From Mytilus californianus (taxonomy: Eukaryota), in assembly GCF_021869535.1 (NCBI RefSeq), contig NW_026262679.1, positions 82,398,001 through 82,462,000 on the forward strand: DNA of 64,000 nucleotides, read 5' to 3'. A program made the translations under genes and the position numbers. The notes beneath the pieces are model-generated. The model searched no databases. It had not been told where the DNA came from and was given only the letters and a program-made list of their open reading frames with translations. Positions 1 through 64,000 of the stretch are shown in pieces (the stretch's first letter is position 1; each line of letters begins with the position of its first letter).

Positions 1-1519
1 TTTGGAATTAGTTGTCATTACAAAAGTCAGTATTCCTATGATAGGGTTAGTGCGGTTCCTCCATCACTATCAGCTTTTCACCTTTTGGAGTTTTGCCTCA
101 ATGTCAGCAAGACGATCTTTGAATCCACACTTTGTTGAATAGTCCCGCCAATATATACCAAAAAAGTCTCTGTGCCATCGGCATGGACATATTGACAATT
201 TTATAGCAGCACGATCAACAGAAAACAATGTCACTTATGTGTATTTATAAAATAGTCCTCCTGGAACATGTGGAAAGGTTGATAAACAGGCCTCACTGCC
301 CTCACTGGCCTCAGTGCTGTGGATAAATTCAAGGTGGTGGTTGTGTCCTTTGTACAAAGATAAACCTTGTCTAACAGATGAGTTGCATAGTGATTTGATT
401 GTTCACAACAACCTCCAAGATGAGAAAAATCGGACCGAACAGAGACGTCTGCTTTTCACTGGAAGCTGCCATATTGCCAGTGAAAGATTTCCACTAAGGG
501 AGACAATTTAACACAAAAATAACATTGAGGCTACCTTTGGGTAACTTAATGTTAAATTTTGCAAATTAACAAGAAAAAAACCACACATTTGGCCAGAAAT
601 ATTTTTCAACATAAAATAAATCAATTTTAGCCCAGTTACCACCTACTTTAAGTAATTTTAGTTAAATAACTAGAAACAAAAACTATTAGAATTATTGCAT
701 TTTATGGTTATTTTAAGAGTATTTTTGATCACTTTTCCATTATTTGCCAAGCTAAATTTTTTTACCTGTCTTAGAACTGATATACACCTTTCAAAATATT
801 ATAAAAGTTAAGAATAAAAAATATGATCTTAAGAGAAAACTGCTATTGAGTACATGTAGTATATACAAGTTGTTTATTACATCTGTTGCACGAACTTTCT
901 GGCAACCTGCCAAAAGGTCAGAAATTCTCAAAAAAGCTATTTTTTTGGTTATTAACTAATGTTCCTTTAAAATATGATAAAAATAATATTTCATTTAAGA
1001 GCTATATCAATTATCCAGACCCTTAAAAAGTGCCTAAATAAGGTGTATTTTTTAGCCATTTTTTAAAATAATTCACTAATATGCAAATTAGGCGGTTTAA
1101 TGCAAAATAGCGCAAATTAACAAAAAAATTTTTTTTATCTTAACTCCTGAATACCTAAAGTTTTTGGAAATATATATAATTTTGGCAAGTTGTAACTACC
1201 AATTTGGACGAAATTTGGGATTTTGCATGGTTTTATGGCAGACTGGCTCTTAATGTAGGAAATCCAAAATAATACCTTACATTTACACTGAAAAAGAAGA
1301 GATACAGTGCATTAATTCATGACACATTCCCTATATACATATACATTGTACTTGACAAAATCCAAAGCACAGGAAATTTATTTTATGGCTGTTCTTCATC
1401 TCATAGACGTTCTGATGCATGTAACAGAGAGCAAAAGTTCATACATCACTGCAAGATAAAGATGTATCCTAGCACAAGTTGTGATATTCTTTGCTGCATG
1501 TTGACAATGCTAAATCTTT

Positions 1520-1735
1520 AACATATGGAGCAGGATCTGCTTACCTTTCTGAAGCACCTTCGATCATCCCTGGTTTACGGTGGGGTTCGTATTTCTCAGT
1601 CTTTAGTTTTCTATGTTGTGTTTTGTATACTGTTGTTTGTCTTTTGGTGGTTTTTCGCTTTTTTGCCATGGCGTTGTCAGTTTGTTTTTGACTTTTGAGC
1701 TTGAATGTCCCTTTGGTATCTTTCACCTCTCTTTT
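1520..1735 (+). mobile_element. 3' UTR fragment of Penelope-like family 4
   Basis: GGAGCAGGATCTGCTTACC...GGGGTTCGT...GCCATGGCGTTGTCAG...TTGAATGTCCCTTTGGTATC matches the sequence that follows the RT remnant at 43050-43992. Confidence 0.8.
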
Positions 1736-1784
1736 ACAACCACTAAATTGATGTCTCAACTTGTTAACTTTTTCCGAATCATCT

Positions 1785-2432
1785 GAAGCATACAATTTAT
1801 GAAATTACAAACTAGCATCACAAGACAAGTTCTACAAATAAGTCTGCATTGTCGAAATCGTCAGTCGACTCCTTATTAGAGTTATTGCCTTTTGATGACG
1901 ATTTTTACCATGTTTTTGCCTTATATCTTAGTAAAATATAATAGAAAGATAGAAACTTAAATAAGCAAAAATTATCAGCAAGACAAGATCTACGACTAAG
2001 ACAATATGGAGGAAATTGTCCGACTACTCCTTATTGGAGTTATTGCTCTTTAATGACGATTTTTACCATTTTTTTGCGTTTTGTCTTATATGATAAAAAT
2101 TATAATAGGTAAATAGACACTTTAAATCACAAAAATGATCATCAAGGCAAGATATACTGACAAGTCAAATTTTTATCGATATAGTTAGTAGACTCACTCT
2201 TTACAGGAGTGATTGCCCTTAAATGAGGATTTATTTTACCCTCTTTTGTGTTTTTGAGCAAAAACTAAAGAAGATAGAGAGAAACTAGACAGACTAAAAG
2301 ATCAGCAATACAAGATCAACAAAACAGATTTTTGTCATGAATTCTATTCTCGTCTACAATGTTGGAGAGTGTCCTTTTTTGAATATGCACATAGAACAAG
2401 GTGAGCGACACAGGCTCTTTAGAGCCCTAGTT
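1785..2432 (+). mobile_element. Helentron/HINE-like non-autonomous element with ~3 internal ~165-bp tandem repeats
   Basis: Degenerate units ACTCCTTATT(A/G)GAGTTATTGC...GACGATTTTTACC recur near 1866, 2025 and 2195. The element ends in GGTGAGCGACACAGGCTCTTTAGAGCCC, with a GGCTC/GAGCC hairpin also seen at 46700 and 60231. The class assignment is inferred from architecture. Confidence 0.6.
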
Positions 2433-2436
2433 TGTA

Positions 2437-2730
2437 TTCCCAATTTTTGACATTTTTACCTATAATGTCTGTTTGATTTGCTCACACATTGTTGTCAATA
2501 TAACGGAATTCTATGCGACTGTCATACAAGTGAGAGGTTTAGCTAACTATGAAACCAGGTTTAATCCACCATTTTCTACATAAGGAAATGCCTGTATCAA
2601 GTCAGGAATATGACAGTTGTTTTCCATTAGTTTGATGTGTTTGAGCTTTTGGTTTTGCCATTTGATAAGGGACTTTCTGTTTTGAATTTTCCTTGGAGTT
2701 CGGTATTTTTCTTCTTTTTTTTCCATACTA
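2437..2730 (+). mobile_element. Repeat family 3 (probable retroelement 3' region) carrying a twister-like motif
   Basis: Homologous to the reverse complement of 41990-42350. Contains the motif at 2518-2617. Confidence 0.75.
2518..2617 (+). ncRNA. Candidate twister ribozyme, type P5 (family 3 copy)
   Basis: Parse: ACTGTCATA|CAA|GTGA|GAGGT|...GTT|TAA|TCC|AC|CATTTTC-loop-GGAAATG|CCTG|TATCAAGT|CAGG|AA|TATGACAGT. P5 is a perfect 9 bp, P4 is CCTG/CAGG and P3 is 7 bp. P2 is imperfect and P1 is non-canonical. Confidence 0.6.
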
Positions 2731-2829
2731 ATGGCAATAGCAATATTCTGTCTCATTTCTAAATATAAAACCATAAATCCGACATCAACAACAATGCAAA
2801 TGCCATTGTTTACCAGCATTTTAATCAGT

Positions 2830-4020
2830 CTGATCATTCAATCCTTTATATGCCAGTTACTACAGGACAACCATCTTCATCTTGCAACACCTCTCCGTAG
2901 ACGCAGTCATGGTCATCGACATTATACACCACCTACTCTTCATGATGTCTCTATTAATGACCTTCTGCCATTGATACTAAAGCCGTTAGATATTCATCAT
3001 ATTCGAACAAGGCTTTATTCACTACCCCTTTCAAAACTTCAATCTCTGTACAGCTTGTGATTGGAAACCACTGTTAAAAAAATCCAGTCAAACCAATACA
3101 AACTCACAGCTATCTTTTCGGATATTGCCAGTCACAGACTTTTCAGACAAGTCCACATTGGAAAAGATGAAAAGGAGAAAATATTCTTCATAACACTTTC
3201 CTTTGACAACAAAGGTCTCGATGCCATCATCTTGGGAAATATCTTTAATCATAAATCAGTTCTCTCGAAATAATCTCCTTTCTGTAAAGATCAGTTTGTA
3301 CCTATCATGTCGTATACCTATACCAAACCAATTGCAACTAAAATTTCCAATCACAAACACGTGTTGCAAAATCTCAATATTGACGTGCCAAAACCCCATT
3401 CATACATAATCCTGCTGGCGACGTTTATACTGGTGACATGAACATTTTCAATAACACTTCTCTGCGAAATTTGTTATCCAAAGGCCCGAAATATCGTTGG
3501 CCTAAATCCATCAATTCAGGAGTGGAGACACAACTTCAAAATACTGATGGATTCAGGCAATTGACTAAACTCGAGAAGTTATATGAAGATACTCTTTCCG
3601 AAAGCGTAAAGGCTGTGAGGTCGTTTTAAAAAAAACTTACTGAAGTCTATGAATACACATGCTACATCGATATTTAAAGACCCAAATGTTGCAAAGCACC
3701 TGTCCTACCTCCATGACAAATATGTTGTAATCCGTGCAGATAAAACCCACAAAACAACATTGTTTTTGTGTTTAAATCAAATTACAGAAACAGCTTGATA
3801 AAAGAATTAGGTATTGACAATTCACTGGAAAACTCAATGTATACCCACACGACATTTACCAAGGAGGAAATCCGGAATAATCGTAGATCTGTTCAAAGAT
3901 GAAGAACTGGATATTCCTTCACTGCATTGGGTCCCTTAATTACATTAGTGTCATTACACCCAACGTTATATTGCTGGTTTCTCCAAATGCTCCACGAAAC
4001 CTCTTTATCTAAAATCTATT
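2830..4020 (+). pseudogene. Frameshifted N-terminal part of a Penelope-like retroelement ORF
   Basis: Fragments LSFDNKGLDAIILGNIFNHKSV, PIMSYTYTKPIATK, SLRNLLSKGPKYR, FKDPNVAKHLSYLHDKYVVIRADK and DIPSLHW resemble the region upstream of the PLE RT core. A paralogous fragment lies at 12050-12900. Confidence 0.7.
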
Positions 4021-4039
4021 TTATCAGCAATCAAAGCAA

Positions 4040-4190
4040 AAATCTAGAAATGATTGGCAGGGTGCCCGGCCTCCCTTTTTATGGGAAAAATTTGGTTGAT
4101 TATATAGGAAATCACTGAAGCATGACCGGATTGGGCCCCTCTTATGCAGTCATTGCCCCCCCTTTATGAAAATTTCTGGAGCCGCCACTG
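4040..4190 (+). mobile_element. MITE fragment (3' terminus)
   Basis: Ends in ...GAAAATTTCTGGAGCCGCCACTG, which looks like a TIR-type terminus. The 5' end is missing. Confidence 0.4.
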
Positions 4191-4529
4191 CGGATCTTCT
4201 TACTCTTTCGGGACACCTGAGATCATCATTAGTGTTTAAAAAGAGGTACATTTGCTCTTGCTTTAGTTTTTATTGTTGTTCTCTTGGCCTTTTATTTTTT
4301 GAATGTCTGTGATGGTTTTATCGGTAACAGTCTTGTCTATTCTTTATCATGAAAAACTTGTTTCAATTTCAAAATTTTACATCCGGTCAAGTTTCAAGGT
4401 TAGAAAATTTACATGACCGATAGTTTATAAATTTGATGATGTCGTAGGGCTAGATTATAGTTAATTACCAATCCTCTATTGCGTGATGCCTAATCACTTG
4501 GTATAACTTATCAAAGTATTTTATAGGAG

Positions 4530-4760
4530 TAACACGACGGGTGTCATGTGGAACAGGATCTGCTTACCCTTCCAGAGCACCAGAAATTACCTCCCGGTGT
4601 TTTCGTAGGGTCCGTGTTGCTCAGTCTTGTTTTCTATGTTGTGATTTGTATACTGATGTTTGTCTTTTGGTTGTTTCTAGTTTTTGGCCATGGCATTGTC
4701 AGTTTGTTTTCGACTTATGAGTTTGAATATCCCTTTGGTATCTTTCACCTCTCTTTTGCA
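4530..4760 (+). mobile_element. 3' UTR fragment of Penelope-like family 4
   Basis: AACACGACGGGTGTCATGTGGAACAGGATCTGCTTACCC...TTGAATATCCCTTTGGTATCTTTCACC. Confidence 0.8.
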
Positions 4761-5139
4761 TTGGAGTCTGAGAATACATATGAGGGGTAGTAGCAACAAA
4801 TTACTGACAATGAAAGATTAAGAAATTTATCGCATATTGTCACATTGCCAAACATTTTCATTAGGAAAAACATTAGCAATACCTCAGGAAATGGTTTCAA
4901 AAGATATAATTTAAGCGTAGCTACCATTAACGCGCTTGCGTGCACAAAAACTTGAGACAATGAAGAGAGAGATCTCGTTGTGGTATAATTATCACGCGTA
5001 CCCTTATTCGTATTTTACTGTCAAGTTCCATATATCGTAATTGTAAACCATATATTTTGTATGACATGGTTTCATTCACAGCATGTTTTATAAATACCGT
5101 AAAATACTGATTATCTCTCTATGACAAGGGTGTCTATAT

Positions 5140-6130
5140 ATAAAAGACGCAAAACAAAATCAACGAAAAAACAAAGCGATACGAAATAGGAATCAACGAA
5201 ACAAAAAGAAATAAAACGGAATAATTCGCTTTTTTCCGTTTAATTTTTCAAATGGGTTGATCAGTTGATGTCCTTATCCGTTCTGATTCATATTACATCC
5301 ATATCTGCATAAGTTAAGATAAATTTTACTTTATTTTCTGATTTAAAATAAAACTCCAAGAGTTGTATAATAAATGACGTATGGCCAGAACAAGTTTATG
5401 AATAGGAAGGAAAACCTAGAGAAGAGGCATGACTACATGTGTAGGGACAGGGAGACGAATAAAAGAGAACAATGGCAAAGAAGAGGAAAGAAAAATAAAA
5501 GCAAAAGGTAGACAGCAGAAAATTAAAATTGGTGGCGTGCTCGCCTCGATTGCGGGAGGTCGCGGGTTATTTATCCGGCCAGGTCAAAGTCAAACCATAG
5601 CTTGAACATGGTTAGTATTTTCTGCTTCCCTGTCATTTAGCGGATTTTAGAAGTAAGAGCAACAGATGGTCTGCTCGGAGTCGGAATAATGTGTCCTGGT
5701 AGCGTGACAGGTCTGTTTGCGGACTGTTGCCTTGTTAGTAGCACGTTAAAAATCCGACTTATCATGTCTATCTAAAACAGCACAGGGTTCATATTCGAAA
5801 CACCTTAACGTGTTTTCGTCTCGATATGCGTGTACTATTTGCCATTGGACGCCGAACAATAATTTATCAGCATCATTCAAATGATTCTTTCTACCTGCTA
5901 TTTATAACAATTTCTTTTTACAACCCATTATTAGTCTAACAATCAAACGGAAAGGAGCGAATACTAGTATATATATTTCGTTATCATAAAAAATATTTTG
6001 ATTCATTTTATTTCGTTTAGCTCATTTTTAACAATTTTATTTTAATTCTTTTCTTTTCGTTTCGTTGATTTCTTTTTCTTTCGTTGATTTAGTTTCTTTT
6101 TTTTTTCGTTCTGTTCCTATTTTGGTTTTC
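5140..6130. mobile_element. Degenerate inverted-repeat element with AATCAACGAAA subterminal repeats, hosting a SINE
   Basis: AATCAACGAAA repeats at ~5159-5200 are mirrored by TTTCGTTGATT repeats at ~6058-6090. AAACGGAA...TTCCGTTT lies at 5213-5260. Confidence 0.4.
5530..5860 (+). mobile_element. tRNA-derived SINE (mollusc-type body)
   Basis: Decayed tRNA-like head GGTGGCGTGCTCGCCTCG...GGTCGCGGGTT, then body AGTAAGAGCAACAGATGGTCTGCTCGGAGTCGGAATAATGTGTCC...GCGGACTGTTG. A more decayed copy lies at 48775-49030. Confidence 0.6.
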
Positions 6131-6673
6131 ACTTTATTGACACCTCTCTGCAAAGACGCTTATATTATAGACAACACAACAATACGTTTTGGTATATAGC
6201 AATAATGAAATCAAATGCAAATAAAAATAGAATTTATACCATGAAATGTTACAAGTCATTTCCTCCTTACTATAGCAAACGACTAAAATAGCAGGATATG
6301 GGAGTTTTGTGTAAAAGTGAATAACAAATTGGTATACGTCACTTGAAAACACCAGCAAAAAAATATATCAACAAAATAGATTGATATGCAGAAAAGGCAT
6401 ATATTTATCCTGCAATCGACCTTTCTACTGTACTGATACAGGTGTACAGATAACACGAAGCAATATACGTATACTAGACGTATATAATCTCCTGGTATCC
6501 TGCTTCTGTTGCGAGCGAACGGTTATGTCAAATTACTGTTTACGTCACAGTTCAATTTGGGGTCCTCATTGCAGTCCGCGTTTAAGTCATGTCGATTTCT
6601 TTCAAAAACAAATTCAACGATTGGGATGGAAAAAAAAGTACAAAATTAATTGCAAGATAACGACAATACTAAG

Positions 6674-6811
6674 TAACTGTTTAGTGTCTTTAAATATCAG
6701 CTGTATTTGTACTCGGCTCGAAACAGGAGTAATAGCTCGCTAAAGCTCGCATCATACCTGTTTCTTAGCCTCGTACAAATACAGCTGATATTTAAAGACA
6801 CTAAACAGTTA
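6674..6811. repeat. Perfect 39-bp inverted repeat (palindromic MITE-like core)
   Basis: 6674-6712 TAACTGTTTAGTGTCTTTAAATATCAGCTGTATTTGTAC is the exact reverse complement of 6773-6811. Further inner pairing GAAACAGG/CCTGTTTC. Confidence 0.9.
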
Positions 6812-7325
6812 TTGTCTATATAATACGTACACATTGAGATGACAAAGCACAATGGCATGTGCGCCATATTCTGAAATTTGTTAGAAAGAGTGTTAATTTT
6901 TTAACATGCATAGACATAAAATTCAAATCGTCATATCCATTCAAAGACAACATTTATGAATTGAAAGCTTTCGTGACATTAATTGTGCAGAAATTGTATC
7001 ATGCCTATGACTATGACATGTATTGGCGTAAGAGCCACACATTTTGTTTGTACTTATTTTTTTTTTTTATCAATATGCAGCGAAAAATACTTTTATCACA
7101 TATCGGCGTAACAAGTGTCTAATGCCATGTATAATTAAAGTAAGACAATATGCATATATTCAAAATACTAAATATTTTATACCCAATGGAGTACATACAT
7201 ACTATTGGAAAGTACAATACCTAATGCATTGCTTCTGTTTAAATTTTACTGACACCTGTTGATATGAAATATCATTTATATGGTCATATTAATAATCCAA
7301 TGTTTACAAAACTTTTGAATGTTCG

Positions 7326-7604
7326 TTATATTAAGCCCTCCCCCATTAGCCCAATAATCAGCACTTCTGCGTTGATATGATTATCATTGATATGTTCATA
7401 TTTATTAATTAACTGTTTACAAAACTTTGAATTGTTTGTATGCGAGGATTTTCTACCCAAGAAATAGAATACCTTAGCCGTATTTGGCAAATTCTTACGG
7501 AATTTTTTGGCCCTCAAAGCTTGTTCAAATTGTACTATTACTTTATTTGTTTTTTTTAAACTTTTTTGATTCGGGCGTCACTAATGAGTCTTTTGTAGAC
7601 GAAA
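7326..7604 (+). mobile_element. Retrozyme fragment ending in a damaged type I hammerhead
   Basis: Body shared with 10640-10760. Ends GGCGTCA-CTAATGA-GTCT-TTTGT-AGAC-GAAA (7581-7604), with CTGATGA mutated to CTAATGA and truncation after GAAA. Confidence 0.75.
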
Positions 7605-7884
7605 AAAGTATAACAAAAATACAGGATTCCAAGGCAAATCTGAAAAGGGGAAGTCCATTAAACTGACAAAATGAAACACTATCAATCAACGTAAAAAATG
7701 GGGGGGGGTAAAGCTAGCTAAACTCCCCATTTGTATGACAGTTGTTTATAGTTCCGTTAAACTGACAAAACTGGGCGAGCAATCCAAACCTTAGATTGCT
7801 ATAACACATTATTATAGTAATTTCAGCCCAAATAGACATAAAAGGTTGATTGATGTGACAATAATTGGGATCCAGCGGCCAAAA

Positions 7885-9295
7885 ACAGTGTAATAAAATT
7901 GAGAATGGAAATGGGGAATGTGTCAAAGAGACAACAACCCGACCATAGAACAGACAACAGCAGAAGGTCACCAACAGGTCTTCAATGCAGCGAGAAATTC
8001 CCGCACCCGGAGGCGTCCTTTAGCTGGCCCCTAAACAAATATATATACTAGTTCAGTGATAATGAACGCCATACTAAACTCCAAATTGTACACAAGAAAC
8101 TAAAATTAAAAATAATACAAGACTAACAAAGGCTAGAGGCTCCTGACTTGGGACAGGCGCAAAAAAGCGGCGGGGTTAAACATGTTTATGAGATCTCAAC
8201 CCTCCCCCTATACCTATAGCCAATGTAGAAAATATAACGCATAACAATACGCACATTAAAATTCAGTTCAAGAGAAGTCCGAGTCTGATGTCAGAAGATG
8301 TAACCAAAGAAAATAAACAAAATGACAATAATACATAAATAACAACAGACTACTAGCAGTTAACTGACATGCCAGCTCCAGACTTCAATTAAACTGATTG
8401 AAAGATTATGTCTTCATCATATGAATATCAGGCACAATACTTCCCGTTAGGGGTTTAGTATCATACCATCATAACATATATGAGAAGAACATAACCCGTG
8501 TCATGCCAACAACTGGTTTTTAAATAAATGTGTTTAGTGTCGATGCAAAGACCCTATAAGTGAATCAATATTAACGCCAAAATATGCAATCTTTAATGAC
8601 CTGACAACAGTATCGTAACTATATCCCTTCTTAATAAGTCTATTTAAAGGTTTTGTTAGCTTCAGAGGTGAATACTGACATTTTTGTGCTTTATAAAGAA
8701 TATTTCCATAAAAAATTGGATGTGAAATACCTGAACGTATAAGAAGTCTGCATGTTGAGCTATATTTACGAATGATGTCCTTATACCGATGATAAAATTT
8801 AGTAAATGTTTTGCCTAGTTTGTGATATCGAAAACCCTGGTGTAATAATTTTTCAGTAATACATAAATTTCTCTCGTTAAAATCTAAAACATTGTTACAT
8901 ACACGAGCGAATCGTACAAGTTGAGATATATAAACACCGTAAGATGGTGACAAGGGAACGTCACCATCTAAAAATGGATAATTAACGATAGGAAATGAAA
9001 AATCATCTCTTTTATCATATATTTTAGTATTAAGCTTTCCTTTAATGATATAGATATCAAGATCGAGGAAAGGGCAGTGGTCATTGTTAGTATTAGCTTT
9101 ATTTAAAGTAAGTTCAACAGGATAAATTTCTTTAGTATACATACTGAAGTCGTCATTATTGAGAGCCAAAATATCATCCAAATATCTAAAAGTATTATTA
9201 AATTTGTGTATCAGATGTTGTTTCGATGGGTCTTTGCTGATTTTTGTCATAAATTGTAACTCATAGCAATACAAAAAAAGGGTCCGCAATATAAA
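7885..9295 (-). mobile_element. 5'-truncated Penelope-like retroelement, family 1 (RT C-terminal half plus complete 3' region)
   Basis: ORF 9298-8534 has FRYLDDIL (RT catalytic YxDD), KIYDKRDDFSFPIVNYP and YGVYISQLVRFAR. RT is the last domain, with no C-terminal GIY-YIG, which fits Naiad-type organisation (inferred). It is followed by ~650 nt of 3' sequence. Confidence 0.85.
8131..8221 (-). ncRNA. Candidate twister ribozyme, type P5 (family 1 copy, core intact)
   Basis: Minus strand: GGCTATAGGT|ATA|GGGG|GAGGG|TTGAGATCTCATAAACATGTT|TAA|CCCC|GC|CGC-T6-GCG|CCTG|TCCCAAGT|CAGG|A|GCCTCTAGCC. This matches the twister core UAA-P2-GC...UCCCAAG(C/U)...GAGGG. Predicted cleavage is between 8178 and 8177. 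Confidence 0.7.
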
Positions 9296-9789
9296 CATAA
9301 ATCACAGACATACAACAGAACTGACTGATGAAAATTTAAACAAACAATATCTAACAAATACGCAAAAAAAGGTGTTGTGGTAGATAGTAAATATGAAAAA
9401 TCCGCCAACCAAAAGTTTTTGTCGTTGATAGTAAATTGTCAAAGACGCCGATAAAAAAGTTTTTGTCGTTGATAGTCAATACCATATATAGTATACGCTT
9501 CCTCGATAAAGTAAAAATGAAGTAAATTATAAATACAAGGGTACACAAAATAGGAACGACACTGTACAAAACCCTTGTGTGGGAACCGCACCCCATGACC
9601 GACCTGCATCAGGCACGCCCAAGGTAAAACACCCAATGGCGGAATGCATACAAACCGATTCACGTCAACAGTCATACGACCAAAACAAACACTCTCATAC
9701 CACATCTTCCTATATCTAAGACAGCACAAAGACAAATAACGGGAAAAACTAAAGTTAAAAGATACACAACTTAAGCACATAGAATTTAT

Positions 9790-10300
9790 AACACACGACC
9801 ATCTTGTATTATTTGCGAAGTGGTCTAAGTAGCAGCTGTAAGCTCTTGAATATAGTATGAATTGAGAAACGTATATTTCATACGCGGGTGATTTGGTATA
9901 TTACTGCTAAGGTGAGGTAAATTTATAATTTCAAAATTGTAATCGTCTCGTTTGTCATAGATTCTGGAACTGAGATGACCGCTGTTGTCAAATTCGAGGT
10001 AAATGTTTAGAAATGAGGCAGATGAAGCTGTATCTGTGGTTTCTTTAATCTCTAGTTCAGGAGGACATATTAATGGGACCCAATCAGAAAAGTCTGGACT
10101 GTTAATGGAAAGAACATCATCAATATACCTGTATGTCATATTAAATAATCTAGCTTATTTAATCTTCTTGGTTTTACAAGTGTCTGCATGAAGGAACTCC
10201 GACTCATATGAAAATAAGGTCGGCCAGGAGAGGTGCACAGATGGTCGGTATAGGAATGCCGACAACCTACTGGAAAAATCAACCTCCAAATTCAACGAAT
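9790..10300 (-). pseudogene. Frameshifted Penelope-like RT fragment
   Basis: TYRYIDDVLSIN, ELEIKETTDTASSASFL and RIYDKRDDYNFEIIN in ORF 10139-9825, with frameshifts on both sides. Confidence 0.85.
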
Positions 10301-10546
10301 AGGTTGTTAGTGAGAAACTCAAACATACTGATCACTTGTTTTTCTGTGTAGGTTTTTTTCGGGCTCATTTTTAACAAAATGTGCAGAATTATACCCCAAA
10401 ACAGTAGCATATGGTACCATTTTTATGGAGGGAAAGCATTGTAGATTATTTCTTTAAGTAGGGTTTTAATATTCATGTGGTATGGTAGTGTAAAGGGTGG
10501 ACAAATCGAGATTTTAAATTTTCCAAAATTTCTTTTGAATTCTTAA

Positions 10547-10810
10547 GAATCGCGCGTCTGGCGTACAAAATTATAAGCCTTGTTATCTTTGTTAAGTTTT
10601 TTACAACCACTGGTGGTGGAGGTTTCCTGCCTTAGGGTATCACCATCCCAGTAATCAGCACTTCTGTGTTGATATGACATATAATTGATATGGTCATATT
10701 TATAGATTCGCTGTCTACAAAACTTTGATTTGTTCGAAATACTAAGTATTTCTACCCAAGGAAACGCACGTCTGACGAACAACATTATAAGCCTTGTATT
10801 TTTGATGAGT
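10547..10810 (+). mobile_element. Retrozyme fragment flanked by direct repeats of the hammerhead 3' half
   Basis: GAATCGCGCGTCTGGCGTACAAAATTATAAGCC at 10547 and GAAACGCACGTCTGACGAACAACATTATAAGCC at 10761. Confidence 0.7.
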
Positions 10811-12049
10811 TTTTTAACACAGTTTGACATACATTTTTTTTAAATGCATAGTTGTGGTTTCGAAATAACTTCTAATCAGTATGATTACCGACTTAAAAAA
10901 CTACTGATTTTGTTAAAAGAGTTTCTTTTCTATTGTCGTTGCATACGTTTTCCAAATATATTGGTTTTGTTATATGAAGGCTTTGGTAAATTATGAATAC
11001 GGCATGACATCATTTCTCAAATAAGTGATTTGTTTTCATATTCTTAGAGGTGGTGACACGATGGTGCTTATTTCCCAAATCGCTCTTTTTTATATTTTCC
11101 ATCAACTTTTAACTTTTTTTCCTTCTTTACCTCAGATCTCACTTTTTTACCCATTCTATCCCACATCCCAAAAGCGTATCATCATCATCTTCTTACATTT
11201 AAAAAGGCGTAAATAAAGGCTGAAAATTACTTTTTTTACATATCTTTTCCGATTTTGTGTCATCATGACCAAGTTTACTTTGTGAATTTGAATACCGCTC
11301 TAACAGATAGTTTAAAATATCGAAATTGATATTTCAAAACACACAGAAGAACAATGGCCAATACACATAAGTAATATAATATATAGATCTACTCCTTAGA
11401 TTATACATTTTTCTATTTCTTTTGTATATGATCAACTGCTGTCATGATTTTCTATTGTAAGTAATAGATTGCTATTTAACATACATTTTAGAAGGTTTTA
11501 GTTAAACAATAGTTAAGAAATAGTTTATGTGATTTGCGGTATTAAATTAACAAGTGAATGTCTTGACTGTTATTAGTTAATTTGAAAAACTCTTTTGACT
11601 ATAGAGTTAAAGTAAATGCTAATTTTATATACACTTATATAACATTTGACAGTCCAGTTATTCATGACTAGGACTAATACCTGAAGTTATCTATTGCACC
11701 CAGTTCACGATTTTGTTTTTTTCTGCATATACAAAATTCACAAGGATAAACTATCCTCTATTTTAACATTGATATTTGCATAAAAAATACCCGCTTCTTA
11801 ATAGTAACAATGAGATTTTTAAAAAGAATGAATTAGGGAACTGGGAACTGTGACTTCATATGGTTAAAATGACAAAACTGATGGTATAAGTATTCTATAT
11901 AGTCCCTACTGCAGCTTAATGAATGAGATATATACATTCAAGTCTATCTAAATGCCACTTTCAAGCTCCCAATTGGGGCACTATCCTTCAACATAGAAGT
12001 TAAATCTTTTAAATACTTCCCTACTTTAAAGACCAATCTGTTCAAATCA

Positions 12050-12900
12050 TCACTTATACATATATCACACGTATTTCGACTTAAATGTTCAACTACAAAT
12101 ATATGTTGCAGGATCTCGATATTGATGACTTCAGGTCGCAACCTTCGGATTACACATATGCAAGCTCCCCATTCATATATAATATGGCAAACAACGTTAT
12201 AAATGTTGACCTCTACGAAAAGATAGTACGAAATATATCTTTAAAGACCCAAATGTTGCCAGGTTCCTATCCTACTTCCATTACACATATATTGTGGAAC
12301 CCGCAGACAAAGCCCAAAATAATGTAATTTACAGTACTAGTACATAAACAGCTTGATAAGGGATAAGGGTATCGATGATTCTCTGTAAAACCCTACATTT
12401 ACTCCAACGACACTTACTAAAGATGAACCCATGAACAACCGTAGATCTGTTTTATGTTCTTTTGCAATTTTAACTAATGATTAAGATCTGGATTTCCTTC
12501 ACTCTACAAATTACATACATGTTCTTACACACAACTCTATATTACTGGGTCTTCCAAATGCTCGAAGAAACCTCTTTCCAAATGCGTGAAAAAACCATTT
12601 TCCAAATTGTTTTAAAACATTTGTTTTATCTGCAGTCGAACCCGGGCACTAGAGTTACTCTGAAACTCCTTCTTTATGGGCGATGTGAATCAGATGAAGA
12701 TACTATTAAATCCGAAGATCTGTCAGATAAAATACAATCTAATTTGATCTCCTCGTGCAGTAGTAAACAAACAGTATCTACTCTTTACACCAGTATTCGT
12801 CATTCTAAACTTAAAGACAGATTCAAAGAGAAAGTCCATCTTCGTTTCATACAAAACCCAACGAAAATAACAAGCATCTTGTTTTAGGAAAGAACAAATC
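12050..12900 (+). pseudogene. Degenerate N-terminal part of a Penelope-like ORF
   Basis: Similar to 3300-4020 (ASSPFIY, FKDPNVA, YLINSLI-type segments). Many stops and frameshifts. Confidence 0.6.
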
Positions 12901-12904
12901 ATAC

Positions 12905-13345
12905 CCTGGCACGTCCGGTCTGTGTTTTTGTTTGATGTTTTTCAGCTTTGTATCGATCTGATGAGTTAAGCCTTTTTAGACTGATTTTTATAGTTTGTTC
13001 TTATGTTGTGCTGTTACACCACTGTCCCAGGTTAGGGGAGGGTTGAGCGCTCACAAATATCTTTTACCCCTCAACATTTTTATGAGCCTGTCCCAAGTCA
13101 GAAGCCTGTAGTTCAGTGTTTGGTTCATGTCTGTCATATTTGTTTTTCGTAAATTGTTTTGTTTTGAATTAGGTCGTTATTTTTTCTCAATTGAATTGTT
13201 TCATATTTTCATGTTTGTGCCTTTTATTGCCGACTTATTGTTGAAGGCCGTACGAATACCTATAATTGCTTACATCCACTTTATTTGAACCTTGGTGGAT
13301 AGTTGTCTCATTGGCAATCATATATCATCTCCTTATCTCTATTTT
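12905..13345 (+). mobile_element. 3' region of Penelope-like family 2 with a degenerate twister-like motif (13019-13118)
   Basis: CCACTGTCCCAGGTTAGGGGAGGGTTGAGCGCTCA...CCTGTCCCAAGTCAGAAGCCTGTAGTTCAGTG. TAA is changed to TTA and GC to TC, and P4 has a mismatch. Ends in GTTGTCTCATTGGCAATCAT. Confidence 0.8.
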
Positions 13346-13464
13346 GTAAAGAAACACTCTGATAAAAACAAAGAGTTCTCTGAAATCAAAATCATCAAGA
13401 TGTATGATTTTTCATTTTCATTTCTTTTTTCTTTTTTTAAATTTGGAGGACGTGTTTTTGAGCA

Positions 13465-13760
13465 GATAAAAGAGGGACGAAAGATACCAGAGGGACAGTC
13501 AAACTCACAGATCGAAAACAAACTGACAACGCCATGGCCAAAAATAAAAAGACAAACAGACAAATAATAGTACAGATGACACAACATAGAAAACTAAAGA
13601 CTAAGCAACACGAACCCCACCAAAAACTGGGGGTGATCTCAGGTGCTCCGGAAGGGTAAGCAGATCCTGCTCCACATGTGGCACCCGTCGTGTTGCTTTT
13701 GTTATTACAAATCCGGTAAATAGTCTAATTCGGTAGGTCACATTCGTGAAAAGGAATATA
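13465..13760 (-). mobile_element. 3' UTR of Penelope-like family 4
   Basis: Reverse complement of the 43720-43990 consensus, close to intact. Confidence 0.85.
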
Positions 13761-13904
13761 CATTTCTATGAGAACCGAAAGTTTGGTGACTATGCTGATC
13801 TCGTCTATTCCATTGAACAAGAAAAAAGGGTAACAAAGATACCTTTAGGTCTGCATTATATCTTGACTTACAGCTGTCAGGTTGAGAACTTCACTTTACG
13901 ACAA

Positions 13905-14175
13905 TTAATACAATAGAGAACGGGGACGGGGAATGTGTTAAAGAGACAATTACCCGTCCAAAGAACAAACAAGAGCCCGAGGCCACCAATAGGTCTTCAA
14001 CGTAGCTAGAAAAACACGCATCTGGGAGGCGGGATTCAGCTGGCCCTTAAACAATAATGTTTACTAGTTCAGCGAACTGGACGTCACGCTAAACTCCGAA
14101 ACATACAAATGAACCAAAATTTAAAAAACACACAAGACTAACAAATGCTAGATGTTCCTGTCTTGGGACAGGTGC
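13905..14175 (-). mobile_element. 3' terminal fragment of Penelope-like family 1, with only the 3' half of the twister motif
   Basis: Homologous to 7885-8160. The minus strand begins GCACCTGTCCCAAGACAGGAACATCTAGC. Confidence 0.75.
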
Positions 14176-14179
14176 AAAG

Positions 14180-14645
14180 AATTCGATTTAAATTTTCCAA
14201 CTGTGGACTTTCTATTTATGTGTATAGCAACATTCCAAGCTGCACCTGCTTGTAGTTGAGTACATCTCTCTAAGTAGATACGATATTATAAATCTTGCAT
14301 TTCCTATGATAACTTATTTAAGAAAGCTATTAGGCAAATGGTTCTACTTGGTAAAGTTAATTTTACCCCTACGAATGTTTTACAAGCGTCATGATATGGT
14401 TGATCGTTATGGAATATCTGTGTCATAGAGGACTCAATAGGAATTTCAACATCGGTATACTACTGTTGCCTCTAAACTGCTCTTTCGAACAACCTACGAT
14501 CACCTCTGAATTGGGTTGAGTTTTTGTCATCAATCTTTAGTTTTCTGTGAAAAGTTGTTTGTCTTTTCATCATTTTTATTCATAGCCGTGGTATTGTACG
14601 TTTTTTCTTCGTTTTTTGGTTTTCTCTTTGGTATCTCCTCTTTCT
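14180..14645 (+). pseudogene. Decayed RT C-terminus plus 3' UTR of Penelope-like family 4
   Basis: Similar to 43400-43990 (GCAACATTCCAAGC..., GTTGATCGTTATGGAATATCTGTGTCA). Confidence 0.6.
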
Positions 14646-15584
14646 GTTTAGAGCGTGATAACTGAAACTTTTTCAATAGCTTTTCAACCTATACCCAAAA
14701 GAATCAGGTTAACACTGTGATCTTAAAATTAGTGTTGGTCTTATATGTTTTGAAAGTTCTTTTATATCCTATTTTGATTTTCTAACTGTCAACTGATGAT
14801 TTTTACTTTACTCTGGTTGAAATGTTAGATTTGAAATGATTAGGATAAAGGTATGTTTCTGAATGGCAGCCTACTTTTATTAAACTGAAATATAAATTTA
14901 AGACTTGCTTTATTGTATGAGTGCATGTTCCTTGTTGAATAATGTACGTGACCCTAATGTGTCCATTCTTGTGTTCTTGTGTTGCTGCCTAATTTAGGTT
15001 TTCCTCAATTCAATCATACATATCCGAAATTGCATTCTTTTGACTGATTAACCGTATTTTTTTTCGACACCATATTAAGATTTACGGGTTTATTTTAAAA
15101 GTTCTGTGTACGTTTCTGAGTAATTTAATAACATAAACATGTAGCAAACAACAAACATAACAACATGTAAAAGTAAACCACGCTATAAAGTTGATTATAT
15201 TTTTCTAATTCCTACATAAATAATTGGCAAAACATTTCTACTACAACTAAGTTAAAATGGTATTTTGGCATTTTAATACCTATAAATATACCGTTTCTGT
15301 ACATGTAAACTCTTTTAAAAGGAATATATTGACACAAACAAATCGCATTTCAAATTAATATAAACGTACTTGACTGATATTCCATGACTTAATTCTTGTT
15401 TGTAAACTAGTTGAACTATAACGTTTGAATTCTTAAAAGAAAAATAGGATAAACCTAGAGACTGGTCATTTCCTGGGATTAATTTGTACACCAATAATTT
15501 GAAAATTTCAGAATGTCTTTAAAGTTTTGTGTTCAGTCAAAAATGTTAAAAGTAGCTTCTAGGACACTTGCTATCAGTTCAATT

Positions 15585-17612
15585 CTAAACCATTTCATAA
15601 ATTTTAACTACATTCCTATTTGTGTATCCAACATCTGACAGGAAAAATCTGTCTCCACATAGGTGAATAGCAGCGGGATGTTCTAGTCCGTCGGTTGCAT
15701 CTAGAAGCACGCGCGCATCAGATCCGTCAGACGACATTTTCATTACATTCGAGGAATTTTGCCCACATATATATATGTTGTCCTGGCTGTCAATACTGAC
15801 ACCTCTTGCCCAACGTATGCTGTCATGTTCAATCGACAAACGGACGTTCAAATCCGAATATAGAACGACAGCTCGTTTTTCGCCGATACCAACGGTTTTC
15901 TGTGTCACAACAATTTCAGCTGTGCGTTGGTTGATAGCGAGATGGAACGGTCGATTTTCAAACATAGCTTTACCACTACTTCTCCTGTGGACTGTATCCA
16001 AAACATGTCCATCTACTTCTATGACGCTCATTGATGGAACGGGTTTATCAAGAGGAAACAGCAGAACCAGATTGCCACGTATCTCGTCAACGCCATAGCA
16101 TACTTTTCCAACAAAAACTACGTTTTGTAATAGCAGACTTTCATCTGTCATGTTAAGCAGAGCAATTTCCCGATTGTTTGGAAGAGTACATGCAAGAGTA
16201 TTCATATCGACTTGACAAATGTCGAACGGTTCAGATGTCAAAAGTACTTTCGATATGAAAATACCTGTATCCTTAAACATTTTGATAGTTTTGTTGTGGA
16301 AATCACACAAGATAACTTTTCCATCAGGCAGATAAATTCCACCAGTAATAACGCAGTCGTTTGTATCTGAAGGTAGCCGAATGTGGAAATCTCTTATCAG
16401 AACTGCGCGTTTATCCATCATTGGCTTCATTTCGGCGATAGGCTTCGGGGCATCGGGCCTACCATGGGAAATTTTTATCTCTCCTAATTCCATCACAGTT
16501 GCTGGTATGTCTCTAGCTTTTGGGTTAAATCTAAATTTTATATCTATACTTTCTAACTTTGCCGAGTTTTCCATCGCCTTTTGTTTAAAATCTAAATAAT
16601 TCTCACGCGCTTTAGCAACTGTTGCAACGAACTGGGCATTACTTCCATAACTCGCTGTCGCTTGAATCATCTTTCTAGAATGTTCAATGGCTGATTGGGT
16701 GACTTTGCTGTCTTGAATTCTTGACTGAATCTTATCCTTCTCCTCTTTGTGTATTTTAGTTAGGCGTTGGTTAAAATTTTCCTCCAGTTTGTCAAGATGC
16801 CCAGTAATCGATCCTCTGAATGTTTTCATTTTCTTTTTTATGTCATCCTTTTTGTTGTTCAGGTTCTGATGTTGTTTAATGTTTTCGTTTACGATTTCTT
16901 CCAGTGAAGATAAGCACTCGTTAAATTGTTCCACTAATTTTTCTACCTCCCGAGTATTCTTTAACTCTTTCGCATAAAATTCAGTTGTAAGAACTTGGAC
17001 GCATCTTCGATGTTCCAGTGCTACACAAACAGAGCAAACGAGAGTGTTGTGATCCAAACAGAAGAGCTCCATATTTTGATTATGGCGACTACAGCGAAGT
17101 TCATCGTCGGTAAGTATGGCTGGCTGGCGAAGAGCTTGGTCTACAGGCATAGTTTCATGATCCAGAAACAACGCATTGTGGTAATTGATGCACGTCTTGC
17201 ACAAACAAATTCGACAATGCTTACACCAAACATCAGCACGGACGCTTTCTTTATTCTGCTTTTGGCATGGTTCGCACGTTTTCTCCTTGTTCTCGAAAGA
17301 CATAATTTCCATGACGTTCATTATAAATCCATTTGTCGGTAATTGTTCTGCCCACATGGATGGTGCTGCTGTTGAATCGATCGGAATTGCGATTGCTCGA
17401 CATTGTGGGCATGGGAAAGAATTTGGTCTAGGGTTATCGTTGTCCTGTGTATACCGATCAATGTATGTTCCTAGGCATTTCTGACAAAATGTATGAAGAC
17501 ATGGTAGACTCTTCGGATCTGTAAACTTGTCGGAGCAAATCGGACACTTCACGACGGCATCATCTAAGTTGGATTTACCAACTTTTGATCGTCCCTTTTC
17601 TGATTTACTCAT
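15585..17612 (-). CDS. Intronless TRIM-family E3 ligase, 675 aa (RING, two B-boxes, coiled coil, NHL-like beta-propeller; TRIM2/3/56-like)
   Basis: RING CPICSDKF..LPCLHTFCQKC..CPQC; B-box1 CEPC..WCKHC..CLCKTC..H; B-box2 CSRH..LFCLDH..VCSVCVALEHRRC; coiled coil ~200-345; NHL-like repeats (GKVILCDFHNKTI, RGVSIDSQDNIYIC). Uninterrupted 2028-bp ORF. Confidence 0.95.
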   Translation of the reverse strand: MSKSEKGRSKVGKSNLDDAVVKCPICSDKFTDPKSLPCLHTFCQKCLGTYIDRYTQDNDNPRPNSFPCPQCRAIAIPIDSTAAPSMWAEQLPTNGFIMNVMEIMSFENKEKTCEPCQKQNKESVRADVWCKHCRICLCKTCINYHNALFLDHETMPVDQALRQPAILTDDELRCSRHNQNMELFCLDHNTLVCSVCVALEHRRCVQVLTTEFYAKELKNTREVEKLVEQFNECLSSLEEIVNENIKQHQNLNNKKDDIKKKMKTFRGSITGHLDKLEENFNQRLTKIHKEEKDKIQSRIQDSKVTQSAIEHSRKMIQATASYGSNAQFVATVAKARENYLDFKQKAMENSAKLESIDIKFRFNPKARDIPATVMELGEIKISHGRPDAPKPIAEMKPMMDKRAVLIRDFHIRLPSDTNDCVITGGIYLPDGKVILCDFHNKTIKMFKDTGIFISKVLLTSEPFDICQVDMNTLACTLPNNREIALLNMTDESLLLQNVVFVGKVCYGVDEIRGNLVLLFPLDKPVPSMSVIEVDGHVLDTVHRRSSGKAMFENRPFHLAINQRTAEIVVTQKTVGIGEKRAVVLYSDLNVRLSIEHDSIRWARGVSIDSQDNIYICGQNSSNVMKMSSDGSDARVLLDATDGLEHPAAIHLCGDRFFLSDVGYTNRNVVKIYEMV

Positions 17613-18569
17613 TGTTATTTTTCACCAAAAATATCTCGTTTTCATTATTATTGCAATATTACTTCTTATAGAATATAAAAGTCCTTCCTACATGGCTAAA
17701 TTATCCGTAAGCTAATTTTCAATAATAAAACTTGCCACAAACAATACTTAAATGTTACCAATATTTCCTTTCTAATGTTTTGTATCATTTATAATACCAT
17801 GGAGCCCACTCTTAAAATAAAAATGAAATCTAACACATTTTTTACGGGACGTCGGTGTTCCGAAGACAGCGTTAACAAAAGAATCTAAAGTTAGAGATTT
17901 CTAAACAAGTATTTAAATGGCATTAGTATAAAAATAATTTTATAATTAAAACAATAGATTTTTTTAAATAATACCTAAGTCCTCAAAAGTGTCCGTTGGA
18001 CGCATTTGTACTTTGTTTTGTCATTTGACATGTTAAATTATTTCTTCTTTGTCTCCTTTTATTCCTTTTCTTTTTCATTTATTTATTTTGTGATTGAATT
18101 TATCGCTCCCTACGTTCCTCTTCTCTTCATCTGACAAACAATATCTGTACACTGAAAACTGATAACATATGTTAATTTTGATTTGAGAGGTTTTGTTTGA
18201 TCCAGATTTCTTTTCTTTTTCGTGATTTGAAGATCACCGTGATAACATCGGGTTAAATCTATATTGGCAGGTCAAACATTACGATTTCGTTGATAACTAT
18301 GGGTCAAATGTATTATGGTTCTCTCAAATCTTTTCCAACGTTACAAAGCCCCGAGCAAAATTATATAAACGCGTGAAATCCGACATTACTACTGAAGTTC
18401 TTTTAGACTGGAGTCCTTTTATGACATTAATATATCATCAGTCTTCGGGCATTCGTGATGATAATACTTAGTTCATTAAAGAAATCAATAAAAAGACAAT
18501 AAAGGAAGCTTTTAATTGGGCTTGATGTTTTCCTCTATTCAATATGTTAAGTAAAGCAAAGGTTACGAA

Positions 18570-18930
18570 AGAGGCTGTAAAAATAAAAAGTCATCGAAAA
18601 ACAGACAATAACACGACCAAAAGAAAAATAGATAAACAACACTCAACAAAACGGTACACAAAAGACTAAAACTTGGTGATTTCTGTGTTCCAGAAAAATA
18701 AACAGTTCCTTCTCCACTTTAGTGACATGGCACCTGTTGTGTTGCCCATAAGTTAAACTTCAGCGATAAGTCAAATTCGGTATTTGTCATACAGTAGGAA
18801 AAGAGGATGTCATTATGTTTATACGACAAATGGAACATATCCGTGGTCAACTGAGACGCAGATATTTAGTGTCGTTCAACCAAGCTATGTTGCCGTTCGT
18901 AAAACATTCGCAGTGATGATTTCAATTTTT
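18570..18930 (-). mobile_element. Decayed Penelope-like family 4 3' fragment
   Basis: Reverse complement resembles the RT end plus 3' UTR at 43600-43990. Confidence 0.55.
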
Positions 18931-19223
18931 CCATACAGTACAATTGGTTCTTTCTGTGGCTTCTGTTATGGTGTGTCAAACGTTGCAATATTCACAAAAA
19001 AAATCATATATTTGTTCATAAAAACAAAATTTATATTCCAAAAATAATATTTATGTTCATTAACACAAAATATATATTAAAAAAATCATGTACATGTTCA
19101 TAAAGACCAAATATATTAAAAATTTTGAATATATATTTTGTTTTTATGATCATTTATATAATTTTTTTAATATATAATAAAAAATCATATATGTTTTATT
19201 TTTATGAACTGAGCTTCATTGGT

Positions 19224-19282
19224 GTAGACGAAACGCGCATCTGGCGTACAAAATTTTAATCATGGTATCTATGATGAGTTTT
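19224..19282 (+). mobile_element. Retrozyme fragment (hammerhead 3' half)
   Basis: GTAGACGAAACGCGCATCTGGCGTACAAAATTTTAATCATGGTATCTATGATGAGTTT. The CTGATGA half is absent. Confidence 0.7.
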
Positions 19283-21277
19283 TTTTCTATAAACAACTTT
19301 TATGATACGTCATTTAGATATTTCTCATCCAAGTTTGGTTTTTTTATTGGGAGGTGGGGGGGGGGGGGGGGGGGTATAAAACCAATGAATCTCCATGCCT
19401 TACTTTATGCTTTCGTAAAGGGAAAGTCCAGGAGTATTCCAGAAATAAAATGAAGTTTATTAGTTTATTATTGAGAGTCGACATGGTTGATTTTTTTTCA
19501 AAACAAATACTTAACGAGCTATGCTGAGCTTTTATAAAATTTGTCTATTCATTCATATTTTTTTTATCATTACCTGTCTTATCTGCAATAATTACTTATA
19601 AAAGAGAAACTATGCATTTAGAATAAAGATCGTTCTTGTCTATTTAAATAATTTAATTGTTCATTAATCGTTAAAAAAGTAAATTTCTTAATTTTCTAAC
19701 TTTCGAAATACATCTCTGGTTACGTACCGATTTCAGAATCAGAACTGTTTCGTTTTAATAATATCACCAAGCAACAATTCTTTTTAAGGATACCACTGAA
19801 TAACCTAAAACGTCCGATTCATGATTTTACATAAAATCTTTCGAAAATCAATAAAATTACATTACTATTGTTGAAATATGAAGGCAGATGGTTTCACACA
19901 AATCGATTTTAGATGTACAGGTAAAACTAAAAATTTGAATAAAAATAATTAGAGATTTCTAACGTGAAATTATATCAATGGTATGATGCAAATATGAGTT
20001 AGATTAGAGATAAAATTTGACTGATTAACCTGGGCGTTGATGCACAATATTCGCCAGGTATTTTGATGGTAGAGGTTAGAGGTCATCAGTGTCGATAATT
20101 GAAGGGATGTCAATATCAATATGGCGAAACAGGACAGGTAAGTTCTACTATTTTCATAACTTAAGAAAATGTCTTTTAAGATTTAAATTGATATTTTCAT
20201 TAGTAAATGAAGGCGATTACAGGAATTTTAAATAAAAATATTTCATTTCTTAAAGTTTGTATCGTCGGTTTTACATACGCCTACATATATAATATATCAA
20301 TATAAATTTACTAGGTGCAGTAACAATAATATGTCTAAATTAATAGAAATTACGCAACAAATAAAAGTGATTGTAAATTGTTGAAGGAAAATATGTTTTA
20401 ATTTATTTTAAGTCATCAGGACAACGGAATTGGACAATTATATTATTAAATTCGGTTTAAACCAGGACTTTTTATGGGTGAATTATTGCGCAATGCAGCC
20501 TGTTAAGAAATAAGCAAGTTTTAATAAATTATGATTTCGGAAAGCTACAACTGGCAATGAAACGATAGCAAAACTTTACTTTAAATTTTAATAAATCGGT
20601 ATGAAGAACAGGCTGAATGTTTTACCAAGGATATGGATTGGTACATAGTTTGACAACATTCTTTGTTTGATACATTGTTTTTTCGTTAATCTTGTAGACA
20701 AGTGAAATCCTTAAAATATTTTTTTAAAAAGGTCAGCATACGATTGTGTAAATATTTCGAATTTTCAATAAATGTTAAAAAACTTAAAACACAAATCAAA
20801 GCTACATCCTCTTATATACGAATATAGAAAAATCCATTTTGATATCAATCGTATTTATAAAATAACTAATTCCAGAAAATAACAAATTTAATTTATTGTA
20901 TAACTTGATACACATTTTGATTTTTGATTTTCCGTTATTTCGACCCCTTGGCCAATTTTCTGATCATAACATAAAACAATATCAACAAAGCCATCAATTA
21001 CATTGTACATCATACAAATTATTGTTCAGATACATAAAATGGTAACATGGCCTTGTTCCTACAACTATAAAATTGACATGATTTGATGACCGGAATGTCC
21101 GGCATTATCATCACGAACTATTTATTGACAGGTTTAATTATTAAGGACATAATGGATTTAATTATTTTTTGTTTATTACTGTTGTAAAAACCTTGTATTG
21201 TGGTTTTCTTCAGTCATTCCTGAAATCCAACCGGAAGCCAATTAGGTTCTTTGATAAAACACAATACTAGTTATATA

Positions 21278-21420
21278 GTTCTAGCGAGTTGATATGCACG
21301 CTTAGAGTTCTAGCGAGTTGATATACCCGTTTACACTTCTAGCGAGTTGATATACCCGTTTATAGTTCTACCGAATTGATATGCCCGTTTACAGTTCTGG
21401 AGAGTTGAAATGCCCGTTCA
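21278..21420. repeat. 29-bp minisatellite, ~5 copies
   Basis: Units (G/C)TTCTAGCGAGTTGATATACCCGTTTACA start at 21278, 21307, 21336, 21365 and 21394. Confidence 0.9.
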
Positions 21421-21479
21421 GGGTAACTCAGGGTACATGTAACTACATGTATCTATTGAAGGCTCAAGGGGAAAATGTG

Positions 21480-21560
21480 AACAAGTACAGGTCACTGTAC
21501 GGCCTTCAACAAAATGCAAATCCCATCAAGTACAGAAATCTGTAAAAGGCCCCGGGATAA
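21480..21560 (-). mobile_element. Family 2 3'-region fragment (GGGGCC...TTGAAG motif)
   Basis: Minus strand CCGGGGCCTTTTACAG...TTGTTGAAGGCCGTACAGTGACCTG. Confidence 0.6.
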
Positions 21561-24500
21561 CAGAATACGGACCAAATGCCTTTCACCCTAGTGATTAAGG
21601 TTTTAGCACAGGCACTTGTCTCAGAACAAAAGGTATATAGGAAATTTTTTTTATGAGACAAGTGCCTGTGGATTTTAGGCCGAACAATATGACTTCATAA
21701 CCAGTTTCTTGTACTTTTATTTTTGCACTCTTGATAATACATCTATATAACAAAGCAATATTTTTTAACAATAATAACATTCTGGGACATAAAAGATGAC
21801 GAAAATTAAAGACAAATATGAAATAAAGTCTTTATTCTATTGTTTACTAATTCGGGAAGTAACATACTTACCTTTTTAAAGCTTACTAGATACGAGATAA
21901 TAACTTGTTTCTAAATAAAATGTAAATAGAATGATGTTATATAAGTAGGGAGTGATGCACTAAAAGGCACGTTTACCTCACCATATCAGTAATTGATAGA
22001 AATTAAATAATCATTAACAAAAAAGTAGCTCAAAGTCCACATTCATTCACACCCTTGTGATGTTATCAACAACTCTCATTCTGAACTCTCACTTTGGTTA
22101 GTAGATAGTCCGAGGTTGCTCTAACGTCTATCAGCCTTTCATGGCTTGTTTGGGGTCATGTACTACAATGAAACCCACATGCTGAAGAATGTAGAGGGGC
22201 AGCATATATAAACTACACTGTACCGCATGTTGTAGTTGTAATAGTGTATGGATAAGAACAAGAACACATTAAATAAGTGAAAATAAGTGAAATATTAAAG
22301 AATAAAAGGAATTAGAAAGGAGTTCCATGCCTCAAATGCTTGTTTGATGTGTGAAAAATGCTGACGGTGATGCAATATGCCGTTCACTGTCGCTAGTCTA
22401 TAATTTAAGTCGGAGAAACAGATTTTTTTTTAACTTACTATCCACTATCTTGAGGACATTTAGCAGATACGTGGATGAATTATGGACAAAAATAATTTTT
22501 CTTCCAATGACCATTACATTTTTTATGTTGTTTTTTAGTTAGTCAATGAAAATAACGAGTTATGAATTTTCCATATTCATATTGCAAAAATATAAGAAAA
22601 TAGAAATGAATAATTATAAGAAGGAGTGTCTTTTACGAGTTTTATTTAAAATTTACTTATATGACTGTATTCAATTCAGAGTTTCAAGTAGCATACCATC
22701 TTATGGAACAGATCTTCAAGAAAAAATAATATATTTATTCTTTGAGGAAACCATTCAAAGGTACAACGGTATAGGCCTACATATAATATGGGTAATGGAG
22801 CTTTGATAAGGATGAAGCTTTGCAAAGTCTACAATAACACGAGACTGAAAATGTGCCTTTAGACTGCAATTAACACTAAACATTTATATCCGAAAATGCT
22901 TCGGATGTATTTTAATATAAAATAGCTGATAAAAAACAGTTATGCAAATTATACATATCTAATATGTGTGGACATAATTATGTAAAGGATAATTTGTGCA
23001 ATAGTAACAATGTAAAGAAGTTGATATATATGCTTTAATGTGTATAACAAATATACTCGTGCTCGTATATATATTGTAAACTAAATATATTTCAACGTGA
23101 AGCATTCATAAGGGAATAACGGTACAAAAATACCGCATCAACACGTTCAATACAACAGTTATACGATAAAGCTGTCTGGAAAGAAGAGACAACTGACCTT
23201 TTGGCTACAATAAAGTTTTTAATTATGAATAAGGCGTCGATGAAAAAAGGTCCATTAATGGTCAACTCTCCTGTGGAAATACTTACGTTACCATTACAAA
23301 TTGATTGATTGTTTTAAATGTTTGTCTGGTGTCGTGTTAATCTATCTATTGTTTATTCAAGATGACTAGTATATATTCATAAACAGAATATGTAATGAAG
23401 TAATTAGAACCGGCATGTTCTCATGCAAATGTTTGGTATGAGTGAACATATCTATCTTTGACAACAGAAGTTAAAAGTGCGAACAAAATTAGATGAACAA
23501 AGTTTAGATACATGTACACAAACTGAATGATTGAGACGCTTCTAAGCAATTGTACATCTGAGGGAGGACACGCTTCAAGGATGTGGGATATAGGGGTAAA
23601 AAGTGGTGATGTCGGATATACGGGGTTAAAAAGTGGGATCTGGGACAAAAAAGGAAAAAAAAAGGTGGGTAGTGGGAGAAAGATTACAAAAAAGCGGGAT
23701 TTTAAGAAATGAGCAGCCCCCTTGTCACCCAAACCCTTTTTTGACATCTGAATATAGATGATTAGCTTACACGTGTTTACTGAGCAAGGTGCTCTGTGAT
23801 TTTGCTATAAACACATTCATTTGAATACTAATTCTCAAGGGAAATATTCACAATTTTCATTCCAGATAAGCAAATATTCTCATGCAATATTCATTACCAA
23901 CGATTTAGAAATGTATATTAATTTGGCAGTTTACACCTGTAATACTGGAATGTGGTCACAAGGCCATTATCACGTTGTTGTCTTTTATCTGTTACCTGAC
24001 ATATGGTAATATTATAGTGGCAATAACAATCATGTTGACAGATAACCGTCTTTGCCGTTTTACACCTTTTGTATGTTTAATTATATCGTCAAAGAAAAAA
24101 CATTGTTAGGATCTACAAAAAAAAAAGATGAATTATAAATAAATTATGGTAAAAAAAAAACAAAAGGACAAAATACGAAATTGGAAGAAAAGTAAAAATG
24201 ATGGAGTACCCATCAAGTAAGGAGAATATTTGACTGCAGGAGAGACCAGTCTTCAAGAATTTGTTTTAACCAAGGACGTATAATCTAATATACGTCCTTG
24301 GTTTTAACTGTTGTTAGCTTTAAACGAACTTTGAATAAACTTATTTCTCGAGACTATAAGAGTATTTATACATTTAACGTTTAAATCGGAAAAAACATTT
24401 CAATTACATTTATTTTCACATGAATGCATGTAATATCTTTTTTCAATTGACAACCCTTTTTGGTGTTAAAAGCAAAACGTTTTATCTTACTAGTAAAATG

Positions 24501-26847
24501 CTTTCAATAGTTTGGTGTTATACGAGTGTTCATCGCACGCGTAAAGATGGATAACATTCAACTCTTAAACGAAATACACAGTAATTGGCACAACTGATGA
24601 GGAATTTAGAAAAAAATAATCCCGTTCTGTTGATAAGGGTATTTTAGGGTACGCTTTTTTCTACATAATGGCTTCATCACTTTGATATTAGATAAAATGA
24701 GCTTTTTATTTAAGAAAACCTAGAGGTATTGAAAATTATTGGAACTTTTATTAATAAATGTTTTCAACGAACACGATCAAAATAGATATGCTTATATGCA
24801 ACCCATTAAGAATATTTGCCTGTTAATATTTATATTATCTGTTTTATTAATGCTTTTTTATACATATACTTATACTCTGGTCTGGCTGAGGCTTAAATGC
24901 ACAAAATAAGGTGATTATATCCATATTCATAAAATTATGTGTTTCTCTCAATTGTAAAAAAAAAATCATTGTTATAAACTACTTAGCTCAACCTGGGCCC
25001 TTTAATTGGAATAAAAATATCTTTATCTTAATCATTTGTACTTGGTCAGAATGTTCTCGGACTCGCTGTAGGCAAAACATGGTCACATAGTTATGACAAA
25101 ATCTTCGGGTGTGAGGTAGAGGTTAATTCAATTGTACTGATACATGTATTAGTATAGATAGATACAAGATAAATAATTCACTCAGGGAATTAGCATAACA
25201 GCAACAATACGATTACAGTTCATGAACGTCTTTAAAAGTATGAAAGGAGAATCGTCTCAGGAAGGAAATATGTTATAGTTATTATATTTACATGATATTT
25301 AAGTCTTATTTTTTAAGGAATAGATTTTAGACTTTGTAAATATTTTCGGTATGCCAGTGTTGAAACAGGGAATATACATTGTAAAAACGTTAACATTTGT
25401 TACTATAGAAAATTTATATTCAATATATTTTCTATTATAATCTTTCTTTTTTAAGAGAGGTTAATTCTAAGGGATGGGCGCTAGATCTAAATAAATAATT
25501 TATTCTAGTAACTTACAATTTCCAGATTAATTTTTGAAGGAGCAAAAACATGTTCATACAGTGTAAAATTGAACAAATTATCATATTGCGAACTCAGATA
25601 TATATATAGTACCACCATATATGCCTCTAGCTGGCAAACTGTAATAATACATGCTTTTGAATTTCAAACTATGAAATTGAACTCAGACTTAATCTGCGAT
25701 GACATTGCGTAAATTAATGTTTAAGAAATCTAATTCGTTTACAATTTGCTTTGATCCACAGAATGACATTTAAGAAGAAAGTAATGATTTTTTATTAAAT
25801 CGATAGTACCTGTATTACATCTGGGACGTTCGTTCTATGATACATTGAGGTTTCAATTAAAAATTGCGTACTTTCTTGTGAACCATATCAACATTAATCA
25901 ATTCAACACAAATGCAGTAAGGATATACTCTGGACGTAAGAAACAATTTATTTTTATAATTTGTTATCTGAATTAAAATTTTGAGACATTTCAGACTTTA
26001 AAATAGATATGGTAGTTTTAGTCCCAAAATAATCTTTAAGTGACATGTAGCTTATTTCATATAAGTACCCCAGCTACTTTTTTGAGAAAACAAGCAGAAG
26101 GATTACACATTGATTCATATATGACGAATCTAACTCGAATATTTCGATTTTAACCATGCTATGCATTATCCCTAAAAGTTCAGTCATACGGTGTTAATCA
26201 TCTACGTAGGTGAATAGACCTAGTTTTTACATGGTGATAAACCACATACAGATAAAATGACATCTTTTATACATGAGTTGATGACGAACAGGTTTTGAAT
26301 TGTATCCTTGGCCATATAGTGTCGGTGTAAATAAGTATATGTATGGAATACATGTACCAATGCCGTCTCCTAATCCATAGGACAGTTGATGGAAATTTAT
26401 GACACCCCTCTTTTCATTTTCGATTTTGATGGTCTTTCGTATAGTCCAAATCTTTTTTTTTCGTGTTTACGTTCGAATTCGTACCATTGATTGGTATGTT
26501 TTTGTTTCCTCGATTCTGTTCTTTTTTATGCCCCCTTTTTAACTTGGTTTGTTCGGAATCTTCTACCATGTGACTTATTTATTGCTTTCTACAAGTCAAT
26601 GAACTTAAATCAATAACAAAGAAGTTGTTCGGGAGTTTTTATAAAATCAACGACATAAAGTAAAGCTTAAAGATGTAATCATTTAATCTTGACTTCGTGT
26701 AAGATAGCAATGCATGTAAAAAATTCACTAGAAAAAAATGTCTTCTGCATGCTATATTGTAGTCGAGTCAAAGTGCTACTAAATTGACAAATGTCTTTTA
26801 ATGTTAATCTGTTAATTTTCAACAGAATACATTTTAAAGCCAACTAT

Positions 26848-27135
26848 GCCACGTTCTTTATGTGCCTGTCCCAAGTCAGGAGCCTGGTTGTCGTTGGTTG
26901 TCATATTTGTTATTCGTTAACTGTTTTGTTATAAATAAGGCCGTTTATTTTCTCAATTGAATTGCCAGTTTCATATTTTTCATGTCGGGACCTTTTAGAG
27001 CCGATTATTCGGTATGGGTTTTTCTCATTGTTGAAGGCCGTACGGTTGCCTATAATTCCTTACATCCACTTCAATTGAACTTTGGTGGATAGTTGTCTCA
27101 TTGGCAATCATACCACATCTCCTAATTTTTATATG
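26848..27135 (+). mobile_element. Family 2 3' terminal fragment beginning inside the twister motif
   Basis: GCCACGTTCTTTATGTG-CCTG-TCCCAAGT-CAGG-AGCCTG, then ...TTGAAGGCCGTACGG...GTTGTCTCATTGGCAATCATACCACATCTCC. Confidence 0.8.
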
Positions 27136-28518
27136 ATAAGATGTGTTCTTTAAAATTGTTAAGATAAAAGGTTACATACACAATGATTCCATTCTAATGT
27201 TACCAGACGAGCATTATAATTAAATGTTACAGAATTAGGCCGGTTATAATTCGATGTTGCCAGTTTTGAAACGCGGCCAGAATTGGGTTAATAATAATTC
27301 AATGTTGCCAGAATTGAGCCAGTTATGATTTAATGTGATTCTAATTTATTTAAGAATAAGAAAACAGTATAACTTGCTCAGTTGATTTTAGACTACAGTT
27401 GGGGATAAAATTGATTTACAGAAAATGAAAACTCTACTCTAAAACTAACCAAAAAAAGAAATTGCCGCTCCAGATGGTATTTTTCCTTTCGTGATGCCAA
27501 TTTGATCCCTTCTTACATTGTGTATAATATTGGTGTTTCTCGACTCGTTGTCTATATTCAGTATGTCTGCGTTGGCGTTCAACTGGAACGTTATTCTCAA
27601 TGGTTTTCCTTACTATATAAAACTATATGTTCGTTTATTTATAAAAAAAATATTTGCAATAGAGTTATTTGAGACCTGTAAAGCTTTTTTTAATAATAAT
27701 TTGTATAATGATATGGTTTATAAATCTGATTTCTAGATGGACATTTTTTTCCACTCTGGAAAGCAGCTCTATCCACGCGTTGGACCGACAGGTTACACTT
27801 GGTGGAGTTAGCCATTTTTGTAAAAAATTATTAAATTCCTTTTAATCTCAACCATTCTGAAACATAAACGTGACTATAAAGCACCCTTGGTATTTTAAAG
27901 GTAAAAGAAACCACCAATCAGTTCTAGCTTAGTATGCAAATCCTAACCCTTGAATGTACTTTGTAAATATATATATAGTCAACTGTCCAGATTTTAATTT
28001 TTTTTTCACTTTTCAAACAAATAGGCCAACTTTCTGTTTTCACTGTTGTCACGGTAGGTTCGTCAGTGTACCTAATCTTAATGTAGTTGATGGATTGCTG
28101 TTTTAAAATAGTTTTAATGAAGAAGCCGGAAAATTGCTTGGCGAGTTTAATATAGCTGTTCGTTGTAATGGCAAAGAAAAGTGTCCGTACCATTGATTGT
28201 ACGTTTATACTCTGATGGCTTCTTCGTCCATAGCAATTGCGGGAATAGGGGTGAGCAAGTGAAATAATTTTCAATTACATAATCGGCAAATTTCTACTAT
28301 CTGCTGTAACTTTTTGTTCGACGTTTGAATTTCTTGTCTGTACTTCTCCAAGACAAATCCTCGATTTTCAGTGTCTGATTGAATCGGTAAAAAAATCCAC
28401 CGTAACAGAGATACTTTTGTTTACCTTTACAAGTCTCGAAACACTAATGGTTGTTATTAAGTAAAACAGTGAAGAAGTTTTATTTTAATAGATTCAGTGA
28501 AATGAATGAACCTCCAAA

Positions 28519-28795
28519 GCGCAAATTTCTATCATGTTTGGAGCCCAAATGTCCATCATAGTTGGAGCGCAAATGTCCATCATGTTTGGGGTGCAAATGT
28601 CCATCATGTTTGGAGCGCAAATGACCATCATGTTTGGGGCGCAAATGTCCATCATGTTTGGAGCGCAAATGTCCATCATGTTTGGAGCGCAAATGTCCAC
28701 CATGTTTGGAGCGCAAATGTCCATAATGTTTGGGGCGCAAATATCCATCATGTTTGGGGCGCAAATGTCCATCATGTTTGGAGCGCAAATGCCAT
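28519..28795. repeat. 24-bp minisatellite, ~11.5 copies (intronic)
   Basis: Unit TTTGGAGCGCAAATGTCCATCATG. It explains the four overlapping 8-aa-repeat ORFs in the track. Confidence 0.95.
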
Positions 28796-29195
28796 TTTGT
28801 GTTGCAGGTAAAAAGCACAAACGCCAGTTTAAGTACAGTATATACCACTGAAACTTATTACTTCATTGAATAAATTTAGGGTAATCTATTGCATTGTTGA
28901 AAGATATTTGAATTTCATTTTATTTTGATATATATGTTTAGAACATACTGCTTGAAATGATAATTAATCGAATTCAAATTTGAATTTAAAATTTGTACTT
29001 TTTATATGTTTTCCGAATCTATCATGTAACACATCTAACATTTCATTTTCAAGACTTTTAAACAGGAAATGTTTTTATATATAACTTGTGTATTGTATAG
29101 TTCCTGCATATTTAGACGAATTTCAAACAATAATTAGCATACCCCACACATAGTAACAATTGTATGTATTTAAGTGGTTTCCTTTGCCCCCACAG

Positions 29196-32100
29196 GTGTT
29201 GTCGATCCCTGAAGACATTTATAAGAGGATTATATGTTGAGTGTACCATTATAGCGCTGACAGTTGTTGACATATTTTTCATAACTGTAGAGTTAATGAT
29301 TAGAGCAGAAGTTTTACAAGGTAAGAATTGTGATATCTTTGAAAAAACAAGAAACATCAATGGCTTAAACAAACAGTTTTAACCTTTTTCTGAGATGGAG
29401 CTTATTGAATAATTTATTGCAAGATCTTGATGCAGTTCATATCTGCATCCCTCATGTATATTATATCACTTGAATTGTGGGAGTTTGATACGGTATACCG
29501 GCCAGTATTGATAAAAGTCATGTTAACAGTTACAAGAGTTCCATTTCTAGTCAAATTATTGAATTTGATAGATCAGCAAACAATTATATATGGTGCAAAA
29601 AGATTAGTCTCTTTTGCCAGTAAAACAGTAATTTCAAGAGAACGGTAATTTTAATTTTGCTGCTTCCATGCTAGTAGTTTCATCAATACACGTTTAATAG
29701 GCATTTTTTGTGTAACCTGTTGTGACTTCGTTCTGGGATCAGTTGATCATTTAAAAGATACAAGGCTAAAGATACAGGTCTATGGGTAATATAATGTAGT
29801 TCCTCACTCAGTTAACTTGTGGACATCCAAATTGTTAGTAAAAACTGTCTTCGTAGAACTTGCATTAAAAACAGCTTTTGATCTAACTTTATTTACCATG
29901 TATACGCATGTCTGTTGTGACATTATAATAAGAATGATCAAAGTTAACTCATCCAAAATCAAACATACGAGCGAAAAAAAGTCATCACGAAGGGGGTGGT
30001 GAGAATCTTGCAAATATCGTGAATACAAAGACTTGTAATCTCCTTTTAATGTATTTAGTATCTAGTATTTGTATACGATCACGCAATGAAGCACAAATCC
30101 ACTATTGTTGCCGTGATGAAGTTTATCTATATAGTCCTATATTGATAGATTTTCTAATTTGCTCTAAATATCTTTTCTTAAAGTTCAAATTGATAAAATG
30201 ATATCATAGTCCAACAAAGTACAAGTAATAATACAATTTTTAGAAAATCACATATTACCTAAGATGACCGACGAACAACATTTCGAGATAGATGATATCA
30301 CAAATATAAACAAAGTAGATAATTACGTTTCTCGGAAGTATCTTTAATGTTGTTATCTTCTAAACTGGTCAGCCATTCCCTCCAAAGCTCCGACCCGAGT
30401 GTACGATAAATCACAACAGGGGTCCGGCTTAGTTATCATCTAAACCTCGCAATTAATATTTCATGTAAATTTCAATTGAATAAATGGATAATTTAGGATT
30501 GTTTGTAATTGCTATGTATGTTTTAGCCGATCTATTGATAAAGTATAATAGAAAAGAGAGGATATGGGGTTTCCATCCATGACACAAAATCAGTACATGC
30601 ACGGCAGAAAAATCCAAAAAGCAAAGGAACAACGCTTTTGTTGCTGTTCTTCATCTCAATCTACAATAAATTTAAGTTTGTTTGTTAGGTGGCCCTTGAA
30701 ACCAATATTAGATATATATGAAATTCCATCTGTTTGCTTGGCGGTCAATGGTTCATGTATACTCAGGACGATTTATATTTACAAAGCTGGTAAAGCTATT
30801 CCGGATTTTTTGGTTTGCCTAAACCATAAGCAAACTTTCATTCTGTATACTTACTACACACGGAAAAATAATGTTTATCACATTTTTTACTTCCTTATAA
30901 GTAACATACTAGCATTTAACAATTTTCTAAGGAACGCCACAGCTGTCTAAAGTGGCACTTACACAATACATGATTTTCAATCCATTCATACATTCAATAT
31001 CTTGTTATTTCTGCCACAATTTTTGCATATTGAAACTTTCATGTAAAATGTAGTATACCTTTTGAGATTATTTTTGTTTCAGATCCTTTGGAAAGCAAGT
31101 CAATAGACTATCTGAGTAGTCAAAGTTCAAATACAACAGCACAGAATGATATTGATCCAGGAGGAGGTTGTCGTACATGTAATTTTGATACATCTCTTGG
31201 AGCTGCATACTGTTTCTCACATTACATAAGTTTAGTTATAGCATTGATCTTCTTTATAGAGGTAAGAATTGTTACTACAAACATAATACATGCATCCTCT
31301 TCTTCGTCATTATGCTTAGTCGTTATCAGTTGGAACTGATTTAAATATTAAATATCAATAGCCTATGAAACTATAAGGTTTATTCGAACTGTAGTCTGTG
31401 GAACCATCCGCATTATTTTGTCATTACCTTATTCTGAGCAGTGGTCGAGTTAATGATGTATATGTATATAATATCATGAAAGACAAGTTATTTAACGATT
31501 TTTTTTTCAATTTAATCTTCAAAACAGAGGGTTTTTTATGTCTCCTAAAGCTCATAAGAATTCTATTCTTAACGCATTTCAAAACATTTTTGTTTTCTTT
31601 CAAAGAAAAATTAAAGCATGGCTTTTGACATGGCTTGTTTTCCCAATTTGATTGATTATAATTGTAAATTTCTCCTGTTTTTTTCAGTTATTACTCCGCC
31701 TAGTAACGGGCTGTACAAAAATGTGTAAAGATTTTATACAGGTATACTAATATATATATGTATGTTTACCCTTTTTGTCATTAAAGCACGAGAAATGTAA
31801 AAAAACAAATGCAGTACAGAACTTTTTGATATTTGTTCTGCTATGTACATTTTATCAGTCAACTGATTGATATTTAAAGGGGGAGGGTCTTATGCATTTG
31901 AATGAAAATTAAATCGATACATATGCATGGAGAATAAGTAGTTGAATGAGCATTTAAATCGGTTTACAATCTCATTGAAGTATACCTCCCAGCGTCTTTT
32001 ATTCATATATAACAAGACAAGATACAGACAAAACACAAAGATGTCATATAGGAATCATTTCGTAACGACAAAAGATTTTCTTTTGAATTAATCCCAGACA

Positions 32101-35100
32101 ATTATTTTTCCAAGTGCAACTAAAGCATCATTAAGCATATTGTATTTTCCAAGTGCAACTAAAGCATCATTAAACATATTGTCTGTAAAAAGGATTTAAG
32201 GTATTTTAACCTTTGTCGCTATTATGATAGAAACAGAGTGTATTGTTTCACACGGTTTTCATGTCGGGGCCTTTTGTAGCTGACTATACGGTATGGGTTT
32301 TTCTCATAGTTAAAGATCGTACGGTGACCTATAATTGCATACCTCCATGTCATTTAAACTTTAATGGATAGTTGTCTCATTGGCAATCTTACCACATCTC
32401 TTTATTTTTATACTGTATATACAGATTAAAGATATGATCATCTTTTTTTTTCAGCTGATAGATGGCTTTACAGTATTTAACCTTGCTGCTATTGAAGTGT
32501 TGTTCACAATATTTTGGGAGAAAACCTTGTGCTTTCATATAGCTATAGAAGCCATTACTTATATAGTAGCACTAAGGTTATTGCGTATACCAAAAGCCTG
32601 TAGTGGTAGGTGGTACCTTTCTTATATATCAGCTATTTGATGAAATTCAAAAGAACACTTTGTAAAAACTGCGCACTTATATAGAAAGCAAGTAAGATAA
32701 ACGTTAAGCTTGACTTCGGTTAAAAAAAGCTAGTTTCTTAAAATATATGTGAAAAGATGGTAGGTACCTTTTCTTAGATATCAGACATTTTAGGGAGTTG
32801 AAAAGAACACTTTGCAAAAAAATATGCACTTAGATGGAAAACAACTAAGATAACTGTTATACTTGGATTTCGGTTAAATGAAGCTGTTTTTTTAGATGAA
32901 TTAAAAGTTTGATAAGCTAAACAATATTATACCATGTAAATGTTCTTAAATTTTCATTGTAGTATTAAAAGAAGACTATTCTGAAAAGATGGATTTAGAA
33001 GTGCATTATTTAAGCAAGGCCAAGTCTAAAGCAGAAGAACGTTCAAGAGAGCTTGCTAATACAGTACAGAAGCAACAGGTAACAGTCATGCCATGCACAC
33101 CATATCAGTAATACCTGCACTCCACAAATTTATACCGCTTGGACATTAGTGGCTGGATATGACCAAATATCAGACTTGCCTTGATTAGGTCTTTACTATA
33201 AAGAAATAAAAATCCTAAAACTCCAAATGAAAGAAGAGATCTAGATAACAAAAGTCAAAATACAAACCGGGATTTATTTATCTTAAGCATTCTAATGAGG
33301 AATTCAATACCAAATCCCCAAATTGTAATAGAACTTTTGTTATTTCCGTTTTTTTTTTCGACCGAATTCGAATTACTAGGCGATAGTTTACTTTATAATG
33401 AGTTGTAGTGTGCCTTTGGCTTTTTTGACAGTCTGAAGTTTTTTCTTCAAACTGTTAGATTAACGAAAACGTGGATTGATGTATCTTTCAAAGACGCCGA
33501 ATTAAAAGAAGAAACATGCATGGAATACGGTAAATACTTGAAAAAAATTAAGAATGCTAGTATGCGCTTTTACTAACTCGATTATTCATTTTACATTAAT
33601 ACCATTTGCATTTCGTAATTTTAACAGTATATTATTAAAAATTGTGCATAAGTATAAAAATGAAAGCAACTATGAAATATAGAATATATCGGATGGCAAT
33701 TGTTCTGGTGATGACAGGTCTCTGTAATTGTACTTTCGTGTATTTTTCAGGTTTTAAGTCTTTTGGGGTATTCTTTTGCTGTTGTTAAATTTTTATTTTG
33801 GTTTTTTTTCAAAGAAAGAAATAGAGACACTGCGGAAACAGTTAGGGTCAGGATCTCTGTATGAAAATGATATTATAGTACACACAAGAGGGACAGATGA
33901 TCTAGGTTAGTATATGATATGTTGGGGATAACATGAATGACCACGGATATGTTCCAATTGTCGCAGCCACAAGCCTCTCTTGTCACCAAATTTTTACTTG
34001 CCATTATCATTTGACACGATGGAAACCACTAGTGGATCATGATATAGTTACTCTTTCGGGGCACCATATGATTATTGAATAATGCATATGATGTCTGTAA
34101 TGAAAATGAATCGATTTATTTTGTAACAAATGCACCATAGTCTACCATGATAATTGTTTTTAGTTCAGATTTATATGAATATTAATAATATGAATATCAT
34201 ATGCATAATTTACACAATAATTACACACATTATCCATCGAATAAAAAAAACCCGATATTATTTCTTCCCTACGACGACGAGGTTTTTTTTTTACGACGAC
34301 CTTGACTACCCATGAGGGTCTTGCACGGTCCCTAGATAGTTTTCTAACCTTTTATTAACTTTGATTTTTTGGTTTCATTAGGAAGAATTGTATCCAATGT
34401 CATGTGACTTTACACTGTTGTTATTTCTTACAGATTCCTCAACTATAAGTAATGGTCATGTTCCTAGTGAAGCATCAGTAACTCATAGTGGACATAGTGG
34501 ACAATCTCCAAAATTCGTTTCAACTATCAAAACTGACAGTCATATTGTTTCTATGACAACCCCACCTGTTCCAAATCGCGAAAGCAAAGACAGCCATGTT
34601 TCTTATGCGGTTATAGAGAATAACTCAAATAAGCTAAGAAGGAATGAATCCGGTGAAAATAGAGCAATTTATAAAAATGTTTGTCATGTGAAAAGTCCTT
34701 CTTTAGAGGTTAAACGGACAAGTAGTCAGGTTGGCTCAAGAATTAGTTTTGAAAGTGATATCGACACTAAAAACCTTATTCATAGATCTAAGAGTACAAA
34801 AAGTTCAAAAGGAGAGGCCATTAAAAGGGCTATTGCAATGCTAGAAAATAGTAAACCGCCGACTGAGACACAACCAGGCGGACCAAGCGTGTCTCGCACG
34901 CCATCAAATAAACTCAGTGATCTGGACAATACAAAACTACAAGGTAAATTACAAATGTTTCTTTCGAAACAGTATATATGATTTGGTTTATGTTTGGTTG
35001 ATTTTTTTTGGTTGGTAAAATTTTAAAAGATTATGTCAAAACTTTTTTTTTCATTTTTAAACCTACAAAAATAAATATCATTAAAAAAATATCTCTAAAT

Positions 35101-38079
35101 TTGCAGACTACTGGTAACTGTGAAGTAATATTTTATCACGATGGTTCAAATCAGCAATAGAATATTTCTATCAACGAATAAGACAAAGAATTACCAAAGC
35201 GGTCTTATATCATTCAGTATTATTTTATAACATAATTACAGAAAATGATTCAGGCTGTGTAAATGGTTCATTCGAGAGTGATGAAGAAGTGGTGAAGAGA
35301 AATCTCCCAGTAATGGCAGAATACCAGGGAACTCGAACATACAGAAGTGCTGTAAGTATTTTTTTTTCAATGTACACCATTTTATCATTGTGGTAATTTG
35401 TAGGTAGTTTACTTTTTCAGCTACTTGCAACACAATAATGTGGTATGATGGTCCAATGAGACAATTTTACACCAGAGACCAAATGATGTACAAGTTAACA
35501 ACTATAGGTCACCGCACGGCCTTCGACAATGAACAAAACCCATACTCCATAGCAAGCTATATAAAAGCTCTGTCATGACAAATGTAAAACAATTCAAACA
35601 AGAAAACTAGCAGTCTGATTTATGTAAATGAACGGAAAACAAATATGATATACAGTAACAAACGACAACCACTGAATTACAGGATCCTGACTTGGGACAG
35701 ACATGCACATACAGAATGTTGCGGGGTTAAACATGTTAGCGGGTGCCCAATCAGACCCCTAATCTGGAACAGTGGTATAACAGCACAACATTAGAATGTT
35801 TATATTACTATCATATGTCGATGCAACCGCTGGTTGTCTATCAGTTCCCATGTCTTCCTCTTACCTAGTAATGAGTGCGTTGGTACTGCCTTGATTTAAC
35901 GGATACATTCAAAAAGAAATTATGCCCGTGTCCAAAAACTGAGATTGCAGACAGTACGTTTTAGGCGGATTTTTTGATATTCTGTTTAGGCCTTTTTGGT
36001 TCTTGTGTTCCAAACGTTTTTACTTCTTTTGAGTTCACAAACTATAGGTCTCGAGCGTATCGAGCTTTTCTTACAGAAACACTTGTCACTAGTCATGCGC
36101 GCTTAAATCAGAATTGTATGTCTGTATACCATATTACCAGCTGTCACTATGGCAAACACAATAGGAATAGTGTTCCCGATTGCCATTCAAAACAATTGTT
36201 ATTTTTTTCTTCGTGTACAGCAGGTTTATGTATACTGTTCCGATTCACGGTAGTTGCAATACATTGGATTTTGCAATCGTGCAGATTTTGATCGTTGTGA
36301 ACTATTTCATCTGCAGTACCAATAGTCAGTTAGAGGGTGTGGTTTATATTAAATTACAATTCATAATTTAGATTAACGAATAGAAAATAAATCCTTCGGA
36401 ACAATTACCAATACAGTCTTTCAAAGCCCTCCTAAAATTTAATGACTAACATCCCCACAAAAGAAATAATGCAATTGACATGATTTTGATCTCTTGTTAG
36501 GAAGGAGATCCATATTTTATTTTTGCAATTTAGTAGTTTTAATGCAAGAGTAAATTGTAATCAATTAAAAGATTTTGCTAATAAATAAAAAAACTTATAT
36601 TCACAAGGAACGACATATAAGGAGATTGGGCTCTAGTAGAGTAACCCCTTAGCAACGACAATCCACATAATAGATTTGAAAATATTTTTAAAGATCACAG
36701 GTCATTTTAATGAGACCTCATACCGCAAGGTTGCCAGTTACTTAACTTTGGATTCATAAATATTCGTCGGATGCCAATTTTTATGGATTTAGTAAGATGC
36801 AAAGATTTAGTTTTGAAGTTCGGCTGTACCTTTAGAAAACTTATTTCAAAGGGAATAGCACATCCTAATTTTTACGATCATGTTGTTAACCGAGCCCGGA
36901 AATTTAGATACGATCCGGGTAGGCTTATTAATCCTTTAAATAAACTTCTTCTAAAAGGTTAGCAGTTCTACACTGCAATTAGATCTTTGAATATTGTTTT
37001 TTATTGATAAAAATGTTGATTTTGTTATCAGTAAAACCATACTAAATATTATTGTTATGCACAAATGCACATTCACGGTTCTACAATCTGTCCTTGCCTA
37101 TATTTTGGCATTGCACAAGGTCATATTTTTCTCTGACTGTAAGTGACGTCTTTACACAAATATACCATATAATCCATTGGATATTGGATGTGTACTGATT
37201 GATATTTTAGTCTCAGATACATGATTGGCTTTGAACTAGCTGTCAGTAACTTCGAGTACTCTCATTTTTTGTTGTTAGGGATGTAAAAATACCCTGCTAC
37301 GTCCGGTTTGTTAGATGTGTTTCTGCTTTGTATCGATCTAATGAGTTAAGCCCTTTTCAACTGATTTGTATAGCCGACTATACGCATTCTTTATATGCCT
37401 GTCCCAAGTCAGGAGTCTGTAGTTCTGTGGTTGTCGTTGTTTCATGTCTGTCATATTTGTTTTTCGTAAATTATTTTTTATAAATTAGGCCGTTAGTTTC
37501 TCAATTGAATTTTTTCATATTTTTCATGTCGGGGCCTTTTATAGCCGACTATACGGTATGGGTTTTTCTCATTGTTAAAGGCCGTACGGTAGCCTATAAT
37601 TGCTTACATCCACTTTATTTAAACTTTGGTGGATAGTTGTCTCATTGGCAATCATACCTCATCTCCTTATTTTTATATACGGTATGCGTTTTTCTCATTG
37701 TTGTTGCCTATCATATCTTACATCGACTTCATTTGAACTTTGAGTGGATAGTTGTGGTACTCACTCCACATCTCCTTATTTTAAATTGGGTTTCTGTCCA
37801 CTAAACTCCATGAAATACAAGTTTAGTGACATTGATTGGAGCAAATGATAAAACCACGAAATAAAATAAACAGCATGTATGGGGTTATGTATTTGTCTAA
37901 TCTCGAAAATTGATACCAACGAGAATAAATGAAACTACAATATATAGCTAGTGCAAATGAAACCATAATATGTAGTGCAAGTAAAGATAATGAATTGTAT
38001 ATGTGAATGCTTTCAAATTTTTGTTATTTTAACACACATTTTTTTATTGTAGGAGGGTGTTCCATTGACAGACCTGTAG
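29196..38079 (+). CDS. Voltage-sensor-domain-only protein, divergent Hv1 (voltage-gated proton channel) family member, ~482 aa if the tentative 5' exons are right
   Basis: Phase-consistent GT-AG exons 29196-29320, 31083-31261, 31688-31741, 32455-32605, 32963-33078, 33815-33905, 34434-34943, 35242-35351 and 38053-38079 (stop). S1 IIALTVVDIFFITVELMI; S2 HYISLVIALIFFIELLLRL; S3 QLIDGFTVFNLAAIEVL; S4 IVALRLLRIPKAC; then a coiled coil, a Ser-rich tail and C-terminal RTYRSAEGVPLTDL*. Tentative in-phase 5' exons are 20107-20137 and 27737-27791. Confidence 0.85.
32255..32410 (+). mobile_element. Family 2 3' terminal fragment (intronic)
   Basis: GTCGGGGCCTTTTGTAGCTGACTATACGGTATGGG...CGTACGGTGACCTATAA...GTTGTCTCATTGGCAATC. 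Confidence 0.8.
35435..35790 (-). mobile_element. Family 2-like 3' region with a degenerate twister motif (35669-35775)
   Basis: Minus strand CCACTG..AGGGG-TCTGA (GAGGG lost)..AACATGTTTAACCCCGC..CTGTCCCAAGTCAGGATCCTGTAATTCAGTGG. Confidence 0.8.
36690..37680 (+). mobile_element. Penelope-like element family 2: RT C-terminal remnant plus 3' region
   Basis: KDLVLKFGCTFRKLISKGIAHPNFY..PLNKLLLKG aligns with KDIIRKYSSTCRLLIRSGISHPIFY..PLNRLIKKG of the family 1 ORF. The 3' region has an internally deleted twister motif (3' half at 37398-37430) and the shared tail. Confidence 0.8.
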
Positions 38080-40196
38080 CCATACAAATAATAAAGGAGT
38101 CTGGAATTTAATTACGGACAAATAGATTAATGCACACATGCTTTACAATATCCTGCATCATCTTCCTGTCAATCAATGTTTTGCGCATTAACGTTTTTAG
38201 TATGGCTCTTTTTTTAAATTGATTCTTGGATGGTTAATTAAACATCCAAGCTGTTTCAAACGTTGCGTTTAAGATTGCACTAGAATAATAATGTCATTGT
38301 GTCATAGACACATTTAAAAGATATCTTAGTCTGACAGTTACGTGTGATATGGTCTTTCCAGTTTGATTAGTAATAAACATAAACTTTTTCAATACATATA
38401 TCATAACTCCCGTAATCGTGTCGTTTGAAAGTTAATATGACTTAAAGTTCAGAAATATCATCTGTGCATTTCATCAATTATTTCATACCATTAATTGTAT
38501 ATCATTGTTATTTTTTTCATTTTTAATGCATTTATTTTTTATAACAAAGCATAATTCTACTGCTTTAAATATAACATATTTGATATAAATATGTTAGATA
38601 AATATTTAATAATCAAACGACTTTCGAGAATTCCAGTATGAATATTTTATTACCTTATTAACATGACATACAATATATATACAGTTAATTAATTTTTGTA
38701 ATATATATAGTACCCCTCCCTCCCCCGAAAGTCAATCTTAATTCCAGCATGCATTCATGCAGTCGCAATTATTGTATTTTGAATACATTTTCTGGATAAT
38801 TAATGAGAAAAGGTTCCAAACTGTGAAACGTTAATTAATAAGAGTCGCAAGTCTTTAAAATTTGTATTCCATGTAAGGAATAGATGTTTACTTTTACTGC
38901 TGCTATTTTCTAGGAACGTCCTCAACTGTCTCAACTGACAATAGTCCTTTGTTTTATTATATTTCATTGTTGAAATTATTGTTAAAATTTTTTTTATTAT
39001 ATGTAAGTTATATTAGTAAATATCTTAGATTTTATATATAAAAATTAAGAATCGTTCGTGTGTGTGTGTGTTTTTTTTAACGGTTTATAGAAATAAACTA
39101 TAATGTAGACCGACAAAATTCTGACCACAAATATAAAAAGACATTTCCTCTTTTATTAATACGGAAGTAGGGAAAACAAAGTGTTGGAAAGGCCATAGGA
39201 CAATATAAAACCCTTCTAAAACAAGATAAATCACAAGTAGTGCGCCTGTGTGAATGGGAAAATCCTAGATTTAGTTCGATAATCTAGGATTAAGTAATAA
39301 AAGTAGTTATGGCGTGCCATACGCATGTTTTAACAGCAATCAACACTGAAAACTTAAAAAACCTCAAAATAAACAGACGAAACTAGCAAAAAGGAATCTA
39401 TGTGATTCATAATAACTTTTGACTATGATTATGTAGAAATAGTGCATCATCTATGTAATAAAGTAGAAAAGAATGAATAGGGACAACCCATGGAAAAATT
39501 CCTGCTTTATGTAATTACTAAAGCAACAGAGCGACGTACAATGCGTGCCTACTGGAATGTGAATGGCATAAATCTGCTGAACGAACAGTACAGTCATTTC
39601 TACGAAAAGACTATTAATTTGGAACAATATCTTTATCAGAGTACTAGTACTTTCTTTTTTTCAATCATTTCCCCTTAAAAAAACAAATACACTACTTTTT
39701 ATTTATTTTATTATACATATAAACCTGTCTTCGACTGACGTACTTGATGACTCTCTTCATTACATGTTGCTCTTGATAAAGAATTGCTTCCAAAGCATCT
39801 CCATGCAATTTCAAGGAGGTCTTTAAGTGTTTGGAATGCCTATGGATGTTGCTCCTTCCACTTTTCTCAGGATGGCTTGGATTTGGTCTTCTTTTTGTTT
39901 GGTGATGGGATCAGATATTCCAAAAGTGCTTCTCATATATCATTAATAATGACGTCATAAAATTAACATGCAGAATGTTTTTCGGATGTTATCTGCAAGG
40001 CAATCCTTCATCGGTTTTGGTATGTTGCAGGAGAGTTCGTAACTCCAAACTCGACGAGCCAAGAGGTCCTACGGAGAAGGGAGTGAACTCATTATGGTCA
40101 TTCCAAAATTTCCACCTGATGATAACCTGACATCATGTCTACGACGGAAAAGAATTTACTGCCAGCACAGCAACTAAGAGCTCTTATATGGGAGGA

Positions 40197-40449
40197 GGGC
40201 CTCGATGGTCGAGTGGTCTAAGTAGTCGAACTACTGTATCACTACCCGATCTACACTGAGGTTGTGAGTTCGAATCCCGCACGTGGCAGGTGCGCTCGAT
40301 TCCAATTTTAATTAACTGTGATTGTCAATTTTCCTACCGAAGGTCTGTGGTTCTCTCCGGGCACTTCGGCTTCCTCCATCTATAAAAACTGACCACCACG
40401 AAATCGTACTATAGTGCTGAAAGTGGCGTTAAACACCAATCAATCAATT
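40197..40449 (+). mobile_element. tRNA-derived SINE inserted in the Gypsy RT
   Basis: A box TGGTCGAGTGG, B box GTTCGAATCC, central GGTTCTCTCCGGGCACTTCGGCTTCCTCC, (TCAA)n tail. Imperfect TSD TTATATGGGAGG / TTATACGAGGG. Confidence 0.9.
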
Positions 40450-41989
40450 TATACGAGGGTGTGTAACTTTGCTTATTCAACTGTCTGTAATCCACACACA
40501 TTCTCATCTGTCCATTTTTCTTTCTAACGATGACAATTACGGATGCAAATTGTTGCTTAAGATGAGATATAACTTGATCATACATTGGCATTGGAATTCT
40601 TCTGTACCGGTGTTTAAAAGTAGTCTCATCAAGCAGATCTATCCATTGTTTAACTCTGTCTGATGTGTCCTAAAACATCGTCTCCTCTACTGAAAATGTC
40701 GGTATATCTCAATATCAGTTGTTTCCCTTCATCAAGTTGTTCATCTGCGAGGTCATGCTTGGTAATATCCACTTCAGATCTTCTTCATTATTATAGTTGA
40801 TTGTGCTCCAATAGTAACTAGTTGGATTTCACAAATTATGGCTTACGATGGAATGGTTATGGTTCTGGTTGTGATGTTAGATAATCTGACTGTAAGTGTT
40901 TCATTTCCCTAGTGATGCTATTACTAAAAATTGGTTCTATATCAATTTCCCTGTAATTTTCTGCCAATGAAGTTGATTATATGATAGATGGAGTTGTTTT
41001 GTATGAATATTTCTTTGTCATAATAGCCAGTAACTGTAGTTGTGGTATTCGGAAGGGTGGTTATTCTATTGCATGTTTTTATAACTGTCACTCTATTGCT
41101 GTTCTTGGTTAACTCTTTTTCCTCATTGTTTAACATCTGAAGGTCATATACCATGGAGCTGTTAAAGCGGCATTCTGCAAATATCTTGCTCTGTGATGCT
41201 CCTTCAGATAAAACATCATGATTTCAAGTAATATGTTTGGTATGTGTTCACTATATCTACTATCTGGCACTACTAGCATTAAATGTTGGTATTTCCAGAT
41301 ATCTTGATGTTAACCACTATATATCCGGAATGAGCCGAGATACTCTAACATTTTATGAACAACAATATTTAACGCAGCAATTAGTTAACCACAGAGTTAA
41401 AATTTTAACGCCTCGTTAGGGTTAATCGTCGTTAAATTTAATGACACTTTTGAACAATTGGGTCCAGTGCATTCAACTTCAAATGTTATCTCAATTTTTC
41501 AATGGAACTGACTGTCGTTGATAAATATTCTGTATAAAATGACTCTGCAATTGTCGATATGGTTGACCCTGTATCCAATAACACTGTAATTTTCTTCCGT
41601 TCAAATATATGTCAGTCTCAGAAGGTGTTCCAAATAATCCAGGTGGTGTCTTCACTCTGTTGTTACTAACCTTAAAATCTGGACCTGATCCTACTAGAAA
41701 AACTTCCAATAGTTTAAATGTTGTAAAAAAACCTCGTCATAAATGAATGATCCAATCTTGCATGGTATTCTATTTGTATGTGTCCTTGTCCACATCGTCT
41801 ACAAATAACTGTGTTGTTCGGTTGATTGGATACTAAGTACTCTTTGTTGGAAGGTTGGTTGTTGTTGGTGAGACTGATTTGTACTATGATGTTGTCCTTG
41901 GTGTCCATTGCACCATTGTCTACCTGTTAAAGTACCTCTATTGTCCCAAAAATTGTTTCTTTAAAACTCAGTAAAGTCATGTGTTAATG

Positions 41990-42350
41990 GAAAAAGTAAA
42001 ATCACAAAAATACTGAACTCCGAGGAAAATTCAAAATGGAAAGTCCCTAATCAAATGGCAAAATCAAAAGCTCAAACACATCAAACGAATGGATAACAAC
42101 TGTCATATTCCTTACTTGGTACAGGCATTTTCTTATGTAGAAAATGGTGGATTGAACCTGGTTTTATAGCTAGCTGAACCTCTCACTTGTATGACAGTCG
42201 CATCAAATTCCATTATATTGACAACGATGCGTGAACAAAACAAACAGACACAATAGGTAAAAAATGCCAAAAACAGGGGTACAGCAGTCAACATTGTGTT
42301 ATCATCTTAATCACTATAAAAACAAACAAATGTAACAAAGAAGCACAAAA
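41990..42350 (-). mobile_element. Repeat family 3 copy inserted in Gypsy gag; twister-like motif at 42099-42198
   Basis: Minus strand ACTGTCATA|CAA|GTGA|GAGGT|..GTT|CAA|TCC|AC|CATTTTCT-AGAAAATG|CCTG|TACCAAGT|AAGG|AA|TATGACAGT. Confidence 0.8.
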
Positions 42351-43049
42351 AGGCTGTACCATTCTATTCAGTTCTTCATAATCCTGTCACCCTGTTTTGG
42401 TGGTAGTTGTTACTGTTTTGGCTGTATTAGGTTTCAACTTTCTGGGCTGATGGTCCGTTTCCAATTGACGCAACGCTACTATAAGATGGTTGAAATCCTT
42501 AATGGTGTTGTACTTGTATCCACTTATATCCTTAAGTTCTTGTCATAAACTTGTATAAACATGGCGTGTAGCATAGAATTCATCTCTTTGCAGATCAATG
42601 CCCGTTTAAAGTTTATTTATACCCAATATATCCTGTAAACTATTACTCCAAGTAGTAACATCGTCATGGTCTCCCTGTCTTGCACTATAAAATTCTGCAA
42701 GTAATTGGTCCTTGTTGTCTATGATTCCATATACCCTGTCCTATACCTTCATTATCTGTTCCATAGGTTTCTCAAATCCCTGGTGCACGACTTATCCAGA
42801 CGCTGATCCTGTTAGCGATCGTCTAATTGCAAATTTCTTTTGCTGTCTGCCGTACGATGGTCGATTTCACGTCATAACGCAAGACAAATTGAAAGGGTTG
42901 GTCCTGCTTTGTTTCATAAAAAAAGAATGGCCAACGTAGATACAAGTATCTTGTCTAAGGGAGGGATAAATCGTAATTTGTAAAAAATCACTCTGATTCA
43001 AACAAAAAATTCTCTGAAACTGACATTATCAAGATGCTTGATTTCTTGA

Positions 43050-43992
43050 TTGACAGTTATGTTTGGAGGACGTGTTTTTCAACAAACAATGGGAACAAAC
43101 TGTGCCCCTCTTCTTGCCGACTTGTTCCTTAATTCATATGAAGCTGACGTCATCCAGGAGCTTCTTAGGAAGAAAGAAAAGAAGTTAGCAGGTATCTTTT
43201 AAATTCACTTTCCGCTATATAGATGATGATCTCTCACTAAACAATTCAACATTTGGTGACTATGTTGAACGCAGCATCTATCCCATCCTTGAGATAAAGG
43301 ATACAACAGATACAGTTAAGTCTGCCTCATATCATGACTTACATCTAGAAATTGACAACGAGGGTCGGTTGAAAACAAAACTTTACGACAAAAGAGATGA
43401 TTTCAGCTTCCCAATTGTGAAATTTCTATGTAGCAACATCCAAGCAGCGTCTGTATACGGAGTATATATCTCCCAATTGAAACGATATTCTAGGGCATGC
43501 ATTTCATATCATGATTTCCTTGATAGAGGGTTGCTGCTCACAAGGAAGCTATTAGACCAAGAGTTCCAATTGGTGAAGTTGAAATCATTCCTTCGTTAAT
43601 TTTACGGACGCCATCACGAGTTCGTTGACCGTTATTGAATATCCGTTTCACAGATGACAACGGATATGTTCCAATTGTTGTAACTACAATCCCGCCCCCT
43701 TTTCCCCGAAAGTGACCTACCGAATTAGACTCATCACCAGGTTTGTACTAACATGAGCAACACGACGGGTGCCACCCGAGGAGCAGGATCTGCTTACCCA
43801 TCCGGAGCACCTAAAGATCACCCCCAGTTTTGGTGGGGTTCGTGTTGCTCAGTCTTTAGTTTTCTATGTTGTGTTTTGTGTACTGTTGTTTGTCTGTTGG
43901 TATTTTTTTTTTCTTTTTTAGCCATGGCAATGTCAGTTTATTTTCGACTTATAAGTTTAAATGTTCCTTTGGTATCTTTCGCCTCTCTTTTA
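43050..43992 (+). mobile_element. 5'-truncated Penelope-like element family 4 (frameshifted RT plus 3' UTR)
   Basis: MGTNCAPLLADLFL, FRYIDD, KTKLYDKRDDFSFPIV, YGVYISQLKRYSRAC and FYGRHHE, followed by the most frequent repeat in the window. Confidence 0.9.
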
Positions 43993-45004
43993 TGTTAAAT
44001 GGAAAATCTCCTTTGTTGTCCAGAAAAGGATTGAACCTTTGGCGGATGAGAAAATATTGTAGTTGGTTTTTCTTGTGGTTTTCTAATATAACCTCCTTGG
44101 TTGTACATCGTCATTTCCGAATTTTGTTTGTACGATAAGTCCGTGCATTTCGTAGACACAATATTAGATGGACTGTATATGCGACGAACAATATTAATCA
44201 CGAGCATTGTACATAGTGCTGTCTTGCTTTCTTTATTATGTGTCAAATGTTTTACGAATTCTGGCTTTCCTATTTTTATTTTTATGATGAACGTATCTGA
44301 TAAAAGGTTAAAAATCTTGATTGGTTGATTTCTTATTGCTTAACGTCCAATGAGCTTGAAATCTAGATTGCAACTTGAAAAAGGAGGACTGTTGAACAGG
44401 GACAGAACTTTTGCCTTCTTGCAGACCACCTACAAAAATATACCTTTCCTAAACGATAAATACGTATATTATTTAACAGAGACCAGTGCCTGTGCTACGA
44501 GCCTATATAGTCTAGAATATAACAGAGGTCCATAAGGCATGTATTTATTTCCAATTCTTTACTTACGAAACAATCTACAGACCTGCGAATCTTTGATCTA
44601 AGTTTCATGGAGTATAAAAGGGTTTATAAGGGGTGACCAGACCGTGGTCAATGGCTACAAAACACAGCTGCTATAATGAAACAAGTAACCAGTAGTACAT
44701 AAGGGTATGTTGGAAGCTTAGAACAGGTTTTCACCAATGACTCTTCTGTAGAGGAAAATGCATGTCTTGCTTACTAAATTATAAGCTTATTTCTAGACAA
44801 ATGCACATACTATTACTGATAATTGTTACTCAAGAGTTTGACATCTTAATTTTCTAAGTAACATCAAGGGTATATGTAGTAAGACTTACTATACAAAAAC
44901 TTGGTTACAAACCCATTTCAGCCATTCCTGGTTATGTAAACTTGATTAAATTTATGCTTATTAATTAGTGTGAAGGTCATATAAATAACAAATATGCAGG
45001 ATTA

Positions 45005-45330
45005 CAGATCTGCCAACTTTCCTGATTCATGAGGAATTTTCCCGATTAGAGTGTTGACCCAACTCTTGAAATCCTAAAAACATCAAAACAGATATTCAAA
45101 TCATTCACAATCATTACCTAAGATTAAACACACTTATGACATGTTGGTTTTGATTTGCTTAAAATCACCCGTGGAGATTTTGAAAAAATGGCAGATATGC
45201 AAGAAACCACTAGATTATTTAGAAATCTACCTATAAATTCCATATCCTTTCTAAAGCCAATCAGTTCAGTAGATAAATATAGAAATAAGAAAGATTTAAC
45301 CACCGGTACTCTCCATCTTGGCAGGTCTTC
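45005..45330. mobile_element. MITE with ~11-bp TIRs
   Basis: AGATCTGCCAA at ~45006 and TTGGCAGGTCT at ~45318. Confidence 0.5.
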
Positions 45331-45874
45331 TGTGATGAGATAAGCACTTAAGCAAGGAATAAACTATTTTATGTTGTCTTCTTATTTTAAAATTGTATGT
45401 CTAGGAGATGCACATTTTGAACATGTTTATCTAAATGGCACATTTATCTCTAAATGCAATTTTGAAATTTTGACTTATTCTGACCTACATATCTTGAATA
45501 TTTATACTTCATAAAAAACAACACAGATAAAATGCAACCCAAACATATGTACCTAACCAAATGAACTAATTTTTTTCCAGAGATCAAATTATTGGACAGA
45601 CAATACACCAATAATATCATTGGGACATGTACTTCTAGACCATGTAGCAATACTATCGTTGGACATATATTTCTAGACCTCACAGCAACTGATTAATGCA
45701 TGGAATAGAATCTGTGATTTTATATTTCATTATGACAACAACACAGATATAAACTCATAAAATTTATATGAATGATACCTAAGGTTTTTGGACTAGATGC
45801 TTCAGATCCCTGTATTGCTCAACAATCTAAGAGAGCTTATGGAATCATAACAATATGTTATTTAAGTAATATAT

Positions 45875-46070
45875 AAACTCATCATAGATACCAGGATTAA
45901 AATTTTATACACCAGACATGCATTTCGTCTGCAACATGTACAAAGACTCATCAGTGAGGCTCCAATCAAAAAAGTTTAAAGGCCAAATAAAGTATGAAGT
46001 TGAAGAGCATTGAGGACCCAGAATTCCAATAAGGTTTGCCAAATACAACTAAGGTAATCTATTCCTTAAC
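45875..46070 (-). mobile_element. Retrozyme fragment with a nearly complete type I hammerhead (45909-45963)
   Basis: Minus strand GAGCCTCA-CTGATGA-GTCT-ttgtacatgttgc-AGAC-GAAA-TGCATG-TC-TGGTGT. Core and stem II are intact, stem III is minimal and stem I is weakened. Confidence 0.8.
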
Positions 46071-46699
46071 ATTGGAGATCATTCTTAAAGTATGCAAGTA
46101 CAAAGGTGCACAACTCAAAATAAACTTTTTGTGCTTTCAGGCAGGTCACTTTTCATGTTTTTGTTGCTTTTCATAAGATTGGAACAATTAAAAAATAAAT
46201 TTAAAAGACTTTTTAGACAATCTTCTTATAATCATTCATACCACATCTTCTTATACCTATATAATGCTTGCAAGCTTTTAAGGAGAAGAAATTAGAAAAC
46301 TGAACATAGAAACTCTTAGGACCTCCCATCCTTCCTGTTTAGTTCACACTGGATTAGTGCATTCTGACAAGAATTTCCAATATGGTACCTGAGCAAAGGC
46401 ACCTCTTTAGTATCTGAACATAAGCACAAAAAAACTGTGGAATCTGTTTATTGCATCACTAAGAGATCATTCCCCTAAAGTTTTAGAAGATTACACCTTT
46501 TAGATTCAAAGGAAAAGAATTTGAAAATTGGCATATCTGCATTTAAATTACCTCTGATGGCCTGTAGAAAAAATTAGATTTGTTTTTGACTAAGCTTTGA
46601 TTCTTTATTCATGCTAAGATTGGTTCAAATAGGGAAATCTGATGCCAAGTTACAGTAAAAGCTCCAGGTAATCTCTTGAAGCCAGGTGAGTTCAACATG

Positions 46700-46795
46700 A
46701 AACTAAGAGGCTCTAAAGAGCCTGTGTCGATCACCTAAGTCTGTGCGCATCTTCAACAATGGACACTATTTGGGCCAGGTGAGCTAAAAAATGAG
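46700..46795 (-). mobile_element. Short HINE/Helentron-like element
   Basis: AACTAAGAGGCTCTAAAGAGCCTGTGTCGATCACC...CAGGTGAGCTAAAAA, with the same terminal hairpin as 2400-2432. Confidence 0.55.
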
Positions 46796-48774
46796 ATAAA
46801 ATTAACAATGGGACTTTGTCTTACTCATAATTCATAAAGACCATATTACAATATAAAGAACAAGCTTTTTTTTCAAAAATATTATGTCAAGTCAAAACAC
46901 TATTTTGTCTTTATACTGCAATCTGAAACAATGTCATACACATTTAGTGTTATCATTTTGGTTTTTTTTTTACATTGATTTTTAAGGTTACTTCTTACTT
47001 TAGGGAAGTTAAATTGTTATGTTTTAAAAAAGATGTGTCTTGTTGAAACAAATTTATCAACAAATAAAAACACAAACTAAATTTTGTAGGAAATCTTAGT
47101 TGATGTCTGTGCCTGTCTTGCTGAAGTGTGTAAATTTCGTTACGATTTTTAAAAAGCATCAGCGGTTGGCGTGGCTTAGAGTTTATATTGACAGGTACTG
47201 TACATCACATAAATGTACACAGTGAACATATTTTTACTGGTCATCCATTGCAGCATAAACATTTTGATATTCATATCTGGCAAAAAAAATTAAATAACAA
47301 TATCATGCATATAAACATACATCTTTAATAAAAAGATTTAGGACAAAGAGACATTGAAATCTTTAAATTATGACACAAAGTAGATGGGAACAATTTTTAT
47401 CATAAATTATACAACATAATATTTTGTGGCACAGTAAATCAATTACTGTCTAATAACTAATACTGTTAACTGATCTTTTCGGATTATTTTTTCTGATATC
47501 ATATTTTAATTTTTCATGAAACTTGTCAACTTTGCTATAACAAGTAACATTTTAAAAATTCATAATTTTGTTCTAATTTCTAGCAACAATAGTGTATTTT
47601 TCAATTACCAATTTGTTTCTAATTCTAGATTTTTACTAAAGGACACAACACCAAGGTAGGACAAACTGTATCCCTGCCTATAAAAAGCAAGCAGAACAAG
47701 CTTGGTTTATTGTGCGGTAACAGTAATTTTACTTCTTAAGCCCATTACACATATAATGAAATAATGGGATGACAAAAACGGCGATTACATAATGAAAAGT
47801 CATAAAAGCTTAAGTACATCAAATTCATCATTAAATTGGAAACAGACTTTAAGTTGGTAAATAGAAAAAGGACTGTTTTTCTTTTTGAAACGGAATACAA
47901 TGTAATACAATGCTTTTTGTTTAAAGTTGGGTTGCTGTCTCATAAACCAGATCTGTTTTTATGCATCTTTCTGTCATAATGTGAAAATTCTACAGAGATT
48001 TCATTAAAGATCAATAAATTTTAAAAAAGAACAAAAATCATGAAAGGCTACTTTAACACAGTATCACATATATGGCAGTGTTTCACTTATAAAGAAATTA
48101 TCACCTTATAAAATGTCTTTATCATTCCTTGTATATAACTGATTAAAAGTGTTGCTCTTGGTTACAGGTGTTATAATAACTACTTATTATAAAAGGTTAT
48201 ATGCTATATTTCTCATGGTAACAACAAGGGTCTAGTCAAAAATTTGATGAAAAGATACTTCAATTATAATTTAGCATAAATATAAGATGTGGTATGATTG
48301 CAAATGAGACAACTTTCCAACAGAGATCAAATGACGTAGAAGTTTAAAACAACTATAGGTCAATTTAAGTAAATATATATAAATGCAAATGTTGGTTAAA
48401 GATCTGATTTAAGTGCAGCTTCCTACAAGTCAGCATATTATCTATGCTCAAAACTGGCAGCAAAACGGAGGTTGAAGTACAAAGGTGATCTTTTTATTTA
48501 ATTTTAAAAGTTGGATACATAAGATCTATATCTAGCAAATCTTACATAATAAATTGTTTATCACATTTTTTTGCTTTTAATTTTCTTTTCAAAGGAACAG
48601 CTCAAGCTATCTTATTTAGTTATCATATATTAACTAACAAAAGTCTGAATGGGGATCCCATTTTAGTGATATGAAAATAAGATGTGGTATATTTGCCGAT
48701 AAGACAACTCTCCTCCAGAGACCAAATGATGCTGAAGATGTTTATATGTAAATACCTAAAATCTTTACTTCAAC

Positions 48775-49030
48775 CATCCCTGTCTGGGTCACACCAGAGA
48801 CATGAAAATTGGTATTAGCTGTTTCTCCAGAAGGCATTAGTACGATCAAAGACTTATTGGCCTGGAGTTAGAATAAAGAGTCTGGGTCTGGATGCAGCTC
48901 TTCCACAAACTGTTAACTTGTGAACTAGCATGTAAAAAATCTGGCACAGGGTTTCAATCAAGCACAAAACAGCGTTTAAATTCATAATATATCAACATGT
49001 TCTTGTCCTAAATATGTATTTAATTTGCCA
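48775..49030 (+). mobile_element. Decayed SINE related to 5530-5860
   Basis: GGTCACACCAGAGACATGAAAATTGGTATTAGCTGTTTCTCC...CAAAGACTTATTGGCCTGGAGTTAGAATAA...TCTTGTCCTAAATATG. Confidence 0.5.
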
Positions 49031-50901
49031 CAGGATTTTAAATGTCCATCCATCAACATCATCATCAACTTCATCAGAAATTTATCTAAATACTGACAAT
49101 TTATTTTATGTATTTTGTATCTGGTATATTCATGGATGCAAATCAATGTAAACAATGCATGAATATAATATGAAACTATATAAAATTGTAACTTAAACCA
49201 ACTGTTTACCCCTAATCACTGAATTTTAATAGAGGCAACAAAATTCTCTAGACATATAAAATGTATTTGGCATAGGCCTCATCTTGAATGGACTTCTGTT
49301 AATATTACACACACTTTAAACTACACCACCTTAAAACATGATCTATTACCAAAAGCTCATTCAGTAACAGATGACTATAGATGCAAACCGAAACACTTTC
49401 CCCCAATTGATATCATAGGTAAGGTACAGTAAAAGTAGTACAAGTATTATTACCATGGACTATCATGAGTATATATAGATGTGCTGAACACATAAGTATC
49501 AAGAAAATTACAGTTAAGTTAAAGAAAAATGGGACAGTGAATAACATCTTCTTTACCGTAAAGTATGATAAAAAAAAATTTAAATCTAGTCCTGCAATGT
49601 CTTATTTTACCTATTTAACACAAAACAGAAAATAATTGCTAGCAGACAACATATAAAAGGCAAACACATTTAATTGCACAAAATAACAATTTATCACCCT
49701 CAATACTGTTGCTGATTTAAAAATATGTATTTGAAACATAACTAACTTTACATTTAACAACCAACAATTGACTATGGTATTACATATCATTTGAATTATT
49801 AAAAATAAATAACTTTTTTTCATAAAAACAAACAGTTTCAAATTGATATTTGTGATTTAAAAACATAATAAATTGCACATGCATGGAATACATCATCAGG
49901 CTGATAATTATTCAATTAAATGTAAATAAGTAAAATAATCAATATTTAAAGTAACTTAGCATGGACAATTGCAATAAATAACACAATGCTTACTGTTAGC
50001 TGTTGTATGTTGATGCATCTGTTTTATAAACGCTTCTTAAAAATATTAAATATGAAAAATGTCAACAAAAACCCTGAGTTACAATACACATGTAATCTGA
50101 TTTGTTACATAATTTGCATAAAATTATGTAAAATACATGTATCTTATCTGTCGTATTTTTTTCACATGATTGTATAGTTCTTCCTAAATGACTGCTACAA
50201 ATGGTTCATAAGTTTATTTTGTTATCAATTCAAACTAAAGCAATATCAGAACATCAATAAGCTAGTTACAGTACATATCATATCTATCTTGAAATCATAA
50301 AAAAACTTTACTCAAATCATTCCTTTAACTACTAGAGGGGTTTAAAACCCACAACTTTTTTAAACAACCACACTACATAAACAATACTACATACAATTTC
50401 TGAATTCAATTCATTATTGCATATTGATAATATGTCACCTTTTATATCGCTATTTTCTTAAATTTTACTTTGATAATTTTTGTGTGATAATTATCCATAT
50501 CAAGAGACTAAACTGATAATGGTTTTTCTCAAGTCATGTAGAGTGAGTACACATTGACTTCATCTGCCAATGTCATTGATGTTGCCTAGGAAAATAACAG
50601 ATTATCTATGGTCTCTCAACTGGAGAAAGTTTCTCAGCTGGATCTCAACTCAGGGCTATCGCTCGTTGATGAACCAAGAAACTCCTTCTCTTTTTCAAAG
50701 TCATAGATAATCTGTATTATTAATTAATTTGTAAAGAACTACCGGTATATGAATATGGAACATGATGTACAAACCAACAATACAAAAACAAACCCCTCTA
50801 AAATATCAGGTATCTTAATTGTGAACGGAGTATAATGATAAAAAAAAATGTTAAAATGAATGGAATGAGATTTTATCCCAAAGTTCTATAGACCAGTTTC
50901 A

Positions 50902-53900
50902 TCAACTACTAAAATCAGGATTATATTCGGAGTACATGAGACCTGTTGATGAAATGGCATCTCCTAAACCTACAGTTCGCAAAGGATTAATGCAAACTAA
51001 AACTGGACTAAAAACAAACTTATAACCTTCTAATTCCCATGATAAAACTGGATTAAATTCATCAAATTCTCGATCACCATCCCCTGTAAATAGTTTAAAT
51101 GTTTTGGGAATTCTTAATTTGACTTTATCTGGTTGAATAGTTTTCATATCACATGCTTGTTCTCCAGCTGTTCTTGTTCCTGCGGCCACAGCTTCTTTAT
51201 TGTTGTGCCACGCCCCTTTCACTGTTCCAATAATATGAAACGTTAATGAATGAAAATGAACTCTTGTTAGTTTACTGTCTTGATTGTCTTCAGAATATCC
51301 GAATGTCTTTAATATCCATAAGACCATGTCTGTAACTTTGTGAATTTCAGGCTGTCCTTCTCTTTCCTGAAAGTCATTTTTATGTGGACCGTCTGCTGCA
51401 TGCGAGGAGAAGGACAATTCTTGTTCATTTAATCCCAATGATGAAATATGTGGTGCCACCTAAAAGAAAAGTAAAATTACATTTTTTTTTAAAAGTTACA
51501 AAATTTGTTTATATATATGGTAGTTCTGAATTGAAATTGAAAGGTCACTAGTCTCATTGACCTATATTTTATACCATTTCTTCATTTTTTAAATGCAGTT
51601 TGTCATAGTGCATTTGGTCCACTTACTGTTTTAAACACTCACCTTTTTCAAAATAAAAATGTCTTTTTTAACATAAATATACTTCAGCCATGTTCAATGA
51701 ATTAAGCATATGCATAAGTAAACTATATGATTGATTAATAAATAGCTTTATAAACACACTATTAGTTCAAACGTATGAAAGGATCAATATATTATTTGTG
51801 TTTTATAAAGAAAATTCATCTTTACGCACCATAAAGCATAACTATTCAATTGATATTTTGTGACTGGTGCAGTTCTTGTAATGTTCATTTGTGAAATCCT
51901 TTTTGCAACAAAACAAAAAAATTCCTCCCTGAGCAGGCTTGATTATCTGAGGCATAAGTACTAACAAGTTATACAATATAAAAATAAAATACTTGAAAGT
52001 AAGATATTATTATGGAGGTCATTATCGTGAACATCCAACCATGGAAGTATTACAGTCAATAAAATACTTCCATGATCCAACTAACTATTAAGGATGCCAG
52101 CTGTCCCTGATACTTATCTTATGTAGGTATCATTTTGTGATTCAACAGAATATTAAGGTCAAATACAGTAAATGGGTCATGTCACAGATTTTATTAAGTT
52201 TGCATACTGCTGTGGAATGTTAAACTTTGAACAGAAAATCATAAAATAATGCATTTATCTCTTTTATTTCCTTAAATATTACTGAACAATTTTCTTCAAA
52301 ATAGGTGAACATTTGTATAGGGGGCACTAAAAATTGGAAAAAAACACTTAAATTTGTCTTATCTATAAAACAGTATATAGCCCAAACTTTGTTTTTTTAA
52401 AGACTAAAACATACCTCTTCCAAAATTTTCTTTACAAAATCTTTATGAGCCATACTAGCTAGCTCTAGATGTACTGGAAGTGTTATTGGTAAGGTTTTCA
52501 ATCCTTCTTTCACAACAGCCAACCTCTGTGAGAAAAATTCGTCACTTTGACCCTCTAACATATGTAAACCTGACAGTAAAATAATATCAGGACTGAAATT
52601 TTCTAAATTATCAAAAAATGTTTCCAACATTGTAGCTTTAGAATTTGATTCATCATAGCTAGTGATGAATCTAGTTGCGACTGGAGCTGTATGTGAGCCC
52701 CAGGACTCGTCAACTTTATATTCCATAATGAGATGGATTTCATCGTGAGGAATGTGACTGCTCTCTGGAATGGTAAAAGATTCTGGAAATAGTTCTTTAA
52801 GTTTTGGTCCCACTGGTCCAATGTATTGTATCTACAAAGAAACAATCAAATTTTGAAAATCTTCTGAGTTTAAGAAGGTGACATATGTACATTAAAACAA
52901 CATTTTCTTTGCCAAGAAAAACCCTTTTGATTCATGTTTGATTTTGATACAAATACATGTCTCCCTCGATTCCTTGAGGTATGTCCAATACATGACGTAG
53001 TAACGATATAGAGGACATCATACTAATATCTGCAGTCACTTTATCCCAACCCTAGCACTTTGTAGAGACATGGTAGATATAATGTTTACTTCAAGATTTC
53101 ATTTTCTAAATTAGTCACTCTGTGTCAGATGTCAATATTGACATTAAAAATTATCCACAAAGAATTTTTCTTTTCATAAGTTTTCACTTTACCCGTCTAC
53201 TAAAGTTGTCGATATCCACAAAAGTGACAACATCTATTTGATATCAACAATTCTTTTTCTGATGTTTATCGGACAATTTAGTTTCTCCTGGTTTATCTGT
53301 GTAAGGTGTCAATTTGAACAATATCAATTCGATATCAACATGTAGCGAACAAGAACAATATGCCAACAGTAATAAAAGAACAGAGTTCCAATGTCCCCCG
53401 CGTTGCACATATTTTATATATTCAAGAGCAATAACTAAAAAAGTACTTTTTTTTGTTCTTTAAAATAATTTATAAATATCTTAGAGAAATGAAGGCTTCA
53501 GAGCAAATGCAATGCGATTTCTGTTATAATTAATTTTTCCAAGGGGCATAACTTGTTAAAAATATTTGATCAGCACTTATTTTAGAATTGTCAAAGACAT
53601 TGCTGATATAAACCTATGATAACATAAGTTTCATAAAAATCTGGCAAGAATTGTACACATGAGAGTGCTAACAAGACTGGACGGACGGACAGACGGACGG
53701 ACACCCGGTATTTTCATGTCCCCCGCAACAGGTTTCGCGGGGAACAATTAATTCTGATGAAAGTATCGCCACAGTTTGCCTTGACGAATCAGATTACCCA
53801 ATGGAACACTACCACAACACCATACATGTATATGAAATATTAACTTACAACAACCAAAGAATAACTTTTGTTTTATTAACTTTCTAACATTAATTGATAC

Positions 53901-56900
53901 AAACAATTCATCTTAATCTCTAGCCTGTCTGTAGCATAATAATAACAAACACAAATACTGTATTTCAATAAGCAAAAATTCTGTTTAATTGTCCTGTTGA
54001 AAATATTCATAACTTTAACATCTGTTTTTTTAGTGGGGTTTGTGTTGCTCAGTCTTTAGTTTTCTATGTTGTGTTTTGTGTACTGTTGTTTGTCTTTTGA
54101 TTGTTTTTAGTTTTTTCCATGGCTATATATGTCAGTTTGTTTTCGACTAATGAGTTGGAATGTGACTTAGGTATCATTTGCCTCTCATTTCCCTAGCCAA
54201 TATGCCCAGTTGATACATCTTTAAAATCAATATTAATAAACTAAATTTGGTGCCAAAAAGTAAATGTATAACTGTTAATTTTTAATCTGTGTTCTCTTCC
54301 TTTTTTAAGTAAAGTATTGTGTTTCTTTGTTTCTCTGGGGTTTTTCAAAGATAAAAAATATTTTTCTGACATTTTCATACCTTTACATCGGGAAACATTT
54401 CTGTGATTTTTGTAGCCATCAAAGCAGCATTCCCTCCTATGTATACCTGAAAAAAACACTTATATTTTAACTTCAAATCTTAACACCAAATTCCTACTTT
54501 AGTTGGCCTAATGGTTATTAAACATTATAGATAAAGCATGAATGGAAAATAAATATCATACTCATTACACACCAATAAAACATGATTTCAGATTTATATT
54601 TAATGGAACATGCAAAAATATTGACCAAATAAGCAAACTGGTATAATCTTGTAACAGCTGAATTAGATGACTAATAGTTCTTATAAGAAAATTAATAGTT
54701 TTCTGTAAAAAATCTGTTATCAAGATACTAAAAAGACTTTAGTAAGCTCCTGGACGATTAAATATTTAGACATAACAAAGATGAAAGGCCTTATAGACGA
54801 GAAGAAAATTAAGGAATGTGACTATCTTCATTTTGTTGGAATGGAGATAATTATATATTTTTCCTCCTTCTCTTGTAGAAATAGTACAATAGAGACATGT
54901 AACTTAGGGGGAACTATTAGCAGGGACAAGTAGTCAAAGATAATAAATTTTTGGCTGGGTCCCTAAAGTTAAGCAGAAAATGTCCATAGGGCTAATATGT
55001 TAATCTTTCATTTTGTGGCAGGTTGGGCCCTAGATTTTTCCCTGTAACAATACACTACAATGAAAAAAATGATAAATATTGTAATATTCTAGAAAAGGTA
55101 TATATGTTTTACTTTCAACATGCTACTACTATCATAACTGAATTACTTACTATTGCATTAATAATATAAATTTTATTCATCCATAAAAAAATGTATTGTT
55201 ACATTACTATTACAAATGTAACCCCATCCCAAAGAAATACATTGTCATTATATTACTCAGTGTAACTTCAGAAATTATTGTGAGGTTTTTATTATTGTGT
55301 GTAATGCGACTGGTTGAGTATCGCAATAATAAAAATTTGCATTCTGATATCTAATACATATATCTGTATGCAGATTTTCATGAAATTGCAATAATTATTC
55401 TCATATTTTTTTCCATTCTTCAAAAATCGCAATTACAAATGCACAATATATTTTCTGAATTTACAGTACTAACATTTTCCTATAAAAATCACACTGAACT
55501 GTTTAATTACCTGTAAATCATCTAAATTTTCAGCTGCATTTGTAATTTGCCTGAATACATCTTTATCCATAAAGCTCCTCTCTGCTGCAGCACCTTTTGA
55601 AAAGAAGTGAGAAAATGTCTGTTGAAGATGGTCTAAGCTATGTAAAGTTCCGTGATCGGTCTTGTCACCTGGTTCCACATTCAAAGATTGTAGTAGCTTT
55701 GTTCCCGGTACTATGTAGTCAAGATTCGAGTTGCAGCTAAAAAATAAATATTTTATTCAAACTGAATTAAAGAGATGTAGAGGTATACGTTAATTCGACT
55801 GCAACCTAACTATTAAAAAATCTGGAGGACAAAATGCACAGTTGTCCATACAATATGTGACCAGTTATTAATCTATCTGAGTCCATCATGTCTATAGAAT
55901 ATTACAAAAAGCCTAACTGAATTCATACTAAAATAAAAAAATATTCCATTTCTCTACAAACAGCACTGAATCATACCAATGAAATGAATATTACAAAAAG
56001 CCTAACTGAATTCATACTAAAATAAAAAAATAATCCATTTCTCTACAAACAGCACTGAATCATACCAATGAAATACAATTTAGATTCTTTTCTTCATCTT
56101 CAACATCCTGTTAAAAGGACATTAGCTACTAATTAAACAAAAAATAACTTATGATTTTATTTTCCTAAAAAAATTACATAAGCATAATCATGATAATACA
56201 GAAATGTTATTTTGCTATTAGCAGTCAGTATAGTTCAATTTTGTCAAAATAAACTCAAAAACATTGCTAATGTTGTATTGGCTTGCCGGTCCATAATTTA
56301 ACCCATTTGAATCAGTATTCATGCAACCTTCAATTTCACTCTTAGCTAGATACAATGTATATATGTGTTGCCCATGTTCAGTTATTGAAAAAAAATGTAG
56401 AAATACACATCTTGAAAAATAAATAAAATTAACCCTCATAATTGTTGACCTTCCTCTTTCATTGTCTTTTCCATACTTTAACAAATACCTTCCCTGAAAC
56501 ATTTGACAATTATCTATTAAGAGTTAAATAAAAATAAGGTGCATTTCCACCTCATATCTTTTTGTAAATTTGCATTGAAAAATACAGTATATGTAGAACA
56601 GTCTTGATTATCATGTAATTCTTATATGGTTTGGATATCTACAATTACCTGATTGTGATTGGTACATTAGATTCCCTCCCCCCTTTATTTACAATTCAAT
56701 AGACCATGCTGCTGAAACTACTTTCATAACTTTAATATGTAAACACTATGTCAATTTTATTGTGGTGTAATCATTCTAAATACACATAAATGGATTGCTG
56801 GGTAAAATTGAAAGAAAAAAAAACAACAAATATTTGGCTTTAGAATTATTAAGATACCAACTCCAGCTGAAAAATGGTAATTTTTCAGTCTATTTTTCAA

Positions 56901-58017
56901 TCAAAAAAAATTTCTGACAAAACAGTGACCTAGATTTTACAAACCTGAATTGTTCTGGCAATATATTACTTCCTTGTATTTCTGAACTACCTATAGACAA
57001 TGATGGATGCATTTAGGATAACATTAAATACCTGAGGCCTATACCATTAAGGTAGTGGTCAACAAATGACTCCTATACCTCCATTTTGTAGTTTTGGAGA
57101 CTTTTCACATTTTTCCAATTCTATCTCCAAGAGGGGCATAAAAGTTGTCATATTTTCAAAACAACACATCTGGAAACGGTTTACGGACCATGAATTGCAA
57201 AATGAACTTCCTGTTATCAACTCAGTTCAGCTTTTGTAGTTCTAAAAAAGTATAGGGGGTCATACAGGCTATAATATAATGGCTGTTGCAATCATAAATA
57301 CAGGCGGGATGGGCGGAAAATGGGTTACCGGTAAATGATTTTTAAGCAATCACTTTCATATTTAAAAAAAATCACTAGGGCCAAAATGTGAAACCCCATC
57401 CTTTACTATGTACAGAAGTATTAACAATTTGGGGTATTTATCTGTATTTGCTCCAGATGACCCTAGATTTGTCTCCCAATAACATTCTGACGTCATGCAA
57501 CCACTTTTTAATTATGACGTCAAATATTTTAAATTATGACCCTAGGTCAATCAACGCAAACAACATTAATGTACAATTGGTTCTTAATGTGATATGTAAG
57601 CATTGTGACATAGGAAATATACAGGGAAATGCACCAATTTGAAAGTTGTCTATGCAAGACTATGTAGTGCAGGAGATTAAAGCCAATAAAGGGTATTTAA
57701 ATCGATTGATGTGAAAAATTTAACAAAAATAGGCCAGCATTCACGATGGTCATCTCATATGATGCTTTATTAACAAGTATTGTCTGCTGGTTTAAAGATG
57801 TCAGACAAGGTAAGCTAAAGGTTAATTATTAATGATGTCCTTACCCAACAACAAGTCTTTGGAATTTTTTCATTGGTGGCTTTATGATTTTTTGCCAGGC
57901 CATGACAATTCTTGTTTCTGTTGGATTGATGACTTCTACCACTGTTGGAAACCATTTTGAATATAAAACAGCCAAAAATATAACCACTAGAGCTACAGAT
58001 AATGTTTTGGGAAACAT
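50902..58017 (-). CDS. ADPGK: ADP-dependent glucokinase, 479 aa
   Basis: Phase-consistent exons 58017-57845, 55736-55511, 54446-54381, 52831-52415 and 51459-50902. N-terminal hydrophobic anchor, VVGCNSNLD, FSKGAAAER, YIGGNAALMA, HLELASM, LGLNEQEL, HFHSLTFH and the ribokinase-fold anion-hole motif TVGLGDAIS. Confidence 0.97.
53379..53748 (+). mobile_element. HINE/DINE-like non-autonomous Helentron in an ADPGK intron
   Basis: ATGTCCCCCGC near both ends (53391, ~53717), (GACG)n microsatellite at 53678-53703, and 3' hairpin CCCCGC..GCGGGG. Confidence 0.7.
54020..54190 (+). mobile_element. Family 4 3' UTR fragment (intronic)
   Basis: GTGGGGTTTGTGTTGCTCAGTCTTTAGTTTTCTATG...TTAGGTATCATTTGCCTCTC. 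Confidence 0.75.
55258..55469. mobile_element. TA-flanked MITE (Tc1/mariner-like); second copy at 63185-63375
   Basis: TIR-like ends (C)AGTGTAACTTCAGAAA / TTTCTGAATTTACAGTA. The internal sequence is shared with 63185-63375. Confidence 0.65.
55897..56074. repeat. 89-bp near-perfect tandem duplication in ADPGK intron 1
   Basis: GAATATTACAAAAAGCCTAACTGAATTC... starts at 55897 and again at 55986. Confidence 0.9.
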
Positions 58018-58279
58018 GATGCCAACTCATTCACAAACCGATGCCCAACAACACCCCACAGGAAAATAAAACGGTAAAATATAATCCACTTAATAATCGT
58101 ATCTCGGCAATCTCTAATACCACTTTTTCATGAAACGCATATAACCTTCTTCATAAAAGTAATAAAAAAATTCCGTTTTTCATAATTCAAGAGAAATAAT
58201 GATTGATTTCTAATCTGAAAGAAGCGAAATTAACAAATTCTTTTCACTTCCGGTATTATTATTCCGCATAATTGTAAAC
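58018..58279. promoter_or_regulatory. Probable bidirectional promoter between ADPGK and metaxin
   Basis: Divergent ATGs are separated by 262 bp. An ETS-type site ACTTCCGG lies at 58246-58253. Confidence 0.7.
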
Positions 58280-61200
58280 ATGACAGACGACGTGCTTAAC
58301 CTTGAAGTTTGGAAAGGAAACTGGGATTTGCCATCAGTTGACAACGAGTGTCTTGCAGTTTGGGTAAGCAAATAGTTAATATCTCGCCCTTCTGTTAACC
58401 AACTTTGAATTGAGTTGACACAAACTCTTGCAGTATGTGTTATTGAACACGAAGCAGATGTGCAGTACTTGGTCTTGGAACACATGTGTTTCATTGACAC
58501 TGTGAAGTGGTACTTCCCTTAACCTAGCAAATTTAGTCGCTTTATATTAGCTGGCTAAGCTGCACGACTTATTTATTTCAGTTTGTAGAATGGTGGCTTA
58601 TGTGCCAGGGGTCCTAGGTTCAATTCTCAGTGAGTACAGTTGTAGTTATGGGTTTTAAAAAATTTTTCACAGTTGATTATTTGTAGAATAACTAATCGAA
58701 GAATTCAAATAGAGAAAAATATTCAACGAGTGACCGAACAACACATTAATTCATGAATGCGCGTAGCGCATGAGTTAATTATCAGTGTTGTTCGATCACA
58801 AGTTGAATATTTTTCGATATTTGAATTCTTTGATTAGTTATTCTTTTTATTACATTGGCAAATGGTTTTTTTATGAGATTAAAGTAGAAAATGTAAGGAA
58901 CTATATCTTTTTCTACACATTCACAATTTGTTTTGATTGGACGTTTTCGACGTCTGGACAACGCCTATTGTTGTATGACGTGAGAGGAGTGAAATAACCA
59001 CATTTATTTCACATGTGAAATTATCATGTTTTTTTTTCACTGGGAAATCAATGTAATTCATTGAAACCAATGTAATAAACTTTATTATTATAACAATAAA
59101 TATTGAAATAGTTATGATGTATTTGATCACAATGTAAATGAAAAATGTTTTTTGGTCACTCTACTACTTTAGCAATAGTCATTTCGGCCATACTTGGTCA
59201 CTGTCCGTTGGCACACTACCGAACAAAAAAAAAATTCTTTTTTTCTTCTTTTTTCTATTTAATTTGACCTAGCTGTAATATTTTAAATATCAACCAGACC
59301 TCAATAATATGCAAAAGTAATTAATTACATTTCAATTACATTCCTTTTTAATGTAATTAATTACCTTACAATTATATTACTTTTTTGCTAAGAACTTTAT
59401 TCTATACATGTAGGATAACAATGTGAACCAGCTGCTATGAGACTTTTTTACATGCACTGTTAAGCATTGTTTTAAGTTTTAAATTTTTATATTCTATTTT
59501 CACATTGATTTAATCATTAATAGATATATATGTTTAAAGGGCATCTGTAATTTGAGTTTACCTCATACAAGATCCATTGTATTTCATGCTTTTCTAAAAA
59601 AAACCTTTTCATTACTTTGTTATTGTAGATGGGAAACAATTACCATAGCTTCTAAAGATCAAGCATAAAATATGAAAATTGAAAACAGTCAACTTCTGTG
59701 GATGTGTAGTACTGTAATTATAATATCTTCTTTGAAAAATCTTGTTTTTATAAACTTGTTAATAGAAAATGATGTAGGTATGATTATGTAAATATGAAAA
59801 TAATAGTGTCTTTGTTAAAGTCATTAATGAAAGAGCTCTGAATTTGATAAATACATTAGTCAATAATGCTTTTTTTTTTATTTGTAGGCATATTGTAAAT
59901 TTTCTGGTCTTCCAACTAAAGTACAGAAAAGTCATCAGACAAATGTATTTCAGTCATCACTAGGTTTGTATTTAGTTGAAAATTATATTGTTTATCTTAT
60001 TTGTACAAAGATGAAATGATTAAGGTTGTCATTATCATGACATTTTGAAATTTGCATTGTTTAAACTACAGATCACAATCATAATACATTACTTTTTTGT
60101 TTTTTTATTTTTGAATAGCATTCTATCTTCTTTGCTTATATTTTATAAATAGGGTATTTAAAGGAGTTTTTTTTTTTTTTTTTTTTTTAAATATTCTCAT
60201 TCCATTCCAACAACCTAATGCAAAAATCTGGGTGAATGATACAGGCTCCTTAGAGCCTTTAGTGGATAGTTTCATCGGAAAAGGTAATACCAAGCAAACC
60301 TTAAAACATGACCTTGACCTTAATTTCAATATATGGGTAATGTTATACCAACATGCAACTTATTATAGTATTGAAGGGGAGATAACAACAGTAAGAAGTC
60401 ATTGGATTGCCTCAGTCAAAATTGACCAAATCAATGATTACATGTATATATAACAATTTGAAAAAGTTAGATATCTTTAACCGGTAACAAAGGAGATTCA
60501 AAAACAAGTAAAACAGTGTTCTTGGAGGTGTTTAGAAAAAGACTCTCTTCTATGGTCAATGTCGAATTCATATAATCTAATTTTGTTTACAAAATATCGA
60601 GAATTACATTTAATACCTAGAATCAGGAATTATATAATTTACTGTTTCACATAGCAATACACATATATATGATAAATGTAGCATTTTTGTACATTTCAAA
60701 ATGTTATACAAATTTGCAACAAATTTTAAATTTACAACAAATTTTAAATTTCCAAGTATTTTGGACCATCATTTTACTTGGAATCAGGAATTATATAATT
60801 TACTTTCTCACATAGCAATACACAATACAATAATTGTTCAGATAATTTTTTTTTAAGTAATTGATTGTTTCTTAATCAAAAGAAAATGTAGTTATTTAAA
60901 TAATTAATTTGTTCAGATGACAATATACATGTATATCTTTATATATTTATTTGTTTTTTTCAGCAAAACACAATCTACCAGTGCTACAACATGGATATGC
61001 TACAGAATCTCAATTAGGCAATATTTTATCCTACTTAAAAAATCAGGTAACAGAAAATCTTATATACAATTACAAAAAGGATCTCTTAAAGTATCAAACT
61101 GGCAATATTTTCTCCTACTTAAAAAATAAGGAATATTTAAAGCACAATTACAAAAAAGGTCGATTAAAGCGTCTTAAAAAAGGTCAATTAAAGCGTCTTG

Positions 61201-62654
61201 AACTGGCAATATTTTCTCCTATTTAAAAAAATCAGATATATATTTTATACAGAATTACAGAAATGAACCCTTAAAGTGTTTTTAAACTGGAAATATTTTC
61301 TCCTACTTGAAAAGTAAAGTATATCTTTTATACAATTACAAACGAAACTCTTAAAGTATCTTAAACTGGCAGTATTTTCTCCTTAAAAAATTAAGGTAAA
61401 GCTTATATACAATTACAAAAGGAACTCTTATGCAGATTAAACAAGGTTATATTTTCGCCTTCTTCAAAATCAGGTGTATTTTATTTACATGGATCTGTTA
61501 CACATTCTCAGATATGCAATTTTCTCCTACTTATTTTGCATTGAAAATATATGTGATATAATCATTTAATTTGTTGTCATTGAGTGAAGATGATATTCTT
61601 ACACAGTAGAGACATGTGATATTCATTCATAAAGCAACTATCAAGAAGTGATTACAAATGACAGTTTTAAAGCCCTGTGCTCATTTATTTTCTAACAATA
61701 AACAGTAGTCAATTATTTTGCACAATTTGTTTTTACTTAAATATTTTTTTTACCACATGAAACACAACTTTGGGATGTATATTGGAATCAATTACCGGTA
61801 GTCTGACTGTGTGTCTGTTCATATACCTTGAAAGCTCAACTCTTCTTAAACAGCTACACTGGTTTTGATGAAACGACATAGTAAAACACTAAGGATAAAA
61901 GTCAAAGGAAAATAATTCTGGTCTAAAATGTTAAAGGGAGGATAATCTAATTGACTTGCTTTCATATACTAATAGTATTGCTTGGCGAGGGGTATCTTTC
62001 TTTTTTTTTAGATCTAGTATTATTTTACATTGAATAAATGTGAAAAGAACATACTTATGTAACTGATGCTTGTTCATTGCTTTCAAGTTATTTATTTAAC
62101 ATTAAATGTTTAAAATCTAAGATATTTTCTGGATTAATCTTCATCAGATTTACCCTTTTAAATTCCAATGGTACATTTGATAATGAAATGCATTTTTTAA
62201 AGTTTTATTGTCATGCATGTAAAATCCTTGACCAAAGCACATCCATGCACTAGGTAAACTTCACATGCCAATAGAACTACAAAAAATAAAAAAATCAGTC
62301 CATTTAATTACTACATAGTTAAATTAACAGGTACTAACATATTATTTTTGTAGCAGTAAATCTTTTTTTTTAAATTAATTGATCAACCCTTAAATGTGTG
62401 TTTCCGATAATTTTGGATTTATATTTCATAAAACTATTGACAAATCAGAAATACTAGAACCATATGAAATCATATTTTCATATTATCTCAAAGCACATAC
62501 TATAGGCAATATTGACATAATTTTCTTGTTGAAATAAAGAACATATTTGTACTCTTTTCAGGGTCTTGGAGTGGACAAAAGTTTTAGTAATAAAGAATTA
62601 GCTGACATATCTGCATTTTCTGCATTGATAGAAGAAAAATTGCTTCCTGCCTAT
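58280..62654 (+). CDS. MTX1: Metaxin (MTX1/MTX3-like), first four exons; incomplete at the window end
   Basis: Exons 58280-58363 (MTDDVLNLEVWKGNWDLPSVDNECLAVW), 59888-59963 (AYCKFSGLP..QSSL), 60964-61046 (KHNLPVLQHG..ILSYLKNQ) and 62562-62654 (..LADISAFSALIEEKLLPAY). Phases are consistent. WxLPSVD and AF..L.EEKLLP are metaxin-1/3 motifs, but MTX1 versus MTX3 is not resolved. Confidence 0.9.
58685..58845. repeat. Imperfect ~60-bp inverted repeat (palindromic MITE core) in metaxin intron 1
   Basis: AGAATAACTAATCGAAGAATTCAAATA..GACCGAACAACAC versus GTGTTGTTCGATCAC..TATTTGAATTCTTTGATTAGTTATTCT, with centre TCATGAATGCGCGTAGCGCATGA. Confidence 0.8.
61017..61535 (+). repeat. ~80-bp tandem array (6-7 units) whose first unit spans the 3' end of metaxin exon 3 and its splice donor
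   Basis: GG(C/A)AATATTTT(A/C)TCCTACTTAAAAAATCAG-type units start at 61017, 61101, 61205, 61289, 61368, 61445 and ~61516. Confidence 0.85.
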
Positions 62655-62868
62655 GTAAGTCATTTTTGTTTTTTAATGAAGTTCTATAAAAAAAAAAAAA
62701 GGTACAGTAGATAACCAAAATCAATAAAATGAAGAAAAAAACAACATCATACCCAATAGAAAAGACAAGACCATCAACAAAACATTAGATAAAAGACTAT
62801 AGTTGCTTCACTAGTAGCACTTGTTTTATTGCTCATTACATTTAAGCAATAAGTCATGAAGGTGGAAA

Positions 62869-63128
62869 GGGGGGCCTCAGTGGCCGAGTGGTCTAAGTAG
62901 TTACTACTGTAATCACTAGCCATTCAACACTGAGGTTGTGAGTTCGAACCCAGCTCGTGCGGGTGCACTCGACTCCAATCTTAATTGACTAGGATTGTCA
63001 GTTTTCCTATCGAAGGTCTGTGGTTTTCTCCGGGCACTCTGGCTTCCTCCACCAATAAAAACTGGCCGCCAAGAAATAGCCCAAAATGGGTGCTTTAAAG
63101 TGGCGTTAAAACACCAAAAATCAAATCA
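62869..63128 (+). mobile_element. tRNA-derived SINE with a perfect 13-bp TSD
   Basis: A box TGGCCGAGTGG, B box GTTCGAACC, body as at 40197, (TCAAA)n tail. TSD ATGAAGGTGGAAA at 62856-62868 and 63129-63141. Confidence 0.92.
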
Positions 63129-64000
63129 ATGAAGGTGGAAATGAGCGACTATAACATACAGAACAGATTGATTATAATCAAACATACTGTAAATTCAGAA
63201 ATTATTGCGAGGTTTCTATTAATGCGAATAACACGACTTCTGGAGTATCGCAATAATAAGAGCTCACATTCTGATATCAAATACATATATCTGTATGTAG
63301 CTTTTCCTAAATTTGCAATAATTCTTCAAAAATGGCAATAATAAATGCACACAATAATATCTGGATTACTTTTCAGAAAAGGCTAACAATATCAAGATAT
63401 TAATACATTTTTCAATTATTATGGCATGAAAATGGTAATACTACATTGCATTTCCAAAGAACATATTCTTGCACGAGTATATTAATGCACTAATATCTTT
63501 TAAATTAAAATTTTACCACCTACAGAGCAACATAGAATTGACTTTTTTGAGAAACCAAATCGTTTTTTATTTGTACTCAAAAAAGTGCATCTGAATATTT
63601 AGGGTCAATTTTTGTTTTCACTATTTGTGGTTATTCACAGTTTAAAAAAACAAAACATTCCAGTTCATCTTGATGGCTTGGTGCAAAATTTATCTCAAAA
63701 ACATTGAGTTATATAATGCATCTTGAGTGTATCCACTCTTTCCAAGAAAGTCAATATTTTTCAAAAAATTACTCTGAGCAAAACAATTACTGACCATGCC
63801 AGGTCACCAATTATTGTTTGTGATTGTCAATGTCCAACTTAGTGAAAAAATCATACTTAGTACCATGTTTTTGTTATGTATGTAAGTCTGAAAACTTGAG
63901 AAGGATGTCAACTTGCTTCAGATAGTGATTAAAAGTATGGTTGGATTATGAAAAGTCCTATATTTAAGCATTAATAAAGTCATTTTGCTAAAAAAAAGAA

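What the first reader, a model, noticed from the sequence alone, without database searches (positions are those of the whole stretch)
8131..8221. Type-P5 twister-ribozyme-like fold in the 3' region of a Penelope-like retroelement
Seen: about 310 nt downstream of the RT stop codon, on the same strand, lies P5a-ATA-GGGG-GAGGG...TAA-CCCC-GC-[P3 CGC/GCG]-CCTG-TCCCAAGT-CAGG-A-P5b. Established: the twister core (e.g. the rice example) reads UAA-P2-GC..P4-UCCCAAGC-P4'-A..P2'-GAGGG. Pseudoknot T1 pairs L4 CCC with GGG, T2 pairs GC with L4 G(C/U), the G of GAGGG is the general base and cleavage is at U/A. All of these positions are present here, in the circularly permuted P5 order. Established: the ribozymes typically described in Penelope-like elements are hammerheads. 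Inference: this PLE lineage uses a twister instead, to process tandem or read-through transcripts at 8178/8177. I do not know whether this has been reported for bivalves.
Basis: partly seen in the sequence, partly recalled or inferred. Interest (0 to 1): 0.88.

Follow-up and report, generated by a model that had tools for sequence, protein, structure and literature searches.

The report
Twister ribozyme fold in Naiad retroelement tail
The flagged 91 bases have the complete, evolutionarily maintained fold of a circularly permuted twister self-cutting RNA. They are a built-in part of the 3' tail of Naiad (Penelope-like) jumping genes, a group published as lacking a ribozyme, but actual cutting has not been shown.

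Summary
All type-P5 twister parts are present: UAA cleavage site (U8178/A8177), P2, GC, P3, P4, the L4 loop, the conserved A, a 10-bp P5 and GAGGG.

Rfam's Twister-P5 model makes the same parse but scores only 22.8 bits (cut-off 37.6), mainly because there is no canonical P1.

The decisive evidence is comparative. The module sits about 370-390 nt after the RT stop in at least three divergent Naiad lineages, and about 220 nt before the element's 3' end where I measured it (family A, window copies of B and C). Their RTs are 40-75% identical. P2, P3, P5 and two of the three pairs of pseudoknot T1 change by compensatory substitutions.

The host element is a selenoprotein-coding Naiad with four in-frame UGA codons and a SECIS. 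P1 is replaced by two short palindromes that can only pair between molecules, which suggests dimer-dependent action like the hammerheads of Penelope-like elements.

Cutting is unproven. RNA-seq shows no pile-up of ends at the predicted site.

No paper in the held library links twisters to Penelope-like or Naiad elements. Twisters are known at the 5' ends of RTE/Perere-3 elements. This scan has flagged the same motif many times elsewhere in this genome.

The parts
8131..8221 (-). Complete twister-like module (type P5, with P3, without canonical P1).
   Evidence: Sequence. Rfam Twister-P5 alignment over 8142-8208. Own covariance model R1 scores 71.8 bits at 8124-8228.
8212..8221 (-). P5 5' strand (GGCTATAGGT). 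It pairs with 8131-8140, giving 9 of 10 pairs in this copy. About half of the sampled genomic copies, and over 90% of RNA reads, carry G at 8216, which makes all 10 pairs.
   Evidence: 8216 A>C on the + strand in 93-99% of reads.
8200..8208 (-). P2 3' strand GGGG (8208-8205), putative general-base G (8204), A (8203), and GGG of pseudoknot T1 (8202-8200).
   Evidence: P2 and T1 covary in families D and E.
8189..8198 (-). Palindrome 1 (TGAGATCTCA), one base after GAGGG, where the P1 3' strand would lie.
   Evidence: A perfect or near-perfect palindrome of different sequence stands at the same place in the families examined; it is imperfect in one C subtype and in some decayed copies. Pair counts are AU 49 / GC 40 at the middle pair. 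The monomer linker is unstructured, while the homodimer folds at -15.6 kcal/mol.
8178..8187 (-). Palindrome 2 (AAACATGTTT), ending at U-1 of the predicted cleavage site.
   Evidence: Family D has AAACGTTT and family E has AAACC-A-GGTTT at the same place.
8176..8178 (-). UAA, with the predicted scissile bond between U8178 and A8177.
   Evidence: Position in the Rfam alignment. Inferred from the twister consensus (PMC5408937). Not shown experimentally.
8170..8175 (-). P2 5' strand CCCC and the L2 dinucleotide GC (T2 partner).
8158..8169 (-). P3 hairpin (CGC / GCG here, CGCA / TGCG in most copies).
   Evidence: It covaries with CACAT/ATGTG (B, C), TGCAT/ATGCA (D) and ATTTTC/GAAAAT (E).
8142..8157 (-). 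P4 (CCTG/CAGG) closing loop L4 (TCCCAAGT). CCC pairs with GGG 8202-8200 (T1). GT pairs with GC 8171-8170 (T2, one G-U wobble).
8131..8141 (-). Conserved A (8141) and the P5 3' strand (8140-8131).
8418..8482 (-). SECIS element of the same 3' UTR.
   Evidence: Rfam SECIS_1 scores 39.1 bits, above its gathering score of 35. An intact copy has four in-frame TGA codons and ends in TAA.
8534..9291 (-). C-terminal part of the Naiad reverse-transcriptase reading frame. This copy is 5'-truncated.
   Evidence: the copy matches L031 5128-6525. RT motifs are shown.
7892..8130 (-). 3' tail of the element, from the twister to the common 3' end of the family.
   Evidence: Nearly all of the 30 sampled copies end at the same base; the exceptions are tandem units that run on and a few interrupted copies. 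Reads run into unlike flanks at 7891-7894.

Best explanation
The motif is a genuine member of the twister RNA fold. It is circularly permuted (open at P5), has a P3 hairpin and has no canonical P1. It is an integral, selected part of the 3' UTR of Naiad Penelope-like retroelements. It lies after the SECIS and about 220 nt before the element's 3' end. The most likely function is self-cleavage between U8178 and A8177, with G8204 as general base and A8177 as general acid. This would cut read-through or tandem-array transcripts at a fixed point in the terminal repeat, the role usually proposed for the hammerheads that other Penelope-like elements carry at the equivalent place. In place of P1 there are two palindromes that cannot fold within one molecule but pair strongly between two. 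Cleavage may therefore need two copies to pair, as described for the minimal hammerheads of Penelope-like elements. Shown: sequence match, fold, covariation, position and host element. Inferred: catalysis, cleavage site, dimer requirement and biological role.
For: (1) All conserved twister positions are present, and Rfam Twister-P5 gives the same parse over its full length.
(2) The module recurs in at least five repeat families of this genome: 120 matches to model R1 in 349 kb of held sequence, 7 of them in the window.
(3) For families A, B and C, a Naiad RT reading frame 40-75% identical to that of family A ends about 370-390 nt upstream of the module. The module has therefore been kept while the proteins diverged.
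(4) Covariation: family D has the P2 pair C-G changed to A-U, the T1 pair C-G changed to U-A (loop TCCTAAGT with GAAGG), and P3 TGCAT/ATGCA. Family E has the T1 pair C-G changed to A-U (loop TACCAAGT with GAGGT) and an unrelated 9-bp P5.
(5) Formal count on 102 distinct sequences: 90.8% of cells paired against 84.6% when shuffled. There are 205 cells with a change on both sides, against 50.6 when shuffled (0 of 500 shuffles reach this) and at most 55 when partners are slid. T1 pairs show UA in 7 and AU in 3 sequences. T1, T2 and the palindromes were not part of the model that made the alignment.
(6) The D change is not compensated in the rival hairpin GGGTT/AACCC of the minimum-free-energy fold, but it is compensated in L4.
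(7) The two young families have intact cores. In A, 16 of 17 distinct sequences are intact. D is judged from copy L064, to which other genomic copies are 97-99% identical; of the two D sequences counted, one is intact.
(8) Published assays say the deviations seen here are tolerated. P1 is dispensable, and G-U wobbles in the 2-bp pseudoknot and imperfections in P2 have little effect (PMC11662667; PMC5408937).
(9) Naiads were reported to lack canonical hammerheads (PMC8557442).
Against: No cleavage has been shown. In four RNA-seq runs the depth falls smoothly across the site. In X21 it is 1071 at 8134, 962 at 8166, 846 at 8216 and 705 at 8233. No place near 8177/8178 passes the tool's threshold for molecule ends, which is a fifth of local depth. 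The reads lie about equally on both strands and run into unlike flanks, so most come from passive transcription of thousands of copies and may say little about the element's own RNA.

The Rfam score is below the gathering cut-off, and there is no canonical P1.

Older families multiplied with imperfect cores. Most B copies have a 4-G run, which means either a 3-bp P2 or no free catalytic G, plus a C.A mismatch in P4. Family E fits best with no unpaired G before AGGT and only one T2 pair.

A half-module family (window 37365-37433 and 26785-26900) keeps only P3-P4-P5b.

A cut at this site would separate the reading frame from the 3' tail at which reverse transcription must start.
Confidence: 0.6

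Rival explanations
1. It is a twister-derived structured RNA that no longer cuts, or rarely cuts, in vivo. On this reading it is kept because the compact double-pseudoknot fold, and perhaps the palindromes, serve another step of retrotransposition. Candidates are recognition of the 3' UTR by the element's RT, RNA dimerisation or packaging into the RNP, or protection of the tail.
For: RNA-seq shows no cleavage signature. Families B and E reached at least 1,400-2,500 first-look candidates with non-canonical cores. A half-module family retains the P3-P4-L4-P5b part almost unchanged. A cut would detach the tail needed for target-primed reverse transcription (inference). The palindromes favour intermolecular pairing.
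Against: The catalytic nucleotides, which have no obvious purely structural role (A8177, A8176, G8204), are intact in the young families A and D. Published data predict activity for exactly these deviations. Canonical Penelope-like elements carry an active ribozyme at the equivalent place (PMC6765202).
Confidence: 0.27
2. It is an active twister that is a selfish passenger. The ribozyme module hitch-hikes in Naiad tails without serving the element, as Craig et al. suggested might hold for hammerheads in Penelope-like elements.
For: That suggestion appears in PMC8557442. The module is shared between lineages whose flanking UTR sequence is otherwise dissimilar.
Against: The position relative to the RT stop codon is the same in three lineages, and relative to the 3' end wherever it was measured. 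The module also diverges roughly in step with the RT. Both fit vertical descent within the element rather than repeated capture. I made no test that separates passenger from component.
Confidence: 0.1
3. It is a chance resemblance in a repeat, with no twister fold.
For: The Rfam score is below threshold and there was no hit in the larger searches. The single-sequence fold z-score is only -1.8.
Against: There are compensatory changes in P2, P3 and P5 and in two pairs of pseudoknot T1 across families, against shuffled and slid controls. The 10-bp P5 is not part of the Rfam model.
Confidence: 0.03

Closest known systems
Type-P5 twister ribozymes (Rfam RF02684, clan CL00120; Roth et al. 2014 as reviewed in PMC5408937)
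   Same: Same order of elements and same conserved nucleotides: UAA, a 4-bp P2, GC, P3, P4, the loop GUCCCAAG(Y)C, A, P5 and GAGGG. Both pseudoknots can form, and T1 covaries.
   Different: There is no base-paired P1. Two palindromes fill the 22-nt linker instead. T2 has a G-U wobble. The junction nucleotides of the model between GC and P4 are replaced by P3. The score of 22.8 bits is below the gathering score of 37.6.
[quoted passage not shown] 2017; summarised in PMC6765202 and PMC7761336)
   Same: A small self-cleaving-ribozyme motif in the terminal repeat or 3' region of a Penelope-like element that inserts in tandem. The helix next to the cleavage site is replaced by a sequence that pairs between two molecules.
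   Different: It belongs to a different ribozyme class. The host is the Naiad clade, for which no canonical hammerhead was found (PMC8557442). Dimer dependence here is only inferred from the palindromes.
Twister variants at the 5' end of Perere-3 / RTE non-LTR retrotransposons (Liu et al. 2021, PMC8501958; remark in PMC7761336)
   Same: A twister-class ribozyme as a built-in part of a retrotransposon, with an incomplete or unconventional P1.
   Different: Those lie at the 5' end, are type P1 with P1 completed by the target-site duplication, and release the element RNA from upstream transcript. Here the motif is type P5 and internal to the 3' UTR, about 220 nt from the 3' end. A cut would therefore split the ribozyme and the element RNA.
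Selenoprotein-coding Naiads of clams (Naiad_Scon, Naiad_Mmer; Craig et al. 2021, PMC8557442)
   Same: N-terminal GIY-YIG domain, CxC and DKA motifs, an in-frame UGA eight residues after DKA, UGA codons around the GIY-YIG motif, and a SECIS just after the stop codon.
   Different: That paper mentions no twister (0 occurrences). I could not compare with its consensus sequences because the supplement is not held.

Membership tests
Twister ribozyme (type P5) | L1 5' strand N/A-A with the scissile bond 5' of a conserved A | tested here: met
   U8178/A8177-A8176. AA is present in 17 of 17 A, 28 of 28 C and 24 of 26 B distinct sequences.
Twister ribozyme (type P5) | L1 3' strand G-A-G-G-G (general-base G, A, T1 triplet) | tested here: met
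   8204-8200. Family D has GAAGG with a compensating loop change. Many B and C copies have one G fewer.
Twister ribozyme (type P5) | P2 of 4 base pairs | tested here: met
   GGGG/CCCC, with a compensatory A-U in family D. Three of the 4 pairs show changes on both sides. The alignment was fitted to this helix.
Twister ribozyme (type P5) | P4 closing loop G-U-C-C-C-A-A-G-Y-C | tested here: met
   8157-8142. The loop positions U..AAG are kept in nearly all copies.
Twister ribozyme (type P5) | Pseudoknot T1 (loop CCC with GGG) | tested here: met
   81.8-91.9% of cells are paired. Compensatory UA occurs in 7 and AU in 3 distinct sequences, at two different pairs. These columns were not in the model used for alignment.
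Twister ribozyme (type P5) | Pseudoknot T2 (L2 GC with loop GC) | tested here: met
   G-U plus C-G, with 96% of cells paired. Ten sequences have G changed to A, giving A-U. Only one-sided changes were seen, so there is no compensatory proof. The wobble is reported as tolerated.
Twister ribozyme (type P5) | P1 stem next to the cleavage site | tested here: not met
   The bases after GAGGG and the bases before U-1 cannot pair in any family. Two palindromes stand there instead. P1 is reported as dispensable for catalysis.
Twister ribozyme (type P5) | Rfam gathering score | tested here: not met
   22.8 bits against 37.6. No hit in the 64-kb or 251-nt searches.
Twister ribozyme (type P5) | Site-specific self-cleavage | tested here: inconclusive
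   RNA-seq shows no ends at the site above a fifth of local depth. This cannot exclude partial, regulated or dimer-dependent cleavage. An in vitro assay is not possible with these tools.
Naiad clade of Penelope-like elements | GIY-YIG endonuclease N-terminal to the RT, with CxC linker and DKA motif | tested here: met
   One reading frame in L031 carries GIY-YIG-like motifs, then SCNCS, then ADKA, then RT motifs. This is by motif only. Pfam and PDB searches found nothing.
Naiad clade of Penelope-like elements | Copies 5'-truncated with a common 3' end, and tandem arrays forming pseudo-LTRs | tested here: met
   (4018-4020 bp spacing; 3' ends at one base).
Naiad clade of Penelope-like elements | Selenoprotein subtype: in-frame UGA at conserved Cys positions plus a SECIS after the stop | tested here: met
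   Four TGA codons and a final TAA. One TGA lies eight codons after DKA, as published. SECIS_1 scores 39.1 bits.
Naiad clade of Penelope-like elements | Placement in an RT phylogeny with named Naiads | not tested
   No named reference sequences were available. 4,485 unnamed homologues were found.

The most novel reading that the evidence does not exclude
Naiad twisters are obligate-dimer ribozymes. The helix that normally closes the active site (P1) is supplied only when the palindromes of two copies pair, either in two element RNAs or in two units of a tandem transcript. Cleavage would then be switched on by multimeric or concentrated element RNA and would yield unit-length, possibly circularisable, templates. 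This would be an independent re-invention, with a different ribozyme class, of the dimeric hammerhead strategy of other Penelope-like elements.
Probability: 0.25. Interest if true: 0.85.

Novelty: new variant of a known kind. Interest (0 to 1): 0.68.

Why it matters
Penelope-like elements are the one retroelement class defined partly by a ribozyme, the hammerhead. The Naiad/Chlamys branch, the most abundant in many invertebrates, was the puzzling exception.

If Naiads carry a twister at the equivalent place, three things follow:
- A self-cleaving RNA would be a general requirement of this class rather than a passenger.
- Two unrelated ribozyme folds would have been recruited for the same step.
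- The role of that step would become testable in a system with young, very abundant families.

It would also add on the order of 100,000 twister-like motifs in one bivalve genome. That figure is a rough extrapolation from 7 matches in 64 kb. The motif would also be a natural P1-less, possibly dimer-dependent, twister architecture that current covariance models miss.

Tried and rejected
- **Rfam:** neither the gathering threshold on the window nor E<=10 on 251 nt gave a twister. Only a 101-nt search passed the filters.
- **Genome-wide Rfam search with RF02684:** only 79 of 35,978 candidates were scored, so it is uninformative.
- **Canonical P1:** I looked in every family and found none.
- **Minimum-free-energy fold:** it prefers a GGGTT/AACCC helix over P2+T1. 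I rejected this as the conserved structure because family D's change is compensated in L4, not in that helix.
- **Family B as a short non-autonomous element:** I first read it that way from its uniform 5' limit. I withdrew this because the limit is that of the truncated window copy, and other B and C copies have a Naiad RT upstream.
- **Protein searches of the reading frames:** Pfam and PDB sequence searches gave no hits. The homologue search gave thousands of unnamed proteins.
- **Supplements:** those of Craig 2021 and McKinley 2024 are not held. I could not check published Naiad consensus sequences or the published bivalve twister candidates.
- **More D and E copies:** D and E rest on 3-6 copies each, and their link to an RT is untested.
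- **RNA-seq:** no cleavage signature, and no junction at 8177 among the listed best-supported loose ends, where the weakest row shown has 87 reads at a depth of a few hundred to about 1,000.

Full report
**1. The observation.**
On the minus strand of the window, 8221-8131 reads as follows:
- P5a GGCTATAGGT, then ATA, then GGGG, then GAGGG.
- A 22-nt linker.
- T/AA, then CCCC, then GC.
- CGC-TTTTTT-GCG, then CCTG, then TCCCAAGT, then CAGG.
- A, then P5b GCCTCTAGCC.

The predicted scissile bond is U8178/A8177. The motif begins 313 nt after the stop of the reading frame 8534-9298.

Rfam found no twister at the gathering threshold or at E<=10 in 251 nt. The model skips P1 and treats P3 as an insertion. 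P5 is not part of the model. By my arithmetic such a score is expected by chance about ten times in 1.65 Gb. It is a consistent parse, not proof.

A single-sequence fold recovers P5, P3 and P4. For the centre it prefers a GGGTT/AACCC hairpin (z = -1.8).

**2. The host element.**
The stretch is highly repeated. The best 40 genomic matches are 97-100% identical, out of 940 first-look candidates, and three lie 4,020 bp apart in tandem.

Nearly all of the 30 sampled copies end at the same base and start at different points. That is the pattern of 5'-truncated retroelement copies. The window copy spans 7892-9291 and is a 1.4-kb 3' fragment.

In an intact tandem unit (L031) a single frame of about 990 codons carries, in order:
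- GIY-YIG-like motifs.
- A CxC motif (SCNCS).
- ADKA.
- Reverse-transcriptase motifs (FDFSTLY, PMGTNCAP, YLDD).

The frame is interrupted only by four TGA codons and ends in TAA. One TGA lies eight codons after DKA. Rfam finds a SECIS at window 8418-8482, just after the stop.

These are the published marks of selenoprotein-coding Naiads of clams (Craig et al. 2021, PMC8557442). That paper states that Naiads lack canonical hammerheads and never mentions twister.

The assignment is by motif only. Pfam and PDB sequence searches see nothing, and the 4,485 homologues are unnamed.

The twister lies about 330 nt after the stop and about 220 nt before the 3' end.

**3. Relatives of the motif.**
A loose scan of the window and of the flanks of fetched loci turned up many diverged versions. 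With two more genome searches, nhmmer found 119 instances in 349 kb of held sequence, and a covariance model found 120. Seven of these are in the window.

They fall into families:
- **A:** the finding.
- **B:** the type at window 13016-13122.
- **C:** the type at window 35666-35778.
- **D:** L064 271-377 and others.
- **E:** window 2513-2622 and 42094-42203, and others.
- **Half-modules:** copies lacking the 5' half (window 37365-37433 and 26785-26900).

tblastn with the family A RT shows that B and C modules are preceded by Naiad RT frames only 40-75% identical to A. These frames end about 370-390 nt upstream of the module. The module is therefore ancestral to several Naiad lineages and has kept its place.

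D is a young family: other copies are 97-99% identical to L064. E is older, at 89-94%. I could not fetch more copies of D and E.

**4. Covariation.**
By direct reading:
- **P5 inner stem:** GAGGT/GCCTC in A, CAGGT/GCCTG in B, C and D, and an unrelated 9-bp helix in E.
- **P3:** CGCA/TGCG in A, CACAT/ATGTG in B and C, TGCAT/ATGCA in D, ATTTTC/GAAAAT in E.
- **P2:** CCCC/GGGG, but ACCC/GGGT in D.
- **Pseudoknot T1:** loop CCC with GGG in A-C, loop CCT with AGG in D, loop ACC with GGT in E.

The D change is not compensated in the rival hairpin.

For a formal count I built a model from B, C and D-type sequences using the nested helices only. I aligned all 120 matches to it, then added T1, T2 and the palindromes as extra brackets. 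Results on 102 distinct sequences:
- 90.8% of cells are paired, against 84.6% when shuffled.
- 205 cells have changes on both sides, against 50.6 when shuffled (0 of 500 shuffles reach this) and at most 55 for slid partners.
- T1 pairs show UA in 7 sequences and AU in 3.
- T2 shows G-U in 83 and A-U in 10.

Two caveats apply. Cells count sequences rather than events, and the nested helices were fitted by the model. The pseudoknots and palindromes were not fitted.

**5. What is unusual.**
No family has a P1. The bases after GAGGG cannot pair with the bases before U-1. In its place are two palindromes.
- **Palindrome 1** starts one base after GAGGG. It is perfect or near-perfect, and its sequence differs between families: TGAGATCTCA, TGAGCGCTCA, GGGATCCC, TGGCGCCA, GGCGCC, GCTAGC.
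- **Palindrome 2** ends at U-1: AAACATGTTT, AAACGTTT, or AAACC-A-GGTTT.

Folded alone, the linker is unstructured (0 to -1.5 kcal/mol). As a homodimer it gives -9 to -19 kcal/mol. By analogy with the minimal hammerheads of Penelope-like elements that cleave as dimers (PMC6765202 and PMC7761336), I infer that a P1-like helix may form only between two copies. This is inference.

**6. Would it cut?**
Published work says:
- P1 can be deleted without loss of activity (PMC5408937).
- In about 2,600 natural twisters, imperfections in P1, P2 and P4 and wobbles in the pseudoknots are tolerated.
- Changes of A1 and A2 are severe, and changes of the general-base G are partly deleterious (PMC11662667).

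Family A deviates only in tolerated ways, and 16 of 17 distinct A sequences keep every core feature.

Against this stand the older families. Most B copies and about half of C copies have one G fewer in the run before AGGG. E fits best with no unpaired G and one T2 pair. These families nevertheless multiplied.

**7. RNA evidence.**
I laid four RNA-seq runs of the same species label on window 7850-13400. Family A sequence is abundant in RNA, with a mean depth of about 500-1,200 per strand direction over 7850-8221. Three things argue that most reads come from passive transcription of many copies:
- Reads lie about equally in both directions.
- Depth rises towards the 3' end, as copy number does.
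- 62% of what was laid runs on into unlike sequence.

No place near 8177/8178 passes the threshold for molecule ends. Depth declines smoothly across it: 1071, 962, 846 and 705 at 8134, 8166, 8216 and 8233 in X21.

Bulk cleavage is therefore excluded in these data. Partial, regulated or dimer-dependent cleavage of the element's own transcript is not excluded.

The reads also show that most expressed copies carry G at 8216 (perfect P5) and A at 8166 (a fourth P3 pair).

**8. Known or new.**
- Twisters were predicted in bivalves (PMC11662667), but without details that I could read.
- Twister variants are established at the 5' ends of Perere-3/RTE elements (PMC8501958; PMC7761336).
- Hammerheads are the ribozyme of Penelope-like elements.
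- No paper in the held library contains both 'Naiad' and 'twister'. None of those containing 'Penelope-like' and 'twister' whose passages I read links the two.

I therefore class this as a new variant of a known kind.

The scan's own notes list the same motif many times on other pieces of this genome, with the same reading. I reached mine before opening them, and they are not independent evidence.

**9. Verdict.**
- The fold is real and selected: about 0.9.
- It is a self-cleaving ribozyme serving the element: about 0.6.
- It works as a dimer: about 0.25.

Noticed in passing
window 8418-8482 (-), with L031 6940-9903 (+): A SECIS element lies just after the stop codon. There are four in-frame TGA codons (L031 7057, 7150, 7183, 8458) in an otherwise open frame of about 990 codons ending in TAA. 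This is a selenoprotein-coding Naiad, as published for two clams.
   Followed up: yes
window 13016-13122 (+), 35666-35778 (-), 2513-2622 (+), 42094-42203 (-): Four more full-length twister-like modules of other families (B, C, E, E) lie in the same 64 kb. The B and C copies have decayed cores. The E type has a T1 pair changed to A-U and seems to lack the unpaired catalytic G.
   Followed up: partly
window 37365-37433 (+) and 26785-26900 (+): These are half-modules. P3, P4/L4 and P5b are well conserved, but the 5' half (P5a, P2', GAGGG, palindromes, UAA) is replaced by unrelated sequence. At 36795-37004 an RT C-terminus 41% identical to family A lies upstream. Why the 3' half alone is kept is unexplained.
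   Followed up: partly
window 12940-12975 (+) and 37322-37350 (+): The string CTGATGAG (or CTAATGAG), the first half of a hammerhead core, lies about 60 nt upstream of the family B twister, with no GAAA half nearby. Craig et al. list such 'HHR_half_core' cases in Naiad 3' UTRs.
   Followed up: no
window 43056-43635 (+) and 9841-10338 (-): Further diverged RT fragments lie here, 43% and 32-51% identical to the family A RT. They are probably other Penelope-like lineages. The second lies directly upstream of the truncated family A copy and is not part of it.
   Followed up: no
(runs X1-X20): Runs labelled with four different organism codes hold 66-95% of the sampled 31-letter words of the family A 3' UTR. 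Near-identical copies therefore occur under several species labels. This could be close relatives, mislabelling or recent transfer.
   Followed up: no
L065, L077 and other family C copies, P3 loop: A 4-nt duplication (ATGT) lengthens the P3 loop or stem in the GGGATCCC subtype of family C without disturbing the pairing.
   Followed up: no
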